Shown one piece after another: positions 1 to 64,000 of a DNA stretch of 64,000 nucleotides. The position numbers and the translations under genes were made by a program. Source of the stretch: Microcystaceae cyanobacterium. GTDB taxonomy: Bacteria; Cyanobacteriota; Cyanobacteriia; Cyanobacteriales; Microcystaceae. The DNA lies in NCBI GenBank assembly GCA_041746575.1, contig JBGTGT010000098.1:1-64000 (forward strand), read 5' to 3'. Position 1 is the stretch's first letter. The number at the start of each line of letters is the position of its first letter. A model generated the notes under the pieces. That model searched no databases, had not been told where the DNA came from, and saw nothing but the letters and a program-made list of their open reading frames with translations.

Positions 1-140
1 CCGAATCTATGGGCAATTACAAGGGATTTAGCCATTAATCTGTACCGAGAAGCGGGTTTTACGAATATGGCGCAAGCACAACGATTATGCAGTTATGGAC
101 TAAAGCAGATTTTGGTACTTTTTAGAATGAAATAGCCCTG
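1..140 (+). mobile_element. 3' end of an ISAs1-family insertion sequence (transposase C-terminus 1..135 plus terminal repeat ending CCCTG)
   Basis: Frame 1 reads PNLWAITRDLAINLYREAGFTNMAQAQRLCSYGLKQILVLFRMK*, resembling cyanobacterial ISAs1 transposase C-termini. The stop is followed directly by CCCTG, the reverse complement of the CAGGG ISAs1 terminus. Confidence 0.75.
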
Positions 141-148
141 ACAAGATA

Positions 149-1852
149 GTGAGCAATGAATATATAGTAAAGTTGTTAGGGGAAATAATTGAGGATATTG
201 AGTGTGTTGTCTTAAATGCTTGCGATACTATTAATTTAGCTAAAGAATTGCACAAAAGAATCAATTATGTCATTGGGATGAATCGAGCGATTAAAGATCA
301 ATCAGCGATCGCCTTCTCTGAAGGATTCTATGATGGAATTGGAGCAGATTTGCCCTTTGAAAAATCGTTTAAAATGGGAAAATTGGCAATTTTGGCAATG
401 GTAGAGCGTCAAGATACACAAGGACGAAAATTTATCTTAGCGGATGATCAGAAGAAAATTATTGACCAACAAGGAAATGAGGTTCAAGATATAGAGTATC
501 ATATTCCTGTTTTATTTAAAAATACTATAGTAGAAACCTCCAAGGCAGCGGGATATTTATCGAATTTACAAGAAATCCTTTTAGAAGGATATGAAGATGA
601 TTTAAAAGAAGAAATTGAGGAATCTTATCAAATTGTTCTAGGGGAATTAAGAGCAAATAATCGAATTATTGAATCTTTAAAAGGAATGTCTGAATCAATT
701 TTGGAAGAAATGATTTGGCAATTCTATGAACAAAAGCCAGTTGATTTAGGGGAAAATTTACAACAAATCTCATGTTTACAATTGTTTATGGCTTTTTTTG
801 TTGTTATTCTCCAGCAGAAAAAGCAACGTAAAAGTTATCGACAAACTTTAAAAAAGTGGCTGAAAAAAGATGCAAAGGATTTAAGCAAAGTTTTAATAGC
901 AGTGGTTGAGCAGAGATTTAGTCAGGCAAATCAATCGTCACGAGTCTTAGATGAACCTTTGCAAGTCTTATTATTAGTGGTGACAGAAATACAGCAAGAA
1001 TTTAAACTAGATGCTTGGTTAATTAAAGATATTAAAAAGTACCAATCTATGACCGATCAAGACGAAGCATCAATCCTCTGTCAAAAATTAACAGACAAGG
1101 AAATGCTTAATTTAGGTAAACCCTTAAATCTGGAAATACTAAAAGATTTTATTTTAAAATACAAGTTCCATTCATTCAAGCAAATAAAAATATTTTTACC
1201 CTATCAAGTTATTGCCAACATAGAAAAGGAAACAAAAACGATAGATTTGTTGGAAACTCCAACCGCAATATCAAGACTTTCTCCTGTTCCTTTAGGAAGG
1301 GATTACGAAATTGTCTTAGGGATTTCAGAGCGATTATCTGATAATGAACAGCATAAAAGATGGCTAGAAAAATACAAAATGTTAATTCCTATTCAAGAAA
1401 AATCAATAAGGCAATACATTATTTCTGAATCTGAATTACAACAGAAAATGGAAGCGGGGGAATTATCGCGTAGAACCCCCTTTGTCTTGTGTAAAAAGTT
1501 AGAAGATTTTAATATTGATACTTTGTATAAATATCATAATTCAGTTGCAGTAATCGGTTCTCGATTAACCCATTTGTGTTTATGTAGCGATCATTTAGAA
1601 ACGATTTTACCAATCATCTATTATACTGGAGTCCCCTTAATGCTCTGGATTCGTTCCCATGCAGAGGAAACTTTACATTCATCAGCAGATTTTGAGAACA
1701 TTTGTGATTGTCAATTTAAAGATTTACCTCGCATAATTAAAGCGCAACGGGAATCTGCTTATGGGATAACCTCCCATCTCGGCCATCATTTATCATTAAT
1801 CTTAGATGATGCGAACTTACTGCCACCTCCCTATAGATTAAGGATGGCCTAG
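149..1852 (+). pseudogene. CHAT (caspase-like)-domain / VMAP-C protein of a vWA-MoxR ternary system, probably 5'-truncated by the IS
   Basis: ECVVLNAC..YVIGMN..AIAFSEGFY is the second half of a CHAT domain; the upstream His-containing motif is absent. The C-terminal GVPLMLWIR...LGHHLSLILDDANLLPP resembles VMAP-C. The open frame begins at the IS boundary. Confidence 0.7.
305..312. repeat. HIP1 octamer GCGATCGC (one of many, e.g. 11856, 18574, 19502, 31804, 58741)
   Basis: Recurrent GCGATCGC palindrome in AT-rich DNA, the cyanobacterial HIP1 signature. Confidence 0.9.
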
Positions 1853-1860
1853 TGTATGGG

Positions 1861-1887
1861 AGAAGTTAGAAATCAGAAGTCAGAAGT
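1861..1887 (+). repeat. Short heptamer tandem repeat (AGAAGTC-like)
   Basis: AGAAGTT AGAAATC AGAAGTC AGAAGT; a related GGAAGTC array lies at 5345-5377. Confidence 0.6.
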
Positions 1888-1980
1888 AAAACTTATTGAG
1901 TTCAATTTTTCCGATCATTAACTTAACTGATTACATCAGAAACCGTTATCAACTCTATTAACTTAAAGTAAATCCTAATT

Positions 1981-3003
1981 ATGACTGATGCTCAATGGCA
2001 AATTTTTACGGGAGAACCGAAGAAAACAGGTGATGCTCCACCGAAACTCCCTTCTGCACCGAGTTGGCGTTCTTTTGGGAAAAGTCGTCGTCAATCGAAG
2101 GGAGAAAAATTTCAAATTATTGATGATACGCAAATAAAAATGGTGAATGCGGCGTTATATTTACGTCGTCCTTTATTGGTCACAGGAAAACCGGGAACGG
2201 GAAAATCTTCAATTGCTTACAAAGTGGCGGAAGAACTCGAATTAGGAGAAGTCTTATACTGGCCGATTACAACTCGGACGACCTTAAAAGATGGACTATA
2301 CAATTATGATGCCATTGGTCGTTTACAGGAAGTAAAATTTAGAGAACAAGTTGAAGGGAAATTAACCCAAAAACAACAACAAGAACAATTAAAACAGATT
2401 GGCAAATATATCACACTGGGTCCCCTTGGAACAGCATTATTAAAGTCTAAAAAACCAAGGGTATTATTAATTGATGAAATTGATAAAAGTGATATTGATT
2501 TACCCAATGATTTGTTAACATTGTTTGAGGAGGGATTTTTTGAAATTCCTGAATTAGAGAGAATCAAAGAGGAAGTGGGAGAAGTAAGGGTAAGAACGGC
2601 GTATAAAGATGAAAATAATGAAACAACGGGAAAAGATCGAGAATTTCCAATTGAAGAAGGTTTAGTGTCTTGTGAAGAGTTCCCTTTTGTTATTTTAACC
2701 AGTAATGGAGAAAGGGATTTTCCGCCGCCATTTTTGCGTCGTTGTTTGCGTTTAACGATGAAACCGCCCAATGAAGATGAATTAAAGCGAATTATCACAG
2801 CGCACTTAGAAGAAGAGATTACTTTAAGGGAAGATGTTAAAAAATTGATTAAAGCTTTTCTGGGAAAACGAGATAAAGAAACGTTGGCAACTGATCAATT
2901 ATTAAATGCGCTTTTTTTAGTAAAAGAAGGTAAAATTCCCACTGATGAAAAGTTAATCGACTTAATTCTCAAAGATTTGGGGGCAATCGAAGATGACCTC
3001 TAA
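1981..3003 (+). CDS. MoxR-family AAA+ ATPase (ternary conflict-system type)
   Basis: Walker A GKPGTGKS, Walker B VLLIDEIDK, SDIDLPNDLL and TSNGERDFPPPFLRRC. Confidence 0.9.
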   Translation: MTDAQWQIFTGEPKKTGDAPPKLPSAPSWRSFGKSRRQSKGEKFQIIDDTQIKMVNAALYLRRPLLVTGKPGTGKSSIAYKVAEELELGEVLYWPITTRTTLKDGLYNYDAIGRLQEVKFREQVEGKLTQKQQQEQLKQIGKYITLGPLGTALLKSKKPRVLLIDEIDKSDIDLPNDLLTLFEEGFFEIPELERIKEEVGEVRVRTAYKDENNETTGKDREFPIEEGLVSCEEFPFVILTSNGERDFPPPFLRRCLRLTMKPPNEDELKRIITAHLEEEITLREDVKKLIKAFLGKRDKETLATDQLLNALFLVKEGKIPTDEKLIDLILKDLGAIEDDL

Positions 3004-5917
3004 TGCGCATATAGACATTGATAAGCTATTAAAAGTCTTGAAGCGGACGGGATTACTTCAACGATGGAATGCAGATGAAGAAGATATTTTAGATAGTCTA
3101 TGGTTAGCCGTACAAATGGGGGATACTGAAGGGAAAAAATGGGTAAAGACGCAAAAGATAGTTATTGATCTCCTCAATATTGAAATTTTTATTACTTTCG
3201 CTTGGTTATATATTCAACTGACTTTACTGATTATTAAAGAAATTCCCCGATTATGGTGGTTAACCCCTAAACGCTCTGTTTCCCAGACTATTTCTGATCA
3301 GGTGGCAGTGATCACAGAAAATGTGTCAACCCCAGAAATAGGTAAATCAGCCTCAAATCAACCAAAAGGTTTACCTTTTCAAGTTCCTGCGGCCTCAGCG
3401 ATTCAAAATCCCCTTGTTTTGAGTCGTGCCTTACGAGGGTTAAGACGAAAAGTCCCCTCGATGACTAAAACCATGATAGATGAAACGGCAACGGCTGAAC
3501 GCATTGCGGAAAGGGAAATGTGGATTCCTGTAACGAAACCCCAACCCGAACGATGGTTAACCCTAGAATTGGTCATAGAAGATACGAGATCCAGCTTTAT
3601 TTGGCGAGAATTGATTAATGATTTACAAAAACTCTTAGAAGTACAAGGCGCATTTCAAAATATTAGGACATGGCAGCTTTTTACCCCCGATCATGAAACC
3701 TTAAAACTACGCCGTTATCGTCGCAAGGGAAAAACCAGTCAACGGGAATATTTCTGTCGAGAGTTGCTTCATCCTCAACAACGGGGATTAGTGTTGCTGG
3801 TGAGTGATTGTGTCTCCCCGTTATGGGAGTCAGGATTAATTCATCCTTATCTTCAAAAATGGTCAGAGAAACAACCCTGCGCTATCCTACAGCTTTTTCC
3901 CGAAAGATTATGGAATAGTACGCAATTAACACGAGGAACGAAATATACCGCTATTTCAGACCGTCCAGCAGTGCCTAACCCTAAATTAACCTTAATTAAT
4001 CATCCGCAATGGTTGCCGATAGATTGGAATGATTCTGTGTTAGTACCCATTATTACCTTACAACCGTTCGTCCTTAAGCAATGGAGTGGTGTGATTGCTG
4101 GAAATGGAAAAGGACAAGTCACTTCTATCCTGTTCAATCTATCCTTTATTAAAGAAAAAGCACAAGAGAAAGAAAAAGACAATTCTGTAAAAGCAACTGA
4201 AAATTCAGAATCTGAACTGAAAACCGATGAAGTAACCGAAAAAGCTAATGCAATTGTCCAACAATTCTTTAACAATGCTTCCGAGAATGCGATTGAATTA
4301 GCCACAGTGATGGCAACCCTTCCCGTCAATATGTCGGTGGTTGACCTTGTGAGAAAGAGCTATCAAGGGGAAATGACCACAGAACCTGTTCATGTGGCAG
4401 AATTTTATATGGGAGGATTATTAACGCCGATTGGAGAAAACAAAGAGGGATACGATCAAGGGTATGACTTTGTGACAGGGGTGCGTCGGGTACTGAATAA
4501 AAGCATTAGTTCACGGCGCAATATCCGCATATTAGACCGAATTTCTGAGCAAATCGGCAAGGAAATTGATCGTCCGATTCGCAGTTTTAGAGGGCTTCTG
4601 GTTTATTTAGAAGACTATCCCGAAGATCAAGAAAAAGTGTTACCCTTTGCTCAAGTCGGGTTAGAAGTCCTGAAAAATCTGGGGGGAGATTTTGCGACCT
4701 ACGCTGAAGAAATAGAAAATAGACTTAAACCTTTAACACAACCGAATGAAAATGATAATATTAACCTAAAAATCGCTACTTTTGAGGTAGCAACGATAGA
4801 AGTCATCGAAACGCAGATATTTACCTTTACGGTGGCAACGCTACAATATCATTCCTCTAGTCGTTCTCTCCGTTCGACAAGAAAAAGACGATGGGAGATA
4901 AAACACCAAGAAAAACAAGCAGAAGGCATGATAGAAGCCTTAGATGACCAAGTTAACCTAGAATTAATGGAAATCCCCTCTGGAACATTTGTGATGGGGA
5001 CACCCGACGAAGAAATTGAAAGATTGGTGAAAAAGTTTAATTGGGACTATTTTAGAAGGGAAAAAGGGCAACATCTTGTAACTGTTCCCGCTTTCTATAT
5101 GGGGCGTTATCCCATCACCCAAGCACAATGGCGTATTATTGCTGAAGATACATCATTAAGGGTAGCAAGGGATCTCAACCCTGACCCATCAAGCTTTAAA
5201 GAAGACTATGAAGGAATAGATAGATGGCAAAGACCCGTAGAAAGCGTATCATGGTATGATGCCATTGAGTTTTGTGCCAGATTAAGTAAAAAAACAGGCA
5301 GAAATTATCGATTAGCCACCGAAGCAGAATGGGAATACGCTTGTAGAAGTCGGAAGTTGGAAGTCGGAAGTCGGAAGGAAGCAAACAATGTAAATGTAGG
5401 GGAGCAAGGTTTGCGCCCAAGTAGTAAAGCGTTAACGATAGAAGAATGGAATCGGAATTATCATCAACCGTTTCATTTTGGGGAAACCATCACAGGAGCG
5501 TTAGCGAATTATAATGTGACGTATCTATTTGCGGATGAAGAAAAAGGTACATATCGAGAACAGACAACCCCTGTGGGATATTTTAAGGTAGCCAATGAAT
5601 TTGGGTTGTATGATCTGCACGGCAATGTCTGGGAATGGTGTTTTGATCCTTGGCATGAGAGTTATGAAAGAGAAGATGTACCAAAAGATGGAACGGTATG
5701 GAATGAGAATAAGAATCAATATCAAGATGTTTTAATCAATACAAGTGAACTGCTTAAGAGTGTAGATCGTCGTGTAGTACGAGGTGGTTCTTGGTTCGTC
5801 TTTCCTTATCTTTGCCGTTCCGCCTACCGCGACTCTATCAATCCCGTTGTGGGCTACGATCTTCTCGGTTTTCGTGTTGTGTGCGCCTCCCCCAGCACTC
5901 TTTTGTACCAGAACTGA
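2993..5917 (+). CDS. SAV_2336-like vWA-type N-terminal domain plus C-terminal FGE-sulfatase (C-type lectin fold) domain; putative DGR target
   Basis: DSLWLA, IDETATAERIA, LVLLVSDCVSPLW and LQLFPERLW are typical of MoxR partner vWA proteins. RLATEAEWEYACR, FGLYDLHGNVWEWC and RGGSW...GFRVVC mark the FGE-sulfatase domain. Overlaps moxR by 11 nt. Confidence 0.85.
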   Translation: MTSNAHIDIDKLLKVLKRTGLLQRWNADEEDILDSLWLAVQMGDTEGKKWVKTQKIVIDLLNIEIFITFAWLYIQLTLLIIKEIPRLWWLTPKRSVSQTISDQVAVITENVSTPEIGKSASNQPKGLPFQVPAASAIQNPLVLSRALRGLRRKVPSMTKTMIDETATAERIAEREMWIPVTKPQPERWLTLELVIEDTRSSFIWRELINDLQKLLEVQGAFQNIRTWQLFTPDHETLKLRRYRRKGKTSQREYFCRELLHPQQRGLVLLVSDCVSPLWESGLIHPYLQKWSEKQPCAILQLFPERLWNSTQLTRGTKYTAISDRPAVPNPKLTLINHPQWLPIDWNDSVLVPIITLQPFVLKQWSGVIAGNGKGQVTSILFNLSFIKEKAQEKEKDNSVKATENSESELKTDEVTEKANAIVQQFFNNASENAIELATVMATLPVNMSVVDLVRKSYQGEMTTEPVHVAEFYMGGLLTPIGENKEGYDQGYDFVTGVRRVLNKSISSRRNIRILDRISEQIGKEIDRPIRSFRGLLVYLEDYPEDQEKVLPFAQVGLEVLKNLGGDFATYAEEIENRLKPLTQPNENDNINLKIATFEVATIEVIETQIFTFTVATLQYHSSSRSLRSTRKRRWEIKHQEKQAEGMIEALDDQVNLELMEIPSGTFVMGTPDEEIERLVKKFNWDYFRREKGQHLVTVPAFYMGRYPITQAQWRIIAEDTSLRVARDLNPDPSSFKEDYEGIDRWQRPVESVSWYDAIEFCARLSKKTGRNYRLATEAEWEYACRSRKLEVGSRKEANNVNVGEQGLRPSSKALTIEEWNRNYHQPFHFGETITGALANYNVTYLFADEEKGTYREQTTPVGYFKVANEFGLYDLHGNVWEWCFDPWHESYEREDVPKDGTVWNENKNQYQDVLINTSELLKSVDRRVVRGGSWFVFPYLCRSAYRDSINPVVGYDLLGFRVVCASPSTLLYQN
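5345..5418 (+). repeat. In-frame GGAAGTC heptamer array (5345-5377) and GTAG-REP-like palindrome (5396-5418) inside the FGE domain
   Basis: GTAGGGGAGCAAGGTTTGCGCCC closely matches the REPs flanking the RAYT gene at about 38-39.8 kb. Confidence 0.7.
5783..5896 (+). repeat. DGR-type variable region VR1
   Basis: 114-nt ungapped match to 7968-8081 with 21 differences, 19 of them at codon positions 1-2; invariant positions are nearly adenine-free. Confidence 0.85.
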
Positions 5918-6040
5918 CAAATGGGAATTTGTCGGGTGCGTCAAGGAAGAGTCCAGTTTGCTCCTGTGATGCTAATCGTATCCGAAAATAACCCGAAGTC
6001 AGTTAGCCTAGTAGGGAAACCAAACCGTTAGCTGGCTTCA
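5897..6040 (+). ncRNA. Putative structured RNA element directly 3' of VR1 (resembles DGR template-side spacer RNA)
   Basis: Stems: 5914-5935 (GGGA loop); 5897-5902 with 5947-5952; 5968-5982; and a 13-bp stem 5995-6007 with 6027-6039 enclosing GG-GAAA-CC. Mismatches are G-U on the + strand. Confidence 0.55.
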
Positions 6041-6048
6041 TCCTCAAA

Positions 6049-6111
6049 ATGGTTAAATTAATTATCCGAAAACGACAACGACAGGCACAGTCTTATTATC
6101 AGAAGTCTTGA
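6049..6111 (+). pseudogene. 20-codon stub duplicating the 5' end of the FGE gene at 7065
   Basis: MVKLIIRKRQRQAQSYY versus MVKILIRKRQRQAHYY; 26 nt identical (6064-6089 = 7080-7105). Confidence 0.75.
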
Positions 6112-6195
6112 CAAGTAACTTCGCAATTTGCTAAGATATAAATGTCCAATAATCTAGAGGAAGTAAAACAAGGATTGATAAAAAAATAATAACCT

Positions 6196-6495
6196 ATGCA
6201 CGTTATATCACAGTCCACCTTGAAAAAATTCTGGAAAATTCACCCAGAAGCAGAAGTTGGGTTACGCTATTGGTATAAGCTTACTGTGCAACATCAGTGG
6301 CGACATTTAGAGGATGTAAGAAATACATTTCCCTCAATTGATCGAGTTGGTAACTTTACTGTCTTCAATATTTCTGGTAATCACTATAGACTGATTACCT
6401 ATATCGACTGCCAAAACCAAAAAGTTTTTATCAGAGCGGTATTAACCCATGCTGAGTATGATAAAAATAAGTGGAAAAAGGATAGCTGGTATTAG
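6196..6495 (+). CDS. higB: Type II toxin, HigB family
   Basis: MHVIS..LKKFW..HP, VFNISGNHYRLI and VLTHAEYDK motifs; toxin-first gene order. Confidence 0.9.
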   Translation: MHVISQSTLKKFWKIHPEAEVGLRYWYKLTVQHQWRHLEDVRNTFPSIDRVGNFTVFNISGNHYRLITYIDCQNQKVFIRAVLTHAEYDKNKWKKDSWY

Positions 6496-6599
6496 TAAAT
6501 AAATTATACATTAACCCCTTAAGTTAAACTGTTAATTTAATTAAATCAAACTTGTCCACTTTTACTTAACTCTAGATTTTTAGAATTTTTTTTAAGGCT

Positions 6600-7001
6600 A
6601 TGCTAATTCAAGACCATTATACCCAATTATTACAGCAATTTCCACCTCGTCTTATTAAGTCAGATAAAGAGTTAGAAATCATGCAAGAAAGAGTTTATTC
6701 TTTTCTAGATAAACCTGAATTGATGCCAGATGAACAGGATTATTTGGATCTATTGGGTACATTAATTTATCAATATGAACAAACTCAAGACCTTATTCCT
6801 GATATTTATGGAGTAGAATTGTTAAAAGTTTTGATTGAAGAAAGAGGGCTAAAACAGAAAGACCTTGTTCCTGTTTTTAAAACTGAATCTATTGTTTCTG
6901 ATGTTCTCAATGGCAAACGAGACTTAAATAAGAAACATATTCAAAGATTAGCTAATTTTTTCAATCTATCTCCTGCTGTTTTTTTCCCTAAAGTTAATTA
7001 G
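6600..7001 (+). CDS. higA: Type II antitoxin, HigA family (Cro/C1 HTH)
   Basis: YLDLLGTLIYQYE and GLKQKDLVPVFKTESIVSDVLNGKR (HTH); lies downstream of higB. Confidence 0.9.
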   Translation: MLIQDHYTQLLQQFPPRLIKSDKELEIMQERVYSFLDKPELMPDEQDYLDLLGTLIYQYEQTQDLIPDIYGVELLKVLIEERGLKQKDLVPVFKTESIVSDVLNGKRDLNKKHIQRLANFFNLSPAVFFPKVN

Positions 7002-7064
7002 TTAGAACATAATCTAGTTTAGATTTGATTAAATCTTGGGTAATTTGTTCTTATCAATTCCAAA

Positions 7065-8087
7065 ATGGTAAAAATCCTGATCCGAAAACGACAACGACAG
7101 GCACATTATTACACCGAGACATTAGGTAATGGTGTCACCCTCGATATGATGCAAATCCCTTCTGGGATGTTTTGCATGGGAACGCCTTTAGCAGAAATTG
7201 AACGATTGTGTCAAGTGTATGGAGAGGAATGGTTTAGGGCAGAACACCCTCAACATTTGGTTACTGTTCCCTCTTTTTTTATGGGAAAAACCCCTATTAC
7301 ACAAGCCCAATGGCAAGCGATTTGTGAAGCAGATGCGGATTTAAGCATAGCTAAGGATCTGAAACCCGACCCATCATCTTTTAAAGAAGACTATAAAGAA
7401 ATAAATCGATGGCAAAGACCCGTAGAAAGTGTATCTTGGTATGATGCTCTCAAATTTTGTGCAAAGCTATCGAAAATAACAAAAAGAAATTACCGACTAC
7501 CTACCGAAGCCGAATGGGAATACGCTTGTCGCGCTGCTCCAATTCAAAATTTAGGGGAGCAGAATTTAAATTCAAGTGACGAAAAGTTATTAATAGAAGA
7601 ATGGAATCAGAATCGCTATCAACTATTTCATTTTGGCGAAACCCTATCAACAGATGTGGCAAACTACAGGGGAACAGATTGGGAATATGAAGGAAAAACC
7701 TATCCCAGTAACTTTGGAAGAGGGTTAAAAGGTACATATCGAAAACAGACAACCCCTGTGGGCTATTTTAAGGTAGCCAATGAATTTGGGTTGTACGATA
7801 TGCACGGAAATGTCTGGGAATGGTGTTTAGACTCGTGGCATGAGAATTATGAAAGAGAAGATGTACCAACAGACGGAACGGTATGGAATGAGAATAAGAA
7901 TCATTATCAAGATATTTTAGCTAATATAGATGAACTTCTCAGCATCAGTAGCTCTCATGTAATACGGGGTGGTTCTTGGTACTACCTTCCTAATCGATGC
8001 CGTTCCGCCTACCGCAACTATTACCTTCCCGATGTGGTCAACTTTAATCTCGGATTTCGTGTTGTGTGCGCCTCCCCCAGCCCTTAG
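7065..8087 (+). CDS. Stand-alone FGE-sulfatase (C-type lectin fold) protein; putative second DGR target
   Basis: RLPTEAEWEYACR, FGLYDMHGNVWEWC and RGGSW...GFRVVC; a close paralog of the C-terminus of the 2993-5917 gene. Confidence 0.9.
   Translation: MVKILIRKRQRQAHYYTETLGNGVTLDMMQIPSGMFCMGTPLAEIERLCQVYGEEWFRAEHPQHLVTVPSFFMGKTPITQAQWQAICEADADLSIAKDLKPDPSSFKEDYKEINRWQRPVESVSWYDALKFCAKLSKITKRNYRLPTEAEWEYACRAAPIQNLGEQNLNSSDEKLLIEEWNQNRYQLFHFGETLSTDVANYRGTDWEYEGKTYPSNFGRGLKGTYRKQTTPVGYFKVANEFGLYDMHGNVWEWCLDSWHENYEREDVPTDGTVWNENKNHYQDILANIDELLSISSSHVIRGGSWYYLPNRCRSAYRNYYLPDVVNFNLGFRVVCASPSP
7968..8081 (+). repeat. DGR-type variable region VR2
   Basis: Matches VR1 as described there; retains several AAC/AAT codons. 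The last 27 nt are identical to VR1 (IMH-like). Confidence 0.85.
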
Positions 8088-8173
8088 CCCTTTACACTCT
8101 TGCCCTCCGGCCAATTTTATGAATCTTATAGTACATATAAACTTATCAACAAACCCTAATTTCATCTGATAAT

Positions 8174-8521
8174 TTGGATTTCATTTCGACGAATTTTCCT
8201 GAATGGTTAGTAGAACGTCTTCGTGATTATTCCCAAATTCTGCAAATCCTTTTAGTTGAAGCCAATGCCCTTGATTCTACTTTACAGCAAGTTCCCGAAC
8301 CCGATCTGATTTTAGGCATGGCGATCACCTTTGCTTTTATCGTCAGACAAGGGGGAAACGTCCGAAATTTGACCGCAAAAATTATGGCTTATTGGAGATT
8401 AATTCATCATTTTATGTCTCTAAAATTGGGGGAGATTATTGATAATCTTCCCTCTAATAAATTAAGATTAAAGATGGTCAACATTAGGGTGCTTCAGATC
8501 CTCGAAGACCGAGAGCTTTAA
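8174..8521 (+). CDS. Hypothetical protein (possibly a gene fragment)
   Basis: 115-aa ORF with a TTG start and no recognised motif. Confidence 0.35.
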   Translation: MDFISTNFPEWLVERLRDYSQILQILLVEANALDSTLQQVPEPDLILGMAITFAFIVRQGGNVRNLTAKIMAYWRLIHHFMSLKLGEIIDNLPSNKLRLKMVNIRVLQILEDREL

Positions 8522-8567
8522 CTCAAGGAAATTAGAGATTGCCAGCAAAAATCATTGGTAAAACCCA

Positions 8568-9053
8568 TTGAATAGTGATTTAATCCCTAAATATGTCACA
8601 GACTTGGTTGACATTTACGGCACTCCTAGTCAGGAGGGTTTTGGCAGTGCCGTTTTTTACGAAAAAATAGGCAAAAAAACGGATTTAGAGCAAATTGCTC
8701 GGCAATATTATCAGTATTTTGTCGGGGATCTTTGGACTCGTTTTGGTGAAACGGCTTGGCTGAGTGGTTGGAAAGAGGTTTATATTCGTAAAATCGGTGA
8801 AAAATCTGATATTGTGGCTGAACTTAAAGCCATTACTTTTCAGAATGCAGCTCAATTTGTCCCTATTATCTTGCTAAATGATACCGAACAGAGCGAAAAA
8901 GCGCACAAAACTTTATCTAATGCTTATGATGATGCAAATATGTCAGATTTACGGGTTTATACGATTGGAGATGGCGGAGCAATGGCAGGCTTATTAATTA
9001 TCGGTTATCGTACGACAGGAGAAGTCACTGTTTTGATTTCGCTGTTAAACTGA
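8568..9053 (+). CDS. Hypothetical protein
   Basis: 161-aa ORF with protein-like composition; no family recognised. Confidence 0.6.
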   Translation: MNSDLIPKYVTDLVDIYGTPSQEGFGSAVFYEKIGKKTDLEQIARQYYQYFVGDLWTRFGETAWLSGWKEVYIRKIGEKSDIVAELKAITFQNAAQFVPIILLNDTEQSEKAHKTLSNAYDDANMSDLRVYTIGDGGAMAGLLIIGYRTTGEVTVLISLLN

Positions 9054-9333
9054 ATGCTATATTTATTCAATTTTTAATTTTGCAAGAAGTATATGTTAAA
9101 AGGATTTTATCTTGTCATTGCTCATCAGATTGCAAATCGTCTAGAACCTATTGTATCTGATATCTATATCCTCCCATCAAAAAGAGTTTGATTAGGTTAA
9201 TTTTTGGGTAGAGTATCATTCACTCTCCAAAAAGGGTAGAAGATAAATTTACTGATTCCCTGTTAATCCTCAGTAACCCGATTTAGTCTATAATTGCCTG
9301 AAAATCTAAGGACTTCATCCCCTATCAATCTTT

Positions 9334-10224
9334 ATGGCTATTTTTCACTTGGCGGAATTAACCCAATATCCTCAACTTATTTTCAATGGCATTGCCGTCG
9401 GTAGCATCATCGCTTTAGCCGCCGTTGGACTCACATTGACTTATGGCATTTTGCGTCTATCTAACTTTGCCCATGGGGATTTTATGACTTTGGGGGCGTA
9501 TTTTACTTGGTTAGCTAATACAAGCGGCTTAAATCTTTGGTTCTCAGTTATAATCGGTATGTTTGCAACAGTGTCCGCTATGGTAGTCTCAGAATATTTG
9601 CTTTGGAAACCCATGCGGAATCGTCGGGCAACCGCCACAACCTTAACGATTATCTCAATTGGACTTGCGCTATTTATTCGTAATGGTATTTTATTGATTT
9701 GGGGTGGAAATAACCGAAAATATGATATTCCTATTGTTCAAGCTCCAGAATTCTTCGGTATTCGAGTTCCTTATGACCGCTTACTGGTGATTAGCTTAAC
9801 GTTTTTGGTGATTATTGCGCTTCATTTTTTTCTACAAAATAGCAAAGTGGGTAAAGCGATGCGAGCAGTGGCGGATAATATAGATTTGGCAAGGGTTTCG
9901 GGAATTGATGTGGAGCGGGTGGTGTTATGGACGTGGCTCATTACTGGCATATTAACGGCTTTGGGGGGAGCAATGTTTGGACTAATTACCAATACCATTC
10001 GGCCTAATATGGGTTGGTTTTTAATTTTACCGATGTTTGCTGCCATTATTCTGGGGGGAATAGGCAATCCTTATGGCGCAATTGCGGGCGGATTAATCAT
10101 TGGAATTGTACAGGAAGTCAGTGTTCCTTGGTTGGGTTCAAACTATAAGTTAGGTGTTGCTTTATTGGTCATGATTCTAATTTTACTTCTACGCCCTCAA
10201 GGGTTATTTAAGGGCATGAGTTAG
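9334..10224 (+). CDS. natD: Neutral/branched-chain amino acid ABC transporter permease (LivH/NatD-like)
   Basis: GLTLTYGILRLSNFAHGD, GKAMRAVADN and ILGGIGNPYGA; multiple TM segments. Confidence 0.85.
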   Translation: MAIFHLAELTQYPQLIFNGIAVGSIIALAAVGLTLTYGILRLSNFAHGDFMTLGAYFTWLANTSGLNLWFSVIIGMFATVSAMVVSEYLLWKPMRNRRATATTLTIISIGLALFIRNGILLIWGGNNRKYDIPIVQAPEFFGIRVPYDRLLVISLTFLVIIALHFFLQNSKVGKAMRAVADNIDLARVSGIDVERVVLWTWLITGILTALGGAMFGLITNTIRPNMGWFLILPMFAAIILGGIGNPYGAIAGGLIIGIVQEVSVPWLGSNYKLGVALLVMILILLLRPQGLFKGMS

Positions 10225-10363
10225 GGAATAGAATTCTCACAAAAAAAGGTCACAAGCAGTCGCCTCGTTTAAGAATTTGCGAAAATAAAACAGAGGATAA
10301 CTATCTAGTATTCATCCACTGAATACACAATGGTTTTTTCAGGTATTGAAAATCTTAAAAATT

Positions 10364-11791
10364 TTAGCGACGATGCTGTAATTTATTTACTAAATCATTA
10401 AAGGGTTGCCAATTATCATCAAAAGTAATTCGTTCCCATACTGATTCAATGATAGGGCGTAATAAAACCGTTTTCGGATTATAAAATTTTAAGCGATGGC
10501 TAATAATTTCTATTTCCTCCATCGGACAATCTTTTAATAATTGGTGATAGGCTTGTTTCCACGTTGACCAATCTGCTTTTGGCAAAGAGAGATTTTCTAA
10601 GATGAGGTCAGGATTCTCCCGCCATCCGATGTTAAATTGTTCTCCTAACTCGGTAAAAAAGCCATGATAACTTACTTGGGTTTCTTTCAGAATTTCAAGC
10701 GTTTTATGGACAAATTCTTGGGCAAGTTTAGAAAAAAGCGATTCAAAACCTAACTTTTGTAACATTAAAGCGTAATAGGCTTGATGGTAGTAGTCATCAA
10801 ATAGAGCTAACCCTCCCTCTAAATCAGCGTGAGAAATGAGGGTTGCTAAGGGAATTTGTAACAGTTCAAGGTTCAAACGACAAATAGTGGGTTGATTACC
10901 ATAAGCGTATCGACCACTGTAATCAAAATAAGCGGCGGTGAAACTCGGATTATAGGTAGGAATAAAGGCATAAGGTCCATAATCAAAACTTTCGCCTGTA
11001 ATTGACATATTGTCAGTATTCAAAACCCCATGACAGAAACCTGCCGCCATCCATTGAGCGCACAAAATGGCTGTTCTTTGGACCAATTGGGCGTAAAATT
11101 GACAATAACGATCATTCACGGGGTCGATTTCAGGATAATAATAATCGATCACATGGTCTAAGAGTTTTTGGCTCAAATCAGACCGTTTAAGATAATGTAG
11201 CCGTTCAAACGTGCCGAAACGAAGGTGAGAACAACTCATCCTCACCATCACAGAAGAACGGGTAGGAGAAGGTTCATCGCCGCGCCACAAGGATTCCCCC
11301 GTTTCAATTAGACTCAAACAGCGAGAGGTATTCACCCCCAGAGAATGTAACGCTTCTGCTGCCAAAACTTCTCTAACGCCGCCTTTTAAGGTCAAACGAC
11401 CATCTGCTTGACGAGAATAGGGAGTTTGTCCTGATCCTTTGGTACCTAAATCATAAAGTTGACCATCCGTTCCTCGAATTTGACCATACAGAAACCCTCT
11501 ACCGTCTCCTAAAAAGGGGTTGTACTCCCCAAATTGATAACCATGATATCGCAACGCTAAAAAAGGTCGAACACCAACGAATTTGCCGAAAGCTTCGATA
11601 AAATGGGAATTCTCTACCTCATTAGGATTTAAACCCAAACGGGATAGCAAGGCATCATTGCGAAACCGCAGAAGATGTTGAGGAAAGTCGGCGGCAGGAA
11701 CTTCATCATAATAATCGTTTCCTAGGGCTTCTATGGCGATTTCATAGGTCAGACTCAAAAAAGGGTTAGCTGAGTTGGCTTTCAAGTTCAT
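10364..11791 (-). CDS. selO: Protein adenylyltransferase SelO / YdiU family
   Basis: [27 protein letters not shown] and [11 protein letters not shown]. Confidence 0.9.
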
Positions 11792-12129
11792 TGGTCAAAT
11801 ATGTGTAGGTATAGGGAACAATAAGGATATCAAGGTAGGGAGAGTATGCCTTTTAGCGATCGCCACTCTACCTATTCTGGCAGAAAACAAATCACCTAAA
11901 TTCCCTAAGACTATTATTATCTTTTTTGGGCAAAGAAAATGGATTTTTAAAAAAAGTCGTTTTTTCCCTTTTATTTCTCTCTCAGTACCTAAGGAATTTA
12001 GTGAATGACGAAAATATGAACTTAAAATAAGAATGAAAATATTAAAATTGAAAAATAAATGCTAATTAATTAAGTTGCTGTTTTTAGTAACTTTGTTTTT
12101 TGATGTTTTATTAAAAGTAAATAATAATC

Positions 12130-12948
12130 ATGACTTTTGATACAATTTTATTTAAATCGCTGTTATTGTCCCTTACAAAAAATCCTTTTTTTCAAGATTT
12201 TTCTATTTACAATTTTGATATAATTTCCTCAACGAATCAAATTTTATGGAATTATTTAAAACAAGGAAAAACCGTTCCCATGGTAGCAGTAGCAGAAGAA
12301 CAAACGGACGGAAGAGGACAATGGGGAAGGGTTTGGCAGTCTAATAAAGGGGGACTTTATTTATCTTTACTTTTACCTTTAAATCTTCCCCTTAATTGCA
12401 TGGCCCATTTAACCTTGATAAGTGGAGTCGGCATTGCTCAACAGTTACGTCAATCTAAAATTCCTGTTTACTTAAAGTGGCCGAATGATTTAATCTTAAA
12501 GGGTCATAAATTAGGGGGCATCAAAACAGAAACTCGGATTAAACAAAATCATCTAACTTATGGGGTGATTGGCGTAGGAATTAACTGGCAAAATGCCGTC
12601 CCTTCTGTCGGTATTAACTTGAAATCTTATTTTGAGAAACAATCTTACTCGACGATTACGTCTCTCGAAGCATTAGCCGCCTTAACGGTAGGCGGTATTT
12701 TGATCGCTTATGAACGCTATCAAAAAGAAGGGATTGAGCCTATTCTAGCAGATTATGAGCAACTTTTTCGGCAATTAGGGAAAATTGTGACTATAGAGGG
12801 TTATCAGGGGCGAATTATCGGCATAACTCCCGAAGGAGAATTAAAGGTTCGTTTGGTGTCTCCGGGGGCAAAGACGGACATTTGTCTATCGCCGGGTAGA
12901 ATTTCTCTGGGCTATGACGAAGGCTCATCAATTGACTACAATCAATAG
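12130..12948 (+). CDS. birA: Biotin--[acetyl-CoA-carboxylase] ligase
   Basis: QTDGRGQWGRVW, LKWPNDL and KLGGI. Confidence 0.9.
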   Translation: MTFDTILFKSLLLSLTKNPFFQDFSIYNFDIISSTNQILWNYLKQGKTVPMVAVAEEQTDGRGQWGRVWQSNKGGLYLSLLLPLNLPLNCMAHLTLISGVGIAQQLRQSKIPVYLKWPNDLILKGHKLGGIKTETRIKQNHLTYGVIGVGINWQNAVPSVGINLKSYFEKQSYSTITSLEALAALTVGGILIAYERYQKEGIEPILADYEQLFRQLGKIVTIEGYQGRIIGITPEGELKVRLVSPGAKTDICLSPGRISLGYDEGSSIDYNQ

Positions 12949-12958
12949 AGGTATTTAA

Positions 12959-14332
12959 TTGTGTGAGGTCATCATGAAACCGAAAGGGTTAGAAAAATCC
13001 CTATTGTGGCTTAGAAGTAGCATCGCCGTCCTTGGGGGATTAAGCTTGTTGGGCAGTGGCTTAGGATCGTTCAGCGCAACGGCAACCACTCAGTCCTTTG
13101 TTATTGACGCAACGCCTGCCGTTTCCACCCCCGTTGAAGCCAGTTCTCCGGTAGAAGCCCCTAAACCGTCTGTTCAGCCGCAGATTGCCCCTAAAGCCCC
13201 TGTTACTAAGCCTATTGTCAGAAAAGAACCCGTTAAACCCGTTTACAAAGTCTCTCCCAAATCTTCGGTAACCCCTGCCGCTAGAACAAAATTAGGCGCA
13301 CCGAAAATCTCAGTTCCTCAGAAGAAAATAACTGTTTCTTCTCCTCCTGCTGTGTCTCCGTCCACCGAAATTCAATTTGAAAGTAAAAATCGCTATATTG
13401 ACCCCACCAATTACAATATTAATCAACCTGCATCCCCTACGGTAGTAGTAACAGAACGCAAGACGGGATGCCAAACTATTGCTCAAAACGGTCAAGTTAG
13501 CGGAAATTGCGGTGTTTCTTTGCAAAAGCCTGTTTCTCTCGCTAAGGCAAAGCCAGAGTCTTTCAATCGTAGTCGTACATCTGTGTCTGTTGCAAAGGGA
13601 CGTTCACTCAGAACGCTTACTCAAACCCATCAAAATCGTCAACCTATTGCGGTTAAAACGGTTTATCGCCCTACTTCGGTTCAATCTCAAGTTCAATCTT
13701 CCTCGTATTCGGTTTCTCGTCCTGTCACAATTCGCTCTCAATCAGTGGTGAATTTACAGCCGATTCAGCGTCAAGGGGTTTCTATTGCCCTTGAACCCGT
13801 TGCTCCCTACAATCGAGCCACAACGCTTTATAGTAAACCCACTTCCCCCATTCAACCACGGACGACGGATTTAATCTTTCCCTTACCGATTATTGGAGAA
13901 CTGACTTCCGCCTTCGGTTGGCGACAACATCCGATTTATCAAACGCAACGCTTTCATGAAGGTACCGATATTGGTGCGGCAATAGGAACACCTGTTTTAG
14001 CAGCGTATCAAGGACAAGTAGAAACGGCTGACTGGGCAGGTGGATATGGTTTAATGGTGACGATAAGTCACTTAGATGGCGCACAAGAATCCCGTTATGC
14101 TCATTTATCCCAGATTTTCGTACAACCCGGTCAATTGGTAGAACAAGGAACAGTAATTGGTCGTGTCGGTAGTACAGGATCTTCCACTGGGCCACACCTT
14201 CACTTTGAATGGCGACATCGGACGGATGAAGGATGGGTGGCGGTTGATGCGGGGTTACATCTAGAGTATGCCCTTGATAAGCTCATTAACTCGTTTAATT
14301 ATGCCCGAACCGTAGAAAAACCCGAAAGTTAA
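12959..14332 (+). CDS. M23-family metallopeptidase (likely start ATG 12974)
   Basis: FGWRQHP..HEGTD, YAHL and STGPHLHFE; N-terminal signal and P/S-rich linker. Confidence 0.88.
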   Translation: MCEVIMKPKGLEKSLLWLRSSIAVLGGLSLLGSGLGSFSATATTQSFVIDATPAVSTPVEASSPVEAPKPSVQPQIAPKAPVTKPIVRKEPVKPVYKVSPKSSVTPAARTKLGAPKISVPQKKITVSSPPAVSPSTEIQFESKNRYIDPTNYNINQPASPTVVVTERKTGCQTIAQNGQVSGNCGVSLQKPVSLAKAKPESFNRSRTSVSVAKGRSLRTLTQTHQNRQPIAVKTVYRPTSVQSQVQSSSYSVSRPVTIRSQSVVNLQPIQRQGVSIALEPVAPYNRATTLYSKPTSPIQPRTTDLIFPLPIIGELTSAFGWRQHPIYQTQRFHEGTDIGAAIGTPVLAAYQGQVETADWAGGYGLMVTISHLDGAQESRYAHLSQIFVQPGQLVEQGTVIGRVGSTGSSTGPHLHFEWRHRTDEGWVAVDAGLHLEYALDKLINSFNYARTVEKPES

Positions 14333-14352
14333 GCAGTTAATCGTCGGAATTC

Positions 14353-14376
14353 AGGGGGCGCGGAGTTTGCGCCCTT
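14353..14376. terminator. REP-like hairpin between convergent genes (probable bidirectional terminator)
   Basis: AGGGGGCGCGGAGTTTGCGCCCTT palindrome between two stop codons. Confidence 0.5.
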
Positions 14377-14392
14377 CACTTTTCGTAAAAAA

Positions 14393-15370
14393 TTAGTTAA
14401 TTTTCAAAACATTTTCTGACAACAAATTGGGGTTTCCTTTGGGAATAATACCACCCGGATTTAAAGAAAAAAGATTGGTGTAATAATCTTCTTTCACTTT
14501 CACTAAATCACAGGTATCTGCAATTCTCGGTAAATGATAAAACCTTTGAGTATAAGTCCAAAGATGGGGATAGTCTTGAATGCGACGATAATTACATTTA
14601 AACAACTGATAATAAACGGCATCAAAGCGAAATAGCGTAGGAAATAATCGAACATCTGCTAGGGTAATTTGCTCACCACAAAGATACTGACGAGAAGCCA
14701 AACGGATTTCTAATTCATCTAAAGTAGCAAATAACGCATCAAAAGCCTGTTCATACGCCGTTTGACTTTGAGCTAATCCACAACGATAAACCCCGTTATT
14801 AATGTGAATATAAATTTGTTCATTGAGTTGATCAATTTCCGCTTTTAAAGAAGGGGGGTACAAGTCTAGTTCAGGATTTAATGCCCATGAATTAAACTGA
14901 TTATTGAAAATTTGAATAATTTCTGAACTTTCATTATTGACAATGGTTTGACTTTGGGTATCCCACAAAACAGGAACAGTGGCACGTCCTTGATAATCGG
15001 GATGTAACTTACGATAAACTTGAGCGAGGGTATCACAATCTTGCGTCGGTTTTTCTAATACCCAACCTCCCTCCGTCGCTTTTGCTACTACCCAAATGAC
15101 AGGAATTGCCTCTTCTAAGCCCTTTAAAGCCCGCACAATTAGGGTTCGGTGCGCCCAAGGACAACTTAAACCAACATAAAGGCAATAACGTCCTTTTTCG
15201 GGAGGATAGGGGTTATTTTCTGTTGCATTTATCCAGTTTCTAAATTGACTTTGCGGACGGACATAGTCTCCAGAAGGGTTAGGGGGAGCTAAACGGGACA
15301 TCATTTGTTGCCAGAGGGTTGTCCACACCCAGTGACCTAGTTTAATAATAACGGATGAAGGAAGAGACAT
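14393..15370 (-). CDS. Glutathione S-transferase, glutathionyl-hydroquinone reductase (YqjG/ECM4) type
   Basis: CPWAHR, TVPVLWD, NNESSEI and NNGVYRCG. Confidence 0.9.
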   Translation of the reverse strand: MSLPSSVIIKLGHWVWTTLWQQMMSRLAPPNPSGDYVRPQSQFRNWINATENNPYPPEKGRYCLYVGLSCPWAHRTLIVRALKGLEEAIPVIWVVAKATEGGWVLEKPTQDCDTLAQVYRKLHPDYQGRATVPVLWDTQSQTIVNNESSEIIQIFNNQFNSWALNPELDLYPPSLKAEIDQLNEQIYIHINNGVYRCGLAQSQTAYEQAFDALFATLDELEIRLASRQYLCGEQITLADVRLFPTLFRFDAVYYQLFKCNYRRIQDYPHLWTYTQRFYHLPRIADTCDLVKVKEDYYTNLFSLNPGGIIPKGNPNLLSENVLKIN

Positions 15371-15480
15371 GGTTCTATTTTAAAGTGTAGTTTTTAGATT
15401 AATAACATTCAATTAATCTTGTATAATTTGTAAATAACCGACAAGCCAAGTTTATTGGACTAACGCCTGCCCAATCTTAC

Positions 15481-17235
15481 TTAAGTCGGCAATGAGGTTA
15501 AAATTGGGAAATCAGTGGCAAATTTGAGGGTGAACGTTGTTTGAGCGGCTTGACTATGAACTTGAATCGTTGCGCCTAAGAGAGACACCAGTTTCTTCAC
15601 TAATGCTAACCCTATTCCTGTTCCTCCGTACTGCCAAGGGTCATGGCAAGGAATACGATAAAATTTCTCAAAAATCCGTTCTTGTTCTTGAGGGGGAATT
15701 TCTACTCCTGAATTACTAACACTCAAAATCACGTTTTTTTCAGTTTCTTCGGCTGTAATCATAATTATACCTTGGGCAGGCGTGTATTTACAGGCATTAT
15801 TAAGCAGTTCGTTGATCACTCGTTCTAGAACTGCAACGTCCGATTGAATCAAAGAGAGCGTCTGCGGCAGGGTAACCTCCTGTAGATCAATCCATTCCGG
15901 CATTAGGGGGATGTTTTCTGCATCTACATAGCAGAGGGTGAGCAAGTCATTAACCAACTTACTTTGTTTGTGACAGGCACTTTTGAAAATCTCAAAAACC
16001 CGTTGAAAATTCGGGGATTTAATGGCGCGGATGCCTTGGGTTTCTACCAGTTTCTCTAGGGTTTGAGAAGCAACCAAAATACTACTCATCGGCGTCCGTA
16101 ATTCGTGAGAAATTGTTTTAAGAAAGTCATCTTTGAGGGTATTTAGCTTCTCTAGAGCTTTAACTTGGGCTTGCGCCATTTCATAGAGTCTTGCTTGACG
16201 AATAGCAATCGCACATTGACTAGCTACCTGTTCAACTACCCGAATCTCTAAGCGATCAAATCGCTCTTCTTTGGGTCTAAATAGCCATAAATTACCTAAA
16301 ATGCCTTGATTATCGAAAATAGGACAGACCAATCGAGTAACAAGCGGTTGACAGGGATTGAGTTGGGGAATCAATTCAGCAAATTGTAATGATTTTTTCT
16401 GAAGCAAGGGTTGATAAATCTCAGGAAAATCAGCAATTTTTCGAGAAATTTCTGTTGAAATAAGTTCAGTATGAGAATATTCGTAGCCAATCGTGCCAAT
16501 CGTCTGCTGAGCATTATAAAGTTCAATTTTACATCGTTCAATTTTAAGAAACTCCCTTAGTTCTTGGGTAACAGTCTGTAATATCTGTTTTTCATCTAAA
16601 CTATCCCGCGTTTTTTCGATAATTCGTCGAATCATCGCTTCAAACTGTAAGGCTTGTTTAAGATTCGCAGTACGCTCTCTGACTTTTCGCTCAAGATAAG
16701 TATTCAAACTCTGCACTTGTTGGTATAATTCGGCCTGTTGAACGGCAATCCCCACCTGATTGGCAAGTTGCTTTAGCAGTTCAATTTCGGTTGTCTGCCA
16801 ATGACGAGGCGATTGACAATGTTGCGCAATTAACAACCCCCATAATTTTTCTCCGGCACTAATCGGAACAACCAGATTGGCTTTAACGGATAAAGTCCTT
16901 AGTAATTCAGCATGACAAGGGGTTAATCCAGCCATTTCTATATTTTTCACCACTTGAATGCGCCCTCGTCTATATTTCTCAATGTATCTCTCGGTAAAAC
17001 AAGGATCTTTAATCTTTGTGCCAAAAACCACCTTCCAAGGGGTAATAACCGCCTCAGCCACGATTAATCCGCTCCAATCTGGCTCAAAGCGATAAACTAG
17101 CACTCGATTCGTTTGCAGAAATTGCCTGACTTCCTCTACGGTTTGATTTAGGATAGAGTGTAAATCTAAGGACTGCCGAATCCGTAGAGCAATTGCTCCT
17201 ACCAATCTTTCCCGCTCAACTTGAGATGCAGACAT
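15481..17235 (-). CDS. Cyanobacteriochrome sensor histidine kinase (DXCF CBCR GAF + GAF + HisKA + HATPase)
   Basis: First GAF has DPCF and CH motifs; ISHELRTP H-box; NNACKY N-box; GGTGIGL G2-box. Confidence 0.85.
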   Translation of the reverse strand: MSASQVERERLVGAIALRIRQSLDLHSILNQTVEEVRQFLQTNRVLVYRFEPDWSGLIVAEAVITPWKVVFGTKIKDPCFTERYIEKYRRGRIQVVKNIEMAGLTPCHAELLRTLSVKANLVVPISAGEKLWGLLIAQHCQSPRHWQTTEIELLKQLANQVGIAVQQAELYQQVQSLNTYLERKVRERTANLKQALQFEAMIRRIIEKTRDSLDEKQILQTVTQELREFLKIERCKIELYNAQQTIGTIGYEYSHTELISTEISRKIADFPEIYQPLLQKKSLQFAELIPQLNPCQPLVTRLVCPIFDNQGILGNLWLFRPKEERFDRLEIRVVEQVASQCAIAIRQARLYEMAQAQVKALEKLNTLKDDFLKTISHELRTPMSSILVASQTLEKLVETQGIRAIKSPNFQRVFEIFKSACHKQSKLVNDLLTLCYVDAENIPLMPEWIDLQEVTLPQTLSLIQSDVAVLERVINELLNNACKYTPAQGIIMITAEETEKNVILSVSNSGVEIPPQEQERIFEKFYRIPCHDPWQYGGTGIGLALVKKLVSLLGATIQVHSQAAQTTFTLKFATDFPILTSLPT

Positions 17236-17465
17236 CGCTGTAGGAAGGGCTAAGTGATCTGAAGATAAATGATAAATAAACGATGATAATCCATCTTTAT
17301 AAAAATTTAATATTTTTTTAAGGTTTTGTCAATCTAATCAAGCTTTAATAACGGAAAAGAGACCGATCTTAGAGAATTGTTAATAAAAGATTAAATAAGC
17401 ATTTATACTTAAGACTTCATGTTAAGTATTGTTAACATAACTTACCGCTTAGTGACACGCAGACG

Positions 17466-18077
17466 ATGAAAACAGAGGAACTTTTGCGACAATATCTTTT
17501 GGGAGAAAGAGATTTCAAACAAATTAGCCTTAAAAACAGAGTTCTTTGTCAAGAAAATTTATCAGGCATTCATCTTCCCCAAGTTAATCTTGCTCAGGCT
17601 AATCTTAGGGAGATTAATCTCAGTCGCGCAGTGTTAACGGAGGCGAATTTAACCGAAACCTGTTTAGAAAAAGCCATTTTAGTCAAAGCGTCTCTGTCGT
17701 TAGGAAATCTGAGTCAAGCCATCTTAACAGAAGCCGATTTAAGAGAAGCAAACTTGAAAGAAGCCCTGCTTTACCAAGCTTCTTTGCGAAAAGTAAATTT
17801 AGAAGCAGCCAATTTGACTCGTGCGATTCTTCAGAGAGCATTTTTACGAGAAGCTAATTTAAGCCATGCCATTTTGTATCAGGCAAATTTACAACAAGCC
17901 AATTTAACTAATGCCGTATTAGAAGGCGCAGATTTAAGAGAGGCTGATTTAGAAGGAGCTTTCTTGGTAGAAGCCAATTTATTTAAGGCAAATTTACAAG
18001 GTACAAATCTTAGGCGAGCAATTTTGACAGGAGCAATTATGCCAGAGGGACAGATTTACTCAGAGGATAAGCCATAA
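17466..18077 (+). CDS. Pentapeptide repeat protein
   Basis: Tandem A(N/D)LxxA repeats. Confidence 0.9.
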   Translation: MKTEELLRQYLLGERDFKQISLKNRVLCQENLSGIHLPQVNLAQANLREINLSRAVLTEANLTETCLEKAILVKASLSLGNLSQAILTEADLREANLKEALLYQASLRKVNLEAANLTRAILQRAFLREANLSHAILYQANLQQANLTNAVLEGADLREADLEGAFLVEANLFKANLQGTNLRRAILTGAIMPEGQIYSEDKP

Positions 18078-18103
18078 AACTTTTGAGAAATTGCCTAAAG
18101 TCA

Positions 18104-19333
18104 TCAACGCAAGGAATTTAACGTTGTTCGGGGAATTGATCTTGGAAACCAAGATTGCAAAGCTGATTGTCGTTCTTTTGGGGTTTCTTGGGCTATATTC
18201 CAGAGACTTTCATAGAAGAAAAAAGAAAGTCCCGCAAACTTTTGTTGACGAGTATAGTTTAATTGATCTTCCATCATTTTAAGAGAAGTAGGACGACCTT
18301 TTAAGCCACTTAAAATACCAATTCCGACGGGGATATGGGTTTTAGCTTCTTTGACTTCGGGTTTATTTAATTCTCCTTGAAAACTATTTATATTATCTCT
18401 ATAAACTTGAATCATCAGTTCTTCAATTAACCCCATTTTTTCCCATTGTTGCCAATCAAGTAAATAACAATTTTTAGAAAAAGTTTGAGGATTGGGGGAA
18501 ACAGATATAATAACGTTAGGCTTAATGGCTTTAATAGATTTAAACAGATCGTTCATGTAAGCAGTGATTTTTTGCGATCGCCAATTTGTCCATTCTTGCC
18601 ACGCTTCATTTGTAATTTTGCAACTTTGACCTGTATTGAGTTTTTCGGTTAATTTTGGCGGTAATTTCCCTTGATGTTCTTGTTGATAAAGTTGCACAGT
18701 AACTGCATCATAACCGAAGTCAGCAGGATAGCCAAAATGATCATCAAATTGTATGCCTTCGATATCATAATTTTGCACAATTTCTGTGACCAAATCGGTA
18801 ATAAATTGCTGAACATTGGGGTTGAGGGGATTTAACCAAACCCGTTGATGCACATTTCCTTCCCACCAAATCGTATCTTCATTCGCTTTTTGAGTTAACC
18901 AGTCGGGGTGACGTTTTGCCAATTCTGAATCTGCTGGTGCCATAAAGCCAAATTCAAACCAAGGAATTACGGCTACGTTTTTTTGATGACTTTGACGAAT
19001 AATGTCTTTTAAGATATCACGATTTTGTAAGCCTTCGGCGGGGTCAATTTTGTTTCCTGTTACGTTCTCGGCAATTAGACTAGGATAGAGGGTATAACCC
19101 CAATTCCAGACGGTAGGATAAAGGGTATTAAAGTTATGTTTTGCGAGGGTATCGATGGCTTGAGATAATCGCTTTTTATCAAAGAGAACGTCACTATCAA
19201 TGTTCGTTAACCAAACCCCTCGAATTTCTTGAAAGGGTTGATTGAAAGCAACCGATCTAAAACTCCAAAAAGGCAGCGCGACTAAAATAATGCCAAGACA
19301 GAATAGGGTTAATCTTTTAAAGAATTTCGTCAT
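18104..19333 (-). CDS. Glycoside hydrolase-like family 10 (YddW/DUF187) protein
   Basis: EIRGVWLTN, PWFEFG and DIEGIQFDDHF. Confidence 0.85.
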   Translation of the reverse strand: MTKFFKRLTLFCLGIILVALPFWSFRSVAFNQPFQEIRGVWLTNIDSDVLFDKKRLSQAIDTLAKHNFNTLYPTVWNWGYTLYPSLIAENVTGNKIDPAEGLQNRDILKDIIRQSHQKNVAVIPWFEFGFMAPADSELAKRHPDWLTQKANEDTIWWEGNVHQRVWLNPLNPNVQQFITDLVTEIVQNYDIEGIQFDDHFGYPADFGYDAVTVQLYQQEHQGKLPPKLTEKLNTGQSCKITNEAWQEWTNWRSQKITAYMNDLFKSIKAIKPNVIISVSPNPQTFSKNCYLLDWQQWEKMGLIEELMIQVYRDNINSFQGELNKPEVKEAKTHIPVGIGILSGLKGRPTSLKMMEDQLNYTRQQKFAGLSFFFYESLWNIAQETPKERQSALQSWFPRSIPRTTLNSLR

Positions 19334-19407
19334 GGGTTAACAATTAGAAATAAAGTGAGCGAAGTTAAAATTTGAATTCGTTGATTTTACAATGTCCAAA
19401 AGACGGA

Positions 19408-20586
19408 TTAAGAAATCTCATAGACTCTTCCTTTCCATCCCCCTCCTTTGCCTTGCCAATGACGATAAGCAGAATCAAAGGTCATTAAATTATATAATAA
19501 AGCGATCGCCGGTAAACTCAAAGACCAAAGCGGAGATAATTGATACAGTTTCACGGTTGGATAATAAGAAATCGCCATCAAGATCCAAAGGATTAAACTT
19601 AAGCCTAAAATGATTATATTATGAGTGACCAACCCCATGATCAAGCCGACAGGTGCCAGTAGATAAACAAGCATCATCCCTACTAATGTTCCCAGTAATA
19701 ATAAAGGAGAATAACCCAGTTGAGTGTAAGCGGTTCTGGCGATCATATTCCAGATCGTGTCTAAGGTTTCGTAAGGTCGTAAACTGATCACTTTTTCGGT
19801 TAAACCGAGCCAAATTCCACCTGATTCTTGGGGTAAACTCGCTTTGACTTGTGCCGCTAGAGAACAATCGTCAATTAAGGCTAAACGAATCGCTTCTATC
19901 CCTCCAATTCGAGCTAAAGCCTGCCGACGAATTAGAATACATCCCCCTGCCGCCGCCGCCATTTTACGATTGATATTATTGACCCAAGGAAAGGGATAAA
20001 GTTTCTCAAAAAAGAAAACAAACGCCGGAATTAAAAACTTTTCCCAAAAACTTTCACAGCGTAATTTAACCATCAAAGACGTTAAATCTAAATGATGCTT
20101 CTCTGCGTGATTGACTAATTCTTTTAAATTTGTTGAATGATGATAAATATCGGCATCAGTAAACAGTAAATATTGAGGTTTAAAGGATAAGTCACTTGTT
20201 GATTGAATTCCTTGCTGCATTGCCCACAATTTACCAGTCCATCCTTGCGGTAACGGTTGCCCTAAAATCACATTTAAACGGGAAGATTGGTCTAATTCTT
20301 GAGCTATTTCCCTTGCAACTTTGCCTGTATTATCTTCACTTTGATCATCAACTAAAATAATGGAAAATTGTCCTGTATACTCTTGAGTTAATAAAGATTT
20401 CAAGGAAATGGGTAAGACATCTGCTTCATTACGAGCGGGAATAATTGCACAAACAGAGGGATATTCAGTAATCTCTGCTTGATTTTCTGCAATTCGCTGA
20501 TTACTTAACCAAAATCCTCCCCTCAATCCTAGAAGATATAACCAAATGACCAAAGATAAGATTAATAAACCCAGAAAAATGTACAT
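19408..20586 (-). CDS. hpnB: Hopene-associated GT2 glycosyltransferase HpnB-like
   Basis: IIPARNEA, GWTGKLWA, TDADI, AAAAGGC and LIDDC. Confidence 0.75.
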   Translation of the reverse strand: MYIFLGLLILSLVIWLYLLGLRGGFWLSNQRIAENQAEITEYPSVCAIIPARNEADVLPISLKSLLTQEYTGQFSIILVDDQSEDNTGKVAREIAQELDQSSRLNVILGQPLPQGWTGKLWAMQQGIQSTSDLSFKPQYLLFTDADIYHHSTNLKELVNHAEKHHLDLTSLMVKLRCESFWEKFLIPAFVFFFEKLYPFPWVNNINRKMAAAAGGCILIRRQALARIGGIEAIRLALIDDCSLAAQVKASLPQESGGIWLGLTEKVISLRPYETLDTIWNMIARTAYTQLGYSPLLLLGTLVGMMLVYLLAPVGLIMGLVTHNIIILGLSLILWILMAISYYPTVKLYQLSPLWSLSLPAIALLYNLMTFDSAYRHWQGKGGGWKGRVYEIS

Positions 20587-20706
20587 AAGTTGCTCTAAAA
20601 TAATTGATCATTTAGCTCATCAATTAACCTGAATTAAATAGATTAATCGTCAATTATAAACGCTGACGTTCTGCTTCTTTTTGATCGTCTTTAAAATTGA
20701 GTTAAC

Positions 20707-22242
20707 TTAACCCCATTTTGCTTGACCGATGGTGGTTAAATAAATAACAGCTTCATCGGCGGGAATGCCTAAAACTTCATTGACTTGATTGTCAAAAAAG
20801 CCAGCGATGCCACTTACTCCTAAATTAAGGTAAATTGCGGCTAAATTAAGCTTTTGTCCAAGATGTCCTGCGTCCAGATGTAAATATCGGTAAGCACGCT
20901 CTCCATATCTTGCAATGGCTTTTTTAAGGTCAGCCGTATGGAAAATAATAACCGACGCATCTCGCCCTAATTCTTGACCTAGGCAAAGATAATGGAGTTC
21001 CCGACGAAAATTTTTAAAGCGGATTTGTCGCAGTTCTTGGCATTGGGGAGAATAATGATAACAGCCTTCTTCTAATCCCTTGACTCCAGATACGGCAATA
21101 AACGTTTCTAATAAACTCAAATCGCAGTAATCTGGCTCACTATCAAAACCTTGTTTTGAATAATCTTCGGGATGATAAGTAAAGTGCAGTAACGCTTTTA
21201 ATTCCTCTATTTTAATTTCACCGCCATTATAGGCACGAGTGGAGCGACGTTGAAGAATAGTGCGCTCTAAACCTGATAACTGCTCTCCCCAGTCGATTGA
21301 ATTGGTTTTTACTGAAATTTTTAAACAAAATGGAAAATTATAGTTATCTTCTAAGCTTTTTTGCTGATTCTCTTTAAAGGTTTGTAGCCTGTCTTCAATA
21401 TCAATAATTTCTGAGGCGTTGTGCAAATAGCTGAGTAATTCACCCTCAGCAATGTCTTCAGGATATTCTGTTTCAATATCGGAAGGTAAAGCCGTAATAG
21501 GGGCAGGAAACGGGGGAAAATGATGTTCTAAATCTAGTAACGGAATAACCGTAACCACCCCTTCTTGTTCAGGGTCAAGATACAATAGATCATTAAGGGC
21601 TAAATCCTGAAATCCACCGATTAAATAGGGGCGATACGCCGTCATTGCACCGAAAAGCTCAATATTGCCCAACAAATGCCCTGTATCAAGGAAAATACGT
21701 CGATAAGCTCGAGCTTCGTATCGCCAAGCTGACCGTTGAAAAATAGCCGTGGTAATAATCGCTAAATCTGTTATTTCGAGAATAGATGGCTCAAAACAGG
21801 CTTCTTGTAGGGATTGCCAGACCTCGTTTTCCCAGAAATGCACTAATGTGTGAGTTTTGGGCTGATAGCTATATAAACCTGCGTTTAAAAGGGGTGTTCC
21901 CTTAGAAAGAAGATAGACTTCTGCCGGATAAAGTCCCCCCGCAGAGGGAGCGGCACGAAGATAAATAGGGTCACCCATTGCGGTAATTTTTGCGGTTAAA
22001 CCGTAACTGTAGGCGAATAATCGAGATAAACGTTGCCATTGATGATTCTCAGTGGTTACATCTTGATCGAGCGGGCTGTTAAGATAGGGTTTTAAATCAT
22101 AAACTGTCCCAATTTGATAGGATTTGAAAGGAGACGGTTGATTCGACCAATCTAAGGGTTTATTGCGCGCCGCAATGGTGTCGGGATGGTATTTGGTTCG
22201 TTCGTGATAATGAATGGCAAGGGGAACGGACGAGTCTGACAT
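20707..22242 (-). CDS. SagB/ThcOx-family dehydrogenase (tandem nitroreductase domains)
   Basis: YHERTKY, RAAPSAGGLYP, WRYEARAYR and RRSTR. Confidence 0.85.
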   Translation of the reverse strand: MSDSSVPLAIHYHERTKYHPDTIAARNKPLDWSNQPSPFKSYQIGTVYDLKPYLNSPLDQDVTTENHQWQRLSRLFAYSYGLTAKITAMGDPIYLRAAPSAGGLYPAEVYLLSKGTPLLNAGLYSYQPKTHTLVHFWENEVWQSLQEACFEPSILEITDLAIITTAIFQRSAWRYEARAYRRIFLDTGHLLGNIELFGAMTAYRPYLIGGFQDLALNDLLYLDPEQEGVVTVIPLLDLEHHFPPFPAPITALPSDIETEYPEDIAEGELLSYLHNASEIIDIEDRLQTFKENQQKSLEDNYNFPFCLKISVKTNSIDWGEQLSGLERTILQRRSTRAYNGGEIKIEELKALLHFTYHPEDYSKQGFDSEPDYCDLSLLETFIAVSGVKGLEEGCYHYSPQCQELRQIRFKNFRRELHYLCLGQELGRDASVIIFHTADLKKAIARYGERAYRYLHLDAGHLGQKLNLAAIYLNLGVSGIAGFFDNQVNEVLGIPADEAVIYLTTIGQAKWG

Positions 22243-22666
22243 AGTTTTTAGAAGACAGTGAGGCTATTTTCCTTCAATTTAAGCCAGTAAGTTCCTTGGC
22301 TGACTTTTGAACTGTAGGGCTATCTAAGTAAGCTTAGACCGTTTTATTCATCATACCTAAATCTTCTGCCGACCTACTCAAAGAAAAGGGGTTGGGCAAA
22401 TTTAGAAGGAGGAATTCATTTTATTTGTTCTAAATTCAGGACAAATAGCAGAGTAATCTCTTTTAATCTACTTCCTGTTCTTCTTTACCTCTTCTCTATC
22501 TTTTTTGCTACACACTAAAAACCAAATTTACTATCATTTCTACTTTTTTCCACTTCAACATCGAAAAGGGAAACGGCTAAAACCCTTAATTTCCAATGGT
22601 TTTGGGACTGACATACCCCTTGAATACCCGATATTCTAAAAGGGCCAAGAGGAAAAGGAGTTAATC

Positions 22667-22861
22667 ATGTCTCACACCACCACCACCACTACTGCTATCC
22701 GCAACTACTTTATTCTCGCTACAACAGTAATTTTAATGAGTGTCGGCTTAACCGATACCTTTACCAATCCCCATCGAGCTGCACAACAGGATAAATTCGA
22801 CCAATATGGTCAATATGTCGGCGTCGGTTTAGTTGCTTTTTCCCAAAAATCTCTCCGTTAA
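22667..22861 (+). CDS. Small hypothetical membrane or secreted protein (64 aa)
   Basis: AGGAG RBS upstream, hydrophobic N-terminal helix, intrinsic terminator directly downstream. Confidence 0.6.
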   Translation: MSHTTTTTTAIRNYFILATTVILMSVGLTDTFTNPHRAAQQDKFDQYGQYVGVGLVAFSQKSLR

Positions 22862-22885
22862 GATTTTAAGCTTTCCTCTTGCTGT

Positions 22886-22914
22886 AACTCTGCTGTTAAA
22901 GCAGGGTTTTTTTT
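22886..22914 (+). terminator. Rho-independent terminator
   Basis: AACTCTGCT-GTTAA-AGCAGGGTT followed by a T run. Confidence 0.7.
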
Positions 22915-23036
22915 GCACCTGTCTAATGAGTCGTAATCGGTTACCAATACTGAGCCACTAAAAAGGAGGGTGGGCAAATCATTCTAGCTAGATGATTAGT
23001 CTCAAAGATTCTCTCATTGACCTACCTGACAAAATG

Positions 23037-24266
23037 TTAAAAAACCGCTTGAATGCGTTTCATCGCTTCTTCCACGTTTTGACGACTATTAAAGGCAGAA
23101 ATACGGAAATAGCCTTCACCTGCCGCTCCAAATCCTGACCCCGGTGTCCCAACAACATGGGCATTTTGTAATAGTTTATCAAAGAAATCCCAACTGGATA
23201 AACTATTAGGGGTTTTCACCCAAACGTAAGGGGCATTGACGCCACCATAAACGCTTAATCCAGACTCTTTGAGCTTTTCTCGGATTATTTGGGCATTTTC
23301 AAGGTAAAAAGCGATTAAAGCTTTCACTTGTTCTTGTCCTGCTTCAGAATAAACTGCCTCTGCCCCCCGTTGTACGATGTAGGATACCCCATTAAATTTA
23401 GTAGATTGACGACGATTCCACAACTTCCAGAGTTCAGCATCCGAACCAGCCGCCGTTTTAGCGGTTAATGTCTTGGGAACAACCGTTAAGGCGCAACGTG
23501 TCCCCGTAAAGCCCGCATTCTTGGAAAAAGAGCGAAATTCTACGGCACAATCCCGCGCCCCTTCAATTTCATAGATAGAATGAGGAAGACGAGAATCCGT
23601 AATAAAAGCTTCATAAGCGGCATCAAAAAGAATAATTGAGCCGTTTTCTTGGGCATAGTTCACCCATTCTTGTAAATGCGCTTTGGTTGCTGTTGCTCCT
23701 GTGGGATTATTAGGGAAACATAGATAGATTAAATCTACTTTTTGCTGAGGAATCGGAGCCGTAAAGTTATTTTCTGCCGTAATCGGTAAATAAACTAACC
23801 CTCCATATTCCCCCTTGTCGTTGGCTTCGCCGGTATGACCTGCCATGACATTTGTATCGACATAGACAGGATAAACAGGATCAGTGACCGCAATCGTGTT
23901 ATCTTTAGCAAAAATATCAAGAATATTGCCCGTATCACACTTAGATCCGTCAGAGATAAAAATTTCTGAGGCATCCACGTCACAGCCTCTCGATTGAAAG
24001 TCATGAGTTGCGATTTTCTCCCGTAACCAAGCATAACCCTGTTCGGGTCCATATCCTTTAAACGTCTCCCGATTGCCCATATCTTCTACCGCTTGAATCA
24101 TCGCCGTTCGACAGGCTTCAGGTAAGGGTTCGGTTACATCACCAATGCCCAGTTTAATGATAGCGGCTTGAGGATTTGCGTCTGCGAATGCGTTGACTCG
24201 ACGGGCAATTTCTGGGAAAAGGTAGCCCGCCTTTAGTTTAAGGTAATTATCGTTAATTCGGGTCAT
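23037..24266 (-). CDS. dapL: LL-diaminopimelate aminotransferase
   Basis: [22 protein letters not shown] and [12 protein letters not shown] (PLP lysine). Confidence 0.95.
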
Positions 24267-24490
24267 GTCTCGATGATCAATACGCTATTCTTTAGCTTAC
24301 CGAAAAAAGGGACGCAAAAAATTTTAGATTGAATTAGGGAATAAAAGCGTAAAATAAAAAAGTTCATAGGGGTGAGAAGTGGGCGTCCGTCAGCATTTAT
24401 TACATAAATGTTTTAGGGTCTAAAAAACGGACAGCAAACCTTTATTTATCGTTATCCCCTCTCTCAAAATTACGCATCAAGAGTCAAAAA

Positions 24491-24691
24491 ATGTCAGATT
24501 TTCTTCATTCCCTTGACCCTAATCTCCGTCAAGAATGGCAAGCGAAAATTGAAACAGCTAATCAACACAATATTTTCTGCCATTGTCACCGTTGTGGACA
24601 AGAATGGATTGATTCAACCTTTTCTGTCATCTGTCAATGTGGCAGTTCAGCAGTTGAGACAATTTCTTGTTGGCAATTTCCTGATGATTAG
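24491..24691 (+). CDS. Small Cys-rich (zinc-ribbon-like) hypothetical protein
   Basis: CHCHRCG...CQCGS...CWQFPDD. Confidence 0.7.
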   Translation: MSDFLHSLDPNLRQEWQAKIETANQHNIFCHCHRCGQEWIDSTFSVICQCGSSAVETISCWQFPDD

Positions 24692-24707
24692 GAAGTGAGT
24701 CAAATTT

Positions 24708-26258
24708 TCAAATAATTCCTGCCCTTTTTAAAAAAGTTTCAACGACTGCTTGAACCGTTTTCGATTGATTATCTACTTGATAGTTCAGTTGTTGCATTTT
24801 AGCCGCCGAAATTATACCGACTAGGCGATTGATAGCCTCGTTTAATTGAGGATATTTATTGAGTATTACTTGATTAAAAACGGGAACCGCTTCATAGGGG
24901 GGAAAATAGCGTTTATCATCTTCCAAAATAACCAAATCTAAAACAGGAATCAAGCCATCAGTTGAATTTGCCGCAATTAAATCAACCTGTTTTTCAACCA
25001 GTGCTTTATACATCAATCCTAACTCCATTGTTCTCGGAAACGTAGCAAATTTTAAGCCGTAGGTTTTTGCCAATCCTGTATAACCATCTTTTCTTTCCAA
25101 AAATTCATGACCAAACCCCGCTTGCCAGTTTGATGTATATTTTGCCACGCTGGATATCGTTTTTATTTGATATTTTTGGGCATCGTCTTGGCGAATAATA
25201 ATAGCATAAGTATTTTCAAATCCGAGGGAAGGAAAAACGTTAAGATTGAATTTTTCTTGATAATCTTGCTTTACAATCTGAAAAGCTTCTGTCGGATCAT
25301 TTAGAGGATTATGTCGTAAAATAGAGGTTAATGATGTTCCCGTGTATTCCACATACCCTGCAATCTGTCCTGCTTTCACCGCTTCATGACAAATAAACGT
25401 CCCGCCTAAATTAAATTTTCGTTCAACCTGTAAATTCGTCTTTGCTTCAATAACTTGAGATAAAATTTCACCTAAAATCACTTGTTCTGTAAAGTTTTTT
25501 GAGCCAATTATCACTTTAGAGGGAGTAGAAAAGGGATTTTGTTGATAAAAAATTCCTAAACCCATAAATAATAATAATCCCAAAATTGCCCAACTTATAA
25601 AACGTCGTTTTTTCGTTCTCAATGGAGTTTGGGGACGACGCTGAGTCATTTGTTTTTCTAACCAACCAATACCCCAATCTGCTATTAAAGCAATAAGCGT
25701 AGAAGGAATCGCACCCGCTAAAATTAATTGATGATTAACCGTTGTAATTCCCCTAAAAATAAAGACCCCTAATCCACCTCCTCCAATAGCCGCCGCAATG
25801 GTAGCAACCCCTACACTAATCACGGTTGCCACTCGAATACCGGCTAAAATAACGGTCAAAGCAAGCGGTAATTCAATTTCTTTAAGCACTTGTCGTGGGG
25901 TCAATCCTAATGATAAACCCGCTTCAATTAAATTGGGGTCAACCTGTTTAATGCCAATATAAGTATTGCGAATAATCGGCAGAAAAGCATACAGCGTTAA
26001 AGCTACAATAGCAGGAATTTTTCCGATTCCTCCAATCAAAGGAACAGTAATTAAAAAACCAAAAATGGCCAAGCTAGGAATTGTTTGAATACCGTTAGCA
26101 ATCCCAATAATTAATTGAGCAAGTTTCGGTTTACGACTAATAAAAATACCTAAAGGAATCCCAATAGTAATTGCTATTCCCATGGAGATGGCCACTAATA
26201 CAAGATGTTCTCCCGTTCGCAGTAAAATTTCTAACCCATAGCGTTGAATAAAATTCAT
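24708..26258 (-). CDS. Osmoprotectant (glycine betaine-type) ABC transporter, fused permease and substrate-binding protein
   Basis: QTIPSLA, GGGGLG, GSKNFTEQ, EYTGT and DDKRYFPPY. Confidence 0.9.
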   Translation of the reverse strand: MNFIQRYGLEILLRTGEHLVLVAISMGIAITIGIPLGIFISRKPKLAQLIIGIANGIQTIPSLAIFGFLITVPLIGGIGKIPAIVALTLYAFLPIIRNTYIGIKQVDPNLIEAGLSLGLTPRQVLKEIELPLALTVILAGIRVATVISVGVATIAAAIGGGGLGVFIFRGITTVNHQLILAGAIPSTLIALIADWGIGWLEKQMTQRRPQTPLRTKKRRFISWAILGLLLFMGLGIFYQQNPFSTPSKVIIGSKNFTEQVILGEILSQVIEAKTNLQVERKFNLGGTFICHEAVKAGQIAGYVEYTGTSLTSILRHNPLNDPTEAFQIVKQDYQEKFNLNVFPSLGFENTYAIIIRQDDAQKYQIKTISSVAKYTSNWQAGFGHEFLERKDGYTGLAKTYGLKFATFPRTMELGLMYKALVEKQVDLIAANSTDGLIPVLDLVILEDDKRYFPPYEAVPVFNQVILNKYPQLNEAINRLVGIISAAKMQQLNYQVDNQSKTVQAVVETFLKRAGII

Positions 26259-26431
26259 ATTTAATGCTTTATCAGTTTCCCGTTTTCTAATGTTTCTTTA
26301 TATTTAAAGTCAAGCTGAGACTCTATCTAAAGGAGTATTTTCTAAAATAATTCCAGTCCCTTAGCACAAGGTCAAAAGCTTAATCTATCCGCCGTTGACC
26401 CCCTAAGCGATTCCACTGTATCACTGATCCG

Positions 26432-26447
26432 TGTGATTAAGATCACT
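26432..26447. promoter_or_regulatory. Candidate CRP (SyCRP1-type) binding site
   Basis: TGTGA-TTAAGA-TCACT, a 9/10 match to TGTGA-N6-TCACA, about 80 nt upstream of a small ORF. Confidence 0.55.
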
Positions 26448-26524
26448 AGATGAAGAATAACAAATCACCTTGAGTATATCCACAGAAAATTACAATATAC
26501 ACAAAATATATAAAGCACGATATT

Positions 26525-26674
26525 ATGGCTAAAGTTTCTAACAGTCCATTGAAACCGAATCCTTATTTAACCTACCGTAATCCTGAAACGGGGGTCTGGC
26601 AAGTCATTTCTGTCCATTCACTCACCAACTCCACAGAAAAATCCCTTTCTCAGAGCGTTGGTAACGTCTCTTAA
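26525..26674 (+). CDS. Small protein (49 aa) missed by the ORF track
   Basis: MAKVSNSPLKPNPYLTYRNPETGVWQVISVHSLTNSTEKSLSQSVGNVS; fills an otherwise empty gap and follows a CRP-like site. Confidence 0.55.
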   Translation: MAKVSNSPLKPNPYLTYRNPETGVWQVISVHSLTNSTEKSLSQSVGNVS

Positions 26675-26757
26675 GTTGTGTAATGGTAATGGTACGGAAT
26701 GCTTCATAGAATCTTGATAAATCAATTATTCAAAAGTGTACCAGCCTAACTAAAAGC

Positions 26758-28203
26758 TTATTGACTTTGCTGTCTTAACCAACTTTGAATTTCTTGGAGT
26801 AACCAATCGCTTTCAGCTTGAGAAATAGAAGGGAGAAAATAAATTTTCTTCTTTGTGTTGATACTCAATTGATATTGATCTTCGTTTTGTTGATGAGCAA
26901 AAATACCGATAATATCTTGTAAGTTTTCTTGATTAATTTTATAGGGAAACAATAAAAATTTATGATATAGCTTTAAAGACTGATGGTCAACATGAATGGA
27001 CTTATTTTGGCCAAGTTCAGCAATTTTAAACGCTAGCAAAACGGTAACAATTAAAAGACCATAACCAACGCTTTCTGGTTGTATTTTCCATACAATTAAG
27101 CCAAATAAACTCATTCCTGATAATCCCAATAAACTTAAGGTTATTTTTATTTGCCACGATTTTCCCTGTAAAAAGTGAGGTAAAAAAAGCGGTTTAGCGG
27201 GTAAATCAATCGTCATGATCTCTGACCTTTGCTCCAGTTTAATCTCTGTTTTTGTCGGTGAGATTTTAGCAGGAGATGGCTTAATTCTAGAAGGCGAGGT
27301 AAAAAATTTTAGACTCGGAATCGAGAGGTATTGTAAAGCTTGTAACGCTTCTTCTGCACTTGAAAAACGCTGTTCTGGTGTCAGAGCTGTTAAGATTTCT
27401 AACCATTGGATAAACCCTTGAGAAAACGTCAAGCGATCTCGAAAAAATAAGCGAGAATTCTGTTGAGGTAAATCCATAGGAGCAATACCCGTTGCTAAAT
27501 GAATTAAGGTTGTTCCAAGGGCATATAAATCTGAAGCAGGAACCGCCTTTCCCCAAAATTGTTCTAAGGGAGCGTATCCCCCTGTTCCAACGATGGTAAA
27601 GGTTAAACCCGTTACTGATGGCTTTGCTTGTACTGCCCCAAAATCAATTAAATAGAGTTGATTATCCGTTCCTAAAATGAGGTTACTAGGCTTAATATCT
27701 CGATGCAAAATCGGTGGATTTAAACGATGCAGATAGATCAAAATTTCTAAAATTTGTTGGGCAAAAGAGCGTAGTTGTTTTTCACTCAATTTTTGTCGTT
27801 TTTGAATAAACTCTCCTAAGCAATATCCCTCAATATACTCTTGAACTAAGGCAAACCAAGTCACTGCCTCATCAAGGGGAGATGTGGCTTCAAAGAAATC
27901 TCGGTAACGGGGAATTTTCGGATGATTGAGAGTCCGTAAGACCTGTGCTTCCCGTTCAAATAATTTGAGTTCATCCCATTGAATTTGAGGACTAAAGGCT
28001 AATAATTTGACCGTTACTTTGGGTAAAATGGGGGGATCAAATAGCGTAATCGGTAGTCGTCGTCTAACCTGTTGTAATAAAAACCGTTTTAATTTTTGAG
28101 GAGGTAATTCAACGGCTAACCATGTTTGATGGTGAGTGTTGGTTTGTCCTAAGCGACACTGTAATTGATAGCAATCCTTTAAAAGGTGGTAGGGTTCAAA
28201 CAT
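26758..28203 (-). CDS. Ser/Thr protein kinase (Pkn2 type) with C-terminal TM segments
   Basis: HRDIKPSN, LIDFG, GTGGYAPLEQ and SDLYALG. Confidence 0.92.
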   Translation of the reverse strand: MFEPYHLLKDCYQLQCRLGQTNTHHQTWLAVELPPQKLKRFLLQQVRRRLPITLFDPPILPKVTVKLLAFSPQIQWDELKLFEREAQVLRTLNHPKIPRYRDFFEATSPLDEAVTWFALVQEYIEGYCLGEFIQKRQKLSEKQLRSFAQQILEILIYLHRLNPPILHRDIKPSNLILGTDNQLYLIDFGAVQAKPSVTGLTFTIVGTGGYAPLEQFWGKAVPASDLYALGTTLIHLATGIAPMDLPQQNSRLFFRDRLTFSQGFIQWLEILTALTPEQRFSSAEEALQALQYLSIPSLKFFTSPSRIKPSPAKISPTKTEIKLEQRSEIMTIDLPAKPLFLPHFLQGKSWQIKITLSLLGLSGMSLFGLIVWKIQPESVGYGLLIVTVLLAFKIAELGQNKSIHVDHQSLKLYHKFLLFPYKINQENLQDIIGIFAHQQNEDQYQLSINTKKKIYFLPSISQAESDWLLQEIQSWLRQQSQ

Positions 28204-28322
28204 TCGAGTTAAGAATGGGGCTAATTCTCACATTTCCTAAATCTATTGTAATCATTTCATTGTTCATCATTCTGTCTTTTGTTTGCTAAACTAAAAAAAA
28301 ATAAGCGGGAGACAAATGTCCG

Positions 28323-28973
28323 ATGCAGTGGATTCTAGTGGGTTTATTCATCGTTGTCAGTGGCTTACTCTGCGTCTTTAACTGGCAACCGATTACCCTT
28401 TATTTTTTGGGAAATAGCTCTAAAACAGCTTTTATGACGGTATCTTTACCTTTAGCGGTGTGGATTATCCTGTTTACTTTCAACGGTATTCTGACAGGCT
28501 TGATTCTACAGATTTTAAATCGATTCTCTTCACCTCCCTCATCCCCCCGTCGTCCTCGTCAGTGGTCTGAACCCCCTTCTGCTCCCTCACCCCCAAATCC
28601 ACCCCTCCGTGAACCCGATTGGGAACGTCCTGTTCCTAAGGAATGGGATATTGAAGAGCCACCCCGAAACGTGGTAAATCCTCTTCCTAATCCGCCTGAA
28701 ACACCTCAACCAGAAATTAAAGATAGTTTTACGGCTGAATCATCTACTTTTCAACCCAAATCCTCCGAATTTGAAGCTCCTCAACAACCCCTATCTTCCT
28801 CTCGTAAAGGTTCGGTTTATACATATCGTTACCAAGATAAAGACAAAACGTCTGCAACCCGTCGTTCCCCGTCTTCCTCAGTCTATGACGCAGATTATCG
28901 TGTCATTCAACCTCCCTCTCCAGAATCAGAAAATACTGAGCTTTCAGAAGAGAATAAAGAAGAATGGATTTAG
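28323..28973 (+). CDS. Membrane protein (LapA-like N-terminus, Pro-rich C-terminus)
   Basis: Two TM helices followed by a P/S/E-rich tail with VYDADYRVI. Confidence 0.7.
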   Translation: MQWILVGLFIVVSGLLCVFNWQPITLYFLGNSSKTAFMTVSLPLAVWIILFTFNGILTGLILQILNRFSSPPSSPRRPRQWSEPPSAPSPPNPPLREPDWERPVPKEWDIEEPPRNVVNPLPNPPETPQPEIKDSFTAESSTFQPKSSEFEAPQQPLSSSRKGSVYTYRYQDKDKTSATRRSPSSSVYDADYRVIQPPSPESENTELSEENKEEWI

Positions 28974-29041
28974 ATTGGGTCACCTCAATAGAAGAAACTA
29001 AAAGACTTTTAAAAGCGTCCCATCATTGAGTAAAATTTTTT

Positions 29042-29797
29042 TTGACACTGAATCTTACGGTCATAACTAAAATCATTCCCCTCGTTTTTAACTATTTAGG
29101 TCACATTATGAAATTTTCAGTCCCTGTTCGATGGATGGCGTTAGCAACGGCAAGCTTGGTCAGTTTAGCCCCCCTCAGTCGTGTAGAATCCGCTTCTTTT
29201 GAAGAAACAGATATTGACCAAAATGAAGTCATTGCGGTGGCGAGACCTTATGGAGAAAATAAATTTGACTTCTTCATTATTCAACAAATCCCCGGAAAAA
29301 ATAAGTGTTGGGAAGAAAAAGGCACGAATCCAATAATTGTTGAGCCTTTGCTTTTGAATTTTAACTTTTCGGGTCATTGTAACCGTGCGACCGATAGTAA
29401 TGGTTACTCTGTACGCATTGATGGCCAAGACTACGGTCTGGATTTATTGTTGCGTCTTGTTCAGCGCAATGGAGAATTAGTCCTCGTCGCAGCACCGAGA
29501 AAAGGGGTCGGTTCTGAGGTTGTTGTGGGACGAACAAGCGGACTGACAAGAGATTTTATGAAAATTATCCTTGATCCCGGTTGGAAATACACTAAACGAG
29601 CCTACGAGAAGAAAGTATTAGGGCATTTCTACTTTAGTGGCAATCAAACTGAGATGACGGCGGGGTCAACGCAAACCCCTGAATCCCAACCCTTGTCTCC
29701 TTCTGAGGTAATTCTTTCGCCAGAGAAAATGGAAAAGCTTGAATTAATTCCTACTCCTGAAGAGATGGAAAAACCAACGGAATTACCTGTACAATAA
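29042..29797 (+). CDS. DUF3747-domain secreted protein (likely start ATG 29108)
   Basis: Signal-like segment; CWEE..PLLLNFNFSGHCNRATDSNGYSVR. Confidence 0.8.
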   Translation: MTLNLTVITKIIPLVFNYLGHIMKFSVPVRWMALATASLVSLAPLSRVESASFEETDIDQNEVIAVARPYGENKFDFFIIQQIPGKNKCWEEKGTNPIIVEPLLLNFNFSGHCNRATDSNGYSVRIDGQDYGLDLLLRLVQRNGELVLVAAPRKGVGSEVVVGRTSGLTRDFMKIILDPGWKYTKRAYEKKVLGHFYFSGNQTEMTAGSTQTPESQPLSPSEVILSPEKMEKLELIPTPEEMEKPTELPVQ

Positions 29798-29868
29798 CCT
29801 GAGCAAATGTTGCAGGAAAAAAACCGTTAATTCTACGAAAGATAAGGATGAAGTTTGGCGATTAATAC

Positions 29869-31220
29869 CCTGAATAACGGTGAGTGAGAGATAGCCAGTC
29901 CCTTTTAAGGGCTGGTAGTCGAACGAATTAGGGAATTTATTCCCGTGTATCTTTTGAATCTTACACACCCATGTAAGATAGTGTTATAATTAAATCATGG
30001 TTAATTTAACCCTAACGCTTAAGCTTCCTTTTTATCGGTTAAACCAGTGCAAAGCACAAGAATTTAACCGATTGACTGAGTTGAATACAGGTATTGCGAA
30101 TCAACTTTTAGAAATTCCTAAAACAGATAGAAGAAAGTTAACCAGCAAAGACTTCAATCATCTTGAAATTGGGTCAAACTGGATAAATCAAACCATTCGT
30201 AATACTTGTGCCGCGACTAAAGTTAAGAAGTTTAAATGTTTGCCGCTTGAAGCCAACAACCAAGGTTGGTGTATTGAGAAAAATGGAAGCACTTACTCTG
30301 TTGCTTTTTCAATGGTAAGAGGGGTTAAAAAGCGTATTCCTCTGGCTATTCATCAATCTAATCATGCTGATGTCTTAGATAAAATCATAACGAAAGAAGC
30401 CCAAAAAGGCAGTCTTAAGCTATGGAAATCTAGAAAAGATATTTGGTACGTCTTAATTAGTGTCTCAATGGATGTTCCTGAGCCTAGTAAGATTAAAGGT
30501 TGGATCGGAGTAGATAGAGGTCAGAACCGTATTGCTGTTGCTTCATTGCCCAAAAGCTTTGGAAAGTTCTGGGACGGTCGTCAAGTCAAACATTTAAGAC
30601 GGCGGTATCAGAAAATTAGAAAAGCATTACAAAAGGCTAAAAAGCACCAAGTAATTAAGCGGTTAGAATCAAAAGAAAGACGAATCATGACCTATATTAA
30701 TCACTGCATCTCTAAGCAGTTGGTTCAGTTTGCTAAGGATTACGATCTGGGATTAAGATTTGAGGATTTATCTGGCATTAGGCAGACCTCAAAACAATCC
30801 CAGAAAGTCAAGTCTGATGCAGGTAATAACCGTGACAATTGGGCTTATTATCAACTTGAGCAATTCACTCGATATAAGGCTATTCGAGCAGGTATCAAGT
30901 TTGAATCAATCCCCGCACCCTACACCAGCAAATCAGACCATAGGAACGGTGTGATTGGTAAGCGTAATCGGCACTGGTTTAGAGGTTTTGACGGTTATCA
31001 TTGTGATGCTGATTGGAATGCATCGCAAAACATAGGTCAATGGTTAGGTTTTTCATGTCCTCTCAACCTTCAGAAAATTGTATCTGTAATGGATGCAGAC
31101 GGTTTAGAGGATGGGGTAAATGGGAGTCCCCTTAACTAGAGTAACTCTTCAAAAGCGTGGATTTATCCCGCTTTTTGAAGACCTCTAGAATCCCTGTCAC
31201 TTTAGTGCAGGGAGTCTCAA
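29869..31220 (+). mobile_element. IS200/IS605-family element carrying only tnpB (IS1341 type)
   Basis: Left-end hairpin CCAG(T)CCC-TTTTAA-GGGCTGG (29895-29915). Right end GAAT-CCCTG(T)CAC-TTTA-GTGCAGGG-AGTC-TCAA (31188-31220). The left boundary is inferred. Confidence 0.75.
29997..31139 (+). CDS. tnpB: RNA-guided endonuclease TnpB
   Basis: RuvC motifs IGVDRG, FEDL and DADWNASQNI. Confidence 0.9.
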   Translation: MVNLTLTLKLPFYRLNQCKAQEFNRLTELNTGIANQLLEIPKTDRRKLTSKDFNHLEIGSNWINQTIRNTCAATKVKKFKCLPLEANNQGWCIEKNGSTYSVAFSMVRGVKKRIPLAIHQSNHADVLDKIITKEAQKGSLKLWKSRKDIWYVLISVSMDVPEPSKIKGWIGVDRGQNRIAVASLPKSFGKFWDGRQVKHLRRRYQKIRKALQKAKKHQVIKRLESKERRIMTYINHCISKQLVQFAKDYDLGLRFEDLSGIRQTSKQSQKVKSDAGNNRDNWAYYQLEQFTRYKAIRAGIKFESIPAPYTSKSDHRNGVIGKRNRHWFRGFDGYHCDADWNASQNIGQWLGFSCPLNLQKIVSVMDADGLEDGVNGSPLN

Positions 31221-31235
31221 CTGTCTCATCCTTTT

Positions 31236-32621
31236 TTAGATCCTTGCTACTTCTCTCGACGATGAAAGGGAGATTTTTCGCCCGTTTAAGATCAATTTAA
31301 CCCCTCTGGCTGGGGTCAGGGTTAATCCTCGTCGTTGTAAGCGTTCGGGTTTAGTTTCAGCTAAGGCTAAGTCGTAATAAGAAAGAATCTGAAAAAGGGC
31401 TAATTTCATTTCAAATTGCGCTAAAGTATCTCCAATACAGCGACGACTGCCATTGCCAAAAGGGATAAATTCATAGGGAGAATATTTTCGTTCTAAGAAC
31501 CGTTCGGGTCGAAATTGCTGGGGATTTGGATATAAATCTTGCCGTCGATGGGTTAGAAACATACAACCTAACAAAATCGTTCCTGCCTCAAGGGAATAAC
31601 CCAAGAGTTCCACGGGTTTCTGAGCCACTCTAGGGAAGGTGAGCATGGCAACAGGCGTTAATCGTAAGGTTTCGTTGCAAAATGCGGTTAAATAGGGTAA
31701 TTTTGCAATTTCCATAGGGTCTGGATCATTGCCCAAAGATTGAAATTCGGCCAGCAACCGGCTTTGAGCGTCGGGTTGACGATAGACCCAATATAACGCC
31801 CAAGCGATCGCTGTGGCGGTGGTTTCATGACCGGCTAGCAGAAGGGTCATTAATTCATCCCGTAGTTCGGTGTCACTCATAGCACTTCCGTCTTCGTAAC
31901 GGGCTGACATCATGAGAGACAAAATATCTGTCGCATTAGGATCAAGATTTTTTCGTCGTTCTGCTAATTCTTCATAGATCAAAGCATCGATTGACTGTTT
32001 TTGTCGCTGAAAGCGTCCCCATGGACTCCAAGCTCCCCAATCTTTCTGTAAAGCCGGAACCAGTAAAAAAGCAGAGTTTAAGGGGGAATCAAAGGAATCT
32101 AACATTTCAGTTAGGTTTTTTTGGATTTTTTGATATCTTTCTCCTTCATAAATGCCAAAAACGACTTGTAAAATTACCTGTAAGGTGATCTTTTGGGTGA
32201 GGCGACGGCCGACAAAAACGTGGTGGGGTGGAATTGCCCGCATAACTTGTTCTGTAGTGTCTAGGATGGCCTGACCATAGGAAAGTAATCGTTCTCCATG
32301 AAAGGGAGGAGCTAATAATTGTCGTCTTTGTTTGTGTTGTTCGCCACTCAGCAGAAAAAGCGAAGAATCACCCGTAATTGGCCGTAAAGTTTCATTCATG
32401 TCTCCGGGCGCACTGAATTCCCGACGATCATTGGTCAATATTTGTTGTAGTGCTTCAGGGTGACTAACGTATATGGGGGAATAGCCAAAGCCTACTGATT
32501 TTGTGATAAAGAGATCGGGATATTGCTGATGATTTTTCTGGAGATAAGCAACGGGATCTAAGATCCATTCCAGTCTTTGGCGAAAAGCAGAACCTTTGGC
32601 AACGGGTACAGTTTGAGTCAT
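31236..32621 (-). CDS. Cytochrome P450 (CYP110-like)
   Basis: AGHETTA, ETLR, PERF and FGNGSRRCIG. Confidence 0.93.
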   Translation of the reverse strand: MTQTVPVAKGSAFRQRLEWILDPVAYLQKNHQQYPDLFITKSVGFGYSPIYVSHPEALQQILTNDRREFSAPGDMNETLRPITGDSSLFLLSGEQHKQRRQLLAPPFHGERLLSYGQAILDTTEQVMRAIPPHHVFVGRRLTQKITLQVILQVVFGIYEGERYQKIQKNLTEMLDSFDSPLNSAFLLVPALQKDWGAWSPWGRFQRQKQSIDALIYEELAERRKNLDPNATDILSLMMSARYEDGSAMSDTELRDELMTLLLAGHETTATAIAWALYWVYRQPDAQSRLLAEFQSLGNDPDPMEIAKLPYLTAFCNETLRLTPVAMLTFPRVAQKPVELLGYSLEAGTILLGCMFLTHRRQDLYPNPQQFRPERFLERKYSPYEFIPFGNGSRRCIGDTLAQFEMKLALFQILSYYDLALAETKPERLQRRGLTLTPARGVKLILNGRKISLSSSREVARI

Positions 32622-32899
32622 TTGACAAAAATAAAATTGCTAGGGATAAGGATGAGGAGAGCTTTTATTATTCTCTTGTGAGATATTGTACTTTATCTCC
32701 GAAGAAGCGTTTGAGGATAAGTATCGATGTTCTTCCCTATGAGACAAGATTAGGGTGAGGATTAAATTAGAATGAGCAACAGATTGAAGTCATTTTGACA
32801 GGAAATTTGGCACAATATTTTCAATGCTGTCTAACCAAAAATGACTGAATTAACAGAGTAAATAAGGTGGGCAATGAAAACCCACCCTAAGAATAACCC

Positions 32900-35800
32900 T
32901 TAACTTCCGCCGATTCGGGCAACATCACGGGCATTTTCTTCAAACGCAGCCGTTAGCGCATCATCTCCACTTAAACCTGATTCTAGGGCTTTTTTGAGAC
33001 AAGCTAGCACCCGTTTGTAATCACGCGGCATGACCTTGACAAATTTACCTACATAGTCTTTCCAATTAGCCAAGACTTTAGCCGCCTTTTGACTTTGGGT
33101 GTATTCAAGGTGTTTATCAATCATGTGACGGACTTTATCGAGGTCTTCCTCGTCCAAGGGTTCAATATCGGCCATTTGCTGGTTACAACGGGTGGCAAAG
33201 TCTTCTGCTTCATCGAGGATATAAGCGACACCCCCGCTCATTCCTGCGCCAAAGTTGCGTCCGGTTGCGCCTAAGACCACCACGTTACCTCCCGTCATGT
33301 ATTCGCAAGCATGGTCACCGACTGCTTCGACAACAGCGTTAACCCCTGAATTACGGACACAGAAGCGTTCTCCTGCGACGCCATAAATATACGCTTCCCC
33401 AGCGGTTGCTCCATAGAATGCCACGTTACCGATGATAATATTCTCTTCAGGAATAAAACTGGAGACTTTGGGAGGATAAACGATAATTTTCCCACCGCTT
33501 AAGCCTTTTCCGACGTAATCATTGCCGTCGCCTTCTAATTCCAATGTCATTCCCTTGGGAATAAAAGCACCGAAGCTTTGACCTGCGCTACCTTGGAAGT
33601 GTAAATGGACGGTATCTTCTGGCAAACCTTCCCAATGGCGTTTGGTAATTTCGTTACCGACAATGGTGCCGACAACACGGTTAATATTCGTAATGGGTAA
33701 AGTAGCCGTAACTTTCTCTCCATTTTCAATGGCTGGCTTGCATAAATCAAATAAAACTGTCATATCTAGGGATTTTGCTAAGCCGTGATCTTGAGGAATT
33801 TGGCAATAACGTCCGACTTCTGGCGCAACTTCGGGTTGATAGAGAATGGGAGAAAGGTCAACCCCTTTTGCTTTCCAATGAGAAATCGCTTTTTTTGGCT
33901 CTAGGACATCGGTACGCCCTATCATCTCGTTAAGGGTACGGAATCCTAGCTGTGCCATAATTTCCCGTAGTTCCATGGCAATAAACTTCATGAAGTTGAC
34001 CGTATAGGCAGGATCACCCATGAATTTTGCCCGTAATTCGGGATCTTGAGTTGCTACACCGACAGGGCAGGTATTTAGGTGGCAAACACGCATCATAATG
34101 CACCCTAGCGTGACCAATGGTGCAGTAGAGAAACCATACTCTTCGGCACCCAATAAAGCCGCAATGGCGATATCTCGGCCGGTTTTGAGTTGTCCATCGG
34201 TTTCAACCACAATACGCGATCGCAAGTTATTCAGCACAAGGGTTTGATGGGTTTCGGCGAGTCCTAATTCCCACGGTAATCCGGCGTGTTTGATCGAAGT
34301 TTGAGGCGACGCACCTGTACCGCCATCATGTCCTGAAATCAGCACCACATCAGCGTGTGCCTTAGCAACCCCTGCCGCAATCGTGCCAACTCCAACTTCT
34401 GAGACTAATTTGACGTTAATTCGCGCATTTCGGTTAGCATTTTTGAGATCGTGAATTAACTCGGCTAAGTCTTCGATGGAGTAAATGTCGTGGTGAGGGG
34501 GGGGAGAAATTAAACCGACACCGGGGGTAGAATGACGCACCTTAGCAATCCAAGGATACACCTTCCGACCGGGCAGTTGTCCGCCTTCACCCGGTTTTGC
34601 GCCTTGTGCCATTTTAATCTGTAATTCCTTTGCTTGGGACAAATAAAGGCTGGTTACGCCAAAACGTCCCGATGCCACCTGTTTAATCGCACTGTTTTTA
34701 GAATCCCCGTTTTCGTTTGTCCAAGTATAGCGTTCGGAAGCTTCTCCTCCTTCCCCCGTATTAGACTTACCGCCAATTCGGTTCATCGCAATCGCTAGAG
34801 ATTCGTGAGCTTCCTGAGAAATTGAGCCATAACTCATTGCTCCTGATTTAAAACGCTTCATAATGGCTTCAATCGGTTCAACTTCCCCTAGAGGAATAGG
34901 TTCACGGTCTTTAAAGCTCAATAACCCCCGTAAGGTAAAGAATTTTTCGTTTTGTTCGTTAATTTGCGTTGCATATTTCTTATAGAGTTCATAATCTCCC
35001 GTTCGCGTCGCCTGTTGTAAGCTATGTATGGCAAGCGGACTGAGTAAATGTTCCTCTCCATCCTTGCGCCATTTGTATTCACCCCCGACATCGAGGGTGT
35101 GACCGTTAACCTCACGGTCTGGGAAGGCGTGTTCATGACGTAGAATAGCTTCTTGAGTAATTATGGCTAAATCTGACCCTTCAATACGTGAAGCTGTCCA
35201 AGAGAAGTATTTATCCACGACAGATTTATTTAAGCCAATTGCCTCGAAAATCTGCGCGCCTCGGTAGCTTTGCAAGGTAGAAATGCCAATTTTAGAAGCA
35301 ATCTTAATGACACCTTTGGTGGCGGCTTTGATGTAGTTCTTACAAGCGGTTTTGTGATCTACATTCAAAACTGATCCTTCTTGGATCATTTGATCCATCG
35401 TTGCAAAGGCAAGGTAAGGGTTAATTGCACCGCAACCATAGCCTAAGAGGACAGCAAAATGATGGACTTCGCGCGGTTCACCCGATTCGAGAACTAAACC
35501 CACCTTAGTGCGAGTGCCATTGCGAATGAGATGATGATGCAATCCTGCAATTGCTAAGAGGGCAGGAATCGCCGCATTTTCCTTGTTAATATCCCGATCT
35601 GAGAGAATAATGATATTATAACCCTCTGCGATCGCTTGATCGGCATTTTGGTAAAGGGCAGTCATCGTAGACTCTAATCCTTTGACTTTTGCTTTTGGAT
35701 TAAAGAGAATGGGTAAGGTGATAGATTTAAAATCGCCCTTGGAAACATTTTTTAACTTTGACAACTCTTCATTACTGATAATAGGCGTATTCAGCTTAAT

Positions 35801-37501
35801 AAGGTTACAACTCTTGGGAGTCGGTTCGAGTAAGTTGCTTTCTGCTCCTATCGTTGTAATGGCAGAAGTGACAATTTCTTCTCGAATCGGGTCAATGGGA
35901 GGATTGGTGACTTGGGCAAAAAGTTGCTGAAAATAGTTATAAAGAAGCTTAGAACGCTCAGAAAGTACCGCTAACGGGGTATCTGTTCCCATTGCGCCTG
36001 TTGCCTCTACTCCATCCCGTGCCATCGGGGTTAAAAGCAATTGCAACTCTTCAAAGGTATAACCAAAGGCGGTTTGTTGTTGGATAATTGAAGACAGTTT
36101 ATTAATGTCAACCGTTTCTATTTTGGGTTCAGGTGTGGGTAAATCCGCCAAATTCACCAGATTTTCCTTCAACCACTGACGGTAAGGCTTTTCGGTAACA
36201 ATTTTCTGCTTAATTTCTTCATCGGCAATGATGCGGCCTTCCTCCATATTAACCAAAAACATCCGTCCGGGTTGTAATCGTCCCTTAAATGCCACTCTTT
36301 CAGGTTCAATCGGCAAAACCCCCGCCTCTGATGCCATTATCACTAGATCATCTTTAGTGACATAATAGCGCGACGGACGCAACCCATTCCGATCTAAGAC
36401 AGCCCCCATCATCGTACCATCCGTAAAGGCAATAGAGGCAGGACCATCCCACGGTTCCATCAAACAGGAATGATACTCATAGAACGCCTTTTTCTCGTCA
36501 CTCATCGATTCATGATTTGCCCAAGGTTCAGGAATCATCATCATAACGGCGTGAGGTAAAGAATAGCCCGACAAAGCCAGTAATTCTAAGGCATTATCAA
36601 AAATAGTCGAGTCACTGCCCTCAATATTAATCACCGGTTGCACTTTTGCTAAGTCATCCCCAAACACGTCAGAGTGAAATAACGCTTGACGCGCGTGCAT
36701 CCAGTTAATATTACCTCGCAAGGTATTGATTTCACCATTATGAGCAATGTAGCGATAAGGATGAGAACGTTCCCAACTGGGGAAGGTATTGGTACTAAAA
36801 CGAGAATGAACCAAGCCTAGCGCGCTTTCCATGTCTGGATCATGCAATTCTGGATAATAATCCCCAACTTGTGCGGTAGTCAGCATTCCTTTATAGACCA
36901 TCGTACGACCTGATAAACTGGACATATACCAGTAACTATCCACTTCAGGCACACGAATCGCGACGTGAGCTTGCTTGCGAATGACATAAAGCTTTCTTTC
37001 AAAGGCTAAATCGTCTTTCAAGGCAGGATTTCGGGCAATAAACACCTGTTGCATAAAGGGTTCACTGGATTTAGACGTATTCCCCAATGTTGAGTCATCA
37101 GTAGGAATATTGCGCCACCCCAAGACAGTCTGTCCCTCTTTTGCGGCAACCTTCTCAAAAATACGCCGTCCTTCTGCTCTTTCTTCTGCATTGGGTGAAC
37201 CGTAAACCATCCCAACGCCATATTCTTCGGGTTCAGGAAGAGTAATATTTAGTTCTGAAGTGACCTTTTTGAGGAATTTATGGGGAATTTGCATTAAAAT
37301 CCCAGCTCCGTCTCCTGTATTGACCTCACAGCCACACGCACCGCGATGTTCTAGGTTAACGAGAATCGTTAATGCTTGTTCAATAATATCATGGGATTTC
37401 TGTCCTTTTTGATGTACGATAAAACCGACACCACAGGCATCATGTTCATATTGGGGATTGTATAAGCCTTGTTTTTCGGGAGTTTGGCTATTTTTCATCA
37501 T
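32900..37501 (-). CDS. gltB: Glutamate synthase large subunit
   Basis: N-terminal [30 protein letters not shown] and CHLNTCPVG; 1533 aa. Confidence 0.95.
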
Positions 37502-37956
37502 TTAATGAACCTTATCAGAGAAATAGGGATAGGATGACAGAAGGGGACACTTTCCCCTTGTACTAACTTTCCATTGTGTCTTAGGATTCAGGAAGCGGCG
37601 CAGATTTTAAAGAATTATTTAAGTCTGGGTTAAAATAATTGGTACACTTCGCCACGAGAGGCAATCAATCAAATGGTAACTCTTTTAGCTTGTTCATCAA
37701 TTTTAAACACAACTTGCCAGTTTCCAACCCGATAGCGAAATTTTCCTGCTAACGAACCTTTTAAGGATTTAATATTAGGATGTTGCTCAGGATTTTGGGA
37801 CAATTGCTCAAAACAACGATTCAACTGAGATGCTCATGAATTATCGGCTTTTTGCTCAAATCTTTGTGCTTTACAGCTCAAAACGAGTTGCTTCTTGAGC
37901 AAGCAATAATTACTTGGGCGCAAGCCTTTCGCCCCGACAGGGGGAATATATTGGGT

Positions 37957-38520
37957 TTAAAATAAGAAATCAATCAAACAGCCAGAAGAGCGAATAGATG
38001 GCTTTTGGGGATCATCTTGCCATCGCAAAGGATTATGATCAATATATTGCCGAATTCGATTTAATTGTTGTTCGTTGCGTATCACTGTTTCGTAATAATT
38101 ACGTTGCCAAACCAACGGCTTTTCATCCCCACAAATTCGCTTAATCTTCTTTGTCACCGATGCTTTAAAACCCGCCACAAACGACGACAAAGACTTCGGT
38201 TTCCGTATTGCTACCCCCGTTTTCTGCAGGGGCGCAAGGCTTGCATCCACTGGGAGAATGATCACAATCCCATGTAAATGATTCGGCATAATCACCCATT
38301 CATCCAATTCAATTTCTTGACGTATATCTACAGACTTCAACCATTCATTTTTAACCAATTTACCCACTTGATTTAAAATCATTTTGCCCCCATCAATTTC
38401 CCCAAATATACATTGTTTCTGGTAAGTACAAAGGGTTATGAAATACATACCCTTTTGAGAATAATCATAATTCTGGAGACGAATTGAACGACGATTATGA
38501 TAGGACGGATGGTTATTAAT
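37957..38520 (-). CDS. REP-associated tyrosine transposase (RAYT, Y1 HUH)
   Basis: YFITLCT, MPNHLHGI (HUH), WQRNYYE and YIDHNP. The in-frame HNRRSIRLQNYDYS motif lies upstream of the track start at 38448. Confidence 0.88.
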   Translation of the reverse strand: MNNHPSYHNRRSIRLQNYDYSQKGMYFITLCTYQKQCIFGEIDGGKMILNQVGKLVKNEWLKSVDIRQEIELDEWVIMPNHLHGIVIILPVDASLAPLQKTGVAIRKPKSLSSFVAGFKASVTKKIKRICGDEKPLVWQRNYYETVIRNEQQLNRIRQYIDHNPLRWQDDPQKPSIRSSGCLIDFLF

Positions 38521-38764
38521 AAAATATTAGTAGGAAAGGAATACACGACACGATCAACCGTAGGGGCGCAATGCTTGCGCCCTTGCTTGCGCCCATAAAA
38601 TTGTGATTGGCAATGCAATAACCCCACATTCACGGGCGTAATCAATACATTTAGGGGCGTAAGCCTTACGCCCGTACGAAATAAAAAAGGTGAAGTGAAT
38701 CAACCACCCCACCCATTTATTGTCTTTATTCCCGTACGAGCGATACTAAGCCATGCCCAACGGA

Positions 38765-39283
38765 TTATTTGACAGCTGTTGTGTTATTGCCGCAATCAAC
38801 ATTATTAGTAGCTTGTTCACCGTAGTCTTTGACGTTAGATGCCGCGAGAGTGGCATCTTTATCGCCCCGACAAACAACAGTAGAAAACGCCCGGGTGCCA
38901 GTGTTGTAGGAAACACCTCCGAGAAAGTCTCTTGTGCCATTTTTACTGTTAGCAGCATCGTCTGCTAAGATGACCCCTAGAGCAGGCATCGTATAATCAT
39001 AGTATTTGCCCTTTTCTAAGGGAACTTCTAAAGAAGCCGCATCATTTGCGAAGGTGGTATATTCAGTGTAGTAGGCTTGTTGTGCGCGGTTAACTGCACC
39101 CACTTGAGATTTTGCTTCAGATTCCCGTGCTTTACCGACTTGTCCGAGGAGGTTAGGAAGAGCGATCGCGGCTAATACCCCAATGATAATAACAACAACT
39201 AATAATTCAATTAAGGTGAAACCTTTGTTAGCTTTTTTGTTGGAGAGTTGGTTGAGAAGGTTGAGTTGGAATTTAGCGTTCAT
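38765..39283 (-). CDS. pilA: Type IV major pilin (PilA1-like)
   Basis: KG/FTLIELLVVVIIIGVLAAIALP prepilin cleavage motif, RAQQAY, C-terminal Cys pair. Confidence 0.9.
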   Translation of the reverse strand: MNAKFQLNLLNQLSNKKANKGFTLIELLVVVIIIGVLAAIALPNLLGQVGKARESEAKSQVGAVNRAQQAYYTEYTTFANDAASLEVPLEKGKYYDYTMPALGVILADDAANSKNGTRDFLGGVSYNTGTRAFSTVVCRGDKDATLAASNVKDYGEQATNNVDCGNNTTAVK

Positions 39284-39335
39284 AATTGATTTTTTTCCTT
39301 GCGGTAGGGGTTTGTTTTTTTCTTTCTAGCATCAA

Positions 39336-39342
39336 CATACCC
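39336..39342 (-). promoter_or_regulatory. Possible SigF-type -10 element of pilA
   Basis: GGGTATG on the minus strand about 55 nt upstream of the pilA ATG; cyanobacterial pilA1 is SigF-dependent with GGGTA-like boxes. Confidence 0.35.
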
Positions 39343-39470
39343 ACATCGATTCAGTTTGATATCACCCCCAGCAAAAATTTTTGGGGATTAGGATAAAGAA
39401 GCGGAATCCAAATTCAGTTTACGTAGGGGCGTAAGCCCTCTCTCTCAAAAAAAATTGACGCCCCCCAAAA

Positions 39471-39910
39471 TTCACACCCCCAAACGTCCACGAAATGTTC
39501 ACACCCCCAAAATGTCCACGAAATATTGACACCCCCAAAATGTCCACGAAATGTTCACACCCCAAAAATATTCATATTAAATCCGTTTGATTAATCATGA
39601 AATGGGATGACGCCAATATACACTTTTGGGCGCAAGCCTTGCGCCCCTACGGAATTACGGAATTATGGAATTATGGTTATTTAAACGCATTGTATATTAC
39701 ATCTGAATGTACCCACACAATGTTCATCCCCCCAAAAATATTCATATTAAATCCGTTTGATTAATCATGAAATGGGATGACGCTAATGTACACTTTTGGG
39801 CTTTTGGGCGCAAGCCTTGCGCCCCTACGGAATTACGGAATTACGGAATTATGGTTATTTAAACACATTGTATATTACATCTAAATGTACCCACGAAATA
39901 TTTACACCCC
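39471..39910 (+). repeat. About 3.5 copies of a 28-bp tandem repeat, then two copies of a roughly 170-178-bp unit each containing a REP
   Basis: TTCACACCCCCAAAATGTCCACGAAATG repeats at 39471-39570; near-identical blocks at about 39550-39720 and 39720-39905; internal GGAATTAC 8-mers. Confidence 0.85.
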
Positions 39911-39943
39911 AACGCGCCTCAAAAAGGTTGGGTTTGCCGTGCA

Positions 39944-40807
39944 TTATGGTTCACTGTTCAACGTTTCTGCCTTGAGATTAACTGTTTTAACCTCCCCTGA
40001 TTGGCCAAGCTGTTCAAAAGGTTCTTCATTAAGAGATATCTTCACACCCCCTGCATTCCCCGCCAACAGACGAATTTCTTCTTTTCCTGTCCATTTTTGT
40101 TGGTCACCTGGCAGTAAAATCCCTTCATAGACCGTTTTCCCGTCCGCCGTAACTCTTACCCATGCCCGTTCCGTAATTTGTACCGATAGAGTAAGAGGAC
40201 TATCCTTTTTCAGAGGAGAAGGAGATGGAGAAAGCGTCGGTGACGGCAGAGGAGAAGGAGAAGCAATCACAGGAGAGGGTTCAATCAAAGGTGAGGGTTC
40301 AACCTCAACAACAGTTTCAGGTACAGGACGACGCATATAGAGATAACCCGCTAAACCGCTAAGAGCCGCTAGTACAATTAATAAAAAAGGTAAAAATTTG
40401 CTCATTCCTCCTGATTTTTGCCCTGCAGAGCGACTTGTATAAAGGGGAGTCGTTGGGGGTGGCGTTAAGGTTTGGGTGGAATTATTGTTAGATAGTTGTT
40501 CTTTTTGTAGAGAGAGATGTTTCTTAGAATTGGGGGGAAGCGTGTCTGGAATTTCGCTGAGGGTTTTCGCCAGTTCTGCGCCATCAATGCCCAATAAATC
40601 GGCGTAACGACGAATAAACCCTTGCACATAAATTTTTTCGGGCAGTTCATCTGTATTTCCCTCTTCCAATGCCCGCAAGACGGTATGACTAATAAAAGTT
40701 CTTTCAGCCACATTTTCTAAAGTTAAAGAATGAGCGAGGCGTTGCTGTTGTAAGTAATTGCCAACATCTTTAATTTGGGCGATTTGTTCGGGGTTATAGT
40801 AGGTCAT
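39944..40807 (-). CDS. rodZ: RodZ-like protein (HTH + TM + DUF4115)
   Basis: N-terminal HTH with YVQGFIRRYA, a central TM helix, C-terminal WVRV.ADG...GNAGG. Confidence 0.8.
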   Translation of the reverse strand: MTYYNPEQIAQIKDVGNYLQQQRLAHSLTLENVAERTFISHTVLRALEEGNTDELPEKIYVQGFIRRYADLLGIDGAELAKTLSEIPDTLPPNSKKHLSLQKEQLSNNNSTQTLTPPPTTPLYTSRSAGQKSGGMSKFLPFLLIVLAALSGLAGYLYMRRPVPETVVEVEPSPLIEPSPVIASPSPLPSPTLSPSPSPLKKDSPLTLSVQITERAWVRVTADGKTVYEGILLPGDQQKWTGKEEIRLLAGNAGGVKISLNEEPFEQLGQSGEVKTVNLKAETLNSEP

Positions 40808-40863
40808 AAGTGTATATTAAGATTGAATAAGGGGAATTTTTGTGATTTTTGTATTTTCAAGCG

Positions 40864-42606
40864 TTAGGGACCCATAATCACTGTAAATACGATACCCTTA
40901 TCTTGCCATGTGTTCCCTTCAAAGGGGACTCTGCCAAGAGGAATACCAAAATCTAATCTAGCACTAAAGGCATTTCGGTATCGCCATTGCAGACCCAGAC
41001 CAACCGACGCTAAGGTATTAATGCTAGGGGTGAAGTCACCATTATTCCAACCCGTGCCAAAATCAACAAAGGGAATCAGATGAAAAGCCACTTGTTGTTC
41101 GAGGTTGGTATATAAAGGAATCCGCAGTTCTGCCTCCGCAAAAAAACCATTATCCGTTAAAAGGGTATTTTGACGATAACCGATAACACTTCCCAACCCT
41201 CCCAACGCAAATTGTTCAAGGGGAACAATCGGACTATTTGCTAACTGTAAGTCTCCTCTGAGGATAAACAACATTTCTGGCGCAAGGGAACGCACCCATT
41301 GAGCTTGTCCGCGCCAAAAAAAGGCTGTTGAGTTAGGCGCATCAGGATTTAAGCGAATATCAAAGGGAACTGTGGTGCCAAGGGCATCTATGCCTTGATT
41401 GAACTCAGAACGGACAGCAATCACCTGTTGTTCCTCCCGTTGTGTCCATTCTTGAAAAAAGCGAATTGTGGTAGCACGAGTGTATCCCGCCGCATCTGAG
41501 CCGGGAGAAGTGATTGGAAAAAGGGGAGTGCGGGTATAATTCGATTGGTAATCAAAGGTAATGCCGAGAACAAGGTCTTTATTCGGGGATTGCCAAACAG
41601 GTTGCTGGAAACTCAGCGCGTATTTTTGATAATCCGAGGACAAATCCAGAACATTAAAGGGTTTTTCGACGATTTTCCCTGTTAAATTCCGAAAATTCAA
41701 ATCAACTTGGCCGTTCCGCGCATTGACAGGAATATTATAAGACACTTCAATATCATCGCTGCCATCGGTATTGCGGTAACTGGCTTGCAGACTATCCCCT
41801 AACCCCCCAAAGTTATCATCGCGAATTTCTGCACCCCGTCGGAAACTGCCTACTTGAGGATTGCGTCCATTATCGAGTAAAATTTTAAAATGAAAAGAAT
41901 TGGCGGTTACTGCCGTTACATTAAGAATACTTTCGCCTGGTTGAATTCCTGTCGATAAATCGGCGGAAATACTTTTAATTAAAGGATCCAATTGCAATAA
42001 TTGTAACGATTTGAGGAGACGTGGCACATTAAGAGGAGGAGTGGTAGCGATCGCAATGCGTGAGCGAATATAATTAGGATTGAGTTTTCCTTCAACTTCG
42101 ACTTGAATTTTGCTGAGTGTTCCTTCAACAATGGCAATGGTTACTTTCCCTTTTTTAATGGCTTGAGGCGGAATATAAGCCCCAGAGGTGAGATAACCTT
42201 TACTAATATAATATTGAGTAATATCAAAACGAGCCTGTAAGAGTTCAGAAAAAGAAATAGGACGATTGGTATAATTTTGAATCACGCCGGCTAATTCTTC
42301 GCTGGAAAAAGCCGTATTTCCCTCAAACTGAAAGCTTTGAATAATAATCGTATCGGGAATCTCAGGAATTTCTTCAGGGATGGGTGGAGGAGAAACAGGG
42401 AAATCAGTCCATTCTGGCGAGTCAGATAGGGTTTGTCCCTGTGCAAAGCTCATAAAATAGCAAAAATTTCCTAGTAAACTCAGCAAAATGACGATAATCA
42501 GCGAAGATAGCCACCTCAATGAGACTAAAAAAATAAGGGACGAATAAAAGAACATGGCAAACGATGCAAACCATAGGAAACAACTCAACGCAACCGTTGT
42601 GGGCAT
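40864..42606 (-). CDS. ShlB/FhaC/HecB-family two-partner secretion pore (TpsB)
   Basis: POTRA segment FEGNTAFS..Y.SKGY; EQFALGGLGSVIGY; beta-barrel C-terminus. Confidence 0.88.
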   Translation of the reverse strand: MPTTVALSCFLWFASFAMFFYSSLIFLVSLRWLSSLIIVILLSLLGNFCYFMSFAQGQTLSDSPEWTDFPVSPPPIPEEIPEIPDTIIIQSFQFEGNTAFSSEELAGVIQNYTNRPISFSELLQARFDITQYYISKGYLTSGAYIPPQAIKKGKVTIAIVEGTLSKIQVEVEGKLNPNYIRSRIAIATTPPLNVPRLLKSLQLLQLDPLIKSISADLSTGIQPGESILNVTAVTANSFHFKILLDNGRNPQVGSFRRGAEIRDDNFGGLGDSLQASYRNTDGSDDIEVSYNIPVNARNGQVDLNFRNLTGKIVEKPFNVLDLSSDYQKYALSFQQPVWQSPNKDLVLGITFDYQSNYTRTPLFPITSPGSDAAGYTRATTIRFFQEWTQREEQQVIAVRSEFNQGIDALGTTVPFDIRLNPDAPNSTAFFWRGQAQWVRSLAPEMLFILRGDLQLANSPIVPLEQFALGGLGSVIGYRQNTLLTDNGFFAEAELRIPLYTNLEQQVAFHLIPFVDFGTGWNNGDFTPSINTLASVGLGLQWRYRNAFSARLDFGIPLGRVPFEGNTWQDKGIVFTVIMGP

Positions 42607-42770
42607 TTTAGCTCAATTTTTGTCGGGCATCTTCACGTTTAGAGACCCATTTACCTGACTAAAGTTTAAATAGGTTTGTTATTGGTGAGTAGTATATAAA
42701 GTTTCGTCAATTAAGTTGGGATGGATAAAGGGCTTACAATAACCCCATCATGCTCATTAAATCATAGATC

Positions 42771-44300
42771 TCAAAATAAAGCCAAATGTTGCCAAGGAGA
42801 GGCCAACGTATTGGCGGTAATCATGCCACTGGCGGCAACGGCAGGAAGACCGATACCAGGGAAGGTAGAATCCCCACAACACCATAAACGGGGGATAGAA
42901 GTGGCTGAAGACGGAAATACCGCTTCTCCTGCCCAAATTGCCCCGCCATAACTGCCTCGATGTCGTCGTAAAAAGCGTTCATGGGTTAGGGGTGTTCCGA
43001 CAAGGGTAACCTCACAACGAGACCGAATATCAGGGATAATCCGTTCTAAACCTTTCCACATAATTTCGGCTCTTTCTTGCTTTAATTGCTGATATTCTGC
43101 ACTATTTCGCTGTATGCCTTGCCACAGTTCATAAGGTTCGTTGGCAGGGGTATAAACATGAAGGGTTTGTTTACCCGCAGGAGCGAGAGAAGGGTCAATT
43201 AAGGAAGGAATCGAAAGAACAACCACATTTTGTGGCGCATTAATTGGTTTTTGCCAATCATTGACTACTATGTAATGACAAGCCAAGTCTGAGGGTAAAT
43301 TTTGCCCATCAAGTCCCAAGTGTAGGTGCATAAAACTATGGCAAAGGGGCATTTTTCCGCGTGCTTGCTTAAAAGATTGGGTGATAGAAGTTTCGGGCAG
43401 TATCTTCAAAGTGTCCCCAATAGAAGCATTAGAAACAACGGCTTTACGAGCTTTGATGACGGTTTGGTTACAAAGTTGAACCCCAACTGCTTGATTATTT
43501 TCGAGCAGAATTTGCTCAACATGGGCATTTAAAAGAAATTTTCCCTGATTTTTCTCAATCCCTCTGACTAAAGCATCGACTAAAGCCCGACTGCCTCCAA
43601 TAGGATAGTCTAGCGTTACATTGGGACGGTACCAATCGCCAAACATAAAAGCCATCTCTGCGGCACTTGTCCCTTCCGCCGGTAAACCAGACAGCAAAAA
43701 ACAGAGTAAATCTAACCAATGACGAACAAAGGGGTCACTAATGACATTATCCATGATTTGAGCAAAATCGCCCGTTAATTGAGCAATACTGAATCCATGA
43801 CGTAAGAGAGTGGGCAAAAAACGACCCATCGTTAATCCTGCCCAAGCATCTAGACGAACAGCAGAGGTCGGCAGAGCATAAACCGCATCTGCATAGGGTT
43901 TCATGATCTTTTGTAATTTTCGCCACTGTTTAACTGCTTCTTGTCCCCTTAATTGCGCCAAGATTTCACAAAATTGATCAGCACCAATAGATGTATTGAA
44001 ATTTCCTTCCGGCAGACGACAGCCCCATGTGTCGTAATTCACCCAAGCGACATCTTCATCAATGGCATCTAAAACCTGTCTAAGAGGGTTAGGGGATGGA
44101 CTGTAGGATAAACCGGAATAAAGCGAGGGACCAGAGTCAAAAATAAAGCCATTTCGTTCAAATCCGTGAGCCGCACCTCCAGCAATAGTGTGACTTTCGC
44201 AAACAACCACAGAAAAACCATATTTTGCCAGTAAAGCCGCACAACAGAGTCCGCCGATGCCGCTACCAATAACGATAATGTCTGTTTCTTGAGAGGGCAT
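42771..44300 (-). CDS. FAD-dependent oxidoreductase, phytoene desaturase/carotenoid isomerase-like
   Basis: IGSGIGG, FDSGPSL, GTPLTHERF and GDSTFPGIG. Confidence 0.85.
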   Translation of the reverse strand: MPSQETDIIVIGSGIGGLCCAALLAKYGFSVVVCESHTIAGGAAHGFERNGFIFDSGPSLYSGLSYSPSPNPLRQVLDAIDEDVAWVNYDTWGCRLPEGNFNTSIGADQFCEILAQLRGQEAVKQWRKLQKIMKPYADAVYALPTSAVRLDAWAGLTMGRFLPTLLRHGFSIAQLTGDFAQIMDNVISDPFVRHWLDLLCFLLSGLPAEGTSAAEMAFMFGDWYRPNVTLDYPIGGSRALVDALVRGIEKNQGKFLLNAHVEQILLENNQAVGVQLCNQTVIKARKAVVSNASIGDTLKILPETSITQSFKQARGKMPLCHSFMHLHLGLDGQNLPSDLACHYIVVNDWQKPINAPQNVVVLSIPSLIDPSLAPAGKQTLHVYTPANEPYELWQGIQRNSAEYQQLKQERAEIMWKGLERIIPDIRSRCEVTLVGTPLTHERFLRRHRGSYGGAIWAGEAVFPSSATSIPRLWCCGDSTFPGIGLPAVAASGMITANTLASPWQHLALF

Positions 44301-44846
44301 TATTTTTATAATACAATTGTTGCTTGAACCTCACGTCATTCTACATTCTACAAAATTTTCCTCAAAATTAGCAACCTGACAAAATGATCGCAAATTGCGA
44401 GTTAATATCATACACTTTTGAGCGCAAACTTTGCACTCCTACCATCAATTTCAATATATACCGCATCAAGTCTAAGGAAAGCATCGTAATTGAAATCACC
44501 TTCCTATCGGCTAATTATCACTGCTCTCGTTTCTTATTAAAATGCACATTTCTCTTTCCCATTTACGGAATAATTTAGTATTATTCAATTCCCCAGAAAA
44601 TATCGGGTTACTGTGTTATTTAGAATGGTCTTTAAACTTTTTAATACATCAACTGTCTGGTCTAACTCATGGTGAACTGCTGATGCCTTATATTAAGGAA
44701 GAATTCCTTGGGGATGATGAGGACAACGGCTGGGATACTTCCCCCACTATTCCTTTGAGGCAGGGAGAATTAGATGAGATTTATCAAATTTAGAGACCCG
44801 TTTATCTGCTTGATTGCAGAATATAAGAGGGATTTTTCAAGAGGTT

Positions 44847-45203
44847 TTATTTAAGAGTAGCTTTCAATTTTCTCAGTAGGAAGTTGGTGATAAATCCCGA
44901 TAAAACCCATTTTTTTCTCACATAATTAAAGATAATAATACGGATTCCCCCCTTCGACAATTTAGCCACTTTTTTGGCCATGCGATTGGCAATGGGGAGA
45001 GAAATTTTTTGATTAATCAGATTAGTTGCCCCAATATCATACAGACAATCGAGGATCATTTTAATGGTGGCCTCTTCTCGTTCAAACAGGTTTTCAATAA
45101 GAAGTTGCACCTCTTGTTTCCGAGATTCTTCCAGTTGCTTGGCTTCAGAGAGGGCGGGAATAATTTGGGTCACATTGAGGATGTCTTGGCGAGTCGTTAA
45201 CAT
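44847..45203 (-). CDS. Hypothetical cyanobacterial protein
   Basis: 118-aa ORF containing EEATIKMILDCLYDIG; same strand as the upstream operon. Confidence 0.65.
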   Translation of the reverse strand: MLTTRQDILNVTQIIPALSEAKQLEESRKQEVQLLIENLFEREEATIKMILDCLYDIGATNLINQKISLPIANRMAKKVAKLSKGGIRIIIFNYVRKKWVLSGFITNFLLRKLKATLK

Positions 45204-45281
45204 TGCTTAATATTAAATATACTTGAAGATATACTATAAAGGACAAATGACGAAATGACTAGGTAATTTTCAAGAATAAGG

Positions 45282-46031
45282 TTAGATTTTGCCAAAACGT
45301 CGTTCCCGCCGTTGATAAGCGAGTAAGGCTTGATGCAATTCTGTGCGACCAAAATCCGGCCAAAGGGTTTCCGTCACATACAGTTCGGCATAGGCAATTT
45401 GCCAGAGTAGAAAATTACTCACCCTCATCTCCCCACTAGTCCGAATTAAGAGGTCAGGATGAGTTAATCCAGCAGTATAAAGATGATGTTCGAAGACCGA
45501 TTCGTTGATTTCTTCCGGTTTAAATTGTCCTTCTGCCACTTTTTGGGCAATCATCCGACAAGCATTTAGAATTTCCTGTCTGCCGCCATAATTGGTGGCT
45601 ACGGTAAATTGAATCCCGCGATTGGGTTCTGTATCGGCCATTGAACGTTGAATTTCCGCTTGTAGAGAGTCCGGTAAAGCCGCTAAGTTGCCCACAAAAC
45701 GAATTTTGACATTTTCTGCCATCATTTCCTTTAATTCCCGTCGTAAGACCCGCTCAAACAAAGTCATTAAGAATTCCACTTCTTCAAGGGGACGACCCCA
45801 ATTTTCCGTTGAGAAAGCATAGGCCGTTAAAGCCGGAATGCCCCAATCCCGACAACAGCGCAATAGGTCTTTGAGCGTATCTACGCCCCGCTGATGCCCC
45901 ATAATACGGGGTAATCCTCGTTTTTTTGCCCATCGACCATTACCATCCATAATGACGGCGATATGCTGAGGTACACGCTGTTGATCAATATCAGTGGGTA
46001 ACGCTTGTAAGGCAATGGGTTGAGCAGTCAT
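45282..46031 (-). CDS. uppS: Isoprenyl transferase (undecaprenyl diphosphate synthase)
   Basis: [17 protein letters not shown] and [15 protein letters not shown]. Confidence 0.95.
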
Positions 46032-46927
46032 TTTTTCGTTTCTTGCGAGTGGGATGAGGGAAGATCAGAGAACGGCCACCAAGGGAAACGTTGTCGACCA
46101 ATGGTACGGCTTAGGATTCCCCAACCGGGGGCAACGGTTTCTCGTTCCATTAACGGGGCAAATTTGTTCTCTAATAACTCTTTTAGTTTACTGCTAGTGA
46201 GGGGACGATTTAGATTTCCCCTTTCTGCTAGAGAAATTGACCCCGTTTCTTCAGAAACCACAACACAAAGACAATGATCAACTCGTTCGGTAATACCCAT
46301 GGCAGCGCGGTGGCGAGTGCCTAGTTGTCGAGAGGCGGTACGCTCCGAAAGCGGTAAGATTACACCGGCTGAAATAATACGAGAGCCGCGAATAAAGACT
46401 GCACCATCATGAAGAAGCGTTTTGGGCTGAAAAATCGTCTGTAACAATTCTTTGGAAACCTCTCCATTCAAAATGACACCCCGATTCACAAAGCATGACA
46501 CTTCCACACTATTAAAGGTTTCGATCACCATTAAAGCCCCAGTCCGATTTTGTGAGAGTTCTCTGACAGCATCTACAATTTCATCAATTACACTATTCGG
46601 CTTAGGAGTCGGTCGCTGGGGTTGAAACAGTTGCAAAAGATTGCCTTGCCCTAATAATTCGAGAAAACGGCGGAATTCTGACTGAAAAATCACTGCCATG
46701 GCGACGGCAGCCCCTAAGACAAGTTTATCTAAGACAAAGTTTAATAAGGTTAAGTTTAGAGTTTCGCTGAGGACAGAAGCCAACATTAAGACAATCAATC
46801 CCCTGACCATCCATAAGGTACGACGCTCCCCAGTGATGAGGAGCATGGTATAGGCCAAGATAAAGACAAGACCAATATCTAGACTACGAATCAGCCATTC
46901 TGGAAGCCCAGTAATCGTACCCGACAT
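46028..46927 (-). CDS. cdaA: Diadenylate cyclase
   Basis: Three TM helices, LHDGA, GTRHRAA and VSEETG; lysA-cdaA-uppS context. Confidence 0.95.
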
Positions 46928-46965
46928 GGGAGGTTATTCATTCAATAGATAGGGAGTGGATTCGG

Positions 46966-48387
46966 TCAGACGGAGGGTAAAAGTCTTTGGGGGAAGCGAT
47001 CTTGACGGATCAAATCCTCGTAAGATTCTCGCTCAATGATGAGGTTTGCCTCTCCTTCGTTGACTAAGACGGCCGCTGGCCGTGGGAGTCGATTGTAGTT
47101 GGAGGCCATACTATAGTTATAGGCACCGGTGTCTAACACTACCAGAATATCCCCTGCTTGAGTTTCAGGCAACTGAATATCTTTGACTAGAATGTCCCCA
47201 GATTCACAATGTTTCCCTGCAATAGTGACGGTTTCGCTAGCCGATTCGTTCATGCGATTGGCAATCACGGCTCGATAAACGGATTGATAGGTAATCGGAC
47301 GGGGATTATCGGACATTCCACCATCAACGGCAATATAAGTCCGCAAATTGGGAACAACTTTCTTAGAACCAACAGTATAAGCGGTAACACAGGCATTAGC
47401 AATGAGCGATCGCCCCGGTTCGGCAATCAATTTGGGCAGGGGAAGATTCTGCGCTTGACACGCTTTAACCACCGATTGGGCGGCGGCTTTTACCCATTCC
47501 TCAATCGTCGGTGGATCATCGTTTTCGGTGTAGCAAATGCCTAATCCACCTCCAATATTGAGTTCTTTAATGATTAAGCCGTAAGTCTGCGCTTTTTTGA
47601 GCCAATCAACGAGGACGAAAGCAAGATCTTGATGGGGTTGACGTTCAAAAATCTGTGAGCCAATATGAGCATGAAGCCCTAAGCAGTGCAAATTCGCTTG
47701 TTGACTGACAAAAGTGAATACCGCTTCGATTTGTTGAGGATCAAAGCCAAATTTACTGTCTAGACTACCTGTGCGGATATATTCGTGGGTATGACATTCA
47801 ATACCGGGAGTGAGCCGGAGCAAAATAGGAATGGGTTGAGAGGTAGGAATTTTAGCAAGGGTTTCTAATTCTCGCCAATTATCAACAATAATGCGACATC
47901 CCACTTCAACAGCGTAGGTTAACTCACTGAAGGATTTGTTATTGCCATGAAAATAAATCTTTTGGGCAGACTGTTCCTTTGTCCAACCCATTTTTTCTAA
48001 GGCGGTTAGGGTGGTGTAGAGTTCTCCCCCCGATACCACATCAAACCCCAATCCTTCGCTGGCAATGACGCCACAGACGGCGAGGCAACTCCAAGCTTTT
48101 GAAGCGTAGATAATCAGACTTTCGGCCGGATAATAGGTCTTAAATGCGTCTTGATACTGACGACAGGCGGTACGCAGGGTAAATTCATCTAGAATATACA
48201 AAGCAGAGCCGTATTGTTTGACAAGGGTGGTAACTTCACATCCACCGATTTCTAAGTGATTCTTTTGGTTTAATTTAGCGGTAAGAGGTAATAATTGTTG
48301 ATTAACTGAAGGCAATACTTGATTATTCTCTATTTGTGGCAAATATTGTCTGCCTGTAGGGGGGGATAGGGATTCAGTCATTAACAT
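46966..48387 (-). CDS. lysA: Diaminopimelate decarboxylase
   Basis: YASKA, HIGSQ, EPGRS, HCESGD and GAYNYSM. Confidence 0.95.
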   Translation of the reverse strand: MLMTESLSPPTGRQYLPQIENNQVLPSVNQQLLPLTAKLNQKNHLEIGGCEVTTLVKQYGSALYILDEFTLRTACRQYQDAFKTYYPAESLIIYASKAWSCLAVCGVIASEGLGFDVVSGGELYTTLTALEKMGWTKEQSAQKIYFHGNNKSFSELTYAVEVGCRIIVDNWRELETLAKIPTSQPIPILLRLTPGIECHTHEYIRTGSLDSKFGFDPQQIEAVFTFVSQQANLHCLGLHAHIGSQIFERQPHQDLAFVLVDWLKKAQTYGLIIKELNIGGGLGICYTENDDPPTIEEWVKAAAQSVVKACQAQNLPLPKLIAEPGRSLIANACVTAYTVGSKKVVPNLRTYIAVDGGMSDNPRPITYQSVYRAVIANRMNESASETVTIAGKHCESGDILVKDIQLPETQAGDILVVLDTGAYNYSMASNYNRLPRPAAVLVNEGEANLIIERESYEDLIRQDRFPQRLLPSV

Positions 48388-48696
48388 AGGGAGTATCAGT
48401 CGTCAGTAGAAAAGGGCTATCTAATTGAGTTAGTGTTCGATTTTGGATATTAAATATTTAGATGAAAATGCTTAAATTAAGCCTATTTATCCTGTCGAAC
48501 GGGGATGGCTCGCGCTTTCGTAACTTTGAAAACAGTCTCAAGCCTTCTTTTCAGTGTACTATACACGGTTTGCAAGTTAGTATTCGATTTTTCAGCGAAG
48601 GTTGACACGTTACGAAATGGGGAGAGGACAAAGCGACAATAACTTGAAGAAAGTCCAGCCAATTCAAGGAAGGTTTAAGGCTGAAATTGTGCGTTT

Positions 48697-49407
48697 TTGA
48701 TAGTTTCTCAAATGCTACATAACCTTTATAATTATTTTAACCCTCTTTCAAGGTCAAGGCTGATGAAACTGCTTTCTGTTAATGTCGGACTTCCCCAAAA
48801 CGTTTCTTATCAAAAGAAAACCACAACAACGGGCATTTTTAAAACGCCTGTTGAGGGTAAAATTATGCTGAGAGCATTAAACTTAGAAGGCGACGGTCAA
48901 GCAGATTTAGACAATCATGGTGGCATAGATAAAGCCGTGTATCTTTATTCCTACGATAATTATCCCTATTGGCAAGCAATCTTAGGACAAAATACCCTCC
49001 CTTTGGGACAATTTGGCGAAAATTTTACGGTCGAAGGACTGTTAGACGCTCATGTCCATATCGGCGATACTTTTCAAGTGGGAGAGGCTGTCATTCAAGT
49101 CACTCAACCCCGCATTCCTTGTTATAAATTAGGAATTCGTCTCGAAAAACCAAATTTCCCTAAGCAATTTCTTGACAGTGGTAAAACGGGATTTTATGCC
49201 AAAGTTTTACAAGAAGGATGGGTCGAAAAAGGAAACAAAATTGAGCGTATGATTTTAGATTCTCAGCAAATTACTGTCTATCAAGCCTTTCGCTTGCTTT
49301 ACTTTGAGTCCCATAATATAGAAGGCATTAAGCAGGTATTAGAAATTGAAGCGTTATCGGATTCATGGCGTAAATCCTTTGAAAAAAAGTTAAAATCTCA
49401 ACCTTAA
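48697..49407 (+). CDS. MOSC-domain protein (YiiM-like; likely start ATG 48763)
   Basis: GDGQAD..HGG.DKA, FGENF and QPRIPCYKL. Confidence 0.88.
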   Translation: MIVSQMLHNLYNYFNPLSRSRLMKLLSVNVGLPQNVSYQKKTTTTGIFKTPVEGKIMLRALNLEGDGQADLDNHGGIDKAVYLYSYDNYPYWQAILGQNTLPLGQFGENFTVEGLLDAHVHIGDTFQVGEAVIQVTQPRIPCYKLGIRLEKPNFPKQFLDSGKTGFYAKVLQEGWVEKGNKIERMILDSQQITVYQAFRLLYFESHNIEGIKQVLEIEALSDSWRKSFEKKLKSQP

Positions 49408-49603
49408 CGAGGAGCATTACTGATATTTTTGGACGCTTCCGACGCTCGCTTAAAAATAATGGGTCTTTCCTTCCCAATGAATCAACAATTAATGCAAAAA
49501 TAAATCCTCTTAATTTAAGAGTATCTTTTTGAAATCAAAAAAAAGAATTAGAAATTAAGCAATATTAAAGAAAGTTCTTTATATTTTGTTTTTTATTCGT
49601 TAT

Positions 49604-50464
49604 TTAACATGCCCCCCTGCGATTGAAAACAATGATGATCGTCGTTATCATCAACTTCAAATCATACCAGATTGACCATTTTTGCTGATATCCTAAATCT
49701 AATTGGATAACTTCCTCAAAATCTTTAATTTTAGACCGTCCTCTCACTTGCCATTCTCCTGTAATGCCCGGTTTGACTTTAAGCCGTTGGTAGTGATGAG
49801 GTTCATACAATGTAACTTCATCGGGGGTCGGCGGACGAGTGCCAACCAAACTCATATCTCCCATTAAAACATTCAGAAATTGAGGAAATTCATCTAAACT
49901 GGTGCTTCTTAAGAACTTACCTAGGCAAGTAATTCTAGGATCATTTGTATTTTTAAAAAATTGACCTTTAACTTCGTTTTTAACTAAATGCTTTTGTTGT
50001 TCTGCCTGAATAATCATGGAACGAAATTTCCATAAGCGAAAGGACTTTCCCTTTAAGCCACAACGGATCTGAGAATAGAATAACGGACCTGGGTCATCCC
50101 ACAGCATAGCGATCGCAATGGGAATGATTAGACAGATGGTAAGGGACAATCCAACCAAAGCACCTATTATATCAATCAAACGCTTCACGGGACTATAAAC
50201 GGAAGGATGAACCCTTTCGTTACCCATATTTGTGGCTGAATGAGGGAAGATAACCCCATCTGATGAAAAGTCTTTAGACAGCTGATGAGTAATAATCACA
50301 GTTACGGCCTTTACCAAACAAAACTGAATAGGGGTAGGATTGTTCCTCTTAAATCTTAGAGGCAAGTTGCAGAACCGAGATGATTCTTCCAAATGTCTTC
50401 CATCTTTGGGATGAAGAGAGAGGACATCTTTATCAAAATTAGCCCAGATTTTTGGGTTCGTCAT
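49604..50464 (-). CDS. Bacterial sugar transferase (priming phosphoglycosyl transferase)
   Basis: KRLIDI, KFRSM, DPRIT, SLDEFPQ and GDMSLVGTRP. Confidence 0.9.
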   Translation of the reverse strand: MTNPKIWANFDKDVLSLHPKDGRHLEESSRFCNLPLRFKRNNPTPIQFCLVKAVTVIITHQLSKDFSSDGVIFPHSATNMGNERVHPSVYSPVKRLIDIIGALVGLSLTICLIIPIAIAMLWDDPGPLFYSQIRCGLKGKSFRLWKFRSMIIQAEQQKHLVKNEVKGQFFKNTNDPRITCLGKFLRSTSLDEFPQFLNVLMGDMSLVGTRPPTPDEVTLYEPHHYQRLKVKPGITGEWQVRGRSKIKDFEEVIQLDLGYQQKWSIWYDLKLMITTIIIVFNRRGAC

Positions 50465-50702
50465 CCCTTGAGGGCAAATCAGATCGGTAATTTTGACTAA
50501 GTATTCTATGGAGAAACCTCAATCTCAATCTCAGTTTTCCCGAAAAATATCTCAAAAGCTCAAACACTTCTAAAGATTTAAATCATTGAAAACAGTAAAA
50601 AAATGATACTATTGACAATAATTAATGGTATAAGCACAAATTAATCAGTTATCTTGTTCTTTATCTTCACAAATGTTTTTCTCTATTCAACAGTCTGAGG
50701 GA

Positions 50703-50716
50703 GTAACCGCTGTTAC
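50703..50716. promoter_or_regulatory. Candidate NtcA site upstream of gltS
   Basis: GTA-ACCGCTGT-TAC is an exact GTA-N8-TAC, 55 nt before the gltS ATG. Confidence 0.45.
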
Positions 50717-50770
50717 TGAATAATACTGATCTCTGTGTTATGAAATACAAAATTCTCAGGTGAAATAAGG

Positions 50771-52237
50771 ATGTTTAATTTAAAAGACGTTTTCTTTGCT
50801 TTTACCATCGTCGCCATTCTGTTGCTGGTAGGACGTTGGCTTAAGCACAAAATAGGCTTTTTTCAACGAATTTATCTTCCTTCGTCCATCATTGCTGGCG
50901 GTATCGCCTTACTGCTTGGCCCTCAGATCTTAGGGGCGATCGCTATCTCTTTAGGTTATGATGGCACATTTATTGCCGAAAATGGACTTTTTCCTGAAGC
51001 CATGCGCACAGTTTGGCAACAGTCTCCCGGCATCTTCATCAACGTGGTGTTTGCCGCTCTTTTTCTCGGTGAGATCATTCCTAGTCCTAGAGACATCTGG
51101 CGTAAAGCCGCTCCACAAGTTGCTTTTGGGCAATCTTTGGCATGGGGACAATATGTCATCGGAATTTTACTCACTATGTTTGTCTTAACCCCTATTTTTG
51201 GCTTAAATCCGATAGCAGGGGCATTAATTGAAATTACATTTGAAGGAGGACATGGTACAGCGGCCGGCATGGGAGAAACCTTGACCGAATTGGGGTTTCC
51301 CGAAGGGGCCGATATGGCCTTAGGATTAGCCACAGTAGGCATTGTCTCTGGGATTATCGCTGGAACCATTTTAGCTAATTGGGGACGACGCAAAGGCTAT
51401 ATTGCCTATCAAGAAGCCCCTCCCTCAGGAGAAGAGGATGAACTGGGCTTCATTCATCAAGAAGATGCCGATACGCGGCGAATTAGAGCCAGATTAATGC
51501 GAAATCTTCTAATCGATCCTTTATCCCTGAATTTTGGTTTTGTGGCTTTAGCCGTTGGCATAGGGTGGCTGATTTTAGAAGTGCTAAAGCGCATTGAATT
51601 TCTCACTTGGGGACAAACCGGATTTAAACTGATTGATTATGTCCCCCTCTTCCCTATGGCTTTGATCGGGGGAATTATCGTGCAACTCCTCGCCAAGCGT
51701 TTGCGGATTAGTCCTTTAATTATGCGTCCCCTCCAAAATCATATTGCGGGATTAGCCCTAGATATTGTAATCGTCACGGCTTTAGCCTCCATTTCCTTGT
51801 CTATCCTCGGCAAGAATCTTGTTCCCTTCCTCCTGATTTCTCTTACAGGAATTATTTGGAACGTAGGCGCGTTCCTCCTGTTAGCCCCTCGTTTATTGCC
51901 TTCCTATTGGTTTGAACGAGGCATCGGTGATATGGGACAATCAATGGGGGTCACGGCTACAGGAATTTTATTAATTCGGATGGTTGATCCGGATAATCAA
52001 ACGGGCGCATTTGAAAGCTTTGCTTATAAACAACTCTTTTTTGAGCCAATTGTGGGGGGAGGGCTATTTACCGCCGCCGCTCCTGCTTTGATAAAGGAAT
52101 TTGGCGCAACGTCTATCTTAATCCTAACGGCAGGATTATTAATTTTTTGGTTAGTCTTTGGTTTCTATCTCTTTCGTAAGATGGCACCCTCCTCTCGCTC
52201 TCTGGGAGAGTCTGCTCCAGAATATATCAGAAAATAG
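50771..52237 (+). CDS. gltS: Sodium/glutamate symporter
   Basis: LPSSIIAG, FEGGHGTAAG and GQSMGVTATG; many TM segments. Confidence 0.88.
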   Translation: MFNLKDVFFAFTIVAILLLVGRWLKHKIGFFQRIYLPSSIIAGGIALLLGPQILGAIAISLGYDGTFIAENGLFPEAMRTVWQQSPGIFINVVFAALFLGEIIPSPRDIWRKAAPQVAFGQSLAWGQYVIGILLTMFVLTPIFGLNPIAGALIEITFEGGHGTAAGMGETLTELGFPEGADMALGLATVGIVSGIIAGTILANWGRRKGYIAYQEAPPSGEEDELGFIHQEDADTRRIRARLMRNLLIDPLSLNFGFVALAVGIGWLILEVLKRIEFLTWGQTGFKLIDYVPLFPMALIGGIIVQLLAKRLRISPLIMRPLQNHIAGLALDIVIVTALASISLSILGKNLVPFLLISLTGIIWNVGAFLLLAPRLLPSYWFERGIGDMGQSMGVTATGILLIRMVDPDNQTGAFESFAYKQLFFEPIVGGGLFTAAAPALIKEFGATSILILTAGLLIFWLVFGFYLFRKMAPSSRSLGESAPEYIRK

Positions 52238-52343
52238 CCCTTTTTGTTGATAGTGTATAGTGTAAAGTTAATAATTAAAGAAATAACACTTTACTATTAA
52301 CGCTTTATTCGTAATTTTTTTTTGCCTTCCCAATCAATTAAAT

Positions 52344-52697
52344 TTGAAACTTTTTCACATTACCACAGAAACTCAGTGGCATTTAGCCCAAAATTTAGGA
52401 GAATATAAGCCCATATCCCTAAAAACAGCAGGATTTATTCATGCTTCTACCGCAGAACAAGTCCCTTGGGTGTTCCGTCAATTTTATCGGGATAAACCAA
52501 ATTTATGCTTACTTTTCCTTGATTCTGAACGAATTAAAGCAGAAATTCGTTGGGAAGCTCCAATTCATCCTCAAACCCCTGCCGATGTTACCCGGTCACC
52601 TCAGACGCCCTTTCCCCATATCTATGGCGCACTCAATCTGGACGCCGTAATTAAGGTGATATCCTTAAACAGTAATCTGTTACCCGTTTTACAGTAA
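52344..52697 (+). CDS. DUF952-domain protein
   Basis: GFIHAS..Q and FPHIYG.LN. Confidence 0.85.
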   Translation: MKLFHITTETQWHLAQNLGEYKPISLKTAGFIHASTAEQVPWVFRQFYRDKPNLCLLFLDSERIKAEIRWEAPIHPQTPADVTRSPQTPFPHIYGALNLDAVIKVISLNSNLLPVLQ

Positions 52698-52708
52698 TTC
52701 GTCTAACC

Positions 52709-54073
52709 ATGACTCGCGCTCAACCCCCCCTAGAATTTATTCCTCCTGACTTCAATTCCCTTGTTTTTCAGACAACAAAAGCCGTTTTACCCCTATGGTT
52801 GCAGTGGCAAACAAATATCGTCACTATTGAAGCCGAAAATGTCAAAACCCTTGCTCAGTTGTATCAAAACTTTCAAATCGGAAAAAACCGCTTCTTATTG
52901 GCTTTTCGTCACCCCAATGTGAATGATCCCTATTGTATGGCGTATCTCCTTTGGAAAATTTTGCCTAAAGTCGCCAAAAAAGAAAAAATTTACCTTAATA
53001 AGCCACTTCATGCCCATTTTATCTACGATAGGGGTATTCCCCTTTGGGCTGGCTCAACCGTGGGTTGGCTTTATGCCAAATTAGGCGGAACACCGATTCA
53101 ACGAGGAAAAAGCGACTTAATTGGCTTAAAATCAGCCCGGCGTTTATTTAGCAATGGACATCTACCCATGGCCGCCGCTCCCGAAGGTGCAACCAACGGT
53201 CATAATGAAATTGTCAGTCCTCTTGAACCCGGTATTTCTCAATTGAGTTTTTGGTGTGTAGATGATTTAAAGAAAGCAAAACGAGATGAAACAGTTTATA
53301 TTTTACCGATTGGTATTCAATACTTTTATCTGACACCTCCTTGGACAGAAATTCAGCAACTTTTAAGCCACCTAGAACAAGAAACGGGGATCGAGCTTGA
53401 CGCCCCTGCTCAATCATTGGATACTGAGCGATTATATGACCGTTTATTGCGCTTAGGAGAACGATTGCTGTGCTTAATGGAAGACTTTTATCGAGACTTT
53501 TATCAGCAAAATTTAGAGATAATCGAGATAGAAAAGGGCAAAGAACAGCAATCAATGGGTATTCGCCTACAAAACCTCTTAGACGCGGCTTTGAGGGTTG
53601 CTGAACAGTATTTTCATCTATCTTCTCACGGTAATTATATAGACCGTTGTCGCCGTTTAGAACAAGCCGGATGGGACGATATTTATCGAGATGAGTTAAA
53701 AAAATCCAGCCAGTCGTTATCCGTCGTTGAAAGAGGACTCGCCGATAGAATTGCAGAGGAAGCCAGCCTGAAAATGTGGCACATGAGAATTGTTGAATCT
53801 TTTGTCGCCGTTACGGGTCATTATGTCAAAGAAAAACCCAGTGTGGAACGATTTGCCGAAACCATTTTATTATTGTGGGACTTAATCAAGCGAATTGAGG
53901 GAGAATCATCCTTCATACGCCCCAATTTAGGCAAACAACAGGTTAAAATGACGGTAGGGAAACCCATTGATATTTCTGAGCGTTGGGCAGATTATAAAAG
54001 CGATCGCCGCTTAGCCGTTGCCACCTTGACCAAAGATTTACAATTAATCTTAGAAGGACTAATCATCACTTAA
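52709..54073 (+). CDS. Phospholipid/glycerol acyltransferase (PlsC-like)
   Basis: FRHPNVNDP (HX4D) and APEG motifs. Confidence 0.8.
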   Translation: MTRAQPPLEFIPPDFNSLVFQTTKAVLPLWLQWQTNIVTIEAENVKTLAQLYQNFQIGKNRFLLAFRHPNVNDPYCMAYLLWKILPKVAKKEKIYLNKPLHAHFIYDRGIPLWAGSTVGWLYAKLGGTPIQRGKSDLIGLKSARRLFSNGHLPMAAAPEGATNGHNEIVSPLEPGISQLSFWCVDDLKKAKRDETVYILPIGIQYFYLTPPWTEIQQLLSHLEQETGIELDAPAQSLDTERLYDRLLRLGERLLCLMEDFYRDFYQQNLEIIEIEKGKEQQSMGIRLQNLLDAALRVAEQYFHLSSHGNYIDRCRRLEQAGWDDIYRDELKKSSQSLSVVERGLADRIAEEASLKMWHMRIVESFVAVTGHYVKEKPSVERFAETILLLWDLIKRIEGESSFIRPNLGKQQVKMTVGKPIDISERWADYKSDRRLAVATLTKDLQLILEGLIIT

Positions 54074-54103
54074 ATCAAAGATTTTTCCAGCGAAAACCCT
54101 AAC

Positions 54104-54119
54104 GGTGATCAGAATCACT
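54104..54119. promoter_or_regulatory. Possible CRP-like site
   Basis: GGTGA-TCAGAA-TCACT, an 8/10 match to TGTGA-N6-TCACA, upstream of the pentapeptide gene. Confidence 0.35.
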
Positions 54120-54303
54120 TGACTTGAGTGATACTTTACTACTGACATGAGGTTAAAGGTGAGCCATAATAGGAATATAAAGATTACCAATGTTAATTTT
54201 TTTGGTATCTTATTTTCCCTGTTTTATTAGAATTTTTAAGAAAAATTTAATGTTCTTCTAAATTAAGAGAAGTAGGAAGAACTCACCTTAAGAGGAGATA
54301 ATT

Positions 54304-55215
54304 ATGCTGAGTAGTAATGCACTTGATATTCAAAAACAATATGATGACGGAAAAAGAGACTTTCAAAAACTACAACTACGTCGGATGGATTTGCGGAGCT
54401 TAAATCTGAAAGATGCTAATTTGAGAGGCACTGATTTGAGTTATACCAATTTGAGGAATAGCAATTTAACAGGGGCTGATTTAAGGGATGTTTATCTGAA
54501 TGAAGCCGATTTAACGGGGGCAAATCTCAGTCAAGCGAACCTAAGTCAAGCCTCTTTAATAAAGACCTATTTAATTAAAGCCAACTTAACAGAAGCAAAT
54601 TTAAAAAAGGCTTATTTAACGGGGGCTTATCTGACTAAAGCGAACTTACGAGGGGCATTGTTGCAAGGCAGTTACTTTAATAATGCCCAACTCAGTGGAG
54701 CCACTTTAACCGATGCTTATTATGATAAAACGACGTGTTTTGATCCTACGATTGATCCTGCGAAATTAGGACTTAAAGATAGTGATAAAATCTTGCCTTT
54801 TCTTGATTCTGTCTATTTGACTTCAAAAACAAGCCAAAGCGATGTTGAATTTGATATTGATGTTTCGTCTGTGAGTATCGAAGCCTTAGTGAAAATGTTT
54901 AATCATCTGACCGAAACCAGTAATCATTATTTAGGCAGTATGATGACGATTCGCTACTGGAAATCGGCAGGTTCAGAAGTGGAATGGTATCAAGAATTTG
55001 CCATTAATTCCTCTGCTAAAGTCACCTACATGGGTTCTCAGCAAACTCCCTTAACCCCCCTCCAATTGGAAGCATATAGAGAGTGGATTATTGCGTTTGT
55101 CAAATCCTGTTCTTTGATTATTCAAAATTATACTACCCTGCTAAAACCCGAATTTTTAGCTTTTCCAATTGGCCCATCTACAACAGGAAAAAAAACCTTA
55201 ATCTTTCTTCAATAA
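54304..55215 (+). CDS. Pentapeptide repeat protein with a C-terminal non-repeat domain
   Basis: A(N/D)LxxA repeats in the N-terminal half; GAGGAG RBS. Confidence 0.88.
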   Translation: MLSSNALDIQKQYDDGKRDFQKLQLRRMDLRSLNLKDANLRGTDLSYTNLRNSNLTGADLRDVYLNEADLTGANLSQANLSQASLIKTYLIKANLTEANLKKAYLTGAYLTKANLRGALLQGSYFNNAQLSGATLTDAYYDKTTCFDPTIDPAKLGLKDSDKILPFLDSVYLTSKTSQSDVEFDIDVSSVSIEALVKMFNHLTETSNHYLGSMMTIRYWKSAGSEVEWYQEFAINSSAKVTYMGSQQTPLTPLQLEAYREWIIAFVKSCSLIIQNYTTLLKPEFLAFPIGPSTTGKKTLIFLQ

Positions 55216-55530
55216 ATTCGCATCTTTCCGCTTCAACAACAGTGAGGAAAATACTGGTTGTTCAAGCCTGAAGGACTGAACTGTGGCTAAAGGCTGAATG
55301 AAAAATTGCCTTTTTCTGCTAAGATAGGTTTCGAGAAATCTACACTTGATACTCAAACAAAATTAAGGTCAAATGCTCGGAAGGATATCTTGCCTCCCTT
55401 TGGAAATTTGCCAGTAAGAGGAATTACATTACGAAAGTGACTCTCTCTATTGCCGTAACCTTATCTATCAGTAATAATAGATATTGTATATAAAACAACG
55501 CTCAAAGATCTATACTTAGCCTGTCTGTTT

Positions 55531-55773
55531 ATGAGACGTGACGTTATGCAATCGGAAACCATTAAAGCGATTTATCGAAATGGGATATTTATTCCTCAAG
55601 TCCCTTGTACCTACATCAATAACAGTGAAATCGAATTAATTATTCAACCTTCTCCTGCCCAAAAGATTGAAATTATTGACCCAGAAACGAGACAAGAAAT
55701 TCTTCACAGTCTATTGCGACGGATGAGACAAACGTCTTTAAATGTTTATGTAAGGCGTTTACCTAATCCCTAA
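55531..55773 (+). CDS. DUF104 / AF2212-like small protein
   Basis: TIKAIYRNGIFIP motif. Confidence 0.6.
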   Translation: MRRDVMQSETIKAIYRNGIFIPQVPCTYINNSEIELIIQPSPAQKIEIIDPETRQEILHSLLRRMRQTSLNVYVRRLPNP

Positions 55774-55845
55774 AAGTCCCGCAAAAATTGATGCTGAAAA
55801 CAGCATTTCCGAAGAGGTCAATCCTTCGCCGAAGAGAAAAATCAA

Positions 55846-56058
55846 CTAATATCGATCCATGAGCGTCAACAGATCGCTGTAAACCCATGGTTGAATCTCT
55901 TGATCGGTTGTTGTCAGTTGAACCCGTTGTAACGAGACTGAAAATCCTAGCAATATAACCGTTATCAGGACTCCCCCCAATGAAATGTTTTGATTTTCTG
56001 GATTAGGCGATTGAGGTAAAAGCATTGAAGTGTTCACTTTCATCATTTTAATCTCCAT
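55846..56058 (-). CDS. Small hypothetical membrane protein
   Basis: 70 aa with one hydrophobic segment. Confidence 0.4.
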   Translation of the reverse strand: MEIKMMKVNTSMLLPQSPNPENQNISLGGVLITVILLGFSVSLQRVQLTTTDQEIQPWVYSDLLTLMDRY

Positions 56059-56656
56059 TTCCTAGACAATGAACCCATCTTTAGGCTTTTAAAAAGATTT
56101 TCGGTGTTTTTTAGTCTAGTAGGTTTCATCGTACAGGGCATTTTAATTAAGTTAAGACAGATCAGAAGGAGCAAAGTGGTTCATAGCCAAGGTTGTCACT
56201 CTTTGTTCTGTCTTTTTCAGGTTCATCACTGCGTTGAGCTATGTAGAGACTCAGCGACGGTTAGCCCCATTCCGTAAATCGTGAATAATTTTGCGGTGAG
56301 TCAGTCTGCACCCGTGAGAAAGGTCAGTTTAGAGATCTGAAAACCAATCATGGCGAGGGTTGTGAGAGTTTATTTTTACGTCTTTCATTTGGCGTTCGGC
56401 GGTCGCATCGGTCAGTGTTGAAACTAAATCCTTCGCTTTAACGTCCCTTGCAGATGAACGGGCAAAGATTCCACCGATACCCAATTTAACGGGATAAAGG
56501 TGTGTAACCGGTCTTTTCTATTGCCCATCCTCGATGCCCTGTCCTTATTTAAAGCGGATTTAGTCTGACAAGACTTAAAGATTGAGGGGGATTTTCTGTT
56601 AAGCTATCCTGTACTGGGCAACCTAGCCCCACTGTTCGAGATTAGGAGCAATAACT

Positions 56657-58531
56657 GTGAGGTTCCACTGGCTACTATTGACACTCTTGAGCGCATTGCT
56701 ATGGGCAAACCCTGCCCAAGCAGGAAAGCTTTTGTTCTGGCGATTTGAATCCAATCAAAATCGGTTAGTGTTTAGCACCGATGAACGAGTTCAACCCAGA
56801 GCGCAACTGATTCCTAATCCGACGCGCATCGTCATTGATTTGCCCGGTGTAGTTTTAGGTCGCCCCAGTGTAGATCAATCGGTCAGTGGAACGGTTCGCA
56901 GTGTGCGGGTAGGGCAATTTAACCCCAATACTACCCGTTTAGTGATTGAGTTAGCCCCTAACTATACCGTCAACCCTCAAGAGGTTAAGGTAAGGGGAAT
57001 TTCGCCAACCCAGTGGACGGTAACGTTACCCTCCCCGCAACGAGTTGCCCCCTCGAATAATAATAGCCTTCCCCCTCCTATTGCGCCCCCTCCCGATACT
57101 CCCAATCAGTCCAATCGTGCTTTGCCCCCCGCCAATCAGGGCAATCGTGATGATACCAGTGATGTGCGAGTTACTCGCAATGGCATCTTTGTGCGATTAG
57201 ACCAGACAGGAGATAGGCAAAAACTGAGGGTAAAACGCAGTAAAAATCAGCGAACCGTAGAAATTACCCTTCCCGGTGCGCAATTTCCCAGCCGTTTAGC
57301 CTCAAAAACCTTGGCTATCAACGAATACGGCATTGAAGAAATACAATTCGAGCAAACGGAGACCTCTGCCTCTTCTGCACGCTTGACGTTAACGGTAGAT
57401 CGTCAAAGTCCCGATTGGCAAGCGGTGTATAGCCGAACTGACGGGATAGTGTTGCTTCCGAAAGGGGGATTTAGCAATTTAGAACGGCAGGGATTATCCC
57501 AACCTCGTTCTTTAAACGTTGCTGATGGGGGTGAAAATCAACCGGCGACGATTCGGGCAGTTTCTCTAAGTAATGATAACCGTCAATTAGTGATCCAAGC
57601 GGATCGATCCATTCAGGGTAGTGGGCAATGGGATGCGCGTTCGGGCGTTTACGAAATTCGTATTGACAAAGCTCAACTGGCAGAATCGGTGCAAGGGCCT
57701 CAACTGGGTCGTAATAGTCCGATTTACCAACTGCGGGTACGCCAAGAGGCGGGAAATACGGTCACAATTCTGGTACAACCGTCTTTAGGCGTGCAATTTG
57801 GTTCAGTCAATCAACTCAGCACCCAGCAACTTGCCCTTGAGATTCAATCCCTCCGTGCGTTACCTCCTTCGGCGAGTCGACAAGGTTCGGTCAATGCCGC
57901 TCCTCGTCCGATTGCTGTTCCTCCGGCACCTTATCCTGAGAATAACCCTCGAACGACGGTAAATGCTAACCCACCTCCTGCTAGACAAGTGGGGCGACGC
58001 TTGGTCATTATTGATCCTGGCCATGGGGGCAAAGATCCCGGCGCGATCGGACTTCAAGGCTTACGGGAAAAAGATGTCATTTTGCCCATTGCTCAAGAGG
58101 TTGCTAATATCCTTGAAAAACAGGGCATTCAGATTATTATGACCCGCAACAGCGACTATTTCGTAAGTTTGCAGGGTCGAACTGATATGGCCAATCGGGC
58201 AGGAGCCGATATTTTTGTCAGCATTCATGCTAATTCTATGGGAAAAGACCGTCCCGATGTAAGTGGCATGGAGGTGTATTATTACGGCGATCGCCGTTTA
58301 TCGGATACCATTCATCGTAGTATTCGTCGTAGCGTCAGCCTCAAAGATCGAGGCGTAAGGCAAGCGCGCTTTTATGTGTTGCGTTACTCTCGTATGCCAG
58401 CAACCTTAGTTGAAGTAGGCTTTGTGACCGGCTACGAGGATTCGGTGAAACTGAGTAACGCCAGTTTTCGCTCTCAAATGGCGCAAGCTATTGCCCGTGG
58501 AATTTTAGAATATCTCCAACAAAATCGTTGA
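56657..58531 (+). CDS. amiC: N-acetylmuramoyl-L-alanine amidase with AMIN domains
   Basis: Signal peptide, AMIN RIVIDLPG, IDPGHGG, SIHAN and LVEVGF; AGGAG RBS. Confidence 0.92.
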   Translation: MRFHWLLLTLLSALLWANPAQAGKLLFWRFESNQNRLVFSTDERVQPRAQLIPNPTRIVIDLPGVVLGRPSVDQSVSGTVRSVRVGQFNPNTTRLVIELAPNYTVNPQEVKVRGISPTQWTVTLPSPQRVAPSNNNSLPPPIAPPPDTPNQSNRALPPANQGNRDDTSDVRVTRNGIFVRLDQTGDRQKLRVKRSKNQRTVEITLPGAQFPSRLASKTLAINEYGIEEIQFEQTETSASSARLTLTVDRQSPDWQAVYSRTDGIVLLPKGGFSNLERQGLSQPRSLNVADGGENQPATIRAVSLSNDNRQLVIQADRSIQGSGQWDARSGVYEIRIDKAQLAESVQGPQLGRNSPIYQLRVRQEAGNTVTILVQPSLGVQFGSVNQLSTQQLALEIQSLRALPPSASRQGSVNAAPRPIAVPPAPYPENNPRTTVNANPPPARQVGRRLVIIDPGHGGKDPGAIGLQGLREKDVILPIAQEVANILEKQGIQIIMTRNSDYFVSLQGRTDMANRAGADIFVSIHANSMGKDRPDVSGMEVYYYGDRRLSDTIHRSIRRSVSLKDRGVRQARFYVLRYSRMPATLVEVGFVTGYEDSVKLSNASFRSQMAQAIARGILEYLQQNR

Positions 58532-58558
58532 TGGATTTCTTTACTTTCACCATTATTC

Positions 58559-59440
58559 GTGTTTAAATGTTCAAAACGACAGCATATATCGTCTGATTCG
58601 ATGAGAGAGTCTTTAATTAGCCGTATAGGCGTTTTTGATAGTGGTGTGGGTGGGTTAAGTGTTTTACGGGAACTGTATCGTCAGCTCCCCAATGAATCCA
58701 TTCTGTACTTTGCCGACACAGCCCGACTTCCCTACGGTGGGCGATCGCCAGAAGAAATCCTTTCATTCGTCCGTGCTATTCTCCGCTGGATGGAACAAGA
58801 AGGGGTCAAAATGGTGGTCATGGCCTGTAATACCAGTTCTGCCCTTGCCCTCGAACGGGTACAGAAAGAGTTTTCCTTCCCTATTTTAGGGGTGATTCTA
58901 CCGGGTGCTAAAGCAGCAGTTCAACAGGGCAAACGGATTGGTGTGATTGCTACCCAAGCGACGGTCAACAGCCGAGCCTATTCGCAAGCGATCGCCGAAA
59001 TTGACCCCACTCTTTCGGTTTGGGAGGTGGCTTGTCCCGAATTTGTGCCGCTGATTGAAAGTAATCGTATCAATGATCCCTATACTAAAGCCGTTGCTAA
59101 AAAGTATTTACATTCGCTTTTAGAAGCTAATATTGATACCTTGATCTATGGTTGTACCCATTATCGTCATTTAGCCCCAATTATTCGCAATTTAGTGCCT
59201 AATTCAGTTAAATTAATTGATCCGGCACGGTCGGTGGTTAAAGCGATGGACAAGGAGTTACACCTGATGGGGTTGAGTGGGACCTATCCCCCCCTACCGA
59301 CACGCTTTGCGGTGAGTGGTTGCCCCGAACAATTTGCCCAACTCTCTCGCCAATGGTTAGGCCATCTTCCTACGGCGGAAAAGGTGTTTTTGCCCCTTGA
59401 AACCGGTGCGCCCGTTTCTTTAGAAATAGCTGCTGATTAA
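58559..59440 (+). CDS. murI: Glutamate racemase
   Basis: FDSGVGGLSV, PYG, ACNTSS and GCTHY. Confidence 0.95.
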   Translation: MFKCSKRQHISSDSMRESLISRIGVFDSGVGGLSVLRELYRQLPNESILYFADTARLPYGGRSPEEILSFVRAILRWMEQEGVKMVVMACNTSSALALERVQKEFSFPILGVILPGAKAAVQQGKRIGVIATQATVNSRAYSQAIAEIDPTLSVWEVACPEFVPLIESNRINDPYTKAVAKKYLHSLLEANIDTLIYGCTHYRHLAPIIRNLVPNSVKLIDPARSVVKAMDKELHLMGLSGTYPPLPTRFAVSGCPEQFAQLSRQWLGHLPTAEKVFLPLETGAPVSLEIAAD

Positions 59441-59563
59441 CGAATTTTATTAGCTCGCAATTTGCTGGGAATTTCTTCGTTTACGTTTAGCCCCCTCGCC
59501 TTTGGGAGAGGGGGAAACCAAATTCAATATCGTTCAATTAAACAAAAAAGACGTTCATTAGAC

Positions 59564-60592
59564 TTACATTTGGCTCTGGAATTTTTGTTTGCTTTCTTTA
59601 AACTGTTGAGCCATTTGCTGACGCTGACTATCCGATAAGTTTTTACGCATTGACGCAAACATAGTACTTTCCTCTTGGCGGGTGTGATCCCCTACCATAG
59701 ATTTAATCTGCTTGAGTTTTGCCATAAACGCATCGCCAGTCGAATCCATATTTTTCATTTCTTTGAGTAGGCTTTCTAGTTCTGCCTGCTCGTCATAGAG
59801 TTCTTGGGTGTTTTCCTCTCCGTAGAAAGATTGTACGGCTGGATAGACCACTTCTTCTTCAGCTTTGGAGTGAACAACAAGGTCTTTATAAAGCTGACCA
59901 AATAAGGATTGAATGGCTTCCGTGTCTTTAGCTCCTTTAATCTCGCTTATCAGGGTTTTAGCCTTCTGGTGATCCATAAAGATCAAGTCCATAATATCCA
60001 TCCCCCCGTTGTCGGAGGATTGAGACACGGCACTACCGATTACACCCGTTGCCGCCGCTACTGCGTCTTTTACCCGACCCCATAATCCTTGATCGGGCGT
60101 TTCGCCGGTCAGTTCCTGAGTGCCTAGATATTCTAGCATTCCTTTCAGTTGCTCTTGGTGCGCTCGATTTTCAAAGTTAACGGTATTGAGGGGAGACAAT
60201 GCTTCTTGAACGTCTAGTCCCACCACTTGAGCCGCTTTGTGAATGACTAAGCCAGAGACAACTTGACCGTGTTTTAAAAGTTCGTGTTGCGCCATTTTTT
60301 CATAGAGCGACAGCTCAGAACTCGTAGCCATACTTTTTGCTTTTTCTACCATTTGTTGAACCGTTTTTTTCGGTTCAGATTGAATTCCGTATTGAGTAAT
60401 GGCAGTTTCAACAATTTCCAAGTTTTTGCGATCATCTTCCAGCATATCCTCTAGGCGATTGCTGAGTTCGGAATCACTACATTGCTCTAGAAATTGTTGC
60501 TCATTTTCAATAATGAGGCTCTGAATCGCTTTGATAGTGGCGAGTTTTTCGGCGATCGCTGTTCGTTTTTGGTCGTTTAAGGTTGCAGGCAT
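59564..60592 (-). CDS. Hemerythrin-domain protein
   Basis: MDH, HSKAEEEVVYP and HTRQEE motifs. Confidence 0.8.
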   Translation of the reverse strand: MPATLNDQKRTAIAEKLATIKAIQSLIIENEQQFLEQCSDSELSNRLEDMLEDDRKNLEIVETAITQYGIQSEPKKTVQQMVEKAKSMATSSELSLYEKMAQHELLKHGQVVSGLVIHKAAQVVGLDVQEALSPLNTVNFENRAHQEQLKGMLEYLGTQELTGETPDQGLWGRVKDAVAAATGVIGSAVSQSSDNGGMDIMDLIFMDHQKAKTLISEIKGAKDTEAIQSLFGQLYKDLVVHSKAEEEVVYPAVQSFYGEENTQELYDEQAELESLLKEMKNMDSTGDAFMAKLKQIKSMVGDHTRQEESTMFASMRKNLSDSQRQQMAQQFKESKQKFQSQM

Positions 60593-60810
60593 TCTTAAGT
60601 ATCTCTCTGAATAAGGATCATGATCTATATTGTAAAATGCTCATCAATCAGGGAGATCCATCTGTCGGTTTAAGCCTGTCTCTATCGGTTGGTTGAACTT
60701 ATCATGGCGAAATTTTTGACTGACTTCAAAAAATGGGAATCGTGGGGCGGTATTTCCCTAACTTTTGCCCATTGCATCTCATTAAAATTCAAAGATTTAA
60801 TTAAAAAGAA

Positions 60811-62283
60811 TTACTCATTTTGGTTTGCTGAAATTCGATCTCCTTCGTTGAGATAAGCCACCCCTTTAACCACCACTTGATCCTGTGGCGTTAATCCCTC
60901 GACAATTTCAAGGCGGCCTTGACCTAAAATTTCCCCTAATTTGACGGTTTTGGCGATTACGGTTTGATCGGGCTGAACGACATAAACCCGTCCACTGCCA
61001 TCGGGTTGCGGCAGAACCGCCGCCATGGGAATGGTTAAACTGGTGGCGCTATCCGTAACAATTGCGCCTCGCAGAAACATGCCGGGTTTAAGGTTGGGTT
61101 GACGACCTAAATCGACTCGGATAATCCCTTGACGGGAACTTTCATCGACTCTTGGCTCAATTTCTCGCACATTCCCCGTTAGTCGCAGATCTCGATCAGC
61201 ATCTGAGGTAATAATCACCTTTTGCCCCGGACGAACGGCCGTTAACTGAGTTTCAGGCACTTTCAAGCGTAACTCCAGTTGCCCATTTTCGATAATCGTA
61301 AACAGTTTTTGATTATTGGTGGTGACATTGCCGACCCTTGCATCCCGTTGCGAAATTTTACCACTAACAGGACTGGTAATCTTAGTATCCCGCAATTGAG
61401 CCGACATCATTTGAGATTTAGCCTTAGCATTAGCTAATTGAGCCGAAGCTTGCGCAATCTCTTGGGGTCGTGCGCCATTTTCTAATTCTCTTAATTCCTG
61501 TTGGGCTTGTCCTAAATTGGCTTGGGCTTGACTGACGGCCGCTTGTTTTGTTTTTTCTGTATTTCTTAAACCATCCAAAAGATCCAGCGCGATCGCTCCT
61601 TCTTGCTGTAACTGGGTATTGCGTTGTACTCGCATTTTGGCGAGTTCCCACTCAGCGATCGCCTCTTCTCGTTCAGCTTTCAGTCTTTTTACTTTTTCTT
61701 GAGTTTGAGCGATAATTTCAGGGCGAGTTCCCGCTTTTAATTCATCTAAACGGGCTTCGGCTTGAGCAACCTCTGCTCGGGCTTGGTTGAGTTGCGCTTG
61801 CTGGACAGCATCATCTAAAAGAACGAGGGTTTGTCCATCTTTAATTTCATCTCCTTCGTCTACTAAAACCTGACGAATTTGTAAACCGGTTGCTTGGGAA
61901 TAGATGTCAATGGGTTCAACGGCGGCTACCGTTCCTGTTGCTTTAAGGGTACGTTGAACGGGACTCAAACGAGCCGAGGCAAGGGTGACATTTTTGGCGG
62001 GAGGAGTTGCAGGTGTGGTTACAGAGGGAGATTGAGAAGGAACAGACGGTTTTTGAGCAAAGATCAGCTTATTAGCTCCTATGGTTAGTAAAACGCCAAT
62101 TCCGATTCCGATGATTAACCCTTGATAGGATTTCAATCCTGCTGAAGCGTCAGGCGAGGCTGTTGAAAATTCTTGATGCTCAAAATTCTCTGACAATGAG
62201 GTGATTTCTGCCAATTCCGAGTTTAAGTCTGGAAAACTACTTGATTCTTCGGAATAACTTTTATCGAAAGCCTTTTTGCTCAC
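60811..62283 (-). CDS. RND efflux periplasmic adaptor (membrane fusion protein)
   Basis: TM anchor, lipoyl-like VLVDEGDEI, coiled coil, ITSPVSG and LKPGMF. Confidence 0.9.
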   Translation of the reverse strand: MSKKAFDKSYSEESSSFPDLNSELAEITSLSENFEHQEFSTASPDASAGLKSYQGLIIGIGIGVLLTIGANKLIFAQKPSVPSQSPSVTTPATPPAKNVTLASARLSPVQRTLKATGTVAAVEPIDIYSQATGLQIRQVLVDEGDEIKDGQTLVLLDDAVQQAQLNQARAEVAQAEARLDELKAGTRPEIIAQTQEKVKRLKAEREEAIAEWELAKMRVQRNTQLQQEGAIALDLLDGLRNTEKTKQAAVSQAQANLGQAQQELRELENGARPQEIAQASAQLANAKAKSQMMSAQLRDTKITSPVSGKISQRDARVGNVTTNNQKLFTIIENGQLELRLKVPETQLTAVRPGQKVIITSDADRDLRLTGNVREIEPRVDESSRQGIIRVDLGRQPNLKPGMFLRGAIVTDSATSLTIPMAAVLPQPDGSGRVYVVQPDQTVIAKTVKLGEILGQGRLEIVEGLTPQDQVVVKGVAYLNEGDRISANQNE

Positions 62284-62467
62284 TATGACTCCTCGTCTGT
62301 TCGCTACAATTTAATCAATAAAGCTAATATGTAAATTTTTGTTGCTCTCTATCTACTGTAACGAATAATGAGTCAAAAAAACGAGACGAGACCAAGTCTT
62401 TAAAAAAAAGAGGATAGAGACTCAAGTTAAGTCCGCTATCCCGTTTTAAGTATTTCTTGGGGTAGGT

Positions 62468-63694
62468 TTAAGGTTTCTTTAGGGAAGCCAATATCACCAA
62501 ATCCTGCACGTCGAAAGCTGGATCTGGAGAGGGTTTTGAACCCAATTCAAACAAATAAATGACTTGATTGTCACTTAATTTGACCTTCCCGTTTTCGATA
62601 TAGGGCTTGATAATATTGTTGATGGAGTTTTGATTGGCAAAAGGCTGAATATTCGGCACTTCACTGCCATTTAAAAGGGCATAAACCCTGACTGGAGTAT
62701 AATCAAGTTTAGTAGTAACGCTATAAGAGTGCTTACAAGATCCGCCACTGGCTACTGCATATAAATCAATCGTTGTTCCCGCCTCTACCTGCATCGTCAG
62801 ACTGGAAGACACCACGGTATTCTGGGAACCTGCCTTGGGCTGATTGATGCCAACCTGAGTGTAAACGGGAATTGGGTCGCCCCCTGCCCCACAAGTCAAT
62901 TGTGTTCCCAAAATATCGATGGTAAGCGTGGATTGGTCGGGAATTGTACAGTCATTACCTTGACAATTAAATCTAGCAACGGAGGAGGCAGGGTTGTCAC
63001 TTCGGGCAAAGGCGGTCGTAGCAACGGCATAATCCGTATCTGAGCCTACCACGTGATGGGTTATTCCCCCCATACCTAGGGTAACCAGACGAGTCGTCTC
63101 TTCCGTCGCCGAAACACAGGCGTAAAACCCTTCTGTGGCGTTGGCGTGGGTAGGTTGCCATCCTTGGGGGCATTGACTGCTGTCTAGGGGCGTATCATTA
63201 ATAAAATCCATTAAAACGGCATTTTTAGCCCATTGAGCGGGTTGATCGAGTGTTGCTTGATCATATTGACCATCCTGATCAAAGTTAGGACCCCAGCGCA
63301 CCACGACTTGCTCGCCTCCCCATGGTTGGGGAGCGGGTTGGCTGTAATAAACCACATTTTTACCATTATTTAGACTTAAAACGAGAATGGGGGTCGCTCC
63401 AGTGGGTAAAGTAAAATCCTTGATTTGGCTAACAGCAGTCGCGGCATTGGTCTTGATGTCCCTAGCCATCCGTATTTCTTGGCTAATAAATTCTACCGAA
63501 CGGTTGATATCATGGCTTAAGGTACTGGTGGCTCTAGATTTAATATCTTGTTGCAACATCGTTAATAATCCTAACCCAGCACCACTAACCACAACTGAGG
63601 TTAAAGAGGCGGCAATTAATAATTCGGCTAAAGTAAACCCTTTGGTTCGGGATCGTTTGGTACAGAATTTGAGGAAGTTAGTGAAAAATTTCAT
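62468..63694 (-). CDS. Prepilin-type N-terminal cleavage/methylation protein (minor pilin, PilW-like)
   Basis: KG/FTLAELLIA followed by a hydrophobic helix and a large Cys-containing C-terminal region. Confidence 0.8.
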   Translation of the reverse strand: MKFFTNFLKFCTKRSRTKGFTLAELLIAASLTSVVVSGAGLGLLTMLQQDIKSRATSTLSHDINRSVEFISQEIRMARDIKTNAATAVSQIKDFTLPTGATPILVLSLNNGKNVVYYSQPAPQPWGGEQVVVRWGPNFDQDGQYDQATLDQPAQWAKNAVLMDFINDTPLDSSQCPQGWQPTHANATEGFYACVSATEETTRLVTLGMGGITHHVVGSDTDYAVATTAFARSDNPASSVARFNCQGNDCTIPDQSTLTIDILGTQLTCGAGGDPIPVYTQVGINQPKAGSQNTVVSSSLTMQVEAGTTIDLYAVASGGSCKHSYSVTTKLDYTPVRVYALLNGSEVPNIQPFANQNSINNIIKPYIENGKVKLSDNQVIYLFELGSKPSPDPAFDVQDLVILASLKKP

Positions 63695-64000
63695 GATATT
63701 ACCTTTAATAAATCAATGAGAAATAACAATCCAAAGATTGGTTAATATGGGGACTCAATCTGAGGTTGGAGTTGATGTCGGTAGAAACACAATGTCAGTG
63801 CCTCAATACCTAGTTGTTCGTACGAATTTTTTTAAATATAGGATTCTCTTTAATCCAAGATTACCGTGTTTTCCCTGAATGTCAATCTTTTTTAAGTCAA
63901 TATAGTTTTAGTGTTTATGTAAAATTGCTCAGTTTTTTTTAAAGCCAAAATGCAGTTTTTAAATAAAAGCAGTGATCAAAAAAATTAATACTTAAAAAAT

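Follow-up and report, generated by a model that had tools for sequence, protein, structure and literature searches.

A cyanobacterial DGR relic in a VMAP conflict locus, with a variable repeat fused to template spacer RNA after the probable deletion of avd, reverse transcriptase and template

Results

The window analyzed here (64,000 nucleotides of a Microcystaceae cyanobacterium, GCA_041746575.1, contig JBGTGT010000098.1) contains a DGR relic that is genuine and well resolved and belongs to a known kind. It is read as what is left of a two-target cyanobacterial DGR cassette, from which one deletion between the first variable repeat (VR1) and the template repeat (TR) most likely removed avd, the reverse transcriptase (RT) and the template (probability roughly 0.85). 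In an active DGR, RT-Avd copies TR RNA with errors at adenines, rewriting the VRs of the target genes. The features of the locus, all on the forward strand, are as follows.

1–140, +: end of an insertion sequence (IS), presumably ISAs1-like from its motifs, inside the VMAP gene; the contig starts within it
141–1852, +: 3′ part of the VMAP gene (rest of the CHAT/caspase-like domain, VMAP-M1, VMAP-C; Pfam VMAP-C 2e-12, VMAP-M1 8e-6)
1981–3003, +: MoxR-like AAA+ ATPase of the ternary system (Pfam AAA_5, AAA, weak bpMoxR)
2993–5917, +: target gene 1, SAV_2336-N (vWA-type component) fused to FGE/CLec, 974 aa (NF041121 4e-117; PF03781 5e-43)
5783–5896, +: VR1, with the putative crossover with the lost TR within ~5870–5896; boundary base and flank TR-type, not VR-type
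5897–6039, +: DGR template RNA remnant, the TR 3′ end (IMH*) plus structured spacer; follows an AAY-rich TR in 69/80 surveyed loci
6045–6095, +: stub copying the start of target gene 2 (44/51 nt the same as 7061–7111), flanking the toxin-antitoxin pair
6196–7001, +: higB-higA-type toxin-antitoxin pair, placed after the spacer and before target gene 2 (PF09907 2e-28, HTH_3)
7065–8087, +: target gene 2, stand-alone FGE/CLec protein, 340 aa (PF03781 2e-47)
7968–8081, +: VR2, then a pyrimidine-rich VR-type flank

The two repeats are VRs of a cyanobacterial DGR. They were aligned without gaps over 38 codons (114 nt) and differed by 21 substitutions in 15 codons (9 at codon position 1, 10 at position 2, 2 at position 3); the residue was altered in 14 of the 15 variable codons, the C/T third base was retained in 13, adenine occupied 5 of the 93 identical positions, and the final 27 nt were identical. 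Neither VR could be derived from the other by A-only changes, with 9 and 17 non-A mismatches when each was used as template. All counts given in the earlier note were reproduced. As paralogue control, the 285 aligned codons that precede the repeats in the two target genes were used; there, third positions held 104/248 differences and adenine 222/607 identical bases; VR pair and control differed by Fisher test in codon position (p = 0.004), nonsynonymous share (p = 0.04) and A depletion (p = 3e-11). Using 44 in-register TRs of relatives as stand-ins for the organism's own TR, and thus mapping adenines indirectly, a majority A (at least half) was found at 17 of the 21 variable sites and at 8 of 65 invariant non-A sites; the other four variable sites were repeat positions 30, 58, 71 and 87.

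Both target genes encode a CLec fold (PF03781 in both) and have their VR at the 3′ end, and the product of target gene 2 matched TvpA (2y3c) at 5e-14, its VR aligning with the TvpA C-terminus. With the variable sites matching adenines of relatives' TRs and the genes being FGE/CLec targets, the earlier proposal of a third, A-rich DGR template as the source of the changes in both tips stands. Target gene 1 shared 38% and 44% identity with the target of the intact G050 cassette; a Pfam search for its vWA fold gave no match. The other five FGE matches in the genome have unrelated ends.

Directly 3′ of VR1, positions 5897–6039 are the TR's own 3′ end followed by structured spacer RNA, a new finding here. 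The segment 5779–6095 aligned as a single 326-bp piece (73%) to the TR, spacer and target-2 start of the intact G005 cassette. The base at the repeat end is mostly C/T in TRs and G in VRs; VR1 carries the TR base and the TR flank, and the last residues and stop codon of target gene 1 come from the template tail. The earlier note had found no template, avd or RT in the window, which holds for a whole TR, avd and RT but not for the 3′ end of the template RNA: it overlooked that the template had stood at this very site, its 3′ end and spacer surviving fused to VR1.

At sequence level, the spacer remnant is predicted to form a 9-bp GNRA hairpin (5914–5935) and further hairpins up to 6039. Two-sided changes occurred in 26/38 pairs of the spacer alignment, a value reached by 0/500 shuffles, in a test tilted toward the proposed structure because that structure was taken from RNAalifold on the same alignment. 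The single-sequence fold of the tail was weak (z -1.72), the support for structure coming from the alignment throughout, and an Rfam search of 5897–6039 gave no match apart from an irrelevant one at E 3.3. Roles of DGR RNA spacer elements are given here by likeness to BPP-1 only, and by this analogy the GNRA hairpin is predicted to bind Avd. As described in the available part of Handa et al. (bioRxiv 10.1101/2023.10.23.563531), the BPP-1 spacer likewise lies just 3′ of TR and has a 9-bp tetraloop hairpin, GNRA tetraloops are prevalent in Cyanobacteriota DGR RNA spacers, and the BPP-1 spacer forms duplexes with TR (TR:spacer) and with sequence 5′ of TR (the stop duplex); here, in contrast, the spacer comes after a VR within a coding gene, and the upstream partner strand is lost.

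The genome (G000) is 99.8% complete, in 134 contigs of which the smallest is 1.5 kb. The search for an A-rich template copy proposed earlier was run as BLAST and as an A-tolerant scan of six sub-windows, and both returned VR1 and VR2 alone; the TR 3′ end and spacer are the sole remains of a template repeat in the whole genome. The G005 DGR RT gave 0 matches in G000 at 1e-20, while the same query matched 19/61 genomes. The only RVT_1 match, a 1016-aa protein on C104, was rejected as driver (weak methyltransferase matches, no DGR likeness, best tblastn E 0.001). A search for Avd (NF033474) yielded two matches of 25 and 22 bits, below the cut-off of 80; these proteins are 23S rRNA IVP four-helix proteins. 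The earlier note had placed the template elsewhere in the genome or considered it lost; with no TR, DGR RT or Avd over cut-off found in it and no TR-like contig in four metagenome runs, the first option is not supported and the second is.

Four metagenome runs (X1–X4) from a single study were searched, of which X1–X3 may be the assembly's own source. One 2213-bp contig covering 5581–7793 was found in X1–X3 (3/4 runs), with 0 differences and at the depth of its flanks, and no TR-like piece of this organism was present among the contigs of X1–X4. Pieces overlapping 5730–6130 in the four runs included no TR-like piece for the repeat and no alternative VR allele, at the resolution of contigs, which drop rare variants. 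These data bear on whether the assembly collapsed the VR1/TR repeat and so created the junction, or whether the machinery sits on an unbinned replicon acting in trans. Such a reading would suit a genome in 134 contigs from metagenome-type samples, the DGR RT found elsewhere in the genome in 3/5 other collapsed-locus genomes, and the trans activity described for related DGRs in the accessible portion of PMC10907252; we hold it to be extremely improbable, given that the perfect repeat is only 27 nt, that contigs from three runs cross the junction unbranched at flank depth, that neither a TR-like piece nor an alternative VR allele appeared among the pieces, and that the exact 20-nt repeat end was absent from viral contigs and gave one chance match in metagenome contigs. 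The same 20-nt pattern, used to look for an undeleted sister, thus recovered none in those two sets, and CLec paralogues in two same-genus genomes were at most 62% identical.

Six intact cassettes were compared with the window: G005:C29 (L068), G003:C407 (L209), G050:C125 (L069), G205:C27 (L071), G007:C67 (L065) and G034:C133 (L062). They share its gene order on both sides, its spacer RNA (76–80% DNA identity in G003, G005 and G205) and a filled toxin-antitoxin slot in G205 (HigB) and G003 (a PIN gene), and the MoxR gene of an intact cassette matched 1981–3003 at 66% of DNA positions; they differ in retaining ~1.7–2.0 kb of avd-RT-TR between VR1 and spacer (VR1-to-TR distance, 1710–1959 bp). 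Since relatives read VR1-avd-RT-TR-spacer-second target in this slot, the window most likely lost a stretch of ~1.7–2.0 kb from between VR1 and TR. As no undeleted sister of the lineage was found, the extent and gene content of this loss are estimated from relatives only ~70–80% alike.

The ancestral order would have been VMAP - MoxR - vWA/CLec(VR1) - avd - RT - TR - spacer - [TA] - CLec(VR2), and at that stage RT-Avd would have rewritten both lectin tips from error-prone copies of the TR RNA. A VR1 x TR crossover in the 3′ constant block (last ~27 bases) would then have looped out ~1.7–2.0 kb, retaining the last VR1 allele and leaving the TR's 3′ end and spacer joined directly to VR1. The 3′ block was the longest perfect VR/TR match in 29/40 intact pairs (median 31 versus 22.5 nt). 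Both lectin tips would now be fixed, and VR1 would be hard to re-target, its own VR-type end having been exchanged for a TR end; a TR-type end is not known to take cDNA. The fused VR1-spacer is also predicted to be unable to take over as template, since the deletion would have carried off one strand of the cPRT-stop duplex, the upstream one. An upstream stop-duplex partner at or below -9.1 kcal/mol was found in 69/69 TR loci and the window gave -6.0, in a soft test in which shuffled upstream sequence attained -9 in 48/69 and 4/8 collapsed loci attained it too. With machinery and template missing, the two binding proteins of what was an ordinary DGR are probably relics, frozen in their present form.

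Eighty spacer loci were surveyed, sorted automatically and then by eye (by eye, L119 was moved out of the fused class, and L077, L111, L140, L145 and L154 out of other): 69 were TR-type, five were VR+spacer fusions and six were other (L078, L092, L107, L116, L127, L134). Fusions thus occurred in 5/80 spacer loci elsewhere, two in isolate genomes, or 5/74 with a recognisable repeat; further fusions were present in G047 and at a second G050 locus. One before/after pair was recovered: the fused VR of L155 and the intact TR of L139 differ at 13/13 TR-A sites, and their tails match.

The survey also bears on a two-step loss, in which the ancestor had only VR1-TR-spacer here (~0.3–0.7 kb) and the RT elsewhere, a short deletion and a separate loss of the RT following. 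Among TR loci without a downstream target, 14/43 show VR-TR with no RT between (VR-TR distances 275–827 bp), including both same-genus genomes (G001, G002), and L155 and L135 collapsed from this layout. The window, however, has a second CLec gene right behind the spacer; of 19 surveyed TR loci that share this arrangement and have 1.5 kb or more of upstream sequence, 18 carry an RT upstream, and avd-RT lies between VR1 and TR in all six inspected VMAP-type or two-target cassettes; a two-step loss is therefore judged improbable.

All eight collapsed loci (8/8) retain a VR that is mutated in full as far as the 3′ block, and a fusion of gene to unmutated TR was seen in none. Such a bias would be expected had the DGR caused the deletion itself, a cDNA with anchor points in the 3′ end of TR and the 5′ portion of VR1 bridging the repeats and excising the machinery as a built-in lock; the chance of 8/8 is ~0.05, calculated from the 68% share of 20-nt perfect windows falling in the 3′ block. 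The same bias is explained by a minimum-homology threshold or by selection against Asn-rich chimeras. In G062, adenine-free tracts are common to TR and both VRs; repeat-to-repeat sequence exchange therefore occurs without deletion. A DGR-caused deletion is considered very improbable, and the single VR1 x TR deletion is preferred.

The DGR repeats sit inside a VMAP-MoxR-vWA ternary conflict locus, a published association, with genes in the order VMAP-C/M1, AAA_5, then NF041121 + FGE. This context had also escaped the earlier reading. The VMAP gene is split by the IS at 140, leaving it without an intact N-terminal peptidase/adaptor domain; its first 81 codons would lie on contig C28, beyond the IS, where the piece matched CHAT at 2e-4, under cut-off. 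The IS end at 1–140 is 100% identical to ends at five other contig ends, and a 9-bp direct repeat at 141–149 also borders the other IS end on C28 (target-site duplication). The insertion suggests that the whole conflict locus is decaying.

Discussion

DGR-associated cyanobacterial VMAP ternary systems are known from Kaur et al. 2020 (PMC7159879) and Dore et al. 2024 (clade 5E; PMC10907252), whose available text puts ~80% of cyanobacterial and gammaproteobacterial VMAP systems as DGR-linked and gives their defence activity as a genomics-based proposal. As described there, they share with the window VMAP, MoxR and a vWA component fused to FGS/CLec with a C-terminal VR; here, by contrast, the locus has lost avd, RT and the greater part of TR, none of which was found genome-wide, and VMAP is IS-split. 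The available part of Dore et al. puts DGR decay down to transposons and MITEs and does not describe VR x TR deletion. Cyanobacterial remote variable proteins (Vallota-Eastman et al. 2020, PMC7517822, as far as its accessible text goes) are similar in their CLec genes, VR-like ends and absence of a nearby RT, and removal of diversification components after a variant is selected was suggested there; those proteins come from DGR-holding genomes, whereas here a DGR was not found and the deletion scar is visible. In the literature covered, no cyanobacterial VR x TR deletion that spares the spacer is described; supplements (Dore SI Figs S4, S11; Handa Fig S18, Table S3) may bear on this.

It is also conceivable, though unlikely, that a cassette in the order VR1-avd-RT-TR has an off-switch built in that cannot be reversed: in ~7% of cyanobacterial spacer-bearing loci the DGR would have excised itself at the 3′ constant block, possibly by its own cDNA, locking a selected sensor allele, with spacer RNA as a countable scar. 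Counting such scars on a genome scale would then show how frequently bacterial 'antigen sensors' cease to diversify, and in what habitats.

A 2026 model, in the part available, considers DGR loss via TR adenine decay or RT inactivation (bioRxiv 10.64898/2026.02.18.706561). Deletion between repeats, seen in 5/74 loci, is a further route beside these and one concrete, recurrent way of DGR death, and a VR fused to spacer RNA is a scar by which relics that RT-based DGR screens would miss can be located.

Hypervariable tips of the two target genes

The 114-nt repeats at the 3′ ends of the two target genes pair without gaps, and a recount reproduced every figure of the earlier note: 21 differences in 15 codons, 19 of them at codon positions 1–2, 14 of the 15 variable codons nonsynonymous, A at 5 of 93 identical bases, and the final 27 nt identical. 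Upstream of the repeats, third positions account for 104 of 248 differences between the same two genes, and A for 222 of 607 identical bases; since this control differs from the repeats (Fisher, p = 0.004 for codon position, 3e-11 for A depletion), the substitution pattern is specific to the gene tips. In 44 template repeats (TRs) of other organisms in exact register with the window repeats, A was the majority base at 17 of 21 variable sites versus 8 of 65 invariant non-A sites; the other 4 variable sites were not majority-A.

VR1 (5783–5896)- and VR2 (7968–8081)-bearing genes: FGE-sulfatase/C-type-lectin (CLec), repeats at gene ends, TvpA match
Target gene 1 (VR1): NF041121 SAV_2336-N domain fused to the lectin domain; preceded by a MoxR-like ATPase and a VMAP gene

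Template tail and spacer RNA

The earlier note reported no template in the window; no whole TR is present, but a TR end with spacer directly behind VR1 had been overlooked. This DNA resembles the post-template sequence of relatives, unlike their post-VR sequence, and within the order 43 of 301 genomes match window 5870–6060, own genome included. Among 34 placements of the tail (36 loci examined), most are preceded by an AAY-rich TR, three by a VR (the window and the relatives G047 and G050), one by a half-converted TR (G062) and three by a truncated repeat. In L049, L050 and L052 (three genomes, one genus), the spacer RNA follows a repeat that is truncated, has an internal deletion and runs into CLec-like sequence, a further form of decay.

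Alignment of 17 tails gave five helices with two-sided changes at 26 of 38 pairs, reached by 0 of 500 shuffles (slid controls, 8–12), a control that leans toward structure because the helices were derived from the very alignment tested. The tail had no match in Rfam. Handa et al. (bioRxiv 2023.10.23.563531) describe DGR spacer elements of such type, with GNRA loops in Cyanobacteriota. Together with the tail placements and the helices, these elements lead us to read 5897–6039 as a TR end plus predicted spacer RNA.

Missing machinery in the own genome and metagenomes

In the own genome (G000; 4.2 Mb, 134 contigs, 99.78% complete), the template search suggested earlier, done by BLAST and adenine-tolerant scan, matched only VR1 and VR2. 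tblastn with relatives' DGR reverse transcriptase (RT) and Avd proteins gave nothing better than E 0.001 there, and a DGR RT query at 1e-20 matched 19 of 61 genomes, G000 not among them. The only RVT_1 match was rejected as a DGR RT; this 1016-aa non-DGR protein (L001, 355–3405, contig C104) has weak N-terminal methyltransferase matches and a central RT domain, falls below the cut-off of every NCBIfam RT model and is possibly a defence-associated RT. Two matches to the Avd family, both far under cut-off, were rejected as IVP four-helix proteins. IVP four-helix genes (L206 and L207, contigs C77 and C104) lie among genes judged by eye to be putatively CRISPR-associated, and a truncated FGE/CLec gene fragment with an unrelated tip lies near the end of contig C93 (3387–3683, minus strand).

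A single study of hot springs supplied the four metagenome runs in which window DNA occurs; three of these runs may be the assembly's source. A 2213-bp contig spanning 5581–7793 with zero differences was found in each of X1–X3, at depths of 33.1, 12.3 and 34.1, matching the flanks; in X4 the junction lies outside coverage. With the junction at flank depth in these three runs, assembly collapse, or machinery supplied in trans, is hardly credible. Among contig pieces ≥80% alike on 5730–6130, none was a TR for the window repeat; the remainder were the contig carrying VR2, the beginning of target 2 and short, diverged repeat-end and spacer pieces, likely from other organisms. Because contigs drop rare variants, a rare intact subpopulation may persist alongside the collapsed junction.

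Reconstruction of a probable deletion

Intact relatives have the order VMAP, MoxR, vWA/CLec (VR1), avd, RT, TR, spacer, CLec (VR2). Among the TR loci surveyed, 19 have a CLec gene immediately after the spacer and 1.5 kb or more of DNA upstream; 18 of these have an RT upstream. The VR1-to-TR distance in six cassettes is 1710–1959 bp. Window 5779–6095 aligns in a single piece to the TR, spacer and target-2 start of the relative G005. VR1 is mutated through repeat position 87, and beyond it both boundary base and flank are of TR type, which points to a crossover between VR1 and TR at ~5870–5896, in the 3′ block; VR and TR share their longest perfect match in this block in 29 of 40 intact pairs (seven pairs with indels or mismatches skipped). 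Such a deletion would have removed avd, RT and the TR body, ~1.7–2.0 kb. A short VR–TR deletion with separate loss of RT is improbable, set against the arrangement in relatives. Self-excision bridged by cDNA is slightly less probable still.

Recurrence in other genomes

The spacer pattern, which finds 21 of 34 known tails, matched at least 119 stretches in the species collection; the 80 listed comprise 69 TR+spacer, 5 VR+spacer and 6 other (classifier, hand-corrected). VR+spacer thus makes up 5 of 74 listed stretches with a recognisable repeat, from two isolate genomes and three MAGs, where mis-assembly may enter. The fused VR of L155 differs from the intact TR of L139 at 13 of 13 adenines, the more distant L135/L129 pair at 12 of 25. 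G047, from another family, has exactly the collapsed layout of the window. The mutated VR was kept in 8 of 8 collapsed loci, and a DGR RT lies elsewhere in 3 of 5 VR+spacer genomes and in G047 and G050.

Other arrangements were also seen. In G062 (L073, 7090–9923, contig C1), VR1, TR and VR2 have almost the same 3′ half, and the TR has lost its adenines there; this is a partial lock through template conversion, and the RT gene remains open. G093, from the genus of G062, has an intact TR. Downstream of NTPase-CLec genes, both genomes from the window organism's own genus (G001, L063 ~9740–10340; G002, L064 ~5260–5890) carry TR and spacer without an intervening RT; G001 (92% complete) yielded no DGR RT, and the G002 RT match contains one TGA. 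avd and RT are inverted relative to target gene and TR in L079 and L133, and in L092, L116 and L127 a spacer RNA stands alone, nearly or wholly without template upstream.

Gene neighbourhood

The locus around target gene 1 is a VMAP ternary conflict system; the DGR link of cyanobacterial VMAP ternary systems is already published (PMC7159879; PMC10907252). Gene content, together with the named relatives that share the spacer, points to a cyanobacterial host. Target 1 takes its terminal residues and its stop codon from the template tail. A higBA pair lies between the full-length target-2 gene and a 51-nt stub that repeats its start; as the same slot holds TA genes in the intact cassettes of G205 and G003, its insertion was likely independent of the collapse. 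This spacer-RNA/second-target slot repeatedly carries small TA-type genes (HigBA, PIN):

window 6045–7111
L071 2708–3407
L209 2943–3629
L210 1067–1693

The VMAP gene is interrupted inside its CHAT-like domain by an IS whose end (window 1–140) recurs identically at five other contig ends. The first 81 codons of the VMAP gene, CHAT-like, are found at one end of contig C28 (1–383, L211), and a 9-bp target repeat is common to the window side (1–149) and the C28 side. G000 holds 14 matching ends of this IS family, several 100% identical, so the family looks recently active. Judged by its sequence, the locus gives the impression of a defence system in decay rather than of a winning variant locked in place.

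Consequences

A stop-duplex partner upstream of the TR was found at −9.1 kcal/mol or better in 69 of 69 TR loci and at −6.0 in the window, a soft test given that −9 is reached by shuffles in 48 of 69 and also by 4 of 8 collapsed loci. In BPP-1, removal of the stop-duplex strand abolishes reverse transcription (bioRxiv 2023.10.23.563531), so VR1–spacer is unlikely to serve as a new template. Inactive DGRs are described as common (PMC5758913); no account of this type of deletion scar in cyanobacteria was found in the literature outside supplementary files. Every component of the locus is already known. It is a real, explained DGR relic, in which both lectin tips would now be fixed.
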